NCBI GenBank assembly: GCA_046563655.1
Contig: CM102283.1
Location: 5,456,001-5,520,000, forward strand
From: Yuukianura sp. NJ FZ-2021
Taxonomy: Eukaryota
Length of the DNA stretch: 64,000 nucleotides
Reading direction: 5' to 3'
Part shown: piece after piece, positions 1-64,000 of the stretch
Layout of the letters: each line of letters starts with the position of its first letter
Position numbering within the stretch: the stretch's first letter is position 1
Program-made: the position numbers and the translations under genes
Notes under the pieces: generated by a model
What the model saw: the letters and a program-made list of their open reading frames with translations, nothing else
Told to the model about the DNA's origin: nothing
The model's database searches: none

Positions 1-2083
1 TACAGGTTTGCTCCACCAAGTCACGGCGAGGCTCATCAAACTTAATCAACTGAGCAAGCAAGTTACTGGTGAATCGAGTAAGGCGTCCACCACCAGAGCA
101 GTTATTTTCGACTCGTCTTTTCTGGCACTCTGCCACATCATGCAAAACTACGGCCCTCAGGTTAATAGTTTTAACTTTAAGTTTAAAATTCTTGGTTAAA
201 ATGAAACTAAATGGTGCCTATTTTAGTATCTGCCAGAGGACAATGGAGAGTGTTTCTTTGAGGACTGGTATCGTGACTGCATGGCCGTAGAGAGTGATCC
301 GAAAAGCCCGGATGCAATTGTAGGCAAATGTGACCAAAAGAAAGTCGACCTACTGCTGAATCAGTATTTAAATCAAACAGACAACGATCTCAAAACTAGG
401 TAAAGCGTATATTGATCTTGTGACTGGGTACATATTCACTTGTTTCGCTTGCATACTAAAGTACTTTAAGTATACGAAGTAATACTTATTCGGTTTTAGC
501 CTGGTCCTTTGGCACGAACTTTGTTTCAATTCAGTCGGGGTTGTGGCTGATTTACTTCTTGCTTGGAGTAAAGATACCATCAGCGTCACAGACGTCAAAA
601 AAGTTCTGGATGTATTCCGGTCCAAAATATGCGCACTGCCAGTTTGTATTGCCGCATGGTTGTGTTCATTTATTCAGGTGAGGTTTCGTTTATACTTGAA
701 AAATATTGTTAAAATTATAAAGTTTTATGTTAGTTAACTTGCATCTGTAAGTTTTGTGTACGTTCTGTGTATTGCAGATCATGCCCGAAGAAGAATGTGG
801 AAAAGCAAGGTATATGCTGGATCACTTAAGTAGCCCTTTGCTAGGCAACCCATCTTCAGAAGAAGGCCAAGACAATTTCAAAGACAGGTTAAAGTTTGCA
901 TCGAAAAAAAAACGTACGTGTAACCCAGCGATCAAAGTCTTACTCGATTCTTTTTGTTTCAGCAGAAGGCGCCTGATGGTAAAGATAATTAATAACATGA
1001 ATCAGTCCACCATTCACTCTCTCAGCACTGGAAGCCACTCCAACGTTTGTCTGAGCCCGATTTCAGACTCGAAGCAGAGTCGGACACTGTTTGAAAATTG
1101 CTGGGCCAAGCGACCAAACAGGGGCATAATGGATGTCCAAACCACCATTCTCATGAAGAATCTTCTCCAGATTTCTGGACCGAGTCATTTCGTTTCTACC
1201 ATACTGCAGGTAGCACTTGCAGGAAATTGTGTTAAAAAATGTTGTTGTTTTTTATTGTTGTAACTTAAACTGTCTTGTTGAATTTATCAGAGAATATTTG
1301 ACATTCAACATAAAGCCGAATTGGTGCAGTGGAGAGAGCTGGCCTACGGAATTCTGCACATGGACTTCCAGCGATGCATTCCAGAGTTTCTGAAACAAAT
1401 GCTTCCCTGTATTCTACAATTAACGAAGAGGTATTAACAAAAAATTCAAGAAGAGGTTAAATATGACTAAGAGGTTGAGTCATTTGTACTTTTCCATTTC
1501 CAGTGAAACGAGTTGCGTGGAGCCCCAAGGGATAGCGATTGTACTACTTGGAGTAGAGCTGACGTTGTCGTACTACTTGCACGCAAGACAGGAAACTTCT
1601 GAAAGTGCAGAACCCCAAGCCAAGCGTCGAAGAGGCAATAGAGAAAAGACTACTAAAATGTTGGAAATCAACCTGGACGGAATTCTCAAGAGGATTTTTC
1701 GGGACTTTAATGATTTTCTGTCCGGAACAAATGAGCTCAGTCCACACGCACTACTCATCTTTAGATTCCTCAAGGAAATTGCTATGAAAGCTCCAGATCC
1801 TTCGATTCATCACGCACTTTCACATGAAACAGTAAGATTCATCGATCCAAAACTGGAGAAAAACATAGAACCTCCCTTTTTGTGTGTGTGTGTGTTTTTT
1901 TTTAAATTCCGGATATTTCGTGTTTTTGCCTAGGTCAACTCTCTCATTTCTATTCTGGGCAACCAGATGACCCCCAGCCTTCTACTGGCTCTGCACTCAA
2001 TGCGAGATCGAAACGGAAGAGCTAACTGCGCCGAAGCTATATCCAGACTGAAAATTGTTCAGGAACCGGAAAACTTTCTGTAA
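1..2083 (+). CDS. MED24: Mediator subunit 24, 3' part (multi-exon, 5' end outside window)
   Basis: Exon peptides ADLLLAWSKDTISVTDVKKVLDVFRSKICALPVCIAAWLCSFIQ, LLQISGPSHFVSTILQ and SCVEPQGIAIV resemble the MED24/TRAP100 C-terminal half. Short GT-AG introns; last exon 1934-2083 ends EPENFL-TAA. Confidence 0.8.
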
Positions 2084-2520
2084 GAACCGAAATGGAATTT
2101 TTATGAGAATGCTGGCAGTGTGATGTTGGGATGATGCGATTTTATATTTATTTGAACTCATGTCTGTATTTGGCACAAGAATAAAACCGTAAGTTTGGAT
2201 TTTAAGTATAGTGATTAGTAAAGTTCGCTCACTTTGACGTCAGTTGTTGACTTAAAGCGGTTACATCCTTATGAATTAAACAACAGAACCTGGAGTAGCC
2301 AGTTAACAAGATTGGTTGCCAACCTCAAGGTCAGGGGAGGGTTAGACCATTCAGGTTTAGATCTTAACTCGTTGTAACTTTAAATTAAGAATAACAAAGT
2401 GGAAAGGATAATCAACGGCATGCTTAATTAATGTTTAAGATTAATTGGAAACCTGGAGAAACTATGTAATTGTTGCCTTAGTTTTACTGTCATGTCTCAT
2501 ATTCCAGTTGAGGTTATTAC

Positions 2521-5500
2521 TTAGCTATTAGTATTGATATTGGGAATGGAGATGTCAATAATCTGATTGTTTCCGTCGGATGTATGTCGAAGGTCAACTG
2601 AGGGGTCACTGGACTCTGGCATGATGATGCAAGTGAATAGTTGTCCAGTAATTGAATTGCGGGGATAAATAGTTGTTGGTAAGAAGGGCTCATCCTTCTC
2701 GACGTAATCACAGAGTCGGCTGTAGATTTCGGGATAAGTACGACGTAGTTTGACGCCACGCTCATTCAGATGACGCTGAATATTGGCAAAGCTCACCTCT
2801 CTCATTCGTCGATGTTCCGCATCCGTCAACTACCAAAGTACACTCAAAATTGTTAAAATGTCAAAGGTCAAGGTCATAAATGTCAATTCTAGCAGCGTTT
2901 CCGCTTACCTGTCGCGAGGAGATAGGCACTGATCGGAGAATAATCGTTTCCCCATCACTGGGCTGTTGGGTCGACAGAAACTCGTCTGCTGGAAAAGGAG
3001 GCGGAGCTGAATCGAGGAAGTACATTTCGTCACTGGTTTGGTGAAGATGTGCTGCCACTTGATGGTGCGGAGATTCCTCTTCTACTCCACGCGGAAGGAA
3101 AAGGCGGAGTTTGGCTGACCTGGCAATCATTTCACGCTCCCATTTGACAGCACCGGAAGTTGGAACTTCATTTACAACGCAGAGACTAACGTAGAGAACA
3201 AACCGAGTGGTTGGATTGTACGTTTGACATTGGTCACTCAACTCCGCGTAAATCTGAGCACCCATTTCTTCCGGTAAAATATCACTGCTGGCGATGTACC
3301 TGGAATACAATAATAATAATTAATATATCAATAATATTTATTATAATAATAAATGAAGTTTTACCAAGGTGCCGGTATTTCTGGAAAACCGCCGGTGAGG
3401 AACCGTTCAGCCCTGTCCGGACTAGAGAAAAAGAGTTTGATGCAACCGCGTCCCTTGGCCAAGTACCCTTGACGGCTCTGTCGGCTTAAACTTGTTACGA
3501 TTTCCGAATCATCCCGAACTTGGGCTATGATTTGCTTACACAGAGCCCCGACGCGAGACTGCATGCAAACTTTCTTGTGTTTCTCCCAATGAGCCCTTCG
3601 ACATTCCCTTGAGCAGTAGTAAGCATTGCAATTGTGACACGTTTTGAATTCACGTCGAGCCTCCAAGCCCACGCCACTCTTCCCGCACTTTGAGTTCCGA
3701 CATTCAATTACCGAAGCACCTGAAATTCAACACAAGATGTCGGTTACGTGGTTACAAATTTTTCGTTTTTTCATTTTCTGAATTTTAGACGCACTCCATG
3801 ACTTTCATCATTTATTAAGTTTATGTCAATAATTCTGTGACGTTAATACATTTTTGTCACTTCGGGTTAATTGTGAAGGTTGTGGTTGTGTGGATTCTCG
3901 ACATCAAAGTTTTTGGTTCCGGTTTAAGAAATTGTCGAAATTCGGGAGCTATTTGGAAATGTCAAAACTAAGAAAATAAATAATGGTCATGCGTCAGCCT
4001 CAAAGCCTCGTAATCGGCAACTAACTAATGGACGAGAATTTTTTATGCAATCATCTAGTTACTTAAGCCTTACCGATTGATTCCGAGTCTTTCCGAGATC
4101 TCGAACTGCTTTTCTCTTCTTTATCTTCAAGGTCAAGGTCAAATGAGACTCGGCGCAGTTTGGCCGGTGAAGACGGTAGACTTGTCTCCATCAAAGGTCC
4201 AGCAAACTGATGTAAGCGTGCTGCTGGAGTGAAGGCGTCAGATTTAAAATTGAATCCATCCAATTCCTCAGGGTCTGAGCCTCTCGACTCCAAGTGAGCA
4301 CCAATGTTTGTTTCAGGGGAAATATTGAAAGCTCGCGTTGCGTCTTGCGGAATAGCCAGACTTTCACGAGCGTCACTTCGCAGAACGTCGATAATGTCGT
4401 CATCTGGAGGCGGAGGTGGGAAAATGAAATCCGTCGAATCTTCTACAGGTTGTAACATGCGCATTTGCCAGTCGGAAATCGGTGAGGGCGTTACCGTTGT
4501 AGCGTTTGACTCTGGTTGTGGGGAAGAAGAAGAATGTAGAGTAAGACCTATTCCGAATCCAACCGTGGCGGCGGGATTAGTTAAAAACGAAGATTCAATT
4601 TTGGCAATGGTTCGTGCCGGAGAGGATGTGCCGAAGGTGGATGCAGTGGATTGTGTGTGCGTTGATGCAGAAACTCCGCTTGAGCTTGGCGGTGTCACTG
4701 CAGTGGTGAGATGACCTAGTTGATGCAAAAGTGGACGTTGTCAAAGGTATAATCGGATGAGGGAAAGTTAAGAAAGAAGCAAAGTGAGATATGGAGCTGA
4801 AGGGCAGCGGTGACAGTGGAAGGGCGATTGAAACTCTGGCAGGAAACTTTGAAACTAAGAGTGAAAGTGCGGTAATTTCAAAATGTCCGTTACCTTTGTC
4901 TCTAGATTTGAATTTTTTGTGTGGACGCCTCAGGGCAAGGAGGGAATCTAGTATGTCGTCCAAAGTAGGGGAAGAGACTGAGGAGGAATTTGAATATCGC
5001 TCTTCCATTGGCTCTGCCCGCAACAACCAGCACATGCAAATAAAAACAAACAAAATTAAACGTTACGATTCGTTTTGATCCTCGGTTTCATTCGGAAAAT
5101 CAAAATTATTCATGCGCTGGCTTCAGAAACAGTCATTTTTGGGGAAGCAGACGGATAACACAGGCTTAAAACTTACCAGTTCATTCAAACACATAAACTA
5201 ACAAAAATGCAATAAAATGGACACGTCAATCAGCGCTTAAGTTTTAAAACATAAAGTACAGTTGAACAGTTCAGGATTTTTGAATTTTGTAGGAAACATT
5301 AGTTAGTGGGAGTTACAAACACTTAAGAACGAATGTTATGGACGCGCTCCAGGGTTGTACTTGTAACATGATGAAATTGGAAAATTGAACAACATTTTAC
5401 GCACAAAGTGAGTGAAAGAGTGAAACGATGACCTTGACTTTTCGCTAGCCGTTTAGGTCAACCTCTAAGACACACGTGACATTAAATGCAGGAAAGTGTT

Positions 5501-7519
5501 TACAAAGGCAGCTCAACCAAGGAAACACTCAAACCTCTGAAGTGATTTTTTTAAGTGTTGGAAATTTCACTCACCGTTGCGAGAAAACATTGGCTGATGC
5601 TGAGATTGCGAATTTCCGTAAGATGCCGAAGGAGATGGCGGCGGGTGTTTTTGCTGCTCGGCTGGCTTGAGAAGCGTTTTCTTTGCACCGAGCTGTTGCG
5701 TCTGCGCCTGTGACTTTTGGATTAACGTAGGTGTGTCAGGCGTAGTGGGAGAATCGATGGGTTTGGTCCCAACGAATGAACTCTCGAGCCAAACGAAGCC
5801 ACGTCGAGGAGAGCCACGCCCATTCATGCCTTCGTCAAGCGGTCTGCTCTCGTTGACATAGTCCACTATTGCATTCGATACCTCCTTAATCGAACTGCGA
5901 ACCCTGCACAGACACAGAGTGAAATCCAAGTTAGCATTTTAATTAAAAGTGTAATTTAGCCTTACCTGTTGAGTTTGTGCCGTGTAGACTCTTCATTGTT
6001 GTTAAGGCTGAGGTCCGAGGCCGTTTCTTGACATGGTGATATCTGCAGGTTTGCCAGTGAAGATTCCTTAGAAGTGTTAGCAGAGGCTGTCGTGTCTGAC
6101 TTTGGAGATTGCGTCTTCATCAAGTCTGCCGCCAGTCTCTCAGATGGCGTCCTATAAAGTGCAGTCGATCCCAAACGCTCCTGCAGAATTCCGAAGTTCC
6201 AACACATTTTTGAAAAACATCAAATTTAAGAAATGTGGTGTAGTGCAAGATTTGAGTGCATGACTTTTTAAATGAAAATTTAAGTAAGCTGACCTGTGAC
6301 CTCCAGCCGAGGTATGGTTGCTTAGAGTATGCGTGAAGTCTAGTTGAGGGTCCTGAGGCCGTCGGAGTGGACATGGCTGATCCTATTCCAGCAACTGGAG
6401 ATGGGGAAGGAGAAAGTGACGCCGGACTAGCACCACAGGTCATCCGAGTTCCAAATCGGGTCATGGCGTACGGCATTCCGTACCTAGCACCCAAAAAGGT
6501 ATTTTAAATAATATTACTTAATGTAATTCTAGTTTTCAGTATAAGCAATGATAGTTGACTGAAAACACGTACGTGAATGAGCTCCGTTCGTAATAAGGCG
6601 AAGGGCTGACACTTGAAGTGGAGTTAGGGCTAGTCACTGATCCACCACACCTTCCTCCCGCAGAACTTGTTCCGGTTGCTAAGAGACGCCGTGAATTGTA
6701 TCGATTTTCACCTGAACATATTTTATCTTCATTATTCTACATAATATCATTTAATTAGAATCCAGTATTCTGTTGGATCTTACCGGAGTATCTGCCAGTC
6801 GACTGTTGAAGACTAGTAAGAGACGAAGCTTTGGATTGGGAGAGGCCTGACCAGCCTCCAGCAAGTCCACCGGAACCGGAGTCTCTACGAAGCGAAGGAG
6901 AAGGTGACTTGCCGCCGTCACTAAACTTCTTGTACCAATCCGGAACATCCAGCTTCGTCAACGACTTCTGAACTCTCAGCTCATGCTCGGATGGTTGCCT
7001 ATTCTCCTGCTGATGCCGAGCCATCAGAGCATTCTCAGGGGCCTAGCACAAGATGGCACAACAATTAGCTCCTGACTTACTTTAAATATTAAATGTTAAA
7101 TCGCAAATTATGAACAATTTAATCAGAATTTAAGCGCTAATTATTGTTTTTGCCAAAGAGTAAAATTTTCTTAAAATTATTTTTACTTTCACTCTGCTTT
7201 CACTGCAGGAAACTTGAAAAATTATGCTGGTTTAAAAAAAAAGTTTTTCATTGCGTATGCATTTGGCACTGCTGCGGAACTCTTGGGGAAAAACTTTTCA
7301 ATACTAATAAAATCGCATGTAAAAGGTAATAATATCGGAAACATACTTCTACGGATAATATAATACGGAAAAATAGTTTTCTTTTTTTTAATTAAAAAAG
7401 CTAATTACCCTGAGATGAGCCGTTTTTGAACTTTGAAGAACCTCCATGGATCTAGTCTTCTCTTCCCCATAAGTACTGCTTGACTGGGAGTCTCTTCCGC
7501 CAATATTAAGGTTCAACAT
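2521..7519 (-). CDS. Apical junction molecule AJM1-like protein with MYND zinc finger (multi-exon; start uncertain)
   Basis: MYND motif CHNCNAYYCSRECRRAHWEKHKKVC, then SRQGYLAKGRGCIKLFF and YNPTTRFVLYVSLCV...AVKWERE, as in AJM1/C9orf172. The 4063-4728 exon splices in frame (ESI G|GT AS) to the MYND exon. Long Ser/Pro-rich upstream exons reach at least 7024; 7519 is a candidate ATG. Confidence 0.7.
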
Positions 7520-8337
7520 TGTACTCGTCTTCCTAGTAGGATTGTCTATACTTGAGCATGAGGTCCAGTGTAGGTCAAGAACTTGCGACTAGACACTAGG
7601 CGTAGCCTCAGGCGTTCGAATTCTTCAAGTGTACTCCGACATGACGTTGAGGAGTAACAAGGTGAATCAAGTACTGGATGACTGGTATGATTAATTGATG
7701 GAATTACCTGATGCGCCTAAGTTGAGGAGGTTGATGCAGAAGTGTAGGTGTTTTGGTCTGAAGGGAAAGTGGAGTAGAGGACTTACGTGCCGGAGACAGG
7801 GGCAGAAATAGGCTACGGGATCAGTGGGCAACAATTCCTTGCAAAGTGAGTCCAGGAGGGCGGGGCTCTCTGGAGCGTGGATCGATCGCCATGGAACTGC
7901 GCACCCAGATTCGGCTCCTGTCTCACAGTCCTCGTCAAGTGAAACTTCACTTGGTCAGTCCGAGGGTTCAGCCTTTTTGCACTCGCTCTTACGTGGAGAC
8001 TCGGACACTTTCTCCGTGACACAAAGCACATAGCAGCCTTGACATCCACCCATTGGAGTAATTCCAGGAAAGAATCCAGTCACGTTTTGAATCTACTTAA
8101 AAAAAAGCTAAAAAATGTGCATTGAGACAGCAAAATGCAACGTCACGTTTCTTAGGAAAAGTGAAATGAAAACAACAGGGCCTTGTTAGAATTTAAAAAT
8201 GATGATTTATTTCATTTTCATAACGTGGGCTTACGGCGACATTTTGGACAGTCCTAGAAGTTTGGCAAATAAAAACGAAAAATATTCCAGTCAGGAGAGT
8301 GACTTGGTGAGGCTGGTGAAGAGTTCTGGCAAGCATC

Positions 8338-9819
8338 TTAGCATCCGTTGGTAATTAAAATGCTCCGTTCAGTCAAAAAGTTATAGGCATACTGTACACA
8401 AGAAAAAAAAACAATTAACAAACTATTTCATTTGAGTTTCTCAACTTGTTTTTGCTTTACCTCGCGTTCGATATCAGCGTCACTCTTAATTTGGATTGAC
8501 GGTGTAAATCGGGTTGCGTTCTGAAAGATAGAATGAAATTTTGAAACTGCATATATAACTTTAGAAACCTATAGAAACCGTTCTGCGTTGACGAATTATC
8601 ACGAACCAGTGTGGAGTTTGTTGATGGCTGGAGCTCCTCGTGAAGTACGAATGGAACGCCAGCGATGTCCGACCACTGAGCCAAAGTATTGCTGTTTTGA
8701 TGCTTAAATGGTGGCGGTGTAGGATGCTGTTGTTGCTGTTGATATTGAGGTGAATTGTAAGGAGACATCATCCCACCGCTGGGACTATACATTTGTGATT
8801 GCAATGGAGACGTTGGCGTTCCGTACCCACTCGTGCTTCCGCTAGCCTGACCTAAAACATAAAACCAACGATTGATTATTATAAATTATTGCTTAAGCCT
8901 ACGAACCAAAAAATAAAAGCCGAATGCTGAATTTACAAAACCGTCGTAGTAAAGCGTACCCATGCTAAGATCCTTGATTGCTTGCTGCATTTCAGCATAC
9001 GGTCGTCCAATATTTGCCCCCATTGGCGATATCCTACATCCCATAGCAGTATATTTCATTTTCTGGTCAAATAGAAAATCACTCACATTTCTCATTGATA
9101 ACTTACCCGTATCCCAATGCAGGCGAATTTAGCCTTGTCAGTGCTGAGATTTTTCGGACACAAATAAACATCCCGTTCATATCTCTAAAATTATCAGAAA
9201 GAAAACTCTTGGATTCCGGTTTCACATATTATGACTACGTTTCTGGTTTAGAGAGGGTTTAATATTTTCCGTCTAAAGCGACAAAGACAATTTACCCGAG
9301 TAAGTCGAACCCATCTGGGGAAGATCCATAAACACCTCCGGAAGTTTTCAATTTGCTGAAAATAACAATCTCCACAATTGACTCTAAATTTGACCGATAG
9401 TGTGCAAGCTTATAGCACAGTTGCTTTTTCTGAAACGCCTTTTGGTTCGTGTCAGCCGTTTGGGCAGCGATCGAAAACCCATCCGGGGGCGTTTCTTTGT
9501 CGTTGAGGATAAGCAAAGAATTTAGAACATGTTCAGGTCTGCCTTGGCTCTTAGAAACACAAACGTAACGGGTAACTTTTCGGCCGAAGAATCCATCTTT
9601 CCATAAGTCAGCATCCTGGTCAGTATCATGTGTCCTAACAATCTACACAAAAGGACATTTCCTTAGGTGATGTTTACATTCGTCAGCTTGGTGGAAAATA
9701 TGGATTAGATGAATCTGTGCATAGCTTACTGGGGTGTATCCAAGTGGACACTTTGAGACATCTTCAACAACGCAAATTGATGTGATAGATCGATGTTCCG
9801 GGTTGAGCTGAAAGTTCAT
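8338..9819 (-). CDS. MVB12: Multivesicular body subunit 12 (ESCRT-I; MABP and UMA domains)
   Basis: Spliced peptide RSITSICVVEDVSKCPLGYTP/IVRTHDTDQDADLWKDGFFGRKVTRYVCVSK (MABP) and C-terminal SDIAGVPFVL...IENE/YAYNFLTER (UMA). ATG at 9819, TAA at 8338. Confidence 0.88.
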
Positions 9820-10598
9820 CCCTTCTATTAAACCAATTCAGGCGACAGTAGTAATCTGACTGGTTCACTTTGGTCGTTCCGTTCATACGATTTGGAACAA
9901 ACTCCTATTTCAAGCAAGTTATTAACCTTATTAATTACTTGGAAAAATCTGTCCAATCAACAGCTGCGCTGCGAATGATGAGTCAACATTGGTGTTACAC
10001 TCTTCCTCGGAGTTGGTAGAAATCTGACAACGTCAAATTCTGGTTGGCCTGGCCTAAAAGGATTACATCCCCGTTTAATTACATTAAATTAGGTAAACCG
10101 TCATTTAACATTAAACATTGATTTAATTAAAAATGGTTTATTTATTGTTTCACGTCTTTTGCCATATTATTGAAGTATATAGTATGAAGCAAATTAACTA
10201 AGCTACTTTTTGTTAGCAGTTAAAATTAGAAAGATATGAAAAAAACAGAACAAAAATACCGTTAGGCTTAGGTTTCTCTTAGCTCTGTCCCAATTCTAAA
10301 ATTATAACAGGATACTTTCTACAAATCCGTTATCCAATATGAAATATAAAATCTGTTAGAGTTAATTTATGTATCACCTGCTAAGCTTCTAGAATTACTT
10401 TTAGTTTCTCAGGAATCAGGATAATAACGGCCAGAATCTGATCTACTTTATGACCAGGGTGTTAGGTCCCCGCCCAGGAGTGACCCTTTCTCATGACCCT
10501 ATGGTCCCAACTGTTCTTCTCAGAATCGACAGAAAACGTTTTCTTTGTCCACGACGTTTTCTGTCAGTAGCGTCCTTCTCCCCCTACCCCTTTAAATA

Positions 10599-10831
10599 CA
10601 GTATACTTTCCCATTTATTCCATTCGCCAAATACAAAACAATTTCAATTGACAAATACAAAACTCGCACCCGTACACTGGCGGTAAACTGGCAAAATGGA
10701 AAATGAAATGGCAATTGGGGGATTTGCCAATGACAATTTCACCTCAGACTCATGTAATCTTCTAACCCTAGTGTAGTTCAATTGTATTTTGTTTTGTATT
10801 TGGCAAATGGAATAAATGGGAAAGTATACTG
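10599..10831. mobile_element. Tc1/mariner-type MITE (233 bp)
   Basis: ~46-bp near-perfect terminal inverted repeats starting CAGTATACTTTCCCATTTATTCCATT, with TA on both sides (10597-10598, 10832-10833). Confidence 0.85.
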
Positions 10832-10988
10832 TATACCCGGGAAACTTCTGGACCAGACGCAGTAACTGTCGCACCGAGCGTGAAATTGGAACACGGTTGT
10901 ATAACCACGGTATGGGTTGGAGCGACTAATCCTCGGAACCGGCCGAACTTTCCGAGGCACCAATACCGCGGCATAGAAATCACTACAC

Positions 10989-11134
10989 TAAACCTCAGAA
11001 TAAGCGGAAAATTCACCTTAAACCTCAGAATCAGCGGAAAATTCACCCTAAACCCCAGAATCAGCGGAAAATTCACCCTAAACCTCAATTAGCGGAAAAT
11101 TCACCCTAAACCTCAGAATCAGCGCAAAATTCAG
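10989..11134. repeat. 30-bp minisatellite, ~5 copies
   Basis: Unit TAAACCTCAGAATCAGCGGAAAATTCACCC repeated head-to-tail with few changes. Confidence 0.9.
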
Positions 11135-11526
11135 AACGTTTAATAAAAACTAATTAAACAAGGTTTAATAACAGTTTAATAAAAAAAAGTTAATACATGA
11201 AACTCTGTGATGTCAGAACAAACCTCCATTGTGGGTCCCCGTCTTTTCGATAAAAAATCGCTTATGTCGCCACGACAGGTCAAATCATTGCCACGCAAAA
11301 AATTCGTACATACGGGAAACACTTTTCATCGCTCAGCGACGCATATCCCGTCACCCTAATGTCAAGGCTACCATCTTCAAACATGGCGGAGACGTCTAAG
11401 CCGAAGCCCCAAGTTTCTCTAAGAATCTCTTGCATTGCCGATACGGAGTTATACTCCGACTAAGTCGCCCGACAGTGACCGCCCACATCTTGGATTCTGC
11501 GGAGACCCTCCAGTGCCCCCCCCCCC

Positions 11527-12000
11527 CCGCCAAAATTTGAATTTAAGCAAAAACCACTTTTCAACTTTTTCAAGTTTTTCGAAAAAATTCATTTGAACGA
11601 CTGTCTTTGCTTCGAAACTAGTTACTCCCTTCACTTTCTCATTACAAAATGAACTGGATTCGCTCCACTTTTTCATTCCAGAACAACTGATTCCCGCCAA
11701 AATTTGAATTTAAGTAAAAACCACTTTTGGAGTTTTTCAAGTTCTTTTTAAAAAATTCATTTGAACGACTGTCTTTGCTTCGAATTAGTTACTCCCTGCA
11801 ATTTCTCATCTAAAAATCAGCTGTTTTTTATCCACTTCTTCATTCCAGAACAACTTATTCTCGTCAAAATTTGAATTTAAGTGAGAACCACTTTTCAACT
11901 TTTTCACGTTTTTAAAAAAAAAAATTTTATAAAAAAGTACATCGACCGACTTTGCTTCGAAATTAGTTACTCCCTCCACTTTCTTGTCTAAAAATGCACG
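11527..12000. repeat. ~168-bp tandem repeat, ~3 diverged copies
   Basis: Units begin (CCGC)CAAAATTTGAATTTAAG...ACCACTTTT at ~11527, ~11694 and ~11862, each containing TTTGCTTCGAA..TAGTTACTCCC. Confidence 0.85.
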
Positions 12001-13633
12001 AAACTTTATTTTCAACCATCGAGAAAACCTGAATTAGCGACTCGTCCTCATTCAAAAAACGATAATGCCAACAACTCTTAAAATGGCGGAGTAGCATATT
12101 TCGTTCTGCGTCAGCAAATTACACACCAACTCTTTCACTACTGCTTGTTTCAGAAACAACTCAACTCCGTAGTTAGGTTGTAGGTCAAAGGTTTCCTACA
12201 AATCACCCTTTATCGGCGAAACCGTGATTATTTAAAAAAAGTCACAAGTACCCCTAGCCTTTGGTGACTCATTCGCTTCCCGACTTTTCCAGCAACATCT
12301 ACAAACTAAACTTGGTGAGGTTTTCTAAAATTGTTAACCAACTGACATACCCACCTCCGCTACATTATTTGCAACACCTTCAATTCGGTACCATACATCG
12401 CTTCTTTTGCCAGAGTCGTCACTTTGTAACGTTTTTTTTTGTGGATGATGTCTGCTATACTTTGCTACTCCATTCCGAATTCAATTGGTAATTGTTCCCG
12501 AAATTTTTTGGTGAATCATTAAAAGTAGCTTTGACACTTCACTCTTTTAGGCACGTTTCTTAGACAACATTCCGAATTTTTAGTTACACAGGTCGCAGGA
12601 AATAACAGCGAAAATGCGTCAAGCTTTGACCAAATTATCTTCTGGGTAGCAGTAAGTATTACAGCATTCGTGCTCACACTCATGATTATATGCGTCTGTC
12701 ACTTCTCCTCAAAACTTGCACGTGTGCTGCAGCGACGCCATACGATTCGTAAGTAACATTTCTAGAACCATTCAATTCATTCGCTTCCCGTTCTACATTA
12801 CGCAGTGTTTCTCCTACAGGACGAGATTATGCCAGCGACGATTGCATTTTCTACCAAAACCCATCCGATTCCATGGTCTCAACCAAGCACATGTCAACTT
12901 TAAATCATTATTCCTTGCTCCTTTGAGCAACATCTGCTTGATAGGAGCGATAATTTTTAATCTTCAAACAATGCTTCCACTGTCAACTTGTAACTTAACT
13001 GTATTGCGTTATCTAAAGTTTACTACAACTTTGTTAACTTCGTCCTTTCTGTTGCATTCATGCACCACCTTCGTACTGGGAATAAAAATACACTCTTAAC
13101 TTGTTCATGTCGGCAACATTCGTCACTATCGTTTTCGTTTGCCTAAACTCTTACACCACATCTTTTTTCGTTATCATACGGTTTCCCAGTCCCAGGTTTT
13201 TCTGGATAACGTTTGAACCGCACTGAAATTTTCGACTGGGAAGAGGGCATAGGTGAAAATGAAAGCCAATTCAAGGGTCATTGTTGCAACAGTCAATATG
13301 TCGTAGCAGCATGGACTCAGCCACCGAAAATCATCGGACTAGATGGTACAGTTTATTGCGACGTACAACTCAATTAATTCTACAAACTTGTTTTGTACAA
13401 CTATATCAACGTTTATTCCCGCATTCTACAACGTTTTCTTATGTCAATAGTTAACTAAGTTAACTATAACTCTCGGATTAAAAATATTACTTTCTAGAAG
13501 CCGCATAAAAACGAGATGCTCCACACTCCCTACGACACGGTCCAACACGAGCGTTTCCCACCAGAAATGCATATACTTTTACACTTCTCAAACAAAAGTA
13601 AGTTTGGCTCAGACCCTTTTTTTCACACTCAGC

Positions 13634-13912
13634 CAGTGTTCCCAGTTTCAGTCACTGGACATTCTGGTCGTCCGCCCGAAAAGGTCTTTTGGACATTTCG
13701 GCCCAACCCCTTTCAGTCGACCGAAATGACCAAAACTAATTTTAACCCTACAGGAGGCGCGGGAGATTTGAAAATTTCGGAGGCGTGGCCAGGTTTGGCA
13801 CACGGCGCATGTGCATACCGTGTATGCATTTTGGTCGGACGTTTCGGTCATTTCAGTCGTTTTAGACATTTCAGACCAAAATTTGAGAAAGTGACCGAAA
13901 CTGGGAACACTG
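13634..13912. mobile_element. Non-autonomous hAT element (MITE, 279 bp)
   Basis: 23-bp TIR CAGTGTTCCCAGTTTC(A/G)GTCACT with one mismatch, a perfect 8-bp TSD CACTCAGC (13626-13633, 13913-13920), and subterminal CATTTC(A/G)G repeats. Confidence 0.92.
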
Positions 13913-14185
13913 CACTCAGCAGTACCCATCCGTTTTTTTTGTAAAACTCTTTTTTGAAGACGTATGAGGGGAGATCCAGTACTTTTGTTTAAAATTTTCC
14001 GATACCTTTTTTCTCACAAACCTCCCCAAATAACAACTTGCAGAAACTCGTAGTGTCTAAAAGTTTATGCAGCTAAAACGTAATATTCAACATTCTACAA
14101 ATGTACAACAAATGTACCTAACCCAGATGACGTTATTACAAAAATTGTTTGCCCAAACCAACTCCACAAGTATACTAATCAACCT

Positions 14186-14750
14186 GTGGACAAGTTCTCG
14201 GAAAGCCTCTTGCCAAAGGCATTTCTGAAATCTGTTACGCCAGTGGAAACTGGAGCTGATGGAAACTGCTTTTTCAGGGCTGTTTCCTATCATTTATTCG
14301 GTGCTGAGACATATTACAGTACATTACGCTTCGCTGCACTAATTGATGTACTTCGGAATGAAGCTAATTACCGAAGATTCATTGCCATGCCGCTACGGAA
14401 GACAATTATGAGGCGTTAGTAAATTCTTGTCCAAAGATAGCATGTACGTTGGCGACGCAGAAATATACGCCACTTCAAAAATCCTAAAGCGGCCAATAAA
14501 CGTCTACACCGAATTCAAAAAAGCACCAGAAGGCGACAAGGAATTCTTAGAGTACATGCGCAACTCCAATAACCGAAACCATCGGCGAACTTTATTTGAC
14601 GATGAAGACGCTAAGAATGACCCAATCATGTTACATTACAGGGGAATGTCTGCTAGCGCTAGAAAGAAAAACCATTTTGTAGCATTGTTGTCAAAGGGAA
14701 ACACATTTTTCCCTTGTAACATGGACGAGTATGTACGGCTAAGAAAATTT
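14186..14750 (+). pseudogene. Frameshifted OTU-like cysteine protease domain, probably transposon-borne
   Basis: VETGADGNCFFRAVS (catalytic Cys motif) in one ORF; GDAEIYATSKILKRPINVY and KNHFVALL (catalytic His) in a different frame. Confidence 0.7.
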
Positions 14751-14779
14751 GGCCCAGTGGTAATGATTTTTATTACCGT

Positions 14780-15276
14780 CATTGACGCCCTCCCAGTGAA
14801 AGTAAACAGTGTCATGTGCTACTCTGACTCTACCAGTGTCCTTGGCTGGCTTAAGCCCGGTTCCGACCCGCCGCGCAAGCGCGACATTTTTGTGATGAAC
14901 AGAGTGCGTCCCATAATGCAACTACTTCCGACCGCTAAGTGGAACCATGTTATTGAATCCGAGAATCCAGCCGACCTTCCGTCAGGTTTTTCTGCAAATT
15001 TCTGCAAAGGAATTCCTAACCAACCCACTTTGGCTCAATGGACCACCGTGGGTCAAGTTCACCCAAGTGCCACCCATAGTGAATGTTTGCTCCGTTGGTG
15101 TGAACCTACCATTACCACCACTTCTGGAATTCATCAATTCCACATCCTCTCTCCATAAGATGAAATCGTTCGTGGCATCAGGTCAACGTTTTCTAAAATG
15201 TGCAAAGACAAAAGTGAATGACAACTCCCCTTTAACAGTAGTGGAGTTGGAAGATGTCCTTCTGACTATCGTCTAG
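14780..15276 (+). mobile_element. Degenerate BEL/Pao LTR-retrotransposon pol fragment (RNase H region)
   Basis: YSDSTSVLGWL...FVMNRV...WNHVIESENPADLPS, then frameshifted LWLNGPPW, which are characteristic Pao RNase H motifs. Confidence 0.8.
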
Positions 15277-16027
15277 GTATGTCAAAGATCACTGGAAAGA
15301 TTTCTCGACACACGGTTGTGTGAACCAACCTTTATTAATTATGTGTGTACATCGAACAAATTAATAACTATAAAGCATTTATATCACGAACTAAGTAGGC
15401 TATTATCTCTTGTGGTTTCAGTTAATAAATTATGGCAAAGGCAATGTTTCCATTTTTTGGCCCGAAAACAACATCACTGTGTTATAGTCATCCAAGGTAG
15501 GCCATTTTTCGCTTTAATTTAGTTTAGAATCAAGTTACAAATAAAATTGGTAACAGAACAAAGAAGTAAAAATCGAACATTTGCATAGAAAACAAAGAAC
15601 AAACAAAACTTGATTATTACAATTATTTAGTAGAAATGTAATTTTCATAGGAAGCCAAGGCCTTGGAAGGACAAAGATGGGAGAACGGACCACCAACCTA
15701 CGACAACGCAAGATCGTACCAGCAAGGACCCAGGAAACCTCCAAGTCAACATCAACATTCAAGATAATCTAAAAAATAATTATTTGTAACAATTTAATCT
15801 AAAAGTTAACTCGATTTTCTTAGACTTTTAAGTACTACCCCTATAAGTGCACTCAGTTTGTCTGGTTGAACGCTGGAGTTCAAATCCGCAGGTTGATATG
15901 GCCCACTAATCGGCAGAAACTACGGGGGGATAATCTTACCCAAAACACAAAACATTTTAAAAACTAAGGGAACTAAGAAAACCTTTTAAGAAAACTAAAG
16001 AAAGGTTAAGTTTCCTAAAAAATTAAA

Positions 16028-16865
16028 GTAAACATGTTCGGCGGAAATGTCAACGTTGTTCAAAACATTTAAAGCGAACAGGTTATTGACTAAAACGGTC
16101 AACATGTTTTTCAAAATACATAAAGCAGATAAGTCAGATCGTCAACATGTTATTTCCAAAATTAAAAATTAAAATTAGTAAGCCCTGACAAAATTGTCAA
16201 CATGTTATTCGAGAAGTTCAAAATCGCCTTAAGGTTAATATAATTAAAGAAACATGTTTGTACTGAATCCAGTCAACATGTTGTTTTAAAGGACTAAAGA
16301 AAACATGTTTACACAAACTGAAGTAAATATGTTTTCCAGATATTTAAAGTAAACGTGTTTTTAGAAGCACTTAAAGTTAACAGATGTAGACGGAGTGTAG
16401 TCAACATGTTTTTGACTAAAGATCTGTCAACACGCTATTTTTGGAAAAATTTTATTTGGATAAGGTAAACAAGTCCCAACTTGTTTACACTTTAGTAACG
16501 TATCACGATTTTCTAAAAAAAAAAAAAATAAAACTCTTGTTTTACATCTGGGGTTTCACTCAGAGCAGCTTGTTTTCTCATGTCTGAACAAACGTGTTTG
16601 GAATGAACTCAGTGAACGCGTCGTTTTGAAGGATTGAAGTAAACAGGTTCAGAAATTTTAGTCAATATGTTTTCTAAAACATTCATAACTAACATGTAGG
16701 TCAATAGCTGGTGGAACCGGTGGCTCAATTGTTGGTTGCGAAGTAATGGGGCTTGCCAAGTCTTCATTAATTCCCAGGAATTAAGTAAACATGTTTCCGA
16801 ACACGATATAAAAGGAACACGCTATTTTTAGAATAGAATTTTAATTCGACAACGTAAACAAGTTT
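16028..16865. repeat. Degenerate repeat region rich in GT(A/C)AACATGTT motifs
   Basis: Numerous irregularly spaced gtaaacatgtt/gtcaacatgtt variants; a ~55-bp block at ~16430 recurs at ~16817. Confidence 0.65.
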
Positions 16866-18484
16866 TAACCTGTCTATATCTCACTGAAGCTCGGTGTGAA
16901 CCAGAGGCATCTGAAGTCATAATTCAGAGACCATTCAATCTCCCAAATATTATCGGCAGGATTCAATCAAGGACATTACGCAGAGGCTTTATTTGAAGAA
17001 CTACAAAAATACTTATAATCAGAGAATTACAACTCAAGTATAATTACAAAGGCACTACGATTATTTAATTTTGCATCAACACGCCAACATTTCAGAATTA
17101 TTAGGCACCAATGAGTTACACAACGCTTGATTGAAGTCTAATGGCGTTACGATTATTTCAGTTTGATTACATTTGTTAGTTTATGCAGTTGGCTGAGAAT
17201 TTAGGTAACAACCTAATTAGGTAATACGAATTATAACCACCTGTGCGGTGACTCTGATATGCTAACAAACATAACGTTGCATAAGTTCGCGGTTAAAGAC
17301 GCTTCTTCTTTGATTTTACCATTACAAGGTTTCTAAGAGAAGTATCTTTACAATGCGTTGTCATGACAAAATTGATTTCTACGAATGTCAATTCCTTGCA
17401 GCAAGTCACTGCGGACGTGTAGATTTTTTTTTTATAATTCAGCAGTTGCTCGAAGTCCAATACATTCTCCCCAGCTAGAAAATAATCTGTCCCTGTACTT
17501 GCTTCAATGACGCCGTGAGAAATATATTAAAATATCAGGCTCCACTAGGTATCATAGCAGAAGTTACGATCAGTCGGGCAGTGATTTTATTTTAAAACGA
17601 ACTTAACAGCTAACTTGGTCATAAAAGCGGCAACAGTGTTGGGTCGCGCTCATGTAATTTAGGCTTCAGAGGACGTTTCATTTTCGTTAAAGTTTAGGAT
17701 TGATGCTGGTTCAGAACTTTGGAGGTTCTTTACTCACGGTAGTCACATGTCCCAACTATGATAAAGATACTTACGTTAATCCTTTCCGCCAAAAATAAGA
17801 ATTAGCAAACGAGTCACCGAAAAAGCGGTAAAACTTTGCTTTTGAAATTCTGACTTAAAAATAGAGTCCCACCGTAGCAAGCAGTAGGCATGTCTGTACC
17901 TTCCGTTGATTTACGTTTGATAGTACATGGTCGTGGGATAGACACTGTAGGCGCCTGATAGCTAAAAGTTTCCAACCCGGAATTGCCCTTGGGAAAGGCT
18001 GCTGTGAATCCCGGCCCGCTGATGCTGCGAGAATTGTGTTAAGTTGTCGAATAAGATGTCGCAGCGTGACACATTAGACAAGGAGAATCGAAAAAACAAG
18101 TTTGCAAAGCTAGGTATAACTGTCACTACAGTTCGTTGTCAACAATAGTTAAACAAAAGGTTGGCCGACAAATGCGTTGTCAAACATTCTACTAGCTTCT
18201 ATAACCAAACATTACTTAAAATGCGTTTATATTTTTGCCAAATTTTCTTTTGTTTCCTCTCGATCACAACAGAAGAAAGCATGTATAGGTATATTACAGG
18301 TTTAGCGAATGGTTTCTGTATTGAAAATCCGCTTTAAACTATAGAATATACAATTTTTATATAACAATAAAAATTTATATAGGTATAATAAAATCTGATT
18401 GAGGCAAACTCTTTTTTTAGGAAAAGTAACATTGATTTAATTTTATTTGCATTAATTTTAGCCTTCAAGACCAGACTACTACAT

Positions 18485-18883
18485 TTGTTACAAATGTCGC
18501 TGCACTTTCCCTTGTCTCGGATATTTAAGGAGGCACAACTGCTATCGGACGGAAGTCAGCGGAATTGCTACTCAAACGACGAAGTAGTGCATAGCATTGG
18601 GACACAGACTCCACCATCTGACGAATGTCTCCCTGGACCTTTACGAGGAGGAATTCTTCCCGACTTTTCCACACTAAAGTGCCAAAAGTGTGAAAAGCAA
18701 TTTTCAAAAAAAGCCAACTTCAAGCGGCACTATTTTACGATGCACCTTACAATGGGCATCAATAAGCACTACAAATACGAGTGCCGCTGCAGATACCAAA
18801 CAAACCGACACGACAACTATATGCGCCAAGTTTTAGGTTGCAACATTGTATTAGGTGTTAGGTGCATGATTGAACTCTTTTAG
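18485..18883 (+). CDS. Small C2H2 zinc-finger ORF or relic
   Basis: CQKCEKQFSKKANFKRHYFTMH, plus a degenerate second finger (YECRCRYQTNRHDNYMRQ). Start not resolved. Confidence 0.45.
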   Translation: MLQMSLHFPLSRIFKEAQLLSDGSQRNCYSNDEVVHSIGTQTPPSDECLPGPLRGGILPDFSTLKCQKCEKQFSKKANFKRHYFTMHLTMGINKHYKYECRCRYQTNRHDNYMRQVLGCNIVLGVRCMIELF

Positions 18884-20239
18884 CCAATTTTTCACTTTTG
18901 CTAAATAAATTTTGTTGGTTTAAATTTAATTTTGTGTTACGTTATTTTAAAAATGCTTAAAAAATAAGAATTTGGGTTAAAGTGATTAAAAAAGAATTTG
19001 GGCAAACTTCTTGGGAAAGACTTGGAAAAAATTATGGGAAACGAGAAGTTGGACACGCCCTCCTACTCCTTTCACTCCGAGCATATAAGAAAAACTTTCA
19101 CGAAAATAGAAAGCATCAGATGGGGATATGTGTGAGGAGCAGGCGATGATTGGATTGGAGTCGACGGCGACTGCAATTGGTAATCAGATTGAAATTGACG
19201 ACTTCATTGTTCATAGACGACTGAAAATTATGCAGCCTACGAGTATTACAACTTATGTGGGCGATTATTGAAACGTGGACTTCGAACGTGGAAAAAATAC
19301 CTGTGTGGCGTTCGATGGAAGTAAGTTTTGGTAACCCATTTAGATTAGGTTATGTTAAGCTAGTTAAAAAAAAAAGATTAATTTTGTAAATTGTTCTATA
19401 GGGAAACGGGAGCGAAGCCGTCAGCGCTAAATACCGCGGATGGCCTCACATCAGAAGACAAACTATTTGAAGCGTCGTTGTTTGCGGTTTAGACTTCCCG
19501 GGAACAGGTGGAGCACTTGAGGACATGCTTCACGTGCCAATGTGTATTCAAGGCCACGAACAGAACCGCACTTGGAGTGCAGGTTAGGTTAGTATGATGG
19601 CTGTATGCAGTGCGGGTCAAGCGGAAAAGAGTACAGACAAAGGGCCTACTTTAAGAAGCACAAAGAGAACTGTTTTAGGTGAATATGTCAAATATCAGTA
19701 CAAGTATAAAACCCTTGCGGAACTCACGGAGCATCGTCAAGTATGTCTGTTCGAGCCGCTTGTTGAAAAGGTAACATTCTGAATTCAAAATCACTTCATT
19801 CTTTTATTAGACTCCACACGTAAATTAGTGAAGGTTATCCACATTTCTGAATATGTAGCTAGCAGTACATGCTCCAACAAAAGAGAAGCCTACTTCACAA
19901 TCGGAAGTTTTGTTGCTGTCACCTTAGATTTACAAACGGAGTTCGTTCAGCCTATATCTCAGGTGAGCCGTATGGTAGCTCTTGTGAAGCTACGAGATGT
20001 AATTCGAAAATACGAAGAATTTGCAGTTGTGGGAAGGGAGACTTGTGACTAGCGCCATGAACAACGGTTTGCGTAGTGTGTTGGTTGACTCTACTTATTG
20101 TTTACGGTCTGGAGTGCAACGACCAGTGTGTACTATTTTTTAAAACAATCTGGTCAGGATTTTCAGCCAGTAAGCCACAATTGCTCCAGACACAATCGGT
20201 TGACGGCGTCCCGGTTGACGCTGCACTAAGTCGTTGTTC

Positions 20240-22955
20240 AGAAGGAGTTGTTCCAACAACGTCTGAGGCAGGAGGGAATTATGTTACAACAGTACCCACC
20301 CAAGAAGCGCTTAACAACTGCACAAGTGTACAACCGGTTTCCTTCCCATTCAAATTTAAAGGACACGGTATTCAACAGGATGCCCAAAAAATGGTTCTCA
20401 ATTTGCTGGAGTTCCACACAGCTAACGAATGGATTGCCCCATTGCCTTCACGCTACGTTCAAGACGTACGGCATGCCGCCGTACATCAGCAATGAGGTCG
20501 GCATAAACGCTCTGTCCGCGGCGGCAAAATCTATAGACATTAGCCGGTCAACGGCGTACAGAATTTTCAAAACCCATCGGAGGGGAGAGGACGTCGTGAC
20601 AGGAAGTAACAAAAAATGTAGATCTGGCAGCGTCACGAGGCAGTTTACAGGTTTGGAACGGATCACATACGGCGAATTGTTGAGGGAATTTACATATAAG
20701 GCGCCCACATTCAAAATGATATTCGACGAATTTTTTCGTTTGCGTGAGGTCTTCCGATGTAGCCCAGCTACTTTGCGGAAAGTTTTACGGGGCTCTGCAC
20801 TTTCGGTACAAACGAATTAACAAGAGGGCTATGTTGGTGCAACGGCCCGATGTCATCGTTTCGCGACCTAAGTACTTGCGGAAGCTCATCGAACTCTGGG
20901 ACCGGCCAACACCTCTGCAACCAACAATTTATTTGATTGACGAAACGTGAGTATGTATAACGCTACCATAACAACTATGTTGAGTAACAGCACCACCAAT
21001 CTTTAACGGTAGGTGGATTGACCCGGCCGGCCGTGTTGGAAAAGGTTGGCAGCCTAGGCAACTTCTAAACTTCAAAGTAGCAGCGAAATATGCGTTCCCA
21101 TCAGAGAACCAATCATCCTCACCACGGCTAATTGTTTTCGCTGCTGTTAGCAAGTACGGTATCCTGGGCAACGTCACCTCACTGTACCCAGTGCAGAAGA
21201 AGAAAGTGATCGAAAACTATAATGACAACGTGGATTCTGGCATATAACATGTTACGCTTGACGGATAAGGTTTGGTTATGAATATCGGCATTCTGATTTC
21301 CTGTTCATTTTTTAGCGCGTTTCCTCGCGTGGTATGAAACGTTACTATGCTCCGTTTCAAAAATATATGCCACCTGTGTATTTCTCTGGTCCCCAGCTCC
21401 CAACGCCTCCCCCTCTACCTTTCACCAAATTTTGAACCAGGTTGGCGCGAAATATGTTGGTTTGTTTACATTTTTTCAAAACTTTGCTTACAGCTGATTC
21501 TCTTCAACTACACTTTTAAAAAGTTAACACTTTTAGTTTCGATTTCGTTAAGTTTTAATCTTTTTAAATCCAATTGCGAAAGACTAGTAGTTAGCAGTGG
21601 TGAGAGAAGTGCAGTGATGAGTGTATTAACACCGCCAAATCCTCCTCCAATACGTAAGATCAAGTCTCCAAACATTAAATTGGCAGAGACTAAGTACATC
21701 CAAAACATCCATGAGTACTTGAAGTCTGTAAGAGAGAACACTGGCAAAGAAAATATTCCACTTGGATTCGTTACTCCAGGAAAAAAAAACGTAAGTAATA
21801 CGTTGGATGTAAAACCAAATCAAATACTTCAATTCTGAATACGTCATATTTCGAAATTGAGTATGAATGTAAGAAATCAATCCCTGTAATTTCAGATTCC
21901 TGAAATCATAGGGAAAATGGTCGGGATTTCCCAAAGAGCTGTGAGGAATCATTTAAAAAAAAAACAGATTTGGAACCAAAGAAACATAGAGGAAAGAAGA
22001 CAAAGCAAGACGACATAGAAGGCTACTAAACGTCAACTGTACCCCTTAATACAGGCAAATAAGCCAGTTAAAATTGAATACTTCATTGACAATGTGACGA
22101 GAGAGCACGGACACGAAATCTTGCGCCTTCCTCCATATCATTGCTTGTTCAATCCAATTGAAAAGATATGGGCTAATGTAAAGGGCTATGTAGGTAAACA
22201 TAACGTTAATCAGGGACCTCACATTGATGTTAAGCAGTTATTCTTTGATGCATGTGCAAGAGTAACTGCATTGGATTGGATAAATGCGATTCGTTATTGC
22301 AAAAAAGAACAACAAAAGTACTGGATCAGAGACGGAATTTCGTCAATGACACCAATTCAGCCAGTTGTCTTCATGGTGAACACTGGAGACTCAGATGAAA
22401 GTGATGAGTTTGAAGAAACCGATAACGAGGAAAATTAAATCGCAAATTATTTGATAGTTTGATGTGAATGATTTGTTTGTATACCATAAAAATGCTACTG
22501 AATATTAAACAAGTTTTTTGGTAATTTTCGTGATGTTTTGCTTATTGTCACTACATTTCTACCCGACGCATGGTTTTACTTCCAAGTTGAGACAACCCAC
22601 GTTCGAGAGAAAGTGAAAGCGTTGGGGGAGTCCGTCAAGAGGAGAAGGCATATAGTTTTGAAACCAAGCATAAGGTACATTGCGCAGGAGCGGAGACGCA
22701 CTGGGAGATGCGGTTACCGTACTGGACAACGCACCTTACAATAGCTCTTCCTACGTGCCGTTGATTAATTCTCGCAAGCAGGTGTTAAAGGACTTCCTTC
22801 TACAAGAGTACGCAAAGCTGCAGGTTGGAAGGTTTGGGGCGAAGCCGGAGCGACGAATTGAAGGTAGTCGAGTTACGCCAATACGTAAGAGAGTTGAAAC
22901 GAAATTTAAGTTGCTCGTGCAGAAAATATCTTTGATGGAGAAAGTGTTGGCTTAG
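20240..22955 (+). mobile_element. Degenerate Tc1/mariner-superfamily (DDE_3) transposase, copy A, interrupted by copy B
   Basis: HTH (AKSIDISRSTAYRI), CSPATLRKVL..FRYKR, first Asp IYLIDET (~20940), FLAWYETL (~21320), second Asp VLDNAPY (~22720). Multiple frameshifts and stops. Confidence 0.75.
21346..22672 (+). mobile_element. Internally deleted Tc1/mariner-type element, copy B, nested in copy A
   Basis: 26-bp imperfect TIRs (21346-21371 TATGCTCCGTTTCAAAAATATATGCC; 22647-22672 GGCATATAGTTTTGAAACCAAGCATA). HTH VGISQRAVRN is joined directly to the C-terminal GHEILRLPPYHCLFNPIEKIWANVKGYV. Confidence 0.75.
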
Positions 22956-23599
22956 GATTTGTGTTGTAGGATTAGGAGCATGGGAGCCTTAATGTGACCT
23001 GAAGTATCACATAAGAAGCTTGTGATTATTATATGAGATGCTTCTCAAAAAGGAAGCGCCAAATTCAAATTGTAAAAAGTGTGTTAGCTATAGAGTATAT
23101 CACTCTCAATTCTGATTTCAAGCAGCATGGTCTGTACAATTTCCCAATTTCTAATCAACTTTCAATTAATGTAAAGTTTTAAAAGTATTAAATTTATTTC
23201 ATAAATAAAACTAAGAAAATGCAATCACCGCTTCCATCCACAACTCATTTCATGGTGCCGAACGACTGGTTTTCGTAGACGAACCGGCAAACCACCAATC
23301 AACAGAGGATGAAGCATGCGGACAATTGGTAATCGTTAACTACGTAGCAGTTAACTAGGTGAGTTCAAAGGTCAATTGAACAAATGTGATGATGATGATT
23401 ATTGTGTAAAATTGAATTGTGTCACTGTGTTTAACCAATCGTGTAATTGGTGTCATTGTGTTTAACCAATCGCAGAATTGGTGTATTCCTGCATTCTTGT
23501 GTCATGTCATTGTGTGTGTCTGGCAACAGTACTGGTGACCTAATTTGTGTGTGGCTCCACACATATCCACACAACCACCTCACTCTGCAGTAGGTACAA

Positions 23600-23970
23600 T
23601 GTTAGTTAATTCCCTCTTCTCTCATCCCGGAAAACTCAAAAAATAAGCTCGATTTTGTAAGAGGGAAAAATGGAAAGCTTTTATGTCTGTATTGCCGAAA
23701 GCAATTTGCACGAAAGGACACATTAAAACGACACGTTGTCAACTTCCATTCACCCCAGGTTGGACGAGGAAAAACGGAAAATGCCTTCAACGAGGAAATG
23801 GAAGAGTCCTCCGTCAGTAAGAGCGATGCGTCAGCCGAAGACGAAGAACTTTCCAACGACGAAAGTGAAAGCGGTTTTGAATTTGATGACGACTCCGTTG
23901 TTACAGTGGAGACAATTAAGCTCATTCTACACTAGCTTAGGAATGGGCAAGCTGGCACTCAACGATTAAC
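23600..23970 (+). CDS. Single C2H2 zinc finger with acidic tail (fragment)
   Basis: + strand reads LCLYCRKQFARKDTLKRHVVNFH followed by the acidic run EDEELSNDESESGFEFDDDS. No clear start. Confidence 0.4.
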
Positions 23971-24478
23971 TAAAAAGCTTTTGTACCAAATAATAGCGGA
24001 GGCTAACCCCTAACTCCGTATGTAAGCATTATCACATAAATAAACAGCATATTAGCGGCTTCACAAATCTTTAGCTACAAAATTGCTCAATTTCAGTACT
24101 TGTCACTTGGGTCATAAGCCGTAATGCTTACAAGCAAGTTAATACCAGTCCACGCGCCTGTCCGATTTTTTTTTACTCAACTACACAACAGTTTGCAATA
24201 ACTACGGAACCCCTCACACCCATACCACCCACCCCACTACGCACTACCCCGCCAAGTTTAACCCCACCCCATCCCGCTCCACCCCACCCACTACACTCTG
24301 CCGCATCAGAAAATTGGAAAATTTGGGGAAGCCACACATTTGCACGTGGAAAGGATTGTAGAAAAGTTGGAGGTTTTTTGTTGCTAATTCAAGGGTTTCT
24401 CTGTATCAATTTTTTTTGCAGGGTTGGATTAGATTAGATGAAATTAAATTAATTAATCTAATCTTTTTCTCAGGGAAG

Positions 24479-27132
24479 ATGGAAACAAGATCTTCTCATG
24501 CACGAGACCCAATATGGCTGTTAGGAGAATCTCTGGATATGATTTCAGGAACAAACTATCATCCAACGGACAGGTGCTTCGGCGACTCTTTCATCTGCTG
24601 AGAGAAGATAAGAAAACGGCAAAAGATGCTGCTTCTATCGTTACCCATGAAGTCGCAGAATTCTGGGAAAGGGCAAGGATTCCAACAAGAAAGGACTACC
24701 ACGTCATTGCCAAAGTCTTAGACCTCCATGAAAAATATAGAAAACTACAGAAAAGTGCTTCCAGGAAAACCCCAGCTCAAACAAAGCTTGAAGAAAGTTA
24801 TGTCAGTACCCTCGATGACCTCTTCGATATCGCTCATGCTGACGCGCTCTCACAAATTACAATTGAAGAAGACAGAAAGTTTCTTTTAGCTCAAAGGGAA
24901 AAGGGTAAGTCGTTTTTTTAGCCTACATAACTAAATTGATACTTTGAAATCGAAACAAATTCACCACGATTTTAACAAATCCTTAGGTCGTCGGGGTCAT
25001 ATGGCTGGAATTGATAAATCTTTGGCGGCACTGGAATTACGCCAAGAAGAGCGGGAAATGAAAAGGCAGAGCACGGCAGAAAAATACGCCTCTAGAAATA
25101 TACAGGAAACTGTAGAGCTGGCAAGTTCAACATCTAGCTCTGAATCGTCACCAGAACGAAGGCACGACCCCGAATATCGGCCGTCGCGCCATCGAGGTAA
25201 ACCGAGTGGGAACGAGGCTACTCCCGGAACTTCAAGAGACAGAGGAACCACACGGGGAAAAGTTGATGTTGTTACGCTGGACTTGGCAATGGCGCTTGAC
25301 AGAACCCAGACCAGCGACAGAAAAGCGTCGCATGTCCTCGCGGCTATTATAACCTCACTCGGCCTTCCCACCGATGACTTCAGAATCGCCCCGAGCACAA
25401 TCCGAAGAGCCCGGGTTTCTAATCGAGAAGCAATTGCCAGGGAAATTAGAAGAAATTTTGCTATAAAAGTGCCGCTCGTGGTTCACTGGGATTCAAAAAT
25501 TATGCAGGCTCTGGACAGACCGGAGAAGGTTGATCGTGTTGCGATTTGTGTCTCTGGAGAGAAGATTACAAAACTACTCGGAATACCAATTCTCAAGCGT
25601 GGGACCGGCGACGCCACTGCTGATGCTGTTTTTGAAATGTTAGTGGATTGGGACATCGTGGATCAAATTGAGTTTATGTCATTTGATACTACATCCGTCA
25701 ATACCGGAAAATGGGCCGGGGCATCTGTATTACTTCAACAAAAGATTGAAAGGCAAGTCATAGGAGTAGCATGCCGACATCATGTGCTTGAGCTTGTCAT
25801 CGGCTCGGCCAATAGCGCTACGTTGGGAAAAACCACGGCCCCTGAGGCTGGACTTTTTAAGAGATTCCGAGATCAATGGAAATCAATTGACAGATCGACC
25901 TATGCTTCTGGTCTGGAGGACGATTATGTTATGAAAGCACTAGAATCGAACCTAGAAGTGTTGAAGAAAAATGCAATGGCCGTATTGAACAGGGGGACTG
26001 TTAGAGATGACTATAGAGAGGTTCTTGAACTTTGCCTAATTTTTCTTGGCGACGTTTCCTCACCAAATTACAGAATCCGTACCCCTGGACCGATCCACCA
26101 CGCTCGCTGGATATCTAAAGTATTGTACGGAATTAAAGTATTTCTGTTTCGCCAGCAATTTCAAATGTCAGAAAGCGAATTCCTGTCCCTCAGGCGGTTT
26201 GTCACCTTTACCGTAAAGGTTTACGTGGGGGCGTGGTTTCGTGCAGCAAAAGCCAGTACAGCTCCAAGACGGGATTTGGAATTCATCAAAACCTTGATTC
26301 AGTATGAAAGTCAGGATGAGCAAATATCTCAACAAACGGTTCATACATTTATGAACCATCTTTGGTATCTAAATCAACATTTAATTGGCCTTTCCTTTTT
26401 TGACGACGTTGTGCCCGTGGAGACAAAGCGGGAAATGGTTGCACGTCTTCAACATCAAGCCGACGCTCGCGTTGAACCTAGGCCGTTGCTTACGGTGAAA
26501 CAAATTAAAAATGCTCAACTTCCGGATTTTGTCACTGCCAATACGCTGTACTTTTTGGATGCTCTTCGACTAGAAAAGGATTTCTTGAGTTTTGATCCTA
26601 GCAACTGGAATGATTTTCCATCGTTCAAACTTGGAATTACACGGGCAAACAACCTTCAGGTTAGTCTTTAGCTACTTGAACTTAGTAGTGCCGTTTAACC
26701 TAATTACCTATTTAGTAATGATGTATCTACGTAATTTGAAGGTTTACTCTTTATACATTCCAGGTTGTCAACGACATTGCGGAAAGGGCAATTGCATTGG
26801 CACAGGACTTCAATTCCATCCTCAGCAAGCAGGAAGAGCAAAAGCAATTTCTTTTTCAGGTGGTCGAGCAACACAGGAAGCAGTTTCCTCGAGCGACGAA
26901 AGCCGCTTTTGCCTCGAATTTCCCACAATAGTTCTAATACTTAACGCTATGATGCCGAATTACCATTATGGAGGTTACATAAAAAGTTGCTGCCTTTGAG
27001 GCACCTCTTAGCATAGTGCTATAATTCTGAAAATTTTACTAATTTTTTTTCTTACATAATGTAACATTTTTGGAGAGTGAGACTTGAAAAATAAATTAAA
27101 CAAGAACCTTAGGTCAGTGTAGACGCACCCTA
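24479..27132 (+). mobile_element. hAT-like (hATm-type) DDE transposase gene with 2 introns, one frameshift and a candidate 3' terminus
   Basis: Catalytic motifs VVHWDSK, SFDTTSVNTG, ACRHHVLE (CxxH), HHARW and VVNDIAERAI. Introns at ~24905-24987 and ~26660-26763; TAG at 26929-26931. 1-bp frameshift near 24550. GCACCCTA at 27125-27132 resembles a TAGGGTG-type terminus. Subfamily assignment is tentative. Confidence 0.8.
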
Positions 27133-27984
27133 ATGTATAACCGTCGTTATTATCCAATCTCCATATACCGTCGCGAAAGCCCTATCCGAAATCTACTTTT
27201 AGCAGTTGTGGCCTTGCTCGGTATCTCATCTGCTGTTCGCCGTAGAACAAAATGCAAGAGGGAAAAGTTGCCTATTCTTTTGAGTGGAACAACTTTTGTA
27301 TAAGTCATTTTGTTGGTTGTCATGAAACGATTTTCACTTTTTGGTACTTCGCAACTTTTTCTATAGTTGACCTTCAGTGACCCCTTACGTCTAAACGCCT
27401 GAACTAAACTATTGATACCCATACATTTGCTGAACCACGAGGTCAAGGGCTTTCCAACGACACCTTACTCGAGGGGGGTTGTCATAGGATGACCCCGTGA
27501 CCTTTGGTGACCCCTTGGGGTCAAACCGTTTGATGCCCCATCCGGACCCTGTACAAAAGTTGTTCCTATAGGTGTCGAGAACACGTGGTTAAATTTTCAG
27601 CCAAATCGTACGGGTCTGCTCTCGCCCATAAGCGAACTGCGTTGCCCTTTTTTGTAGTTAGTTAACCACTGAAGGGACGGTACAACCCACCCAATCCTAC
27701 CCCTTATCGTTTCACAGATGGAAGGTTTAACTAAATACAAGAGGTTCTGAACTTCCGAATCGTGACGTGACAAAGCCATTACCCGATCGGCTCCAATCAG
27801 GAAGACGCTATACAAGGGGAGGGGGGGGGGGGGGTTAACAGAGCGGGGGTATGTGTGGCGGGAAAATTAGAACGTTCAGACTAACCAATACAATATATTA
27901 CAGTGAATAATAATATAATTTAAGATTCAGTGATGTGCGTTGCCCGGTCCCGAAGAAGGTGGTCACGAGACTTACCAGCCCGAA

Positions 27985-30873
27985 TCAATGGGAGCTGTCT
28001 AACTCGGAACAAGTCAAAATTTCTGGTTGTTCCGAGGGCTGCAATTCTGCTGGTGCACTGATTCCATGTTTCCGTACTTGATGATACCGAAGAAGATCGG
28101 AGCGAGCGAATAGCTTATCACAGGCAGGGCAAGGAAATTTGTATTTGTCTCCTGTATGTTCACGATTCATATGAAGCATGAGATCCCTATGATGCTTGTA
28201 TTCTTTCCCACAAGTTTCTAAAAAAAAAAGATAAAAATAAAACCAATTGTAGTGGACGCTAAAATTAGGTTTTAAAACAAAGCATAGAAGAAAAAACCTA
28301 CCACAACAGTGCTCTCGGACATCCGAGTGGGCTAACATGTGCAGACGAAGTCGATTGTTTCTTGCAAATCGCTTTCCACAAATTTCACAACCAAATCCAC
28401 CTTGCCAAAAGTCAAAATACAATGCAATAAAATTAAAAAGTTGCACCTTAAACAATTGGATGTGTTATGACTTATGACGCTAGGCGTTTTTAACAGGATA
28501 TTACCTCGGTGAGAACGCTTGATATGTGCAGTGACCTTTTTCTCATCAGAAAATCGCTTTTGACACTCTGGACAGGCGAAAGGACGTGACTCATTATTGT
28601 CATGGGTAAAGTAGTGCCTCTTCAAAGCGACTTCATCAACCAGGATCATGCAACAGATATGACACTCGAAATCTCCAATCGGAATGGCTTCTGGTGGCGG
28701 CGCGGTACCCGTGTTCAAAACGTTATTTCCATAATGATTCTTGAGAACGATGTGTCTCCGCAGAATGTCTCTTCTGAAATAAGTTTTACCACAAACTGGG
28801 CATGGAAATCGTTCTCTCTGCGGAGCTTCCGTGTCAGTAGGATGAACTCTTTCCATATGACTCTTGAGGTCCTTCTTGTGGCGGTACTTTTTGCCACAAT
28901 CTGGCACAGGACAAAGGTGGGTTCCAGCAGAATGTGTAACAAAATGTATGTCTAATTTTGTTTGTAACCCGAAACGTTTTCCACATCCAGGAAATGAACA
29001 CTCGAAATCGTTTCTCTTCGCATGTAGGTAACGAACGTGAGCTTGAACTCCGGCGGCAGTGGAAAAGCGTAAACTACAGTCTTCAATAGGGCAAGTGTAC
29101 ATGGACGAAGCGGCTCCTTCGGGATGGCGTGACAACTGATGAGATTTTAGAAGAATTTCAGAAGGCAATATCATGTTACAGATGAAGCATTGAACGGGTA
29201 TTTTTTCGTCTTGATGATAGCGTGAATGATAGCGGAGGTCGTTGAAGAAAAAGAAAGTTTTACCACAGACTTGGCATAGGTGAGTCTTTTGTTCCGGATG
29301 AGATTCGTTGAGGTGCTCCATGTAACTCTTACGGTCGTTGTGTTTGGCATTACAAAAGACGCAATTGTGGTACTTTTCGCGATGATTGAGCCGAATATGA
29401 TTAGCAAGGATTTCTTCGGTAGCGAACTTTTTTTCACAGTAAGAGCAAGAGATTGTGCGTGGAAGTCGATTTGAAGCGGCTTGCGATGAAGACCTGGATG
29501 AATGAACGGTGCTTTCGGTATGTCGCCGAAGCTTCCAACCATCACGAAACCGTGCATGGCATACCAAGCACTCGTACTTACGTTTTGCATTTGGAGAATG
29601 ACCGGCCGAATTGGATTTGCTTCTGCGCAAGATCCTTTTTGCACAACCTGTTGATTTCAGAAAAAGTAATGCAATTAACTGCCTGCGTTGTGTGACTTTT
29701 GTATTCATTCGAAGTTTACACTGATGTAAAATGAGGGAAAGAATTTAGAAGGTTTCAACTTACGAGTGTTGGTAGGAACTTCATCTTCACTGTTGTTTTC
29801 AATTTTGACACGGAATTCATTACTTCGACTGGAGAAATCAGACTCATTTGTATTCGATCCAGCACTTTGATATGACGTATCACCATTTTCATCTTCTGGA
29901 TTTGTAAGCAACTGATCCATTAAACCACTGCTAGACTTCTGAAATCTCGGTAAGTCTTCCAGATGTGCAGAAGTTCTTAAATGTCTTCGTAACTTCCAAC
30001 TATCTTGAAAACTGAGCTTACACTTTTTGCATTTAAAGTTGCTTTTCCGTATTCTCGCTGAGATTTTCGGTTGATAGTCAGTGCATTCGGAACCATTAGC
30101 GTCGTCGTCAGCATCATCACCTGTTTTCAATCCCCGGCAACAATAAATAACTTGAATAGGAATAGAATGACCATTATTACGTGCTTCAAAACAATCTTAC
30201 GTGAATCGCTCGGTGTTTCTCCGTTGGAATTTGTCTGGATACGTACGTCTGAGTTTTGTTTTTGAGTTCTACGGCTCAGTATTTTACATGCCCGAGACTT
30301 CGACTTCAAAGCATTGGCATGCCTGCGCTTCAGTTCTTTCAAACGCTGAGATGATATAGGAGGACTTATGAGGTCAAAGTCATCTTCCTCTGGTTCATTT
30401 TGCACCAGTTCGCACAACTGGACCGTTTGGAGCTCCTCATCATGATCCTCCGCTTTTAGACCAATATTGCGAATGATGGTATGAATTGTTGACAGATCGG
30501 ACTCATTTTCACAACCGCCTAGATTGACCGCAGATTTGTAGTGATCACGTAAAAGTGTTTGTAAGTCGTCTTTTATGCTTCGCAATTTCAGATGCAGTCT
30601 TGCAATTGTATTAACGGTAAAGTCAGCGTGGAAAATCAGTTCTTGACATCTTAGACAAAATTGAGCACTGGCAAATGTCCGTTCGAAGGCACCATACTCC
30701 AAGTCCAATGTTGTACAAAGGGAAGTAAGCGAACTCGTTCTCCATTGATGCAGAATATTTTCTTTGGTCTGCTTTTCAGATTTAGATGCTACGGAATCGA
30801 TTGGCTGCATCATAAATTGATTGAGTGGAGTAGTGCTACCACACCAAAAGCAAAGGCAGCGTAGTTCCGTCAT
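27985..30873 (-). CDS. ZAD-like N-terminal domain plus multi-C2H2 zinc-finger protein
   Basis: N-terminal CFWC...FCLRC pair and more than 12 C2H2 fingers (e.g. CQVCGKTFFFFNDLRYHSRYH, CPVCGKTYFRRDILRRHIVLKNH) over about 5 exons. Confidence 0.85.
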
Positions 30874-32949
30874 AACAGTCTGAAATTGCTTGATGACTCT
30901 GCAAATAAAAGAAATATACACATTGTGATATCATTCATTATTGCAATTCAAAATATCATTCAAAACACTACTTACACAACCACTAACTACGTTCATTTAG
31001 TATCACGTTTTACCTTAATTATAATGAACAGCTGATGTGCAGGTTAAAATGGAAAATGTTTAGATTTAACTTTAATTACTTTTAGTGATAGTACTGCAGC
31101 AATTACTACCGCTTACCGATTTATCTACATAGCACAGCCGAGTTCATCTTACAACTTGCAAAACGATGCAACGTACTATTATGGTGCTTCTCCAAGAAGT
31201 GACGTCTGAGCTTGCCTAAAAGTATAGGTTCAACATCCATTCAACAAGGATAAGGACAAGGAAAACTGATCCTATTTTGGGGTCTGGCTAAATCTCGGAT
31301 ATCGCACTCGTCAGATTCGTCGGATATGTATGAGGGGTACACGTTGCCAACCCGCGAGCTGTAATAGGGTACCTGGTAAGGTCAAGGTCTTTTAAAAACT
31401 TTACCATACTTAACTTTAACCATTGAAATATAACTTCAACTCGGTAGAGATTGAGCGACTTATTTTTTAAAAATTCGAGGAGTCCGAGCTAATAATTTCA
31501 TTTTAAAAATGAAATGAATAAAGGAGTATCTAAAAAAATAAAATGAATAAATTTGGAATTATTTAATATTATTTAGTAAATCTTTGAAGGAATGGGCATA
31601 TCGCTATTTAATGTTTTTTATTTTACACTTTTGTTTTATTTTACACATTTTTTCATAAAAATTATTTGCATCTATATTGTAAACTATATTTAAGTTATAA
31701 AGTCTAATCAAATTCAAATTTGACGAAAAAATAACTAATTTGAAAGTGACTCGGTTAAAGTCAATCGAAAACGCTTGAACCCTATAGTAACCACTTTAAA
31801 CCATCGCTTAAAAGCAGGGTCGAGCGAATCCATCCTTCCAAGCTTTCTATAGTGTAAAAACGAAAATCCTGGAAAAGTTTCAGCATATTTCCAACTATGC
31901 ATGGACCTACTATAATAATATAACCAAAGTCCAAAGCTCTTAAAACGCTTAACATGGAGCTTCAAAATATTTTAGAACATTTGAAGAGCAAAAATACATC
32001 ATGAACAACGAACAGGGTGGTTTGGTTAAAAGTGATGCAAGTCACACACAATAGGATTTGAAAAGAAATTGAGGTTTTATTGTCTTTTCAAATCACTTTC
32101 ACAAATACAACTTCAATTTTGCTCCACTTTTCAACCTCAACTTCTATAGCTTCCAGTAAATCAAAAAAAAATCATTTTGACAGATGAAGTTTTGAGGTCA
32201 CGAAGAAAGTTTCCAGATCCGGCAAATGTGCTCTTGCCGGTTTGAGTGACATTTTGCACAACTTTTTTTTCCCTTGCGAGTGAAGGAGGGTGAAAGAGAA
32301 AGCTGAGGGGTAAGTTCATTACTAACTGAGGTAACATTAGAAGGCGTAATAAATTCCAAAACCACTACACCGTTCTCCAAACGGTTTTCGTTAATTATCT
32401 GTAACTGCTACGATCAAGGATAAAAATTCGTTTTAGGAATGACCTCAAGTGACATGTAATGTAAAAGGCCAAAGCTACGTTTTCTTAACAATTCGCAATT
32501 GACAATTGACCGATTCGGAAACGGTTTGCAGAGACGAATCTTTGAGGACGCTAGGACTAACATTCGGACTGTTGTTTGACCTGAATTGACCTCTAACAAT
32601 GTCAGAAATCGAGGTCAACCATATTATACACGTGAATTCTAGATAATTTAGTCTGACGATACTTATATCGTTTTTGCAAGAAATATATTTATTGGAAAGA
32701 AATAACTTTTCCAAAAATTTTATACAATATGAAAACTAATGAGAACAAACTCTCAAACTCGCGCAAATATGAAATCTTCTCGCTCTCTGTCATTCAGAGC
32801 ATTTAGAATCTAAAAATGTCAGAAACGTGTTAACTTAAACATACTCCAAACTCTATTAATCAATTTGAGCAATTCTAGCTTAACTATATTTAACTAATTA
32901 TTTATTTTAAATTTTACTTTTGTTTTAGACTGCTTTTGCATCATATTTC

Positions 32950-35440
32950 TCAAGATCCCAATTTGTCACTGCCCTGTCTGGCTCTAAATATGACATTAAA
33001 GGGACACGTTTCTTTGGTTAAACCATGAACATCTTCTTCTTCGGGAAGTTCATGCTCTGGGTCCAAATAAATGGAAGCTAAAGTTTTGAATTAAAATAAC
33101 AGCAGCAAACATCATGTTGATCTTCCCCAATAGTTCTCCAATACATCTTCGTTTTCCTAAAGAAAAAAAAATATCAACAAATATTTGGATATACTTTCAA
33201 AGTCTGGAAAAAATGTAGACTATAATATTAATATGTTTTATTAGTGTCATATTTTTACATTACCAAGTCCAAAACTGAAAATTTTTTCAGTATTGATGAG
33301 CGTGTTGTGCTTGGATAAAAAGCGAGTGGGATCAAATTTTGTTGGGTTGTCCCATACCGCCGGATCTTCATTTGCAGCTTGAATGTTCAACATGATCAAA
33401 CTTCCCTAAGGTTACAAAATAATTTAACGTTTTAAAACTAATCAGTTATTTCATTTCCTAAAAACTGGTGATTTGAAAAATAGATTTGAAGGAGTTCTCC
33501 AAAATTGTTTTATAAAAATATTTTTTTGCTTTTTGAATTTGTTGATAGTATTATGGAAAAAACTTTAATATTTTTGTCAAAGGACTTACTTTTTTGATGA
33601 CATATTCTCGAAATTTCCAGTCCTCAAATAGTTTTCGAGGTGCAACTGGAAGAGAAGCACCTAATCTGTTTTGTATTTTACAAACATAAACATAGATGTC
33701 ACGAAGCAATTTCTTTTTAATTGTAGTTTGTTAGTAAATATTTTAAGCAATTTCTGAAGTATCTTTACCTGAACAATTCGTAGATTGTGGCCTTTAAGTA
33801 CGGTAACCTATACCAAGGTTTCAAAAAAGTTAAGGTAGGTACTGGAATTTTGGAGCTCTGAGAATAAAACTTTTCCAAATTTTGAATATTTTGGAAAAAC
33901 TTACTTGGGAAGATCACTTTCAATGACCAATCGTGTGTTGCCTACGGCCTGATCCACTTCGTCTTGCAATTTTCTCTGAAGATCTGGAATTGTCAACATG
34001 TATCTGATCAAAAGTTTTAACAAATTTGATTGCGTATCGGTTCCGCCAATTGCAAAATCTTCTAACGTAGACTCCAAATTTTCATCTATAAAGTTGCAAT
34101 ATTTAAATTAATTAATGTTTTATACATAATTATAGTAATTCTAATATAATTTTTGTGAAGACATTAACCTGTGAAGATGGACGTTTGTTTATCTTCAGGT
34201 TTAACATCGGCTGTATCTATGTTATACAAAAATTCATCCAAGAAATTTTCTTGACATAATTTGTAAGTTCCCTCTGCACGTTGGTCGGCAATCGCTTTCT
34301 AAAATTTACAATATTAAATATATGTTGAAAATTAAAGAAATCGGACGCATTTAGTTTTAAACTATTCAACTTTTGTGATATACTTTCACAATTTTGCTCC
34401 ACTTTCGACAAGTTTCGATTAAATCCGCAAATCCAGTAAATTTCGGGAAGAGTGTTGCAAGTTGTGGAAAAACTGAAACGACGTTTGCACCGCATGATAT
34501 TGCTCTCATGTAGTCGTTGACGGCGGTCAAATGTTTTTGTATTTTGGGCTCCGAAGGATTGTGTTTTTTTCCGGTGACATGAGTCCAAACATTATTCAAA
34601 AAGAAGCCATTAAATTGTGTTGACAACTTGATACGCAATTCGCCTCCTTCCATTTGCTTTTTAAGATCATCACAAAACTCAGCAAATTCGTCAATGACGA
34701 TATTCGTCAGTTTGGTTCTGTCTTTGAATCCATGGCGCCGAAGCACATTTTGACAAAATGTTCTCGTTTCCCACCACATCTTGGGTGAGGCGTTGAACAG
34801 CCCTTAATATCAATTAATTACTAATTTATTTAATATTATTCGTTATTTTCAAGTTGTTTACTAATATTTGAGTACCAATTTGAGCAAAGTTTGTTTTGGT
34901 CAAAACCCAAATATCTTTTTCGTCAAGATGACTGAGCAACTCTTCACGAGTTGCCACTTCAGACAAAACTGCGTGATCATTCAACACGACTGAAATCAAA
35001 TGTATGACTTGGAATCAGTTTGGATACTTTTGTATATATTTTTATTAATATTATATTACTATATATTATTTATTTTTTATTCATGTTACCAGCGTCTGTC
35101 GAGCCAAGCCGTAAGCTAAAAATCGGTCCATATTTTTTCCCCAGTTTTTTAAGTGCGACTGCTGGTTTTTTGTGGTCAGCCAATAGAAAAGGAATCAGAG
35201 ATCCCACTATTGGGAGTTTCGGAGGACCTAACAATACAACAATGTCACTAAACCTAGCTTAAACAATAAAGTTATAAAATCATGAAAACTAATAATATAA
35301 AACCTGAAGTAATTAATGTCGCAGTTTGTCTTACCTGGTGGAAGGCTGTACTTGGATTCCTTCTTTCTCAAAAAAGAAATAGTCCATTTCAGAAAAAGAG
35401 TGGGAACAATCAGAAAAAAAGCCAAGAAAATTGCTAGCAT
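32950..35440 (-). pseudogene. Cytochrome P450 (CYP2 clan-like), multi-exon, frameshifted in last exon
   Basis: Membrane anchor plus LPPG, I-helix DFAIGGTDT, ExxR (YELFR), FDPTRF and heme motif FSFGLGKRRCIG. A 4-bp duplication at 33065-33072 causes a premature TGA at 33050-33052. Confidence 0.8.
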
Positions 35441-38400
35441 GATGAACGTTATTCTCCAAAAATTTTTGAGCAACTGAGTCGTAAATGGAACGCGTCAAGG
35501 TACTTATGAAGTCAAACTTTTGAAAAAATTGGGAAAAACTTTATCCTTCAAAAACTGGAAAAGGCGATAGCCTTCGAGGTGTGACAACTTGTGATTCCCA
35601 AACCCTTATTATTGCTTGTTTATCAATTAGTTTGCCTAGATTTATTAATCTTAGGCGACAACTATAGACTAACAAGAACTGGAAAAAATGTTTACTTGAA
35701 AAACATAAACTGGTTTTGAGTGGCGTTCGTTACACGTGCCACTTGTTTTGCTATTATCTAGCCATTTCCTATTTTTTTATTTTGCAAATCTAGCATTAGC
35801 CCAACCTAGTCAAATCAAGCCAACTTTAACAACAGCTTTTAACAAAAAGTTTAACAAAAGCATTATTTATTTTGTCATTTTTTTTTAAACTGACTCGCTC
35901 GTGGCCTTGAACATGCACCTTCGAGAAAAATAGAATTGACTTCATGATTTTGTTTCAAGGAAAGTTTCTAAAAACAAAAAATGAGTCGTTGAAACAACAA
36001 ACAAAACTTGTTTTTTTTTAAATTTAACTTCATATGTGATAAGTTCAGTTGTTTTTTTAAAACATCCCATTAAAAAGCTAAAACTAGGTTTTTTTTAAGT
36101 GCTTACCATTGTATTAATTTTTTCTATACTTGTACACCAACTTTTAGTACTTTTGTACGGACTATTGTTTTACTGGATACAAACATTCAAAGTTTTTGTC
36201 TCCACTCGACTCCTTGCTCTCATGATGGAAATAGCAAAGTATACCATTTGTTGGCCCTAAATTCAAATCCGAGTTTTTTAAATGACAGAGATTAAACAAA
36301 ATTGAAGATTATTTGGAATTCATTTTTGATTAGACGCTATCGTTCATTCTGATTTTCTGCAAGTCGTTGATTGAGGGCCTAAACTTTCCGCGGGCCTAAT
36401 TATTTAGGGCCTCAATACAAAGTGGGCCTAAAAGTTTAGGGCCTAGTTCATAGGGCTTTAATGGCATGAATCTATTTCACCCAAAGTTTGTTCCGAATCT
36501 GGAATGAATTTTGGTGACTTTCCTTTGAGTCACTGCGTACTCTGCATTGATAATCCACCAACCACTCCCCTTCATTTCATGAAGTTACTGTGACTCATTT
36601 TTCCAAATTAGGTCCATTGTCAGTGCGGCTCAGCCAAACAAAACAATGACAGCCATCTACCTAGCCACTCCAAGTCACCGGACCTTCATGAACGGAAGTG
36701 TGTGGACGATACGTAGGCATAGCATTGCTGTCCGAGTCTTGACGTACATTTTCGTTAGGCGGCAAACGTCACCTAGAGTAGGTTAACCTTACACAGCCAA
36801 ACAACGGCATTAAAAACGACGGGGGTCAAGATTTGTCCGTTCGTAAGTGTCCTAGAACGACTTTTCTTCCTTGCTAGCTTCTAAAAGTAAAACAAAAAAA
36901 AAACCCAAAACCTAAAAGCCTCAAAACTGAAACCTTGGAGAAGTTCATAGCGTCCCAGTATTTGATTGTCCTAGAGAAAGGAACAATGCCAGGATGTAAA
37001 GGGCCTTGAGCCAATGCGACTCAAAGGGACGGGGGCCCTTTGGATGTCACGGAGAAAGGTCTTGTGGGTCCGATAATGTTGATCCTGGTGATTGAACGTG
37101 ATGGTCGTGGTGATAGGTTGTATAGGGGGATGACTTGCTACACCGTTCATCCTGCATGCATGTTAGTAGTACTTCAGTTCCTTCACACTTCCTAAAGTGA
37201 CTTTGTAACTTTGGTTTTGCTACTGCCGTTTCGCAGCAACGTGGGTGTGTGGGAAGTAGCCAAAAAGGAAGGATGTCGTGGGAGGTTGGTGGTGGTGTAA
37301 AGTGCTTGGTCAATCCAGAGTTATCCGATCTTCAAAAGCCCACGATGATGAGTAGTAACACAAATTTACACCAAAAACGTGTTAATTAACTGAGAGAATG
37401 AAGCAGTAAAGTTCACTTTCTGCAGTACATCGACAGAAAAGCTCTGGATTACGCAACAAAGTCTTTGTACTAACTTAAATTTGAAGAAGTAGTTAAATCA
37501 AGTAAGTTCCAAAATGAATTGTGATTAATGGGGAACAACAACCAAAAGTGACAGCAATAACCTAACCACGAACAGTAAACCACAGTAAACCACCATAGAA
37601 AGAACACAAAGGTAATTTACAAAAGTTCATTGTTATTTCTACATAGTTAAATTTGGAATAAATTTTCCCAGTTCTTGGAATTGGACAATTGGTTACACTA
37701 GTTTTAGTTAACCGCATTAGTCTACACTTTAGTAGACTTAAGTTAGTTCCTTCCGTCACAGCAATTTGTGCGTGCTTAAATCTAACTTTTTCCGATGCTT
37801 TTGTTTCTCAAGTCGATTGCTCAATTTCCCTAATGTACGTCAATTAACTTGACGCATCAAAATTCCATAAGGAAAGACTAATTTTCGGATTGCTCACTAC
37901 TTGGCTGATTTTGAATTCCAGGTTTTACAAATCACTTTATCTGTGAACATTTATCGGAATGAGAGGGCTACACTTGCTCAAATTCTGGTGAAAAAAGTGA
38001 CACCACTATTCGTTTGGTTAAACAGTTTGCAGATTTAGTCAAAACAGGCTTCCGGTTTAATAACTTTGGAACGTCAGTTCTCGCGTGCGTGCTAAAACAC
38101 AGTGAGACTTTTAGAAGCGGAAAGTGAAAGTAAACGTTAGCAAAAAAGTAGAAAAGTGCGAATACTACTTTTAATAGTTACGTGTTTAAAAAGTTGCGTG
38201 GAGGTGAGTGACCTGTGCGGACGCAGATTCTAGGGTAAGACTCTTTTGCAGAAAATTTGCTAAATACAAAATTGCTTTACAAATTTTCAAAATTCAGCAC
38301 GGAAATTTAGTTACGTTTCTCATTTTGACATTTCTGGTTTTAGATTTTTGAAAAAATATTTTAATTATGGTTTACTTTTCTACTATTTTTTTAAAAGTAG

Positions 38401-39855
38401 TCAAAAACATGTTTGTGAAATGTTCTTGGGAGAGGTCAAAGGTCAGGATCGAAGTGAGGATGTTGATGTAACAGCATGAACTATTCCTCATTTTACGTAC
38501 AAAAAAACGTTGAGTCATCCTTATGACCTCAATCAATTCTTCTAGAAAACGTGTTTGGAATTGATTTTTGGAGTTGGTTGGAAAGTAACTGAATACGATA
38601 ACAGTCACAAGGTTAACAGTATTTTCAACTGTGAATAATCTAATACGAAATGTTTTTTTTAGTGAATTCCGACAGTTTTATGTTAGTTTAAATCTTTGAC
38701 GTAAAAATATTTTACGGGGTTGGAAAAAACAAAAATGTCTGGCATCAACCAGAGTCATAATTTATTTCAAATTGGTAAAAAGAAAAAAAAAATTCCCTTC
38801 AGAAATATTTTCACGGGGTTCCAACAGTGTGCAAATTTTTCGCTTCCTTCCTATCGCGTCATTTTAGAAATATTTCGTTTTTTTTTGGCTCACAATTTTT
38901 TTTCACCACTTGAAAGTCCGTAAATCTTACCTGCTTTTGAGAGGTTTGTTGATTTTAAACACTTCCGACGATAGAATTATATGATGCAAGGACTTTTGCA
39001 AAAATTTCAGAAAAACTGCGTTGTTACATAATTTTTATTTTTAAAATGGTCTTAATGTTGCTGTTTCTGGAGCTGCATAACTCTCAGAGGAATTTACTGT
39101 GGAGTAAACGACGAAAAAATGGAGTGGTTTTAAAATGCTAAAGAAAGAAGTCAGTAATTTTCCAAACACAAAAAAAAAAGTTTACTAAAGTGTAAATCCA
39201 AATGCACTTAAATTTGACACTTTGACGTGTGTTTTTTTCTAAAAGCTTATTTGGAAGACAAACTACCAGCACAACCTAAATTAATTTCGTCACGAGAGAC
39301 CTTGACCCACACCACTAATATTTCATTTCACAAGTTTGCTCGTCCTGCTTATGTTTGATGCAGAATGGGACGCTTGTGAGCGGAAAATTGTGGACAGGAA
39401 TTCCAAACGTGAACGGAATTTTTGGACATTGACATTCTACGTCCCGGTTTAGTAGAATGTTCAACTACGAATTATACTTCGCACCTAGTGTCCAAGAATT
39501 ACTAACTGTCTATGGCTCCGTCCATAAATATCCGTCAACACTTTCCGTTCACGAACGACTTGTTTTGCAAATTGGAAGCATCTTTCCTTATTCCTTACCC
39601 CAACATCCACCCCCTCATCCAATTCCTTTATCATCGTGCTCATCTTTACTACTTTCGTGAGACTCACTTGAACTCGTGCCATTTAGCAGTTTATCCCGTG
39701 ACCTCTTACGCGCAGTTACTAAATCCAGATCATTCTCAGTTTCAGATTTGGCCTCCAGGATATTTAGCAAAATGGAGTTGAGTATACGAGTCGCAGGAAA
39801 TTTCAACCATTTATGAGATTGTTAATTTTTTAATTGGAAGTTCTACTTGGAAACA

Positions 39856-42478
39856 ATGAGGACAAGAGTGATGTTGTGCGGTGACATTGGGCGAGTATTG
39901 TTCTTCTTCTACCTCTTATGTCACCTCAGCCTAAGTTTTGGAGCGCCGTTTAGTGACCTCAGTGACCTCGACGTCCTCACCTTAATTGACCCCATCACGC
40001 AGTTTGAACAGGACAGTGAGCCTAAGAAGGTAGTTGTCAAGTCAGTGTTCAATGTACCCGTAAAGGTCACGCCTACGCTTGCGCCATGTCCCGAAGGAAC
40101 GCGGCGGGTCAACGAAAATGGACCGTGCGTCCCAAAAGTATCGGGAATCAAGTTGGATGATCAATTCCTCCTCCAGTCGTTTGCTTTTTACAATAGAAGA
40201 AGACCCACCTCCCCGAACCCACCAAATCGCAGAAGAAGAATCACCACCACGACGGCCCCACCAAGCCTCGGTAATAAAAAAAACACTACATTTAATACAT
40301 TAATTAAAATATAAAATTTGCACAATTCAATTTTTGACGTTTCCAAACAACATAAATTATTTTTTGAAGTCTCGTGCGAGTCATTCGTTAGTTTTTTTTA
40401 GTGCAATTTAATTTAATTTAGAATTAAATTTTAATTGGAATTACGAAATTTGTGATTTGCAGTTCCAACGTACGTGATTGAGGAAGTGGATCAACAACCC
40501 AACAATTTAGTTCCATTAAATCCATTGTACAGCAATAGCCAAAATCCAACTTCATCATCATCCTCTGATCTTGCTACACCCAACTCACAAAATCTCAATT
40601 TGCAGCATGGTAAATAACCATTACTCCAAAATTTTATTTCATCGTTTCTAATTTAATTAACTTTAACACTAAAGTGCAATCTAAGGCAACTGACAGGGCT
40701 TTAGCATGTGTAGAAACCTAAACGCAGTTGATATTGCTAAAATATCGGTTGGAGTAAACCTGAATTGCACCTATTGTAACCCCAAGGTGTAACTACTTAC
40801 ACAGTTTACACAGTTTTTGTTTCCTCTCAGTGGTTACACTTACAATGCAATTGTTAGGTTACGTTAGCTTTAGTTATTTTTGTTTTGTACCCACCGTATT
40901 GTAACCACCGGTTTAACTAGACAGTGGTTACAAAAATGGCGTCGGTAGTTACACTGTGAGGTTACAATGGGTCTAATTTGGTTTTGATTAACGAAAACAT
41001 CTTGTTTTCTATTTTCACACTATTTTCACTTTTTAAGTGCACTAGATTGTGCAAAATGTACAGTATGTGCAATATGTACAGAATGTCTCAGAAAATAAAC
41101 CTTTTTCTAACGAAACTCTTTTTCTTTTATTTTCTAGACGGCGTAATTTCTAGTTCTGCTTGTACTGGATCTGCTTCATGGCATTTAGTTTGCCTAATTA
41201 TTTTGACTTTTGCATGCTCCTGCTGGCTGTTCCAGCCCCACTTTAATTCCTAACACTTTTCCACTTTTACTACTGCTTCTGGTTGAGGTATAAATTGGCA
41301 CTGCTGCTGCCTTAAATTGCCGTTAAATTGCGTAAGTCATCTTTTTAAGTGCCTTACACAAGCAATTTCTAACTGAATGAGTTCTTTGTTCATTCCTTTG
41401 CAGCTAAAAGCTTTTGCCGCTCAGGTCGAATGTATTGACCTTGGGAGTTGTTTTTTCAATTGAACCTTGCTCTTTTTTAGTTAGTTTTTAACAATGTGCT
41501 AAAATGAATTTTTTCAATTGTTCCAGTCACGACAACAACAACAACAATGCCGACCACGACGACCATTTTGCCTGAATGGAGCACGGAAACGCCTACAAAA
41601 GAATCAATAGAAATTTCAGCCACCACCCCATCCACATCCGCATTCAACAAATCCCAGGAAACAAAGTCAAACTATAGCGCAGGTATCGTTCACCGTTAAT
41701 GAAAAAAAAATTCTGTTTTGTTGACTTTTCATTTGATGAAAAACAACTTTTTTTTGTGTCCAGAGACTACAACACATCCTTTAGAAAATTTCGAAGCTAC
41801 TACAATGGCTGCTGAACGAACTTTAGAAGTTAGGGATGAAACGATGTTTATGGAACCGGAGACGCTGCCAAAGTGTACTACTGTTATAACAGATGAAATT
41901 GGTGCAGCGTCTACTACAACAAATCATGCAACTACTTTGACCTTAACGGAGGTCAGTGATCCGGTTGTGACCTCCACAACATTAGCAAGTAACCAGATTG
42001 TGACTTCGACAACATTAGCAAATGACCAGGGTGTGACCTCAACATTAGCAAGTGACCAGGGTTTGACTCCAACAACATTAAGAAGTGAGCCGGTCGTGAC
42101 CTCGACGACATTGACACTTGAGCAGGGTGTGACCTCGACAACCTCAACAGACTCCGAAGTAGAAATGGCGGCTGAAACGGAGGCATCGTCGACTCATGAA
42201 GAGCAAGTGACGAGTCCAGCGCGTATGTCAAACACGGACTTCGCGCCTTTTCTGTTCCCAACGTCATCGGAAGGTATTTAAAACGTTTTTCTTGTACATG
42301 GTTAGTTAACGAAAATATAATGCTTAGTTTCGTAAACAGGTTTAGACGTTGTGGATGAACCGACGACGATTTCTTCTCCGCCGACCGAAGTCCAGTCCTC
42401 TGTTCGGATCTTGTTTCCAGATGAGGACTATTCGCAATGGGCAGTATCTGACGATGACATAATACGGTTTATCGACTG
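39856..42478 (+). CDS. Secreted Thr-rich protein, possibly Folded gastrulation (Fog)-like; 3' end uncertain
   Basis: Hydrophobic signal (VLFFFYLLCHLSLSFG), Cys pair motif VPVKVTPTLAPCPEGTRRVNENGPCVPK..FLLQ recalling the Fog N-terminal domain, Thr-rich mucin exons, and late VRILFPDE. Confidence 0.5.
40769..40972. mobile_element. Intronic MITE-like foldback element
   Basis: ~28-bp imperfect inverted ends (ACCTATTGTAACCCCAAGGTGTAACTAC / GTAGTTACACTGTGAGGTTACAATGGGT) with internal TGTAACC/GGTTACA repeats. Confidence 0.6.
41960..42145 (+). repeat. Coding minisatellite (33-36 bp; VTSTTLASDQG-type repeats)
   Basis: About 5-6 copies of GTGACCTCGACAACATTAGCAAGTGACCAGG-like units inside the mucin exon. 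Confidence 0.8.
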
Positions 42479-43110
42479 AATGAGGCGAAGTCGTTAAATT
42501 CTTCCAGATTGAAGCTATACAACCAAGAAGAATTAAGGATTTAGCCTAATCATGTCCGAAACACTGGTTCTTGGCCGCACAAGGTCACGGTAGAACTCGA
42601 AGGGCCTCGCCAATGCTATGGGTTCAAACTGAAAACAAGATTATTTCTATAACGGGAAGATGCAATCCCCAAACACATAGTCTACCGCTTATTTATTACA
42701 ACTAATAATATTTGTTCACTAAGCTAAATATAAACAAATGTGTTCATTTTTTTATGTATTTATAACCAATTTTAAAATTAATTGACAAATAAGTATTTTG
42801 ATCGTAATTAAAATTTTGAATGAAAATGAAGCGAGTTTGGCAATAAAGTTAACACTCAAATATCTGAAAAGACGCTACTTTCCGTTGCGCGCGTTTGGAC
42901 GCGGAAATCCGCGGTATCCGAGGATTGGACCTACCCAAAGCTGAATAAAAGACCTGTGACGAATTTGAAGTTTTGTGGAGAACATGTGTTTGTTTACAAA
43001 GTTACAAATTGCAAACCGTTGATTCGAATTGTCGAAAATCAACAAATTAAACATTGACATTTCGATTTCACTTTCACGGACCGATTTAAGACAAAAGTCA
43101 GTGAACGAGA

Positions 43111-45304
43111 ATGGTAGGTGAGCTTGGATGTCACGCTGTCCGACGAAGACGATACTCAACCTTCAAGTCCAAGTGTGCCAATTGCAGTGTCAAATCAACG
43201 AGTCATCTAGCATTTACTGATGCATTGCCGAAATGGATGGATTCGGATTGTTTTCAAGATACTCAGAAGGTCAGTTGGCCAATTTAATGAATTATGTTAA
43301 ACTGCTGGCGAAATTGTTTTTTGTTTCAATGGTTTTGCAGGAAGCCGAAGGAGATATTTCAGAAAACCACAAAGAGAAAGCTACAGAAAACGGCTGTGAT
43401 CAGGTCGAGGTCACCTGTAAGGGATCCAGAAAAGAAGAAATCGTCACAGTATTTGATGCCTTGGTCGCCGTGTTTGAGTTTAGTTGGAAGAACCGTAGGG
43501 AATCCAAGACTCAGAAAGAAAACCTTCGACTTTGCCGTACCTGTGCCTCCTGCCTCTCCCAAGTTCATGCCGGACTGCTAAAGTTCAAACTGTTATCCTC
43601 CGAAGCAAAACCGAAATCTTATCTTCATCCAATTGTATTCCGAACACGATCAACGAAATTTAATCAATCCAATGACTACGTGGAAAACGTCGGCGATGCA
43701 GATTTTGATGGTGATGACGATGTTGCTCCAACCTTGACCCGGGTCGATCATGACGAACCGCCATTGCCGTTGATCGGAGATGATGACGTCAAAGTCAAAA
43801 TTGAACAATTTGAGACGGATTCTTCCGCATTTGCTTACTTGGAAGATCCAAACTGGAGTAAGCCGAAACCAAGAAGAAAGAAGCGAAAGCTTACTGCTCC
43901 AGTTATTAGACGTGGAATAAAACGAAAACGCCGACTAAAACGAGAGGTCATTCAGACTTACGTTTGCAAAGAAGACCAATGTTCCTTTGAGACCCAGTGT
44001 AAAATTCAGTACAACGAACATCTATCCTCGATACATGGTGTTAAAGTAGAAGATGACGAGTTTCTAGTCCCACTGATCGCTCGTTTAGAATTCCACTCAT
44101 GCGTCGTTTGTGGTAGTACTTTTATTTCCAAAGAAGAACTTGATGAGCATTGTTCGTCCAAGCATGTACCATCTATACGGGTTCGTCCATATACTTGCTT
44201 GGAATGCTCAAAAACATTTTTTACTAGTCGTGACCTTAGAAGCCATGCTGAAACTCATGTGGCCACAAGCGGCTTTTCTTGCTCGCAATGTCCGTTTAAG
44301 ACAAGACGACCACAGGAACTGAACCGTCATTTAAAGTTGGTGCATGTGCAAGACAGGACGTTTTTCTGTGGCCATTGTGGAAAGGGATTCGTTCTTAGAT
44401 GGCAACTTGTTGACCATGAGAGACGTCACCACGAAAAACGTAGTTACCGATGTACAGAATCCGGTTGCGAAAAAACTTTCAAGACTCCTGCCAACCTTCG
44501 GCAACATCTCGAGCTGCACCGAGGATCTAAATACGTCTGCGACATTTGCGGCCAATCATATACGTAAGTTACAAAATTATTAACAAACATTGTACGTAAC
44601 AGTAGAAAATGTTAATATTTATTGTTTCTGTTGGCAGTCGGAAAGCGTATCTGAGGCTACACATGAATGGGACACATCTGATGTTACCCTTACCACAGTC
44701 AGTGAAGAGACAAAAACGAAATAAGGAAAGTACTACTGCAAAACCACCTCGGGCCAAGTCTGGAACCAAACGAGAACGTGTGAGACCGACGATTATTGTC
44801 GAAACCTGCGTAACAATTCAAGATTCAAAACTCGACGCGGAAGTTGGCTCTACTCTTCCCTCCCCTCATAACGAAACTGTAGCAGACGAAGAGACCCCGG
44901 AACAAGAGGAAGTCCAGGAGGAGGAAATACTGGGACTAGGATATTCCAAAGATAATGAAAATACTGAAGTGACAATGACAAACAATGACGATAGCACGTT
45001 CCACGATCAAGTGGATTTGGGTTCCACGGAGACGGAGGAAATCACTCAGATTCAAGACGCTCCTGTTTCTGCCTCTTCAGTTTCAAATATGGATCCTACT
45101 AACACTTTTGCACTTCCAGACGGACATCAGCTGATATGCTACCCCATGGGAATGAACATCATTTCGACGGAAGGTGGCAACACTTACTACATCACCACGA
45201 CAGGACCTGCGCCTGAGCAACCTCAAGTACTAGGCGAGGAGCCGGAGTCTACGCCAATCACAGTGTTTGGTTCGTTGACGGACTTTTTATCGAGTCAGCA
45301 GTAA
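43111..45304 (+). CDS. ZAD-like plus multi-C2H2 zinc-finger protein (3 exons)
   Basis: Exon 1 from ATG 43111 (CANC) splices in phase 0 to the 43341 exon (LCRTC). About 7 C2H2 fingers (e.g. CGHCGKGFVLRWQLVDHERRHH) and an acidic C-terminus. Confidence 0.85.
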
Positions 45305-45374
45305 TTAAACTTTAATTTGAAATTGATTATTTCTCCTATTAAATACGGGTCAGTCATATCATGTGATCTTTAGG

Positions 45375-45943
45375 TTACAGATAAGTGATTTCAGGTTCAT
45401 CGTGTTCTTCAGAGAAACTAAACGTGAGCCTGTTTGATGCAGCAGGAGTTTTTGGTTCTGCAAGGAAAGTGAAAAACTTAGAAAGTCAATTTCGTCGAAT
45501 TTTGGCGGGATTTTGAATTGAGGTCAAATTGATGATTGTACCTGGAGTTTCGGGTAACTTGATGTAGATTTCAGTGCTATCGAAAGTAACCAACCTTGGT
45601 CTCTGCTGAGCCGATGTCGCTGGTGTTGTGGATATAGGCGAAATAGCAGGATCTTGACCATCTACGTTAGTTTTGAGCAAATTGGACTAATGTTTTCACT
45701 AAATTTTACATTTCAGCAAGCAAGAAGATTCGGCATGTTAAAATTTTTAGACTCACCGATTATCTTAATTCGTTCCAAAGCCGCTGCAAAAGCTTCAGTT
45801 GCGCCTGCGTCCGGCTCTGAATGGACTTTGTACAGTAAGTAGCGAATTGCTTTTTCGAAAGCTTCACATACAGTGTCGTCTGCAAGAATGTTCATTTGAA
45901 TTTGTTCTTCCATCGTATGGGAACTGGGTTTCGGCTTTGGCAT
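45375..45943 (-). CDS. Unknown ~130-aa protein, 3 exons
   Basis: ATG 45943 (MPKPKP). Phase-1 GT-AG introns 45662-45756 and ~45458-45540 join in frame (IIG|DGQDP..ETP E|PKTP) and end EITYL-TAA. Confidence 0.6.
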
Positions 45944-46185
45944 TATTGAAAAAAGATGGACTTCAAGAATCAATTAACGCACGGCTTAACGAACAGACTA
46001 AAATTTATCAACTTTCGAGTTTCCACAATTGGCAAAATTTTATTTTTGTGCTAAATTTATCAGTTACAAGATTAGATACGAGTTAACTGAATCTTACACC
46101 TAATAGTCTAACCAAACACTTTGACGCAATCATACTTATGCCTACTTCTAAAATGAAAATTGGTTAATTGACAACGTTACCTTAA

Positions 46186-46665
46186 TTAAATATCTGTGTA
46201 GTAAAGGTTACGCGGTCCTTCGGTAGATAATGTAAAACCAAACCTAGGATTGCCCCAGAATTTGTTCGAATTTTCTAAATTTTTGTCAACTTCGAACTCC
46301 AATCGTGTTGCACCTCGTTGGCGACCCCAACTTGTAATGTGCTGTTTCATGTCGCTTCCAATTCCTCTTCTTCGATATGCCGGATCTACATAAAATTCAG
46401 CAATGACAACCACTATGGTCATGTTTGACTCTGTGCTGTAAGCATTGGACAATCCGACTGGTCGATTGTCCAAGTAGTACAGGAAGAGACCTCTTCCGCC
46501 TTCCAGAATTCGACGTTTCAGTAGCTGATCATACTCGACCGTGAATTCTTCTTTCGTTTTGGCAGCCATTTCCTCAGGCCAGTTCTCCGACATGTAGGTA
46601 AACATCATGTCCAAGAAAATGGGCCACTCAACAGTATTTGGATCAACTGGTCGAATGTCCAGCAT
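46186..46665 (-). CDS. GNAT-family N-acetyltransferase (intronless CDS)
   Basis: Motif A IAEFYVDPAYRRRGIGS and motif B NENSNKFW..FGF-like (NLENSNKFWGNPRFGF). A splice-acceptor-like TTTGTATTCCAG lies just upstream of the ATG. Confidence 0.85.
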   Translation of the reverse strand: MLDIRPVDPNTVEWPIFLDMMFTYMSENWPEEMAAKTKEEFTVEYDQLLKRRILEGGRGLFLYYLDNRPVGLSNAYSTESNMTIVVVIAEFYVDPAYRRRGIGSDMKQHITSWGRQRGATRLEFEVDKNLENSNKFWGNPRFGFTLSTEGPRNLYYTDI

Positions 46666-47033
46666 CGCGCAGACGCATTTGTTGTGCAGATCCTTCCCTG
46701 GAATACAAATTTGAACAAAAATATTTCGTTTTGAAAAAATTATAACAGAGATGAAAATTTTTATAAAACCTCAACGTAAAGTTTTTTTTTCACACCAATT
46801 CGATCCAACCTACACAAGTTCAAGTTGAATTTGAGATAAAAAAGTCATCGTTATGCAAATTGTCGTTAAATGAAGCAAATAGTGTGGCAGACGCTGTTTG
46901 ACATCATTTTGGTAACATCCGGAAGTGTGTTTTTATACGCCTGCGTAAAAATGCCAAAAACCATAACGAAGAAGAAATATTCGTAACCAGAAACAGTGCT
47001 TTAATAACTAGTTTTACTAATACTAAAAGCAAA

Positions 47034-50000
47034 TTACAATTTTTTGAATTTTAAAATGTAGGATTCAAAAAGTTTGAAAAACGGATTCTCCTCATCCTTA
47101 ACTTTTTCAAAATTGTTTGGATTTGAGCCAAATTCGTAATTCATTGCATCCCAGTAAACATCTCCAAAACCAAAAACGAATCCACTCATTCCAATTTCGA
47201 AACAACTTTTCAAAATTCCCTCCAAATAGGCTTCAGCTGTAGTAATTTCTCTGCAAACGCCAAATTCTCCAACGAAAATCCGGATTCCATGGGAATCGGC
47301 CCACGTTTTCGCTTTTTCAAATTTCGCCTTGATGACGTCATTGTTCCACGGGAGAATTGGGCCAAGTTGTCCTTCGTACATAGGAATTTCTCCTGGAAAT
47401 TTGAATCTTCCGCCATTTTTTCTTTGAGTAAATTTTCTTGGATCGTAAAAGTGAAATGACAGAAGAAGATTTGAATCTTTTGCAAAGAGTTTTGGTGGGA
47501 AAAGCGGTACAGCGTCGATATGGGCCCAGAATGATGGTTCCAGTATTATCGGTGTGATTGGATCCACTTCACGGATGGAATCGATCATGGTTAAGTAAAC
47601 CTGTAGTTCGGCGGGAACCTCTGAAATATGAATACATTAAAAACATAATTTAACATAATATACTATGTAATATAAAGTAATAACTTTAATTTTTTTACAT
47701 AATAAATTTAAATTTAATATTAGCACATTTTAAATTAAATTTGAGTCTCAATGTTATCAACCTTACCATTGTTTGGTTCAACACTTTCGAGTTCTGTAGA
47801 CTGCATGTCTTGTTCAGAAGCCAAGCTCGGTTCATTGATAATGTCGTAGCCTACGACATTTTTGAAAAACTTCAATTCTCCCGCGATGAAGTTCCAAAGC
47901 AGTGGACTTGCCAAATTATGATGGAGAGTTATGACGACTCGGATTCCAAAATTTTCAAAACTGCGTACCGTCTTTTTCAAATTTTCAATTTCCAAATTCG
48001 GATCCACCTTGAATCCAGAAAATTCGCAATCATATTTCGGTCCAATGCCGTTAACCCCTACGGCTCCGATTCGAACGCAAGTGACTCCCAAATTCGAAAG
48101 TATAGCTATCTGCTCAGCCCTGAGTGTCGACGGTACGTTGAAACCAATGAACGGTAAGTCCCAAAATCTCGACTTTTCGGTTTTCATCGTCAAAATTTCA
48201 GCTTCACTTAGGCGTTTCTCGGTATTTGAGGGCCACGATGGCCAACCTTGCAGCATATGGTGAATGTACATTTGGATTCTAGCTTCTCTGACTTCCGGTT
48301 TTGTATGTAAAGCTAATCCAACAGTGTCCGAATCCTCTGTTCTCGTCATAACCGCAACTGAACTCCTAGCGGTACTTAACTTTCTTAGTTGCCTGTTAAA
48401 TGCAACGCAATTCAAAAAAGTTTTTAAAAACGTTCTACAGAGGCTTCAAAAAAGTGTAAAAACTTAAAAATCCTAACCTGTTGAATTTATGATTGAGCAC
48501 AAATGACATCCAGTAGTCGTCGACTAAGTTGAAACTTGGATTTGGCATTTCCACGGACAAACATTCTCTCAGCGCCATTTTTGGAATTAAACAAGCATCG
48601 GCATGGACAAAATGAATGAATTGTTCTGGAGCTTCGTCCGATTTAAAACGCAAGTTTTCATAACTTGCCCAACTTCCCCGGGGATTCTCAAGGTCAAGTT
48701 TATGTGGCTGAAATACGTGACCTCTGACACACAGTACGTCTCGAGGGTATCTGGAGTGTCCGTTCATAAAGAAACTGACAAATCCTGGTCCAGGAATGAC
48801 ATCGTCATCACAAATCAGCAGTGCTTCACTTTTCATCAAAGGTGCAAGGGCAAGTCTGATGGCGCAGTAGTAGTTTTCAGATGAATCTATGACTTCAACA
48901 GATTTCGCTCCAGTTGATTTTTGAATGAAGGGAGCCGCGATTCTTCGTACGACTTCTGATCTGGCTGAGTTGTTGTTCCAAAGTATGATTTGCATGCTGC
49001 CGGAGTAGTCTTGGTTGTTCCAGAGAGCATTCAAGATTTTGGCCAAGTGGTGGGTTCTTTTGTAACAACAAATGGATATCGTCAAGTCGANNNNNNNNNN
49101 NNNNNNNNNNNNNNNNNNNNNNNNNNNNNNNNNNNNNNNNNNNNNNNNNNNNNNNNNNNNNNNNNNNNNNNNNNNNNNNNNNNNNNNNNNTTGGTGATCC
49201 CAGAGAGAGTTCAAGATGCTGGCCAAGTGGTGCGTTCTTTTGTAACAGCAAATGGAGATCGTCACGTCAAAATAAGTTTTCGGTGCCAAATTCGAATTTA
49301 AATCTCCCGCTGCCGCTGATAGGACGCTTCTTCGCTGGATTGTTTCAATAAAATGGCTCGTTTGGAATTTCGTTTTGTCCAGATTTTGCAAATATTCTAT
49401 TGCTAGTTTAATGTTTTCTTTTGTAACTAGTTCAGTAAGGTCCAAATTTTCATCTTCATGGTCATACAACAAGGGATACTGTTCTCCAATGTACTCTGTA
49501 CAAGACTTCATCTTTGGCACGACAATTGGAACATTTCGGTCAATACATTCCAGGATAATCGTGTTTGCCGCGCCTTCGTATTTAAGCGCCAAGAAAACAA
49601 CGGATTTAAGCAAAGTCTTCTCATAATCTTCTGCATTTTGTCTCGAACGAATTTGAATGTCTTGAGGTGCCTCAGCCGCCGCCAATTCGCCATCATTGTC
49701 ACTTCCAATCAAAACTTTTTGAAAATTTGGCGGGATTTTACATTTGAAAAACAGTTTCCAATTCCTGGCAAAACTTCCAATTAAAACAAAGTCGATGATT
49801 TTCCCTTTTTCCCAGCCATACAAAAGAGTGGAATTGCAGATTGTTGCGGAGGGAAGGATCGGGTAGAAGAGACGCTGAATTGGAATTGAGTTTGCCAAAT
49901 TCAAATTCTCCCGCAAATATTCTGCTTGAACTGTCGTGAGTGTGAATAGACCTCGGCAGTACTTCATTCCTTGTGCATATTTCTTGGTGCAGAGACGTTG

Positions 50001-53000
50001 TAAATCCGGTGTATAAAATTGTTCTGGATGCTTCACCACCGAGTGAATCACTCCAATCCATGGATTGCCAACTAAGATCTCCGGAGTATCAGCAAAGGCT
50101 TGTTCAACTGCTGGAATGAACACGGTAGATGCGCAGTCATCGTGGAACTCTCTGCGCAGAAGTGCAATCGATTCTTCAAAGGCATTGTTATGATGGTGTG
50201 TCCACCCAGGCGGATTTTCAAACTTCAATTTCTTGGTGGGAGACAAATCCAATATGGCGGGAATGTTACAAATTTTCTCACTTTGCCCCGAACCGACATA
50301 CAGAAATCCCTTAGCAATTGTTATTGGCTTTCCAATTGTCTTCAGTTCCCACGCATGCGCCGTAAAAAATGGAATTGAAGATCGGTTCAGTCCGTTGAAC
50401 ACCAAAATAGTTTTGCCGGGTTTCAAAGTTGGTTGAATAAGGTTCCAGATTTGTTCCAATTCTTCTCCGTCTTGTGTAATATCAACGAAAACCAAGTCTG
50501 GTTGAGTTTGTTTCAATTTTGGCGGCAATTCTTCAAGTTCGTATTCCCATTCAACGGGAACAATATTGTCAGAATAGCTTTCCGTAAACTGATTGAATTT
50601 ACGCAGAAAGGATTTGCCAACGCCCATTCTCCCTTCGGCGTAAATGAAGTCGTCCATCCACTTTTGCCATTTGAAGGCATCACAAGCATAAATTGTACTT
50701 GAAATTCCTACAGATTTTGCAGCAATGGCCAATCGCACCGTGGCATGGCCCAACCAGCATCCAATTTCCCATACAATCTCAGGACGTTTTGTTTTCATCA
50801 GCCAAGTCAAAAATTGTAAAGTTTCGACATCCGTTGTAGTGGGAATTCTGAAAGCATTTCGATATTCTTCTGCATCCAAATCCTCCAGTATCCATGGTCT
50901 CTTGGTGTCCTCAAAATCGTTTTGTGTTTTGAAATAATTCAAAAATGGCGCCCAATATTCCTGAAGTTCCATTCTAGATTCCGTGTTTGAAAGTTCTGAC
51001 AAGCACAAATTGCACTCTTCTGTCAGCATTTCCATGGCGTCCCACCGTTCATGGAGCAAACTTTCTTGTAATTTGAGCCCAACGGAAGCAATTCGGCTGA
51101 ACAAATGGCCTCGGGCGGAGGCAAAACCATCGGAACTCTTCAACATCAATTCAAAAGTTCCCGGTTTTATGAAAGGTTGATGTGGCGCTTGAATTTGCAG
51201 TGGCGGGAGATTCAAAATTTTGCCAGACGGGTTAAAGTATTCTCGAATTACTGAAACGATGTAGTCCAAATCATCTTTGCAGAGACTCGTGTATGTTGGA
51301 AGGTAAAATCCAGTGGTTCCGAATTTTTCTGAATTCGGTAACCTGATACTTGTGGAACCATTTGAGTTGTAGGCTGGTTGCAAATGAAGCGGGAAAAAGT
51401 AGTCGCGTGTTTCAATTCCATGTTGGGCCAAAAAGGCGCGAAGATTTGTGCGTTCAGATTTAGATTCACATTCGACTCCAAATACCCACGGAGTGTCGTG
51501 GGCACCGCAAGGGGGCATTAGCTTCAGTTGTGAAATTCCGGCCAAAAGTTTTCTGTATTCCGTAGCGAGAAAGGCGCGATGATTCAAAATGTGTTCCATG
51601 TCGTCTAAGCATCCACAAGCAACTGCTGCTCCAAGTCCATTGATTTTGGCGTTCATGGCGACTTCAAAATGGACGAAATGAAATGACGGCGTGAATCCGT
51701 GATTGGCCAAACTCGAAATTCTGGAAGCCACGGCCGGGTCTTTGGCCAACACAAATCCTCCATCTCCTGCATGAATCATTTTGTTTGCATAGAGACTTGC
51801 GCAGGCGTAGTGTCCAAACATCCCAAGATACTTTTCTGTGCCCGCCGAAATTTGAATTTTGATTCCAACACATTCGCTTACATCTTCAATCAGAATCCAT
51901 CCGTTGGCATTACACTGGCTTTCGATTTCTAGCAAATCTTTTGTAGGAACAGGAACACCGTAAGTGTGTGCTACAATAATAGCTCGAGTCCTCTGCGTGA
52001 CACATTTTTGAATTTCGGTCCATCCTGGATTGTAATTGGCTGAACTCGAATCCGCAAAAACCGGAGTTGCACCAATGAACTTGCAAGCATTCGGTACTGC
52101 AACCATCGTTAAGCTTGGAACGATAACTTCGTCCCCTGGACCAATCCGAGCAGTTTGTAAAGCAAGGACTAAGGCAGTAAATCCATTTGAACAAGCAAGG
52201 GCCACAGGAACTTCGAAAACTTTTTTCAATTTTTCGCTCATTTCCGTAGGCCAGGAAGTTGCTGACGAAATTTTGCCAGTTTCGAGGGCATTGTAAACGT
52301 TGTCTTTGATTTTAGTTGACATGTAGGGCATAGCAACTCTGTAGCGCCATCCAGTATAGGGCGCCGGTGGCTCTCTGTCGGGAATCATCGGAAGTATGTC
52401 TTCAGCCACTTTCAGTTGGGATTCTGATTCCAAGCGTTTCAAAATTTCAGAAACGTCCAATTTCAGATTTTGAATTTTGGGAGGAAGGTCGGTCCAATTT
52501 GAAATTTTTTGTTCCAGGGGAAACGGGTTTTGTTTTTGAGCGAAAGATTTTAGGGTGTGGCCAATCGGATTGCAAGAAAGAGCTGCCAAAATGGAGTTGC
52601 AAGTTTGAGCTCGATCTGCAACTAGGTTTTCGTAAGTGACAAAAATCGGAACCATTTGAACAGGCCACTCTTGTCCAATTTTGATCCAGTCTCGAACGAT
52701 GTCATCGTATTCCTTTTGAATTAAAGCAGCGGAGAGATGAACTTGGTGACATTCCTGTCCAACTTTATCAGTAAACCAAATTTTAGTTTTCATGGCAATG
52801 TATTTTGAAACAATGGCTTCCAGAACTTGGGCTCTCCAGAGGACAATGACGTGAGTAATTCCGAGACTCTCCGCAAGAGTATTGAAACTGAGTCCTCTTC
52901 CATAGATTTGTTCTGGAAATACTTTGAAACCGATTTTCTGTGCTTTTAGCTTGGAACTGAGCATTTCGGACCGGATGAAATCCAGTGGAGGCAGTCCATC

Positions 53001-53123
53001 CGGAATGTCATTTTCGTCGTTCAAGAGTTCGCAGAACATGTAAATGTCTGGATGCGAGTTGAGGAGATTCGCAAGCAAAGTGGATCCAGTCCTGGGATTG
53101 GCCAGAATCAAGAACCGACTCAT
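47034..53123 (-). CDS. Giant six-domain glycan-modifying enzyme: sulfotransferase, DegT/perosamine-synthase-type aminotransferase, SAM methyltransferase, GT-B (GT4-like), GT2, GH5 (3 coding exons, ~1950 aa, contains an N gap)
   Basis: Motifs in order: PRTGSTLL (PAPS loop); SNGFTAL, IEDVSE, SLYANKMIHAGDGG (PLP Lys); VWEIGCWLGHAT, DLVFVD; SVVFL..AANTIILECIDRNVPIVV..EYIGEQYPL; ISICCYKR, ICDDDVIP, VDDYW; GYDIINEP, SFHFY, VGEFG. Exons 53123-48478, 48392-47767 and 47620-47034 are joined in frame by GT-AG introns. Confidence 0.82.
49091..49190. other. Assembly gap (100 N) with diverged duplicated flanks
   Basis: Run of N; both flanks encode the GT2 start (DVTISICCYKRTHHLASILNSLWDHQ versus DLTISICCYKRTHHLAKILNALWNNQ). 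Confidence 0.95.
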
Positions 53124-53363
53124 CTAGTTTCAAAAAAAAATATTTAATGGAAAATTTGGCTTAACAGAATTAGAAATTTGTTAAAAATTTACTTTTTCGC
53201 AGTAGTAGTTTGAGTGCGGAAACACTTTTGTCCGGAAATCAAACTTGAAACTTCGAATAGATCTGAGTCTTAGAAAGTTTTCAGTTTTTAGACAGCCTGG
53301 TAAAATAAGTTTAAAATTAATTCAAAATTTTAAAAACTTAAACAACGAGGCACTTACTTGTTA

Positions 53364-53398
53364 AACTGAAGTGCACTCAGGAACAAAGTTATTATATA
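53364..53398 (-). promoter_or_regulatory. Candidate Pol II core promoter of the giant enzyme gene (TATA plus arthropod initiator)
   Basis: TATATAA at 53398-53392 is 31 nt upstream of the A of TCAGTT (53369-53364). Candidate 5'-UTR introns 53357-53297 and 53192-53124 follow, the last ending in AG directly before the ATG. Confidence 0.65.
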
Positions 53399-55602
53399 AG
53401 CATGTCCTCTGGACGCTAAAGTCGTTCCAAGAATTTATCGCTGTGACAAATGTAGAGTCGAGGGTACTTACAGCGAAGTCAGTGACGACTGACGCTAAAT
53501 CTGGAAAAACAATTTGTTTTTATAAGGTTTTGTAATCAAATGCACACTAATCACAATTTTCATATTTGTCAACTGCATAAAACCCATCTGAGTTTAATCG
53601 CTAATCACAAACTGGAATGCAAAAATTGTGCTAAAACGGACTAGGTGAATGAAAAAAAACTCCTTAAAAATTCGATTTTTTCACATTTAAGTCATATAAC
53701 CTTTTATTTTGACTCTTACTTTTTGCTACTTTTCTGAACTTTGTGCACTAAAATTAAAAAGCTTCTGAAAGTTTTCCAGAACGTTTGATGATAAGTGTTC
53801 AATGAAGAATAAGTTTGACGACTGTAGCTTTCTGGGAAGCGGCGGCGAGGTTACATATGCTTCATCGCCTCATTGGGTGATGGTGAATGTTGAAGTATTG
53901 TTTTCTGGACCAATTGGAGCCAGTCTTTACGGAGGTCATTCGAAGTGCTTTATTGCGACTGCGCAAGGTACTCGTCGAAAGACTTTGGTAATCGAAAGAT
54001 CTCCGCTTCATTGTAACTTTTTCTTGAATTGTACTATGTACTTGTAGACTCAGCAAATCTTGAAATCTTAGAGATTCTAACACTCTTATGACGATGTACG
54101 TGCTGAAAGCCTAACTTCCCGCTACAGTCACCATCCATTTGAACCCCTCCCACCATTTCCTCCTGCACATAATCAAAAATTGGCAACACGAAAGACAAAA
54201 TGTATTTTTGAATCATCCAGTATAATTAAAAAAAGTGTTTTAGTTGTTCTACACTGAAAAAAAAATGATAAAAATGGAAAATTGTAGTTTTCCAAAAACA
54301 AAGAATCAGCGACGACGCATGCGCTTCTAGTGAAGCGTCTTTTTTAGTTGCTAAAGACTATTTTGACTTTTGTGAATTCTCGCTAAAAATGTTAATCACT
54401 ATGTAATTTATCTCAGATTTCATAGGAAACCAAAAAAAAACGGTTAACATATTTTGTTTCGCTTCCAATTAAAAAACAAAAACATCAATTTACGTAATTG
54501 CGAATTTCGCAGAAAATCTGAAACATTGTTTGGGTTTTACAATTTCCAGTTGATAAACAACGTAGACCTAATTCCGGACTTCGCAGAAGCGGAAGGCGTT
54601 TAGTCAACGCAGTTCAGATTACAGGCAGATCCCAAAATTAGCACATAACCTATCCTAGCTAACGCTTGAAATAGCGGAAAGAAACTGAACAAATAGAGTA
54701 CAATATAGATTTGTGCAAAATAGGCATTTAATTTGTATGGTTTCACGTGACAGACGTATATCAACAAAAACATACTCCTACTTAAAAATTATAATTAGTT
54801 ATTTAGTTCGCAGTAACCACTTCGTTTTTAGGTGGTTCCTCACGTTATCACGTACAGTTCATTCCATAGAACAATTCATTTGCAGAATTGTGATTCGTCA
54901 TCTTATGGATGATCTGACATCATCATAATGTTTTAAACCAAAGATTATGATTTTTTAAATACAACTTCAAAATTCTTACAACTTACATCGTAAAAAACTC
55001 TAAACCAAAAGCTACCAACACGGTGAGGAGTAAAGCACTGTGTTTGGATTAACGTTAACTGTGTTTAATTACTTTTGATGGATAATACTCCCGGACCAAC
55101 GCATGCACCATGAAAATGACGCATATAAAACCAATTCTTTTATTTTAAAATTTTACTTGAACAGCTAATAACTCAGGGACTGACACATTGTCAACCGATC
55201 AAGTCCCCGGAGACAATGGAGCGCGTCAAGATTATGCGTGGTTAGGTAATGAAATGAAACATGTCTTAGGATTAATGGATTAAAACTCCGAATCAGACAT
55301 CGCTAAAAAAATTAGTGAAGCCGCTTTCTCAAAACGATAAGCAACGTGGAAGGCCACAACGCAATATCGGAAACCCCTTAATCCAATATATTGCAATCAA
55401 AAGCCGGCAATTGAAAAACGAATGGCTTAACTGAACCAAAGATATTTTACAATTCCGCCGATTCTGCGGATAAGTCACACCTAAGTTTACGCCTCTCGGT
55501 GTCACTTTTGGCAGATAGCGGGTCATCTTGGATATGATAACCTCTTTAGGTTTTTGAGTGGCCTCTTTCGTAATCAATACACTTAAAAAGTATTAGCTCG
55601 CA

Positions 55603-56133
55603 ATGAACTCCCACTCCTGGGACACTTCAGTTAACTCCGACTCAATTAGTTACTGCTTCGACGATAATTTCAGTCCAATTGTCCAGGAGAAGAAAGCTGA
55701 ATCAGGATTTGCAAAACTCCCGGATTCCGACCAGTATTTGGCAATTCTAGGTAATTATAATAACTGAATGAAAGTTAATTGAAAACTGTACGGAAAGTAA
55801 CTTAACTTTAAATCGTTGTTCGATATTTAAATTGTGCTTATTTTTCTCTTCACAGAGAGGAAGCTGAAGAAAGTTGAGCGAAGTTCATCGCAGAAACAAG
55901 ACCTCGCCAAGGACATTTTGAAGTCGTTAGAAGAGAGTCGGAAGTCGTGCATGCTGAATTTTCTATCGTCAGAAAGTTCTGTCCAGGAGTCAACATCGCA
56001 TGAGCTCAAAATCAACCCGATTCTTAACAAGATCAATCCAGAGAAGCAGGCACTTGAAGCAGAAGAGCTTGTCCAGTTAGTAAAAGCAGATCAGCTGGAC
56101 CTGGAGTCCGTAGAAGAACTACAAGAACAATAG
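55603..56133 (+). CDS. CCDC32: Coiled-coil domain-containing protein 32 (2 exons)
   Basis: LPDSDQYLAIL|ERKLKKV...KDILKSLEESRKSCMLNFL...PEKQALEAEELVQL; phase-1 intron 55751-55855. Confidence 0.75.
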
Positions 56134-56180
56134 AATTGAAGGGGATACAACTTTACGAAGTTCGTTTATTTTTTTCAACA

Positions 56181-56987
56181 ATGTCGTTTTGGAATCAACG
56201 AGCATTCTGTTTAGTTACTGGAGCGTCACGTGGAATCGGGAAATGTATTGCAGTAGAATTCGCCAAAAAAGTTAAATCTGGATCCGTCTTCTTGACGATT
56301 GCTCGGTCAGAGAAGGCCCTAGAAGAAACCAAGTTAGAAATGCTACGTACTGGAGCCAAAGACATTCATGTCGTCACCGGTGCTCTTGACCTGGGCAAAC
56401 CGAATCCAGCCGAATACCTCACCCTTATCAACTCTGCTATTACTTCAGCTAATGCCAAAGTGGCAGACTTCGACCATGCCATACTGGTTCACAACGCCGG
56501 TTCCCTCGGAAACATTAGCATTCGGGCCATTGACGTAGAAAATTTACAAGAACTTCGAGACTTCTACGAATTCAATTTGTTCTCAATGATTCTCCTGTCT
56601 ACCCAATTCTTCAAGGTCTTCCACAATTCAAAAAAGCAGCGCAGCATTGTTCAAATTTCGTCTGGAGGGGCTGTTGAACCTTTCAAAACTTGGAGTATGT
56701 ACTGTGCTGCGAAAGCAGCTAGAGACATGTTCATCCGCAGTATCGTCCTTGAAGAGCCGTCGATTTCTGGCATAAGTTACGCTCCGGGACTTGTTGACAC
56801 GGACATCTACACTGAAGCTGAAGCGAATACTGGAGACAACTCGCTTGCCGAGTTTTTTCAAACGGCAAAAGCATCAGGCCAGGTTCGCACTCCTGTTCAA
56901 ACTGTTTCGAAATTAATTCAAGTTTTGGCGGACAAAACTTATGTTAAGGGCGAGCATGTGTGCTACGAGGACATTCCAGACAAGTGA
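56181..56987 (+). CDS. SPR: Sepiapterin reductase (SDR family), intronless
   Basis: TGASRGIG, LVHNAGSLG, W..YCAAKAARDMF and SYAPGLVDTD. AATAAA at ~57044. Confidence 0.85.
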   Translation: MSFWNQRAFCLVTGASRGIGKCIAVEFAKKVKSGSVFLTIARSEKALEETKLEMLRTGAKDIHVVTGALDLGKPNPAEYLTLINSAITSANAKVADFDHAILVHNAGSLGNISIRAIDVENLQELRDFYEFNLFSMILLSTQFFKVFHNSKKQRSIVQISSGGAVEPFKTWSMYCAAKAARDMFIRSIVLEEPSISGISYAPGLVDTDIYTEAEANTGDNSLAEFFQTAKASGQVRTPVQTVSKLIQVLADKTYVKGEHVCYEDIPDK

Positions 56988-57344
56988 CTTAACTAGCCAT
57001 ACAAATTGTCCAGGAAGAAAACTTTCCTAAGCTTCTACCTCGGAATAAATCCATACTGAACTAATTTTGCATGCTCAGCATTATCCTCGTTAATTTAAGT
57101 AATTAGTTAATTAAATTCTGGCGTTGATTACCATCTACGCACGATGCACGAAGCAGTCAAAATAAAACAGGAACAAGGTTTAATAGTCAGGTTTTTCGTT
57201 TCTCCTAGCCTCCACTTGTAGCCTCTTCTATTTAGTAATGTAGTAGGTTAAACATAATATATTACAGAGTAATATATGAATATTACATTGTAATATTCAG
57301 CCTGAAGTCTGATAAATGCGTTAGTACTTGGAATATATAACTTT

Positions 57345-60300
57345 TCAACTATCACTAGCATGCTTCACATACCTTGGCGGAATTATAGAATTTGGATAAG
57401 CAAATGAGGTCGCATCTCTAGAAACCCCGTACTTGGGGCTCGGAGTAACTCTTTGACATGGAACTTTCTCTGTATAAGGTCGCTCCAACATTGCATCTAA
57501 CCCTGAAAAACTCTCAGCCAATGAATTTACTTCGTACCAGGCGACAAGTTCTACGACACTTTTGAAGTATCGAGATTCCGAAAGGTAGAAGAGTGTTTCG
57601 TCGCTGCTCATCATGATTTTCATGTGCTTCACCTGATCTTTCCATCTGTGAAGGAATTATCAACAGTCAATTAGGATTTGGAGTAAATTAACTAAACTAG
57701 ATAGTACTTCACAATGGCCTTACTTCAGCGAGAGAGCGTATGCACCATCCACAAAGTTCACAGAGTTCACACTCTGGAGAGATCCACGTCCGCTCGTCAC
57801 AAGCGGCCGCAGTCGAACCAGAAATGTTCCATTAGCTTCCTTTTCCAGAATGTTTTGAGCCGCCTCCCGCTCCATTTCTCCAGCAAACCAGGGGTAGGTT
57901 TCAAGTTGGTTGAGGTTAACGTAGTGCTGAGCGGGAAATCTCATTCCATTGGCCGTTGAAGGAGAATTTAAATTATTTAAAGGAAGGTTGGCAGGAAGTG
58001 GAGAGGGTGGACCACGAGGACTCACGTCGTTCATGCTCAATGTAGGGCTCTGGCAAATTCAAAAACAAACCAATTAAATTTTTATGAAACATTAACTTCC
58101 GAATCAGAAACTAAAAATTCCACCAAGTACTCACCAGTAGTCCACAAGAGTCTTGTGACAAAAATGAAATGGGGAGAACAGGACGTGGCGGAAGTTCTGG
58201 AGGTTGTGCCTGAATCGCTCCACAACGCCGCAACTGAGGAATGCATTGACGATGAACCGATGAAGAGCACCGGACACACTTATAGCCTTGATAAAACAGT
58301 CCTTTCATCAATCGACGACATGGTCCACATGAATCACCTCGAGCAAACGTCTGCATCACCAAAACATGTTCCGTTAGCCGACTCTCTCGGGGCTGGATAT
58401 TGTCGCTGAAATTATAACAAAACATAAGAGGTTTTTTAAAAACAAAATTTTGACAGTTTCTCAATTCATTTTTACTCACAGTGCGTCGTCAATAGCCTTT
58501 ATCCAGCGCCTTTTCTGTTCTTCAGTGGAGGCATAGATAGTATAGACATTCTTTTCCTTGTGATGCACCAAATTGAATCCAAAAGACCAGCGAGACTCCT
58601 TGCCACCCTTCTTCGAAGTACCAACCGGAGGCATGTCCTCGACTCGGTACTCTTGGAGACACAGGGAATGTTTGTAGCTGTACTGCTCCACCTACCGAAA
58701 AATCAATAGAATTGAAATTATTAAACACAGTTTTTACCCAAGTTTATAACAGTTTGAACACTCAAAGCATGCCTAACTAAGCAGGCTACCCGCTAAAACG
58801 TTCAGGTTCAAAAAAAAATTGAACTGCAAAAACAGCAACAACACAAAATGGATTGATTCAGTTTTACCCACCCGCAGAAGTTTATCCACCATCTTCCCGA
58901 AACAGGCAAGGAGTAATTAATAATTGTACACATTAAGAATAGCCAATTCACTTTTTTACATTACATATAAGTGAAGTCTCACCCTGGTTGATTTGCAGAA
59001 TATCATGACCTTGTCAAAAACAAAAACGTAACGAGATTTGAGACGATTGTCATCATGACCACGAATGCGCAACTCCCCGTCCCTTTGAAGTCGGCCGTAG
59101 TCCTTGAGCTCCATTCCTTCTGGCATCTTTAGATCGTAAATACTGGCCTGAAAGTAGTGAAATCAGCATAAACGATCTGCCCCTCGTTACGAAAAATTTG
59201 AAAATGTTGGTTACCTCACCGTGTATTCACAACCCCAACGAGCGAGACGAGTTTCCATAAGGTTTTGTGTTAACTTATTTCGCTCTTTTGGGTTTTTGGA
59301 TACACTATGAGCTTAGTGACCTTAGACGTACCTCAATCTGGCGAATTATGGACAACGTTTCGCTGTCTCTCTTCACTTCGTTTGTGAACTCAGCAATGTC
59401 ATTCATGCACGCGTGGGCCTTTTCAATTGATTCATATTCGTCGTAACCGTGGACTTCCTGTGAAGTTTCATCCAGGAGTTTCTTAAGTAATAGGTGGTAC
59501 TTTAGCACTCTTTGCATTGGCACTGACAATAGGTCACGTAGTTTAAACCGGCCTCCATTGGCCTCTTTTTCACATTTCTGCAATTCAAACACAATATTTT
59601 CAATTAGTACGGCTAATTTTTTTTCCCTGGCTATGTTTCTCATTCCTTACATATATTTCCTGCCCGAGACATTCGTTTTTGGCTGCCAGTTCTTCGGTCA
59701 GGTTTTGAGCTCTCGTGAGGTTTGCACAATAATCTCCGTAAATTGCCAACTTCTCCTTCCAGCTTGAAAAAACGTCCCCCAGCGTTCGGCTTGACTGCGG
59801 TAGTGAGTACGAGAAGTGAGTGGATGAAGGTGGGTTCGATGTCAGGACACGACTCAAATCGCTTAAGAATCCCGTGTGTATCTCGTTCAATTCCTAAAAC
59901 ACATCGATATCGTAAGGGTAAGTACAGTGAGTATGTTATCGTTAAAAAATTCGTACTGACTTTGATTCCAAAGAAAATTGTGCAGTGATCTTCCTCTTTG
60001 AGAAAACTGGAGAGCGGCTTCATGAACTTTCGTTTGAGCATCTGTAGAGCCTCGACGTAATTTGTTTCAGTTTCCAGCAACTCTTCCTTAACGTAATCCC
60101 GTTTTTCGCGCAGTGTTACAGGAGGCTAGAAATATCATCAAATGTTAACGTAACTTACGTAGATGAAAATATCAAACAAGCAAAAGCAAGTTGCACAAAA
60201 AAATTTTAGAAGCGCCGGAAAGGTCTGAACTAAATTGTAAAGATTAATTATTGACATTTAAAGCCTCCACCTAAATACATGTGCGTAATATTGCTGTAGA

Positions 60301-61566
60301 GAATTAGTACTCGTTTTGGTTGCCTGTCCAGGTAGCACAGATCTTGGTAAATCTCCTCTGCTTCTACCACCACGACGGAATAATAATCGTCTTCTGCAAT
60401 TGTAGAGCTAAGCAAAAGGAAGAAATCCTGTCCCATGAAATGCGTTTTCATGCCGTTAAATCTTAGAAATGCCATGACTCAAGTCCGGGTCATGACGGAA
60501 CTTAGATACAGATTTGTTTCAAGTTTTTGTTTTTGGGGTAATATTTGCAATACTTCATGCGATCGAGACGACACATCACAAATAGTAACACAAAGCGAAG
60601 GTTTAAATACGATCCACAAGGATAGTATAACGTCATCACATGCTGCAACAGCTTAAGAAGAAAAATTAATTAAAAATTGACGTTTAATTATCACACCTTG
60701 TGAATACGGAACGTTATATAGCATAATTCTTCGTAAACTTCCTCATTCTCTTGCGCTCGAGAGGGTAAGAGAATGGAGGGTGTGCTCGGTTCGCTGGAAA
60801 TAGAAGATAGTTTATGTTCTTAACGAAGAAATATTCAATTTCTATTGCGGTCGAGATTCACCTTCCGAGATCTTCCATGGTCAGGTCATCGTCCAGCGGC
60901 GGACCATTGTCGGTAATTTGTCTCATAGAAAATCCTCTACATCCCATAAAAATTATGTTTAAACGTTAAAGATTCCTCCATGAACTGGAATAGGTAGTCT
61001 AACTTACGAAATTCCACAAGTAGCTTTGGCAGAAAGTGACAGTACTGACAACGTCTTGATGACCTTTTGAAAATCTGACAGATCAAATAGGGTCGACGGC
61101 TGGAATAGATCCGAATCCTTGATGTCATATTGTGATTTGCAGACTTGGAGGAATGTACGGATGTTGCGAAGGCAGAGAAACTGCAAAACCGAATTTATAT
61201 CTGTAATTGCTTTGTTAAGATAACTTATCCTTAATTCATGTAATTTTCTTCTGGGATTTTTACCTGAGCCATTTGTGGACGTTGATTGATGTCTTTGAGA
61301 TCAAGAGAATTCGGTTGTAGTAAATTGAGGAGCCGACACAGTTGAACTCCATCACGCAAAGTATAGGCCAGGTCACGTATAGTGGCAGTAGGCCAGTTCG
61401 CACGATGATCAGACGACAGGAGGCCTACCCTTTAGTAATCAAAGAAAACGGTTGAATTCAGTGAATTGGTTTGGAACAGAAATCAGTATTTTTTAACCGA
61501 TTAATCTATTCACCTGGTAAGCCAACTGCTACATTCCCTCCAATTTTCATCGTTGGAGGATGCCAT
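57345..61566 (-). CDS. Vav: Vav-family Rho GEF (CH, acidic, DH, PH, C1, SH2; no C-terminal SH3 seen)
   Basis: WRECSSWL...[16 protein letters not shown]...[13 protein letters not shown] (CH); [34 protein letters not shown] (DH); GRLQRDGEL (PH); C1 finger; [15 protein letters not shown] (SH2). Confidence 0.92.
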
Positions 61567-62449
61567 CCTGTCAGTAGCTCAATTCAAAAATTGCTCCACG
61601 CATAACACAATTCCCAGGGTTCATTTTGGTCCAGACTTCGCAGTTCGCAGCATTTCAATAGTAAGTCCTGATGTAAAATGGTATTCGACGATGATGTTCA
61701 TCTTTAACAACTGAAGAGCGATTTACCTTCACAATTCCTTACCTAGCACTACAAAAAACAAAGAACAGCAATAGTGTCACACTTCACGGAATTAAGAAAC
61801 GGTAAAAAAACGAAAATTCTACAAAGATCTAGACACTAGACAGATCAGGAAAAAAAGACACTGCACTTGCTTGCTGCAAAAATGAGTTGAAGGCCAAGAA
61901 GGATTAAGAAAGGTTGACATAAGGCTAAAGTGCATCAACTGTTATAATCCTAACATTACTTCGTCAACGTGACCCCTGACCTGTCAAGTAACCTGATGAA
62001 TGATCCTCCGTTTATCTGGTCATCCCTATCATGGTTATTTTTTGGATTGTGACCTGGTGGAGGTCACTATGATGAAGTAGGACTCTTCTAACACAACTTT
62101 ACATCGTATTGCAATTCGGTATACATGTCACCGTATACGCAGAGAAAGAACTCAGTTATTTAACTTACGTAAGCCAAGCTACTACTAATTAGATTTCTGT
62201 GAAACCATGTTAAATATTCTTTAGAAGTGTACCATTAGAATGTGTCCGCACTACTTCAATTTTTTGTTTCTAGCTGACAGATAGCGAAAGTGGATTCTCC
62301 GAACAAAACCCTATCTGTCGTGTTGGTGTGGCAAATTTAATTCCACTAATTTATTGGCTTAATTCAAGGACCTTGATTCTCAAATCCAAAAATCGATCGA
62401 TCGTAAGCTTCTTGTCGTCCAGCATTTGCGACAAGTTGGAAAGGGCAAT

Positions 62450-63070
62450 ATGCCGCTACCTTCCATATTTGGGTCAGACAAAGGAATGTATCCGGACAAA
62501 TTCCCGAAACCTCCGACATCCAGAGAAATGCTGGAAGATATTGAAGCCATGACATCTGATGATCCCATTGTTGCGTTCGCGGCTGCCCTTCTGCGAAAAG
62601 GTATTGCTATTTTGTTTGAATTCTGAATTGGATTGACGATTATAAATTCAGAATAAGACTCTACTTGTAAATTGTTTGTTGGAAAACTTGCAGGGACAGG
62701 CAACGATTCTTTATCATCCACGTCATTTGACGATATCAATGCAACGGGCTTGGATCAACTTGAAGACGAGCCACCAAATACTACCAGCAATGTCCACGAT
62801 TGGATCATCGACTCGCTGGCAGTAACCATTGCACGAGACATAAAACGAACTCATCACAGTCCTAGAAGTCCTACCAGTAGTGTATCCAAGGATCAGCTTC
62901 CTAACATGTCTGCAATTGATGATCCATCCGATACTCATTCAAGGCTAAAAGCATTTTCATCAATCTGCTCCAAAGGTGAAGAGCTAATCGGAAATGTCGA
63001 AGTACGACTAAGAGACATGGAACTCCACTGTCAGTCTGTGATAAAGGACGACAATCCACAAATAAACTAA
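62450..63070 (+). CDS. UPF0449 / C19orf25-like small protein (2 exons)
   Basis: FPKPPTSREMLEDIEAMTSDDPIV resembles the family motif P.RP.PPT.EQILED....DPVF. Phase-1 intron 62601-62693; C-terminal coiled coil. Confidence 0.6.
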
Positions 63071-63509
63071 GGAAATTGCCATTTTGTAAATCATTTTAAT
63101 ACGATATAATCATTTATACTTTGCTCTCACAATTAAAATATAATAGTTATATAGTTTGTATATCTTCATTTTATATAATTTCTTAACTCTGGGAATCAGG
63201 CAAATTGAACATAAGAAATGAAAATGAAGACTCCCTTGTGTGGTCATTGTCTTAACAAAAAAAAACAACAAACAGAAACCTTGTCAAAATATAGTTAAAT
63301 ATTTCATTCTCGTAGTAAATATTTAACGATCAGAGATTTTCAATAAGTTTCTCAAAGACCATTTTTCTCATGCTTAAATCAGAATTAGCCTTCTAAATTG
63401 ATGCAATATCACATTTATGTACATTTAACGTAACGTAGTGTAGACCAGAAGTAAGGGCCTTCTGCCAACTGGACGACGACACTTGACCAATTACAATTCA
63501 TACTTGACC

Positions 63510-63873
63510 TTACTCTGGAAATGGGAAACCAATAGCATCGAAATCAGGTACTTGCGTCGTCTGCTGCTGCGCCGACGGAACATTTGACGTACGTGCACCC
63601 ACCATTGCTCTCAACTCTTGTCGCACAAAGTCACTCCCAACTTTAGAACAAAACAAACATCAATTAGTTATAATTACATAACACAATTAATTAACGATTA
63701 ATTATGTCCAAGATTAGTTAGTGTTACCTTGACCCTGTTGGATGCTTGAGCTTCCTTGACTCAAGAGGTTGTTGAGCGTAGAGTTTTGCTGCCTCATCCG
63801 GTAGTCGTACTGAGGTACTGGCCCACGATTTGATAGGACTGACTGCTGCAAACCACCGTTCCCAAAAGACGCC
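63510..63873 (-). CDS. tai: 3' exons of a Taiman/SRC-type nuclear receptor coactivator (gene continues beyond window)
   Basis: Gln-rich exon followed by SDFVRQELRAMVGART...DFDAIGFPF, matching the conserved arthropod Taiman C-terminal motif (SEYVRQELRAVVGAR). Confidence 0.65.
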
Positions 63874-64000
63874 TGCCGCAAACACACATTAGTTCAATTA
63901 ATTACAATTAACTTGTATCTACATTCTAATTCTAAACTATTGTACATTCTTTATGTATACTACATATTCTATCAGGCTATATTCCAAATATTACAAATAC

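What the first reader, a model, noticed from the sequence alone, without database searches (positions are those of the whole stretch)
47034..53123. Six-domain bacterial-type sugar 'assembly-line' megaenzyme encoded by one spliced animal gene
Seen: three ORFs listed separately in the track join in frame through canonical introns. Intron 48477-48393 is phase 2 (KFN AG|G QLRK) and intron 47766-47621 is phase 1 (NN G|AG VPAE). The product is ~1,950 aa: sulfotransferase (~53123-52480), DegT/DnrJ/EryC1/StrS PLP aminotransferase (~52345-51235), class I SAM methyltransferase (~50840-50290), GT-B GT4-like domain (~50215-49330), GT2 (~49270-48250) and GH5 hydrolase (~48160-47040). Catalytic motifs are intact: PAPS loop, PLP Lys, DDD, NEP and EFG glutamates. 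Established: these families build and tailor amino-deoxy-sugar glycans in bacterial O-antigen, capsule and glycoside pathways, usually as separate genes, and DegT-type sugar aminotransferases are not standard animal enzymes. Inference: a horizontally acquired pathway condensed into one cytosolic polypeptide (no signal peptide seen) that makes a sulfated, methylated amino-sugar glycan or glycoside. I know of no described system with this architecture.
Basis: partly seen in the sequence, partly recalled or inferred. Interest (0 to 1): 0.95.

Follow-up and report, generated by a model that had tools for sequence, protein, structure and literature searches.

The report
Six-domain sugar-building enzyme gene in an arthropod
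One intact three-exon gene in an animal genome encodes a 1,891-residue enzyme that joins six sugar-making and sugar-tailoring domains; look-alikes already sit uncharacterised in springtail, mite, fly, tardigrade and rotifer records, and its product is unknown.

Summary
The three ORFs on the minus strand (53123-47034) join in frame through two GT..AG introns (48477-48393, 47766-47621). The spliced product aligns end to end with about 1,900-aa homologues, with no indel at either junction. All six domains are supported by Pfam, fold search or both, and the catalytic motifs are conserved family-wide.

Three corrections:
- The 100-N gap (49091-49190) is flanked by an 86% alike duplicate. This looks like an assembly artefact, so the protein is 1,891 aa, not about 1,950.
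- The architecture is not unique. Uncharacterised full-length homologues (37-48% identity) are on record for two springtails, a tardigrade, a sciarid fly, a rotifer and a chrysophyte transcriptome, a partial one for a mite, and many unnamed ones.
- The nearest relatives of the aminotransferase domain are eukaryotic (dinoflagellate, then sponge-type perosamine-synthase-like proteins), not bacterial. The fusion therefore predates this animal, and direct bacterial transfer is not shown.

The likely function is inferred: a cytosolic enzyme that makes a GDP-4-amino-4,6-dideoxyhexose and builds a sulfated, O-methylated glycan from it. Five literature searches found no description. No RNA data were available.

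The parts
48478..53123 (-). Exon 1: start codon at 53123-53121, ends AG before the GT donor. Encodes sulfotransferase, DegT aminotransferase, O-methyltransferase, GT-B and most of GT2. Contains the assembly artefact 49091-49273.
   Evidence: ORF; a stop lies directly upstream of the ATG; N-terminus aligns with residue 1 of homologues.
49091..49273 (.). Assembly artefact: 100 N (49091-49190) plus a redundant, 86% alike second copy of the first GT2 residues (49191-49273). Skipping these 183 nt (61 codons) keeps the frame.
   Evidence: Repeat D1. One contig each of runs X1 and X3 lies on both sides, 49090 to 49274; 'between: not known' and the short side is 36 nt. A 3-nt deletion variant at 49271 appears in X2 and X3. 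Homologues have a single copy and no indel here.
52563..53111 (-). PAPS-type carbohydrate sulfotransferase domain (Sulfotransfer_3 / Stf0-like), aa 5-187.
   Evidence: Pfam. Weak NCBIfam hits to Stf0 and NoeE, far below cut-off. NodH is the best PDB sequence hit at E 0.25. PR[TS]GS loop and VLWR motif are conserved.
51246..52319 (-). DegT/DnrJ/EryC1/StrS PLP sugar aminotransferase domain, aa 269-626, perosamine-synthase/LegC-like.
   Evidence: Pfam 3.9e-68. Best PDB sequence hit is perosamine synthetase 3bn1/3dr4/3dr7 at E 4e-45. Best NCBIfam hit is the LegC family, 196.7 bits, below the cut-off of 420. The YANK lysine is present in 20 of 20 rows.
50322..51242 (-). Helical linker plus cation-dependent class I O-methyltransferase domain (Pfam Methyltransf_24 at 50403-50768).
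   Evidence: Pfam. AF2 model pLDDT 88. Foldseek matches COMT/CCoAOMT-type O-methyltransferases, including the sugar O-methyltransferases MeT1, MycF, SpnH and CalS11.
49311..50231 (-). GT-B fold glycosyltransferase domain (retaining GT4/GT5/GT20-like); no Pfam hit in the window protein.
   Evidence: AF2 pLDDT 85. Foldseek prob 1.0, E about 1e-7, to glycogen synthase, GlgM, OtsA, SenB, BshA, WaaG and MshA. 2,214 relatives at E<=1e-3, many of them stand-alone proteins of about 300 aa.
48564..49079 (-). GT2 (GT-A fold, inverting) glycosyltransferase domain with a DDD motif.
   Evidence: Pfam PF00535, 28.1 bits against cut-off 23.3. [IV]CDDD[IV] is present in 18 of 18 rows that cover it.
48393..48477 (-). 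Intron 1, 85 nt, GT..AG, phase 2. If retained, the frame stops at 48435.
   Evidence: Sequence. KFNRQLRKL aligns with KFGRKLRKL and similar in homologues, with no gap.
47767..48392 (-). Exon 2: conserved post-GT2 segment and the N-terminal half of GH5 (NEP acid/base motif).
   Evidence: Pfam Cellulase is weak on this piece alone (0.003). INEP-type motif is present in 18 of 19 covering rows.
47621..47766 (-). Intron 2, 146 nt, GT..AG, phase 1, AT-rich.
   Evidence: Sequence. Alignment across the junction has no indel.
47034..47620 (-). Exon 3: C-terminal half of GH5 (GEFG nucleophile motif) and the stop codon at 47036-47034.
   Evidence: Pfam Cellulase 7.8e-12. PDB sequence hits to GH5 endoglucanases, 6kdd at 8.4e-11 and FnCel5A at 5e-9. 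GE[FVS]G is present in 12 of 12 rows that fully cover it.

Best explanation
This is a genuine, intact, single nuclear gene of an arthropod-like animal: three exons and 1,891 codons once an assembly duplication is removed.

It belongs to a conserved but uncharacterised family of six-domain proteins found patchily in small invertebrates and in at least one protist record. The named invertebrates are springtails, a mite, a sciarid fly, a tardigrade and a rotifer. The fusion therefore arose before this lineage. Its aminotransferase domain descends from a eukaryote-rich clade of perosamine-synthase-like enzymes, not from a recent bacterial donor.

Most likely mechanism (inferred, not shown):
1. The soluble, probably cytosolic protein takes a GDP-4-keto-6-deoxyhexose. 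The candidate is the product of the animal's own GDP-mannose 4,6-dehydratase, which would explain why no dehydratase domain is needed.
2. The DegT domain aminates it to a GDP-4-amino-4,6-dideoxyhexose (perosamine type).
3. The retaining GT-B and inverting GT2 domains assemble a short glycan or glycoside that contains it.
4. The O-methyltransferase and the PAPS sulfotransferase tailor or cap the product.
5. The GH5 domain trims, releases or transglycosylates it.
For: **Gene model**
- end-to-end alignment and no indel at the junctions.
- The gap is an artefact.

**Host context and age**
- Flanking C2H2 zinc-finger, RhoGEF and SDR genes.
- GC3 is 0.36-0.45 for the gene's exons, against 0.40-0.46 for the host genes. 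There is no other N-run and there are no flanking repeats.

**Constraint**
- All catalytic motifs are conserved.
- 17 synonymous against 14 non-synonymous among the 31 CDS variants listed. That call found 691 differences over the 7.3 kb laid; the other 651 were not shown.

**Family**
- 19 full-length or near-full-length homologues. Named: Orchesella cincta, O. dallaii, Paramacrobiotus metropolitanus, Dinothrombium tinctorium (partial), Bradysia odoriphaga, Brachionus plicatilis.
- P0056 is an Epipyxis sp. EukProt record. It is collinear along its length, with DegT and GH5 reaching the Pfam threshold.
- 21 metagenome loci. 10 carry one unbroken ORF and 7 have breaks at positions other than the window's introns: 4 intron-like gaps and 3 frame changes.

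**Origin**
- 15 of 15 named stand-alone DegT relatives are eukaryotic.
- The megaenzyme DegT clade is sister to the dinoflagellate clade: FastTree 96; IQ-TREE 100/96.
- Only 2 of about 185,000 prokaryote species genomes gave a match. Both are MAGs, and the one I checked has low ORF density.

**Function**
- Perosamine synthetase is the best solved relative, at E 4e-45.
- The best NCBIfam model is the LegC family. That LegC also uses a GDP-linked sugar is recalled, not tested.
- The methyltransferase fold resembles sugar O-methyltransferases.
- The GT-B fold is confirmed.
- GH5 resembles endoglucanases.
- The rotifer orthologue carries an extra N-terminal PUA_2 plus ATP-sulfurylase-like region, which links the protein to sulfate activation.
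- No hydrophobic segment was found: maximum KD-19 of 1.75, inside the GH5 barrel.
Against: - No transcript evidence. No RNA run was listed, so splicing and a single mRNA are inferred.
- No substrate, product or activity is known for any family member.
- The DegT domain reaches no curated equivalog cut-off, so 'perosamine' is only the best guess.
- I could not check that the host has GDP-mannose 4,6-dehydratase, because no whole genome is held.
- The joint across the gap rests on one contig in each of two runs of one sample, with 36 nt on the short side and 'between: not known'.
- The Epipyxis record is a transcriptome. I cannot exclude that it comes from a contaminating organism.
- The GTDB and viral scans work through two short peptide patterns and can miss relatives.
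- A role for a hydrolase fused to two transferases is conjecture.
Confidence: 0.7

Rival explanations
1. One reading: separate bacterial O-antigen or capsule-type genes were transferred from a bacterium into this animal lineage and fused there into one polypeptide.
For: All six domain families are typical of bacterial polysaccharide pathways (Pfam and NCBIfam names). Stand-alone relatives of the GT-B domain lie in polysaccharide gene clusters, for example L022 with carbamoyltransferase, WbsX and Glf genes. Bacteria-like multi-domain proteins with DegT, methyltransferase, GT-B and GT2 domains exist (P0032, P0038).
Against: The identical domain order exists in other phyla and in a chrysophyte record, so the fusion is older than this lineage. 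The bacterial fused forms share only 24-31% identity over the DegT part and form the outgroup. Named nearest DegT relatives are 15 of 15 eukaryotic. Composition is fully host-like.
Confidence: 0.07
2. Origin by repeated eukaryote-to-eukaryote transfer: the ready-made fused gene moved between protists and soil or freshwater micro-invertebrates, and between arthropod groups. This would explain the patchy distribution.
For: Named carriers are a scattered set: Collembola, Acariformes, Sciaridae, Tardigrada, Monogononta and a chrysophyte. Bradysia groups at 100% support with Orchesella and unnamed relatives, within a clade that holds the springtail sequences. The same trio (Sciaridae, Collembola, Acariformes) shares canonical terpene synthases that were ascribed to intraphylum transfer (abstract of PMC11665903). 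Intron positions differ between carriers and many copies are intronless.
Against: All named animal sequences form one clade (98). Orchesella plus Bradysia is also what vertical descent within Hexapoda predicts. About 45% identity between phyla fits ancient divergence. No vector was seen: no flanking repeats, and the viral contigs hold only distant stand-alone GT-B relatives. None of the 22 viral loci shows a second domain.
Confidence: 0.45
3. Origin by vertical descent from an early animal or eukaryotic ancestor, with very many independent losses.
For: Animal sequences are monophyletic. Stand-alone perosamine-synthase-like genes exist in sponges. Composition is fully ameliorated. Divergence between phyla is deep (37-48% identity).
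Against: Among named records, the carriers are only a few small-bodied lineages. Relationships inside the animal clade are an unresolved polytomy, with the rotifer among panarthropods. Intron positions are not shared.
Confidence: 0.3
4. Artefact: bacterial or other contaminant DNA mis-joined to animal sequence, or three separate or decaying genes rather than one.
For: The only assembly gap of the window lies inside the gene. No RNA evidence is available.
Against: Two spliceosomal-type introns. Both halves of the gene are collinear and in frame across the gap, and contigs lie on both sides. Host-like GC3. Orthologues sit on contigs of 1.7-5.4 Mb in three other animal assemblies. 1,891 codons have no internal stop and all motifs are kept. 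Synonymous changes are in excess.
Confidence: 0.03

Closest known systems
Uncharacterised orthologues in public records: 'GDP-perosamine synthase' of Orchesella cincta (P0002, 1,912 aa), O. dallaii (P0004), 'uncharacterized protein LOC129581980' of Paramacrobiotus metropolitanus (P0005, 1,953 aa), Bradysia odoriphaga (P0009), 'aminotransferase' of Brachionus plicatilis (P0017), Dinothrombium tinctorium (P0006, partial)
   Same: Same six domains in the same order. 39-48% identity along the whole length, aligned from the first to the last residue.
   Different: Only automatic names; I found no study of them. The rotifer protein has an extra N-terminal PUA_2/ATP-sulfurylase-like region. The window's gene has its own two introns.
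GDP-perosamine synthase (Per), solved as perosamine synthetase 3bn1 / 3dr4 / 3dr7
   Same: Best solved sequence relative of the DegT domain: E 4e-45 over residues 2-367 of 370. The YANK lysine motif is present (its role as the PLP lysine is recalled).
   Different: Per is a stand-alone bacterial enzyme of about 370 aa. Here the domain is embedded in a 1,891-aa protein. Its nearest relatives are eukaryotic stand-alone proteins at 43-52% identity. Substrate is not tested.
Multi-domain glycan assembly or termination enzymes recalled from the literature (not fetched here): WsaE of Geobacillus (methyltransferase plus two rhamnosyltransferase domains), chlorovirus PBCV-1 A064R (two glycosyltransferase domains plus a methyltransferase), WbdD/WbdA and WbbB of O-antigen pathways, cyclic beta-1,2-glucan synthase Cgs (transferase plus glycoside-hydrolase-like domains)
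   Same: One polypeptide combines glycosyltransferase domains with a tailoring or capping methyltransferase or a glycanase-like domain. They act on the cytosolic side.
   Different: None of them, as far as I recall, also carries a nucleotide-sugar aminotransferase, a sulfotransferase and a GH5 domain. No sequence relationship was tested. All are bacterial or viral, not animal.
Other multi-domain relatives found here: P0128 (1,453 aa: GT-B-like, GT2, GH5, Sulfotransfer_3), P0071 (GT-B-like plus GT2), P0032/P0038 (methyltransferase, GT-B, GT2, DegT), and an Atlas cluster of 866-aa phage proteins (DegT, Methyltransf_21, Glycos_transf_1; score 0.75, a lead only)
   Same: They reuse subsets of the same domain types. 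P0128 keeps the GT-B, GT2, GH5 order.
   Different: Different order (sulfotransferase at the C-terminus in P0128), different methyltransferase families, 24-31% identity, and source organisms unknown.

Membership tests
DegT/DnrJ/EryC1/StrS aminotransferases (PF01041) | Pfam score above the gathering cut-off over the full domain | tested here: met
   230.7 bits against 19.8; profile positions 4-359 of 360.
DegT/DnrJ/EryC1/StrS aminotransferases (PF01041) | Active-site lysine that binds PLP (motif position recalled) | tested here: met
   YANK[MIL] is present in the window and in 20 of 20 family rows.
GDP-perosamine synthase (functional assignment) | Specific similarity to characterised Per enzymes, and activity on GDP-4-keto-6-deoxymannose | tested here: inconclusive
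   Perosamine synthetase is the best PDB hit (E 4e-45), but other sugar aminotransferases follow closely (1.8e-39, 1e-34). Activity is not testable here.
LegC family aminotransferase (TIGR04181) | NCBIfam score at or above the curated cut-off | tested here: not met
   196.7 bits against a cut-off of 420.
PAPS-dependent sulfotransferases (Sulfotransfer_3 PF13469; Stf0 PF09037) | Pfam score above cut-off, plus an N-terminal phosphosulfate-binding loop | tested here: met
   32.0 against 27, and 26.8 against 22. The PR[TSA]GS loop is present in all 13 rows that cover it. The Stf0 equivalog of NCBIfam is not met: 26.9 against 400.
Class I SAM methyltransferase, cation-dependent O-methyltransferase type (Methyltransf_24 PF13578) | Pfam score above cut-off, and a Rossmann-type methyltransferase fold | tested here: met
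   32.4-33.2 against 26.3. Model pLDDT 88. Foldseek prob 1.0 to PaMTH1, MeT1, MycF, SpnH and COMT. O- versus N-methylation is not testable here.
GT-B fold glycosyltransferases (GT4-like) | Two-Rossmann-domain GT-B fold; CAZy family assignment | tested here: inconclusive
   The fold criterion is met: Foldseek E about 1e-7, prob 1.0, to many retaining GT-B enzymes. The window domain has no Pfam or NCBIfam hit. Some stand-alone relatives give sub-threshold Glycos_transf_1 hits. No CAZy or dbCAN tool was available.
Glycosyltransferase family 2 (PF00535) | Pfam score above cut-off, plus a DXD motif | tested here: met
   28.1 against 23.3. CDDD is present in 18 of 18 covering rows.
Glycoside hydrolase family 5 (PF00150) | Pfam score above cut-off, plus both catalytic glutamates (NEP acid/base, and the nucleophile on strand 7) | tested here: met
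   45.7 against 23.5 on exon 3; 57-61 bits in orthologues. NEP and GEFG are present. Subfamily and substrate were not tested. The nearest solved chains are endoglucanases.
Gene acquired by horizontal transfer from bacteria | Nearest relatives are bacterial and the animal sequences nest among them | tested here: not met
   For the DegT domain the nearest named relatives are 15 of 15 eukaryotic, and the sister clade is dinoflagellate.

The most novel reading that the evidence does not exclude
A scattered set of small invertebrates, and some protists, make a so far unknown class of sulfated, O-methylated glycans or glycosides containing a 4-amino-4,6-dideoxyhexose (perosamine type). They would do so with one cytosolic six-domain enzyme that taps the GDP-fucose pathway intermediate. 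The ready-made gene has moved between eukaryotes that share a habitat, including between arthropod groups such as springtails or mites and sciarid flies.
Probability: 0.3. Interest if true: 0.85.

Novelty: new variant of a known kind. Interest (0 to 1): 0.68.

Why it matters
**New chemistry in animals.** As far as I recall, 4-amino-4,6-dideoxy sugars such as perosamine are known from bacterial O-antigens and antibiotics, not from animal glycans. Here an intact, constrained animal gene joins a perosamine-synthase-like domain to two transferases, a sugar-type O-methyltransferase, a carbohydrate-type sulfotransferase and a GH5 domain. That points to an unexplored product in springtails, mites, sciarid flies, tardigrades and rotifers. 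It also gives a single, directly testable gene for finding it.

**Gene movement between eukaryotes.** A complete six-domain biosynthetic unit is shared by distant micro-invertebrates and a protist record, and its nearest domain relatives are eukaryotic. This is a candidate for eukaryote-to-eukaryote spread of a whole pathway in one gene.

**A caution.** The gene is a new member of a family already sitting in the databases, not a one-off.

Tried and rejected
- **RNA evidence.** No RNA holder was listed. All four runs laid were DNA contigs, so splicing, transcript ends and expression could not be examined.
- **Whole genome.** None is held. I could not look for GDP-mannose dehydratase, paralogues or the organism's identity.
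- **Earlier findings of this scan.** Nothing by place, sequence or words.
- **GTDB scan with the GT-B alignment.** 81 pattern matches and no relative. One of the two patterns came from the DegT part of the alignment, so this is weak.
- **Viral contigs.**
  - With the DegT alignment: none.
  - With the GT-B alignment: 22 loci, but only stand-alone GT-B relatives at 23-34% identity. None of the 22 shows a second domain of the megaenzyme in the flanks fetched. I saw no support for a giant-virus vector.
- **GNAT gene as part of the system.** No homologue in any of the 43 loci then held. Only 2 unnamed relatives turned up in the large protein search. Its resemblance to aminoglycoside N-acetyltransferases is weak: 32 bits against a cut-off of 140. 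I left it as a side note.
- **Mobile-element carriage.** No direct or inverted repeats flank the gene.
- **Protein Atlas.** No cluster for the family; the only look-alike scores 0.75.
- **Literature.** Five full-text searches and term look-ups in three papers found no description of this architecture or of a eukaryotic perosamine synthase. The 'DegT' hits in two of those papers were an author's surname. Supplementary tables could not be opened. Table S6 of PMC4987106, the list of 253 transfer candidates in O. cincta, may include the orthologue.
- **Sequence search of solved structures.** Nothing useful for the GT2 piece or the methyltransferase piece.


Full report
**1. What is in the sequence**

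On the minus strand, ORFs 53123-48435, 48415-47735 and 47588-47034 join through two short introns. Both begin GT and end AG: 48477-48393 (85 nt) and 47766-47621 (146 nt).

- A stop codon lies directly upstream of the ATG at 53123.
- The window has a single N-run, 49091-49190, and it lies inside exon 1.
- That N-run is flanked by the only repeat of the region, 49011-49088 against 49191-49268 at 86% identity.

Three observations indicate that the gap and the second copy are an assembly artefact, probably two alleles laid side by side:

- Homologues have one copy of this segment, the first residues of the GT2 domain.
- One Logan contig in each of runs X1 and X3 (same sample) lies on both sides, from 49090 to 49274. 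That skips 183 nt, or 61 codons. The short side is only 36 nt, and the tool marks what lies between as 'not known'.
- A 3-nt deletion variant at 49271 reproduces the one-codon difference between the two copies.

With the artefact removed, the CDS is 5,676 nt with one terminal stop, giving 1,891 aa.

**2. The gene model**

The spliced protein aligns from residue 1 to 1889-1891 with six full-length homologues at 41-47% identity. No insertion or deletion falls at either splice junction or at the gap joint in the 8 homologues displayed.

I could not obtain RNA evidence. No RNA run was listed, so splicing is inferred from homology and splice signals.

**3. The domains**

| Domain | Evidence |
|---|---|
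| Sulfotransferase | Sulfotransfer_3 and Stf0 above Pfam cut-off. Weak resemblance to the carbohydrate sulfotransferases Stf0, NoeE and NodH. |
| DegT aminotransferase | Pfam 3.9e-68. Best solved relative is perosamine synthetase, 4e-45. Best NCBIfam model is the LegC family, below its cut-off. |
| Methyltransferase | Methyltransf_24 above cut-off. Model pLDDT 88. Fold of cation-dependent O-methyltransferases; matches include the sugar O-methyltransferases MeT1, MycF, SpnH and CalS11. |
| GT-B | No Pfam hit. Model pLDDT 85, with a clear retaining GT-B fold. |
| GT2 | Above Pfam cut-off. |
| GH5 | Above Pfam cut-off. Nearest solved chains are endoglucanases. |

- The PAPS loop, PLP lysine motif, SAM motif I, DDD, NEP and GEFG are conserved in every family row that covers them.
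- A hydropathy scan shows no signal peptide or membrane segment.
- Of the 31 variants inside the CDS that one search listed, 17 are synonymous and 14 are not. One search found 691 differences over the 7.3 kb laid and did not show the other 651. This is a synonymous excess over neutral expectation. The contigs may mix alleles, paralogues and a relative.

**4. Context**

- Flanking genes are C2H2 zinc-finger genes, a RhoGEF exon and a sepiapterin-reductase-like gene. The nearest Atlas clusters of the last are arthropod.
- GC and GC3 of the gene equal those of the host genes.
- No repeats flank the gene.
- This is an old resident of an animal genome, probably an arthropod, not a contaminant.

**5. 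The family**

A search of 5.8 billion proteins found 19 proteins with the same architecture at 37-45% identity.

- Named full-length records: Orchesella cincta ('GDP-perosamine synthase'), O. dallaii, Paramacrobiotus metropolitanus, Bradysia odoriphaga and Brachionus plicatilis.
- Dinothrombium tinctorium is a partial record.
- Three of these sit on contigs of 1.7-5.4 Mb.
- The rotifer protein has an extra N-terminal PUA_2/ATP-sulfurylase-like region.

The exhaustive search with residues 627-1283 added further members:

- A collinear 1,955-aa record of the chrysophyte Epipyxis sp. In it only DegT and GH5 reach the Pfam threshold.
- P0128, a related protein with GT-B, GT2, GH5 and sulfotransferase domains in another order.

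Twenty-one metagenome loci carry homologues. Ten carry a single unbroken ORF. Four have intron-like gaps and three have frame changes, all at positions other than the window's introns.

The GT-B domain also has many stand-alone relatives of about 300 aa: 2,214 hits at E<=1e-3. Some are on viral contigs, where no second domain of the megaenzyme lies nearby.

**6. Origin**

For the DegT domain, the 120 best stand-alone relatives are 41-56% identical. The bacterial fused forms reach only 24-31%.

- All 15 of those relatives that carry a name are eukaryotic: 11 dinoflagellates and 4 sponges.
- In a 163-row FastTree and a 42-row IQ-TREE analysis, the megaenzyme DegT domains form one clade (86; 94/87).
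- That clade is sister to the dinoflagellate clade (96; 100/96). A sponge-type clade comes next, and the bacterial fused forms are outside.
- A pattern scan of one genome per prokaryote species found two matches. Both are MAGs, and the one I checked has low ORF density.

In the whole-protein tree, the named animals and the window form one clade (98). The window is sister (97) to a clade holding Orchesella, Bradysia and unnamed sequences. Epipyxis and P0058/L017 lie outside.

The fusion is therefore older than this animal, and a direct bacterial donor is not shown. Two origins remain open:

- Vertical descent with many losses.
- Transfer between eukaryotes. The Sciaridae, Collembola and Acariformes trio recalls the terpene synthase case (abstract of PMC11665903).

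I lean to transfer but hold it loosely.

**7. How it probably works (inference)**

1. Both Per and LegC, the best functional matches, use GDP-linked 4-keto sugars. This is recalled, not tested here.
2. Animals make GDP-4-keto-6-deoxymannose as the intermediate of GDP-fucose synthesis. That is established knowledge, but I could not check it in this genome.
3. The DegT domain could therefore make GDP-perosamine without a dehydratase domain of its own.
4. A retaining GT-B domain plus an inverting GT2 domain could build a short glycan or glycoside.
5. The O-methyltransferase and sulfotransferase would tailor or cap it. The sulfate link is backed by the ATP-sulfurylase-like fusion in the rotifer.
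6. The GH5 domain would trim, release or transglycosylate the product.

No step has been assayed for any member.

**8. Known or new**

Five full-text searches and three in-paper look-ups found no description. Supplementary tables were closed.

- Functionally analogous multi-domain glycan enzymes are known (WsaE, A064R, WbdD, WbbB, Cgs; recalled, not fetched).
- As far as I recall, none has this six-domain set or occurs in animals.

I rate it a new variant of a known kind. In this window it is a new member of an existing, unstudied database family.

**9. Verdict**

- Interest is 0.68. The finding is real and directly testable, and a glycobiologist would find it surprising.

Noticed in passing
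window 46186-46665 (-): An intronless 159-aa GNAT acetyltransferase gene lies 368 nt downstream on the same strand. It has weak NCBIfam resemblance to aminoglycoside N-acetyltransferases (32 bits, cut-off 140). Only 2 unnamed relatives were found in the large protein search, and it is absent from all 43 related loci. It may N-acetylate an amino sugar, but nothing ties it to the megaenzyme beyond adjacency.
   Followed up: partly
window 53126-53398 (-): Upstream of the ATG there is a TATATAA (53398-53392) about 31 nt before a TCAGT initiator-like motif (53369-53365). A GTAAGT follows at 53357, and an AG lies directly before the ATG. Together these suggest a promoter and a 5'-UTR intron. Read by eye; not tested.
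   Followed up: no
P0017 (Brachionus plicatilis), residues 22-299: The rotifer orthologue has an extra N-terminal PUA_2 plus ATP-sulfurylase-like region fused in front of the sulfotransferase domain.
   Followed up: partly
P0009 with P0002/P0004 in the trees: The sciarid fly sequence groups at 100% support with springtail and unnamed sequences. The same Sciaridae, Collembola and Acariformes set was reported for canonical terpene synthases (abstract of PMC11665903).
   Followed up: partly
P0204-P0323; L044, L045: Stand-alone perosamine-synthase-like genes are widespread in dinoflagellates and present in sponges. The only two 'prokaryotic' matches are MAG contigs. L044 (titled chromosome 48 of a Stappiaceae MAG) has sparse ORFs and may be mis-binned eukaryotic DNA.
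   Followed up: partly
P0128 (1,453 aa, unnamed): A related protein carries GT-B-like, GT2, GH5 and Sulfotransfer_3 domains in that order. The GT-B, GT2, GH5 cassette therefore recurs with the sulfotransferase at the other end.
   Followed up: partly
L017:8013-10025 (-) and 11110-12921 (+): The most divergent full-length homologue (a 1,919-aa single ORF) is flanked by a STELLO-type glycosyltransferase gene and an ABC ATPase gene. The organism is unknown.
   Followed up: no
window 24935-26671 (+) and 14412-15158 (+): Long ORFs with no Pfam hit (578 aa and 248 aa), probably remnants of mobile elements. They are unrelated to the finding.
   Followed up: no
window 46000-53300, runs X1-X4: Contigs of the holder runs differ from the window at very many sites: 691 differences, mostly at 90-99% likeness. 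A second coded organism (run X4) covers 26 of 30 bins. This indicates high heterozygosity, pooled individuals or a close relative carrying the same gene.
   Followed up: partly

What the first reader, a model, noticed from the sequence alone, without database searches (positions are those of the whole stretch)
51235..52345. Perosamine-synthase-like domain could tap the host fucose pathway to make a non-animal amino sugar
Seen: SNGFTALVLAL..GPGDEVIVPSLTMVAVPNA, IEDVSE, SLYANKMIHAGDGG and GIETRDYFFPLHLQPAY motifs; no nucleotide-sugar dehydratase anywhere in the window. Established: GDP-perosamine synthase aminates GDP-4-keto-6-deoxy-mannose, which animals already make with GDP-mannose 4,6-dehydratase during GDP-fucose synthesis. 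Inference: the host supplies the keto-sugar, so the fusion alone could produce GDP-perosamine (or a related 4-amino sugar) for its own GT domains. That would explain why the cluster needs no dehydratase.
Basis: partly seen in the sequence, partly recalled or inferred. Interest (0 to 1): 0.75.

Follow-up and report, generated by a model that had tools for sequence, protein, structure and literature searches.

The report
Perosamine-synthase-like domain in animal glycan megaenzyme
An animal genome carries an intact sugar-aminotransferase domain of bacterial type, built into one giant six-domain sugar-assembly enzyme shared by a scattered set of tiny invertebrates, and it probably makes an amino sugar that animals are not known to make.

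Summary
Window 51246-52319 (minus strand) encodes a complete DegT/DnrJ/EryC1 PLP-dependent sugar aminotransferase domain (Pfam E 5e-68). The Schiff-base lysine and the other cofactor residues are intact.

It is residues 269-626 of a three-exon, about 1,950-residue gene. The domain order is sulfotransferase, aminotransferase, methyltransferase, GT-B glycosyltransferase, GT2 glycosyltransferase, GH5. The gene lies among ordinary animal genes.

The closest solved relative is Caulobacter GDP-perosamine synthase. In trees the domain falls inside a group (support 95) that holds E. coli O157 Per and every relative that sits beside GDP-mannose 4,6-dehydratase. WecE, ArnB and PglF-fused enzymes fall outside that group.

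No sugar dehydratase is found in the window, in any of 41 fused homologues, or in an unfused version of the same gene set. The protein has no signal peptide or membrane segment. So drawing on the host's cytosolic GDP-4-keto-6-deoxymannose is the most economical reading.

That reading is not proven. The eukaryote-type clade sits on a long stem and changes three active-site positions. Its nearest prokaryotic neighbours include 3-amino (mycosamine-type) enzymes, so the nucleotide and the position aminated remain inferred.

Fused homologues occur in a tardigrade, mites, springtails, sciarid flies, rotifers and a nematode. My searches found no paper on this gene family.

The parts
51246..52319 (-). 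DegT/DnrJ/EryC1 PLP-dependent sugar aminotransferase domain (Per-like), residues 269-626 of the protein
   Evidence: Pfam PF01041 E 5.4e-68. PDB best match is C. crescentus GDP-perosamine synthase, E 2.9e-45. AF2 model pLDDT 94.8. Foldseek TM 0.88 to 3dr4/3bn1.
51780..51782 (-). Codon of the Schiff-base lysine (residue 448, in SLYANK)
   Evidence: Aligned with the lysine of sffgnK in 3bn1, which is absent in the K186A mutant 3dr4. Lys in all 38 rows of the eukaryote-type clade and in Per, WecE and ArnB. Translation checked.
48478..53123 (-). Exon 1 (start ATG at 53123): sulfotransferase, aminotransferase, methyltransferase, GT-B and GT2 domains
   Evidence: ORF. tblastn of homologues P0002 and P0004 is collinear from residue 1. 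Splice donor AACAG|GTTAGG.
48393..48477 (-). Intron 1, 85 nt, GT..AG
   Evidence: The spliced reading ...HKFNR|QLRKL... matches the family consensus FxRxLRKL.
47767..48392 (-). Exon 2: linker and first half of the GH5 domain (contains the NEP motif)
   Evidence: tblastn; Pfam Cellulase; splice model.
47621..47766 (-). Intron 2, 146 nt, GTAAGG..TTTCAG
   Evidence: The spliced CDS is 5,859 nt, in frame, with a single terminal stop.
47034..47620 (-). Exon 3: second half of the GH5 domain (GEFG motif) and the stop codon
   Evidence: Pfam PF00150 E 7.8e-12; tblastn.
52563..53111 (-). N-terminal sulfotransferase domain (Sulfotransfer_3 / Stf0-like), residues 5-187. There is no signal peptide or membrane anchor before it.
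   Evidence: Pfam PF13469 E 3e-7 and PF09037 E 7e-6; hydropathy scan.
50403..50768 (-). Methyltransf_24 (class I SAM methyltransferase) domain, residues 786-907
   Evidence: Pfam PF13578 E 1.4e-7.
49224..50336 (-). GT-B fold glycosyltransferase-like domain, residues 930-1300; no sequence-family match
   Evidence: No Pfam or PDB sequence hit. AF2 pLDDT 81. Foldseek top hits are glycogen synthase, BshA, OtsA, MshA, WaaG and SenB, E about 1e-7, TM 0.41-0.58.
48567..49079 (-). GT2 (GT-A fold) glycosyltransferase domain
   Evidence: Pfam PF00535 E 5e-5, 23.7 bits against a cut-off of 23.3. The same domain is precomputed in many fused homologues.
49091..49190 (.). Assembly gap (100 N) inside the gene, flanked by a near-duplicate stretch of about 26 residues
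   Evidence: DVTISICCYKRTHHLASILNSLWDHQ lies on one side and DLTISICCYKRTHHLAKILNALWNNQ on the other.
46186..46665 (-). Neighbouring intronless GNAT acetyltransferase gene, 368 bp downstream on the same strand. It is a possible N-acyl partner, but the link is not established.
   Evidence: Pfam PF00583 E 8.5e-15. Nearest Atlas clusters are bacterial. Only 2 unnamed homologues were found. A GNAT also lies in L001, but it is only 27% identical.

Best explanation
The region encodes the aminotransferase module of a single soluble, cytosolic glycan-assembly enzyme of about 1,950 residues. The domain order is sulfotransferase, Per-like aminotransferase, SAM methyltransferase, GT-B glycosyltransferase, GT2 glycosyltransferase, GH5. 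The gene is of non-animal origin but is now a spliced resident of an animal genome. The module is a catalytically complete PLP enzyme of the Per / 'DII' subgroup of the DegT family. The informative members of that subgroup aminate GDP-keto-6-deoxymannose.

Shown: the domain, its intact cofactor residues, its subgroup, the gene structure, and the absence of any dehydratase.

Inferred: because neither the fusion nor any of its relatives brings a 4,6-dehydratase, the module takes GDP-4-keto-6-deoxymannose, the free cytosolic intermediate that host GMD makes for GDP-fucose. It transfers an amino group from glutamate and yields GDP-perosamine, or a closely related GDP-amino-dideoxyhexose. The two glycosyltransferase domains then build this sugar into a glycan. 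The methyltransferase and sulfotransferase decorate that glycan, and the GH5 domain trims or releases it.
For: - **Domain and catalytic residues.** Pfam E 5.4e-68. Lys448 aligns with the catalytic Lys of C. crescentus Per, and Asp of IED and Ser of ASLY are conserved.
- **Nearest characterised proteins.** In PDB phmmer, Per scores 158 bits, against QdtB 124, DesV 120, DesI 93, ArnB 82, PglE 74 and WecE 69-74. Against the window, E. coli O157 Per gives 31% identity and E 4e-53, ArnB gives 2e-27 and WecE gives 2e-22.
- **NCBIfam.** The best model is the LegC family at 196 bits. The genuine O157 Per also hits that model best (393 bits), so it is the Per-type model by default. All dTDP/UDP models score lower and fall below their cut-offs.
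- **Tree.** In IQ-TREE with 85 rows, the eukaryote-type clade (38 rows, support 100) lies inside a 73-row group (support 95). That group also holds O157 Per, the actinomycete clade and every GMD-adjacent locus. ArnB, WecE, the PglF-fused enzymes and second paralogues lie outside. FastTree on all 214 rows gives the same order.
- **Gene neighbourhood of prokaryotic relatives.** GMD lies within 10 kb in 7 of 35 genome loci and in 2 of 4 inspected plasmid hits. One of those reads manC-manB-gmd-aminotransferase. Three of 3 inspected actinomycete genome loci and one plasmid hit are polyene-type clusters with a glycosyltransferase immediately upstream plus P450 and PKS genes.
- **Group-specific residues.** Six positions separate the Per group from WecE/ArnB, and the window carries the Per-group residue or a basic equivalent at all six: E163, N193, Y134, N237, K/R239, R319.
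- **No dehydratase.** None in the window, none among the Pfam domains of 41 fused homologues, and none within 10 kb in L001.
- **Shared GMD pool in bacteria.** The O157 O-antigen cluster carries gmd, the fucose synthase gene and per side by side, so one GMD pool feeding both branches has precedent.
- **Location in the cell.** There is no signal peptide, and no hydrophobic segment apart from one marginal window (KD 1.64, at residue 302) inside the aminotransferase fold. Five of six homologues show none; one (P0032) has the same marginal hit at residue 350.
- **Resident animal gene.** Two GT-AG introns. Flanking C2H2 zinc-finger, SH2 and RhoGEF genes. GC content like the surroundings.
Against: - Identity to characterised Per enzymes is only 30-31%. 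Substrate cannot be read from that.
- The eukaryote-type clade sits on a long stem of 1.16 changes per site, which leaves room for a change of substrate.
- Of the three Per pocket residues named in PMC11726168 (passages seen), only Glu160 is kept. Tyr86 is Met and Ser89 is Val in 37 and 38 of 38 clade members. The Thr of the conserved NGT motif is Phe/Tyr in 29 of 38 members.
- Met86 is shared with the polyene-cluster enzymes (15 of 17). From recalled knowledge, these mostly make 3-amino mycosamine.
- The branching order among the eukaryote clade, the actinomycete clade and the O157 clade is unresolved (open forks).
- Only 7 of 35 relatives have GMD nearby.
- The fold comparison does not discriminate: ArnB and WecE also give TM 0.87-0.88.
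- No curated Per-specific model exists in NCBIfam, and the LegC-family cut-off is not met (196 against 420).
- No expression, metabolite or enzyme data exist. The presence of GMD in this genome was not checkable.
Confidence: 0.55

Rival explanations
1. The domain is an active sugar aminotransferase, but its substrate is not GDP-4-keto-6-deoxymannose. It could use another nucleotide-keto sugar available in these hosts. Examples are a UDP- or dTDP-4-keto-6-deoxyhexose from a rhamnose-type pathway, or a UDP-4-keto-pentose released by UDP-xylose synthase. The product would then be a different amino sugar.
For: Long stem of the eukaryote-type clade (1.16). Three changed active-site positions: Met86, Val89, and Phe/Tyr at the NGT site. 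Only 30-31% identity to true Per. No curated family cut-off is met. The closest Foldseek hit, 7b0m, is an uncharacterised metagenomic transaminase.
Against: Every sequence-based ranking puts GDP-sugar enzymes first and UDP/dTDP enzymes well behind. ArnB, WecE and the PglF-fused UDP enzymes are separated from it by branches with support 87-95. All six Per-group-specific positions are kept. The fusion family never carries the dehydratase that a non-host substrate would need.
Confidence: 0.27
2. The domain uses the host GMD product but aminates C3 after a 3,4-keto shift. It would then give a mycosamine-like GDP-3-amino-3,6-dideoxyhexose, as the polyene 'DII' enzymes do (recalled knowledge), rather than perosamine.
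For: Met86 is shared with 15 of 17 actinomycete polyene-cluster enzymes and not with the O157 Per clade, which has Phe/Tyr. In the trees the actinomycete clade is among the nearest prokaryotic neighbours. Those loci are PKS/GT1/P450 clusters.
Against: Other positions differ from the actinomycete clade: Asn against Trp after PxxA, His against Ser in PLH, and Val89 against Ser/Thr. The relationship is an unresolved fork. The best solved match is the C4 enzyme. No ketoisomerase is evident.
Confidence: 0.13
3. The feature is not a working animal gene. It is bacterial contamination of the assembly, or a decaying relic of a transfer.
For: An assembly gap with duplicated flanks lies inside the gene. 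The neighbouring GNAT looks bacterial. No expression data were available.
Against: A 5,859-nt reading frame stays open across three exons with two GT-AG introns whose splice product matches the family consensus. Animal genes lie on both sides in the same sequence. GC content matches the neighbourhood. All catalytic residues are retained. Full-length homologues occur in assemblies of at least six animal groups, on contigs up to 193 Mb.
Confidence: 0.03

Closest known systems
GDP-perosamine synthase (Per/RfbE/PerA): Caulobacter crescentus (PDB 3bn1, 3dr4, 3dr7) and E. coli O157:H7 (ECs_2841)
   Same: Same fold (TM 0.88). Best sequence match among solved structures (E 2.9e-45). Same catalytic Lys, Asp and Ser, and the same six group-specific residues. 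Same large tree group (support 95).
   Different: Only 30-31% identical. Tyr86 is Met, Ser89 is Val, and the NGT Thr is Phe. It is a domain of a 1,950-residue eukaryotic fusion, not a free 364-373-residue enzyme. There is no gmd/manC/manB next to it, whereas the O157 cluster has them.
Polyene-macrolide 'DII' aminotransferases of actinomycetes (the NysDII/AmphDII/PerDII type; these names are recalled, not from a call)
   Same: They lie among the nearest prokaryotic neighbours in the trees. Met at position 86 is shared. Some have GMD immediately downstream (L006, L013, L017).
   Different: 33-34% identical. They sit in PKS/GT1/P450 clusters. They have Trp and Ser where the window has Asn and His.
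Stand-alone 'GDP-perosamine synthase-like' proteins of dinoflagellates and sponges (for example P0074 Effrenium, P0086 Prorocentrum, P0099 Corticium, P0104 Oscarella, P0138 Amphimedon)
   Same: 43-47% identical. They share the clade-specific motifs SLYANKxIT, HFVHFE and ETRDYFFPL. They form one clade with the fused forms (support 100).
   Different: They are single-domain proteins. The dinoflagellate ones are sister to the fused clade (support 97). Nothing about their function was found in print.
Unfused gene set in locus L001 (record labelled as a Stappiaceae MAG)
   Same: It holds separate genes for two GH5 proteins, a Sulfotransfer_3, a GT-B+GT2 protein, the Per-like enzyme (45% identical) and a GNAT within 20 kb. 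These genes are collinear with segments of the fusion.
   Different: The genes are not fused. No methyltransferase was seen in the 21 kb held. The origin of the record is doubtful: it is only about 45% coding and has GC 0.425.
Bradyrhizobium plasmid polysaccharide cluster (L041, NZ_CP094524.1)
   Same: A Per-like aminotransferase (32% identical) is flanked by two sulfotransferases, two methyltransferases, GT1, GT2 and GT4 enzymes and an ABC exporter. This is the same list of chemistries.
   Different: Only the aminotransferase is detectably homologous to the fusion. The genes are separate. The cluster has its own epimerase/dehydratase-family gene and an exporter.

Membership tests
DegT/DnrJ/EryC1/StrS sugar aminotransferases (Pfam PF01041) | Full-length match to the family profile above the gathering score | tested here: met
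   230.3 bits against a cut-off of 19.8, profile positions 4-359 of 360.
DegT/DnrJ/EryC1/StrS sugar aminotransferases (Pfam PF01041) | Schiff-base lysine, the Asp that pairs with the pyridine nitrogen, and the phosphate-binding Ser | tested here: met
   K448 (SLYANK), D of IED and S of ASLY align with those of Per, WecE and ArnB.
DegT/DnrJ/EryC1/StrS sugar aminotransferases (Pfam PF01041) | Fold-type I aminotransferase fold | tested here: met
   AF2 pLDDT 94.8 and pTM 0.93. Foldseek TM 0.82-0.88 to more than 30 family structures.
DegT/DnrJ/EryC1/StrS sugar aminotransferases (Pfam PF01041) | Homodimer with the active site at the subunit interface | not tested
   No complex prediction was run.
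GDP-perosamine synthase (EC 2.6.1.102) | Groups with biochemically proven Per and apart from dTDP/UDP-sugar aminotransferases | tested here: met
   It lies in the 73-row group with O157 Per (support 95), with ArnB, WecE and PglF-fused enzymes outside. It is not specifically sister to Per: the forks inside the group are open.
GDP-perosamine synthase (EC 2.6.1.102) | Active-site pocket residues of C. crescentus Per (Tyr86, Ser89, Glu160, as named in PMC11726168) | tested here: not met
   Glu is kept. Tyr86 is Met and Ser89 is Val, in the window and in 37-38 of 38 clade members.
GDP-perosamine synthase (EC 2.6.1.102) | Genetic linkage to GDP-mannose 4,6-dehydratase and the GDP-mannose supply genes | tested here: not met
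   None in the window. Linkage is present in 7 of 35 prokaryotic relatives and 2 of 4 inspected plasmid hits.
GDP-perosamine synthase (EC 2.6.1.102) | Converts GDP-4-keto-6-deoxymannose plus glutamate to GDP-perosamine | not testable with these tools
   This needs an enzyme assay.
LegC family aminotransferase (NCBIfam TIGR04181) | Score at or above the curated cut-off of 420 bits | tested here: not met
   196.4 bits. The genuine O157 Per scores 393 on the same model, so the model is simply the nearest one to Per-type enzymes.
WecE, ArnB, PseC, DesI and RfbH equivalogs (NCBIfam) | Score at or above each curated cut-off | tested here: not met
   145 against 375, 112 against 631, 135 against 423.5, 130 against 650, and 123 against 423.
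Polyene 'DII' GDP-mycosamine/perosamine aminotransferases | Clusters with the actinomycete PKS-linked clade and shares its signature residues | tested here: inconclusive
   The fork next to that clade is unresolved. Met86 is shared, but the Trp and Ser signatures are not.

The most novel reading that the evidence does not exclude
A single-polypeptide, cytosolic 'glycan factory' of non-animal origin has spread by gene transfer among unrelated micro-invertebrates: a tardigrade, mites, springtails, sciarid flies, rotifers and a nematode. It diverts the host's GDP-fucose intermediate into a perosamine-type amino sugar. It then polymerises, methylates and sulfates that sugar, giving these animals a bacterial-style glycan that no animal is known to make.
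Probability: 0.35. Interest if true: 0.8.

Novelty: new variant of a known kind. Interest (0 to 1): 0.62.

Why it matters
Perosamine and related 4-amino-4,6-dideoxyhexoses are regarded as microbial sugars, found in O-antigens and polyene antibiotics. An intact, spliced Per-like domain joined to two glycosyltransferases, a methyltransferase, a sulfotransferase and a GH5 domain would mean that some animals build a glycan of bacterial chemistry from their own GDP-fucose pathway.

The idea is directly testable with one recombinant domain and GDP-mannose plus GMD. The distribution covers the same sciarid, springtail and mite trio reported for terpene synthases (PMC11665903, abstract read), plus a tardigrade, rotifers and a nematode. 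That adds a large multi-domain case to the evidence for gene exchange among soil and moss microfauna.

Automatic pipelines already label some homologues 'GDP-perosamine synthase'. I found no study of the family.

Tried and rejected
- **Fold comparison for specificity.** It cannot separate GDP from UDP/dTDP enzymes, because TM is 0.82-0.88 for all of them. It was dropped as evidence for the substrate.
- **Residue-level GDP contacts.** The two Holden-lab papers on Per structures are not held, so guanine and ribose contacts could not be mapped. Only three pocket residues, from PMC11726168, were usable. The 'Asn299' in that text did not map onto the chain numbering and was ignored.
- **GNAT neighbour as N-acyl partner.** It is only 27% identical to the GNAT in L001. 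It has only 2 unnamed homologues, so no co-occurrence test was possible. It is kept only as a note.
- **Origin of L001 and L002.** They are labelled as bacterial MAGs, but coding density, GC content and an apparently split gene look eukaryotic. This is unresolved, and they are not used as evidence for a bacterial donor.
- **Bradyrhizobium cluster as ancestor of the fusion.** Rejected, because only the aminotransferase is homologous.
- **First splice model.** Exon 2 starting at 48400, taken from tblastn, was wrong. Two scripts failed on it. It was corrected to 48392.
- **Literature.** Five searches and the O. cincta genome paper's supplements (2 files searched, 1 file not searchable) gave nothing on this gene. 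One search was badly framed and returned no paper containing 'perosamine'.
- **The listing of cluster members.** It was switched off, so the source organisms of the unnamed relatives stay unknown.
- **Unused jobs.** Complex prediction and the search of protein representatives were not used.
Full report
**What is there**

The finding lies inside one very long minus-strand reading frame, 48435..53123. Pfam finds a full-length DegT/DnrJ/EryC1/StrS aminotransferase domain at residues 269-626, which is window 51246-52319 (E 5.4e-68).

Pfam finds four more domains in the same polypeptide:
- an N-terminal sulfotransferase (Sulfotransfer_3 / Stf0-like, residues 5-187);
- a Methyltransf_24 domain (residues 786-907);
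- a GT2 glycosyltransferase (residues 1349-1519);
- GH5 'cellulase' halves in the two ORFs just downstream.

Residues 930-1300 match no sequence family. They fold with pLDDT 81 into a GT-B glycosyltransferase. The best Foldseek hits are glycogen synthase, BshA, trehalose-6-phosphate synthase, MshA, WaaG and SenB.

**Gene model and genomic setting**

Full-length homologues align collinearly across three blocks of the window. The exact junctions are two GT-AG introns of 85 and 146 nt. The exons are 53123-48478, 48392-47767 and 47620-47034. The spliced CDS is 5,859 nt with one terminal stop. The first splice product (…HKFNR|QLRKL…) reproduces the family consensus.

A 100-N assembly gap at 49091-49190 is flanked by a near-duplicate stretch of 26 residues, so the true protein is probably a little shorter than the 1,952 residues read here.

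The surroundings are animal genes: C2H2 zinc-finger genes, SH2 and RhoGEF exons, and sepiapterin reductase. GC content across the gene matches the neighbourhood. Contamination is therefore very unlikely.

A hydropathy scan finds no signal peptide. The only hydrophobic hit is one marginal window (KD 1.64, at residue 302) inside the aminotransferase fold. Five of six full-length homologues show none; one (P0032) has the same marginal hit (KD 1.68, at residue 350). The N-terminus is the nucleotide-binding loop of the sulfotransferase. The enzyme is thus predicted to be soluble and cytosolic.

**Which aminotransferase?**

Four lines of sequence evidence point the same way.
- **Solved structures.** C. 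crescentus GDP-perosamine synthase is the best sequence match (158 bits, E 2.9e-45). It is ahead of QdtB (124), DesV (120), DesI (93), ArnB (82), PglE (74) and WecE (69-74).
- **E. coli references.** Against proteins fetched from annotated genomes, O157 Per matches the window at 31% identity and E 4e-53. ArnB gives 2e-27 and WecE gives 2e-22. The Sakai record labels its per gene 'arnB'. Its place between wzx and gmd in the O-antigen cluster, and my recollection of ECs2841, identify it as Per.
- **NCBIfam.** The best model is the LegC family (196 bits against a cut-off of 420). The genuine O157 Per and three GMD-adjacent relatives also hit that model best (393, 267, 311 and 325 bits). It therefore acts as the default model for Per-type enzymes. 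All dTDP/UDP-specific models score lower and stay far below their cut-offs.
- **Trees.** The domain search gave 214 domain rows. I kept 85 of them for IQ-TREE (LG+C20, SH-aLRT). These were all loci, all named proteins and a sample of the unnamed ones; 129 mostly unnamed rows were left out.

The 85-row tree shows the following.
- A eukaryote-type clade of 38 rows has support 100.
- It consists of a sponge-type branch (12 rows, including L001 and L002) and a branch (support 97) that joins dinoflagellate stand-alone proteins (8 rows) to the fused proteins (15 rows).
- The clade lies inside a 73-row group (support 95) that also contains O157 Per, a 17-row actinomycete clade and every locus that has GMD nearby.
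- ArnB, WecE, the PglF-fused enzymes and second paralogues lie outside.

FastTree on all 214 rows gives the same nesting. The order of the eukaryote, actinomycete and O157 clades inside the group is unresolved. The eukaryote clade has a long stem of 1.16 changes per site.

**What the prokaryotic relatives do**

A motif-guided scan of species-representative genomes returned 35 loci. A GMD homologue (39-55% identical to E. coli GMD) lies within 10 kb in 7 of them: L006, L013, L014, L017, L021, L029 and L030.

Three of three inspected actinomycete loci are modular PKS clusters. Each has a GT1 glycosyltransferase immediately upstream, and P450 genes were found in L009. This is the layout of polyene macrolide clusters. 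From recalled knowledge, their 'DII' enzymes aminate GDP-keto-6-deoxymannose to mycosamine or perosamine.

An independent tblastn of the plasmid collection found 690 records, the best at 33% identity. I inspected four:
- a Citrobacter plasmid with manC-manB-gmd-aminotransferase-ABC transporter;
- a Caballeronia plasmid with gmd, GDP-fucose synthase, the aminotransferase and manC;
- a Streptomyces polyene-type cluster;
- a Bradyrhizobium cluster in which the aminotransferase sits among two sulfotransferases, two methyltransferases, GT1, GT2 and GT4 genes and an exporter.

The Bradyrhizobium cluster mirrors the chemistry of the fusion. Only the aminotransferase is homologous, however.

Taken together, the informative relatives all point to GDP-mannose-derived keto sugars. 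They do not fix the carbon that is aminated.

**Active site**

In an 85-row alignment the window keeps Lys448, the Asp and both Glu of IEDxxE, the Ser of ASLY, the Thr of PSLT and the His of AHTYG.

At six positions O157 Per, its clade and the actinomycete clade agree with each other and differ from WecE and ArnB: E163, N193, Y134, N237, K/R239 and R319. The window has the Per-group residue, or Lys for Arg, at all six.

Three positions set the eukaryote-type clade apart:
- Met in place of Tyr/Phe at Per position 86. Met is shared with 15 of 17 actinomycete enzymes.
- Val in place of Ser/Thr at position 89.
- Phe/Tyr in place of the Thr of the NGT motif in 29 of 38 members.

Tyr86, Ser89 and Glu160 are the pocket residues of Per named in PMC11726168 (passages read). 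Only Glu160 is conserved here. The pocket is, however, not that of a canonical Per.

**Where the keto sugar would come from**

The window has no homologue of GMD, dTDP-glucose dehydratase or ArnA. None of the 41 fused homologues (P0002-P0042) carries an epimerase/dehydratase Pfam domain, whereas more distant bacterial fusions (P0052-P0055) do. The unfused gene set in L001 has none within 10 kb either.

From textbook knowledge, animal GMD makes GDP-4-keto-6-deoxymannose in the cytosol. That is where this enzyme is predicted to sit. In E. coli O157 one gmd serves both the fucose synthase gene and per in the same cluster.

The host-supply idea is therefore the most economical reading. It is an inference and was not tested.

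**The rest of the machine**

L001 carries the same functions as separate genes within 20 kb: two GH5 genes, a Sulfotransfer_3, a GT-B+GT2 protein and the Per-like enzyme. These are collinear with segments of the fusion. L001 also holds a GNAT. L002 pairs the Per-like gene with a GH5 gene. The domains are thus a conserved functional set and not an annotation accident.

Two variants are informative. The Brachionus homologue adds an ATP-sulfurylase PUA-like domain (PF14306), which points to a need for activated sulfate. One unnamed homologue (P0039) carries choline-kinase/APH domains and, unlike 16 of the 41 fused homologues, lists no sulfotransferase domain.

The GH5 part keeps the NEP and GEFG motifs (seen directly in the sequence).

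I read the whole protein as follows. It makes the amino-sugar donor, builds a glycan with two glycosyltransferases, methylates and sulfates it, and trims or releases it with the GH5 domain. The acceptor, the product and its destination are unknown. The protein is predicted to be soluble, so either the glycan stays inside the cell or a separate exporter moves it out.

**Distribution**

Fused homologues (43-58% identical over the domain) are named from these animals:
- a tardigrade (Paramacrobiotus);
- springtails (Orchesella cincta and O. dallaii);
- sciarid flies (Bradysia, Pseudolycoriella);
- a mite (Dinothrombium);
- rotifers (Brachionus, Rotaria);
- a nematode (Panagrolaimus).

Many unnamed contigs also carry them. 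Sciarid and springtail sequences form one clade (support 99). The sciarid, springtail and mite trio is the one reported for horizontally shared terpene synthases (PMC11665903, abstract read).

The window's own protein is not in the database. Its nearest relative is the tardigrade protein (58-60% identical).

**Literature**

Five full-text searches and the searchable supplements of the O. cincta genome paper (one file could not be searched) turned up no study of a Per-like enzyme or of this fusion in animals. Some database entries carry the automatic name 'GDP-perosamine synthase'.

**Limits**

- No biochemical data were available.
- The Holden-lab structural papers could not be read.
- No characterised LegC, PseC, DesI, NysDII or PerDII sequences could be placed in the tree.
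The donor lineage and the sources of the unnamed homologues therefore stay open.
- Whether the host genome has GMD was not checkable from this window.

Noticed in passing
window 49091-49190 and flanks: A 100-N assembly gap lies inside the coding sequence. It is bracketed by two near-identical stretches of about 26 residues (…ISICCYKRTHHLA…). This is probably a haplotype or scaffolding duplication, so the true protein is likely about 60 residues shorter than the reading given here.
   Followed up: partly
window 46186-46665 (-): An intronless GNAT acetyltransferase gene lies 368 bp downstream of the fusion on the same strand. Its nearest Atlas clusters are bacterial, and only two unnamed homologues were found among 5.8 billion proteins. 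It may be a second transferred gene and a candidate N-acetylase for the amino sugar, but the link is unproven.
   Followed up: partly
L001 1-21131 and L002 1-4708: These records are labelled as bacterial MAGs (Stappiaceae, Sansalvadorimonas). They have low coding density (about 45-60%), GC 0.43-0.47 and an apparently split GT gene. Their Per-like genes cluster with sponge proteins. They may be host or other eukaryotic DNA binned as bacterial.
   Followed up: partly
L041 (NZ_CP094524.1 196228-211316): A Bradyrhizobium plasmid cluster places a Per-like aminotransferase between two sulfotransferases, two methyltransferases, GT1, GT2 and GT4 genes and an ABC exporter. This is the same list of chemistries as the animal fusion, but only the aminotransferase is homologous.
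   Followed up: yes
P0030 (Brachionus) and P0039 (unnamed) among the fused homologues: The N-terminal module varies. The Brachionus homologue adds an ATP-sulfurylase PUA-like domain. One unnamed homologue (P0039) has choline-kinase/APH domains and no listed sulfotransferase domain, which hints at phosphorylation in place of sulfation.
   Followed up: no
tree: Sciarid-fly and springtail sequences form one clade (support 99), with mites and a tardigrade nearby. This does not follow animal phylogeny. It echoes the sciarid/springtail/mite gene sharing reported for terpene synthases.
   Followed up: partly
window 24944-26671 (+): A 575-residue open reading frame has no Pfam match. It lies beside other long unmatched ORFs (14427-15158, 24514-24921). 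They may belong to a mobile element. Not examined further.
   Followed up: no
L037 22257-23351 (NC_002695.2): The RefSeq record of E. coli O157:H7 Sakai names the O-antigen per gene 'arnB / UDP-pentos-4-ulose aminotransferase', and names wbdR 'neuD / shikimate 5-dehydrogenase'. These look like annotation errors, and they could mislead automatic naming of relatives.
   Followed up: no
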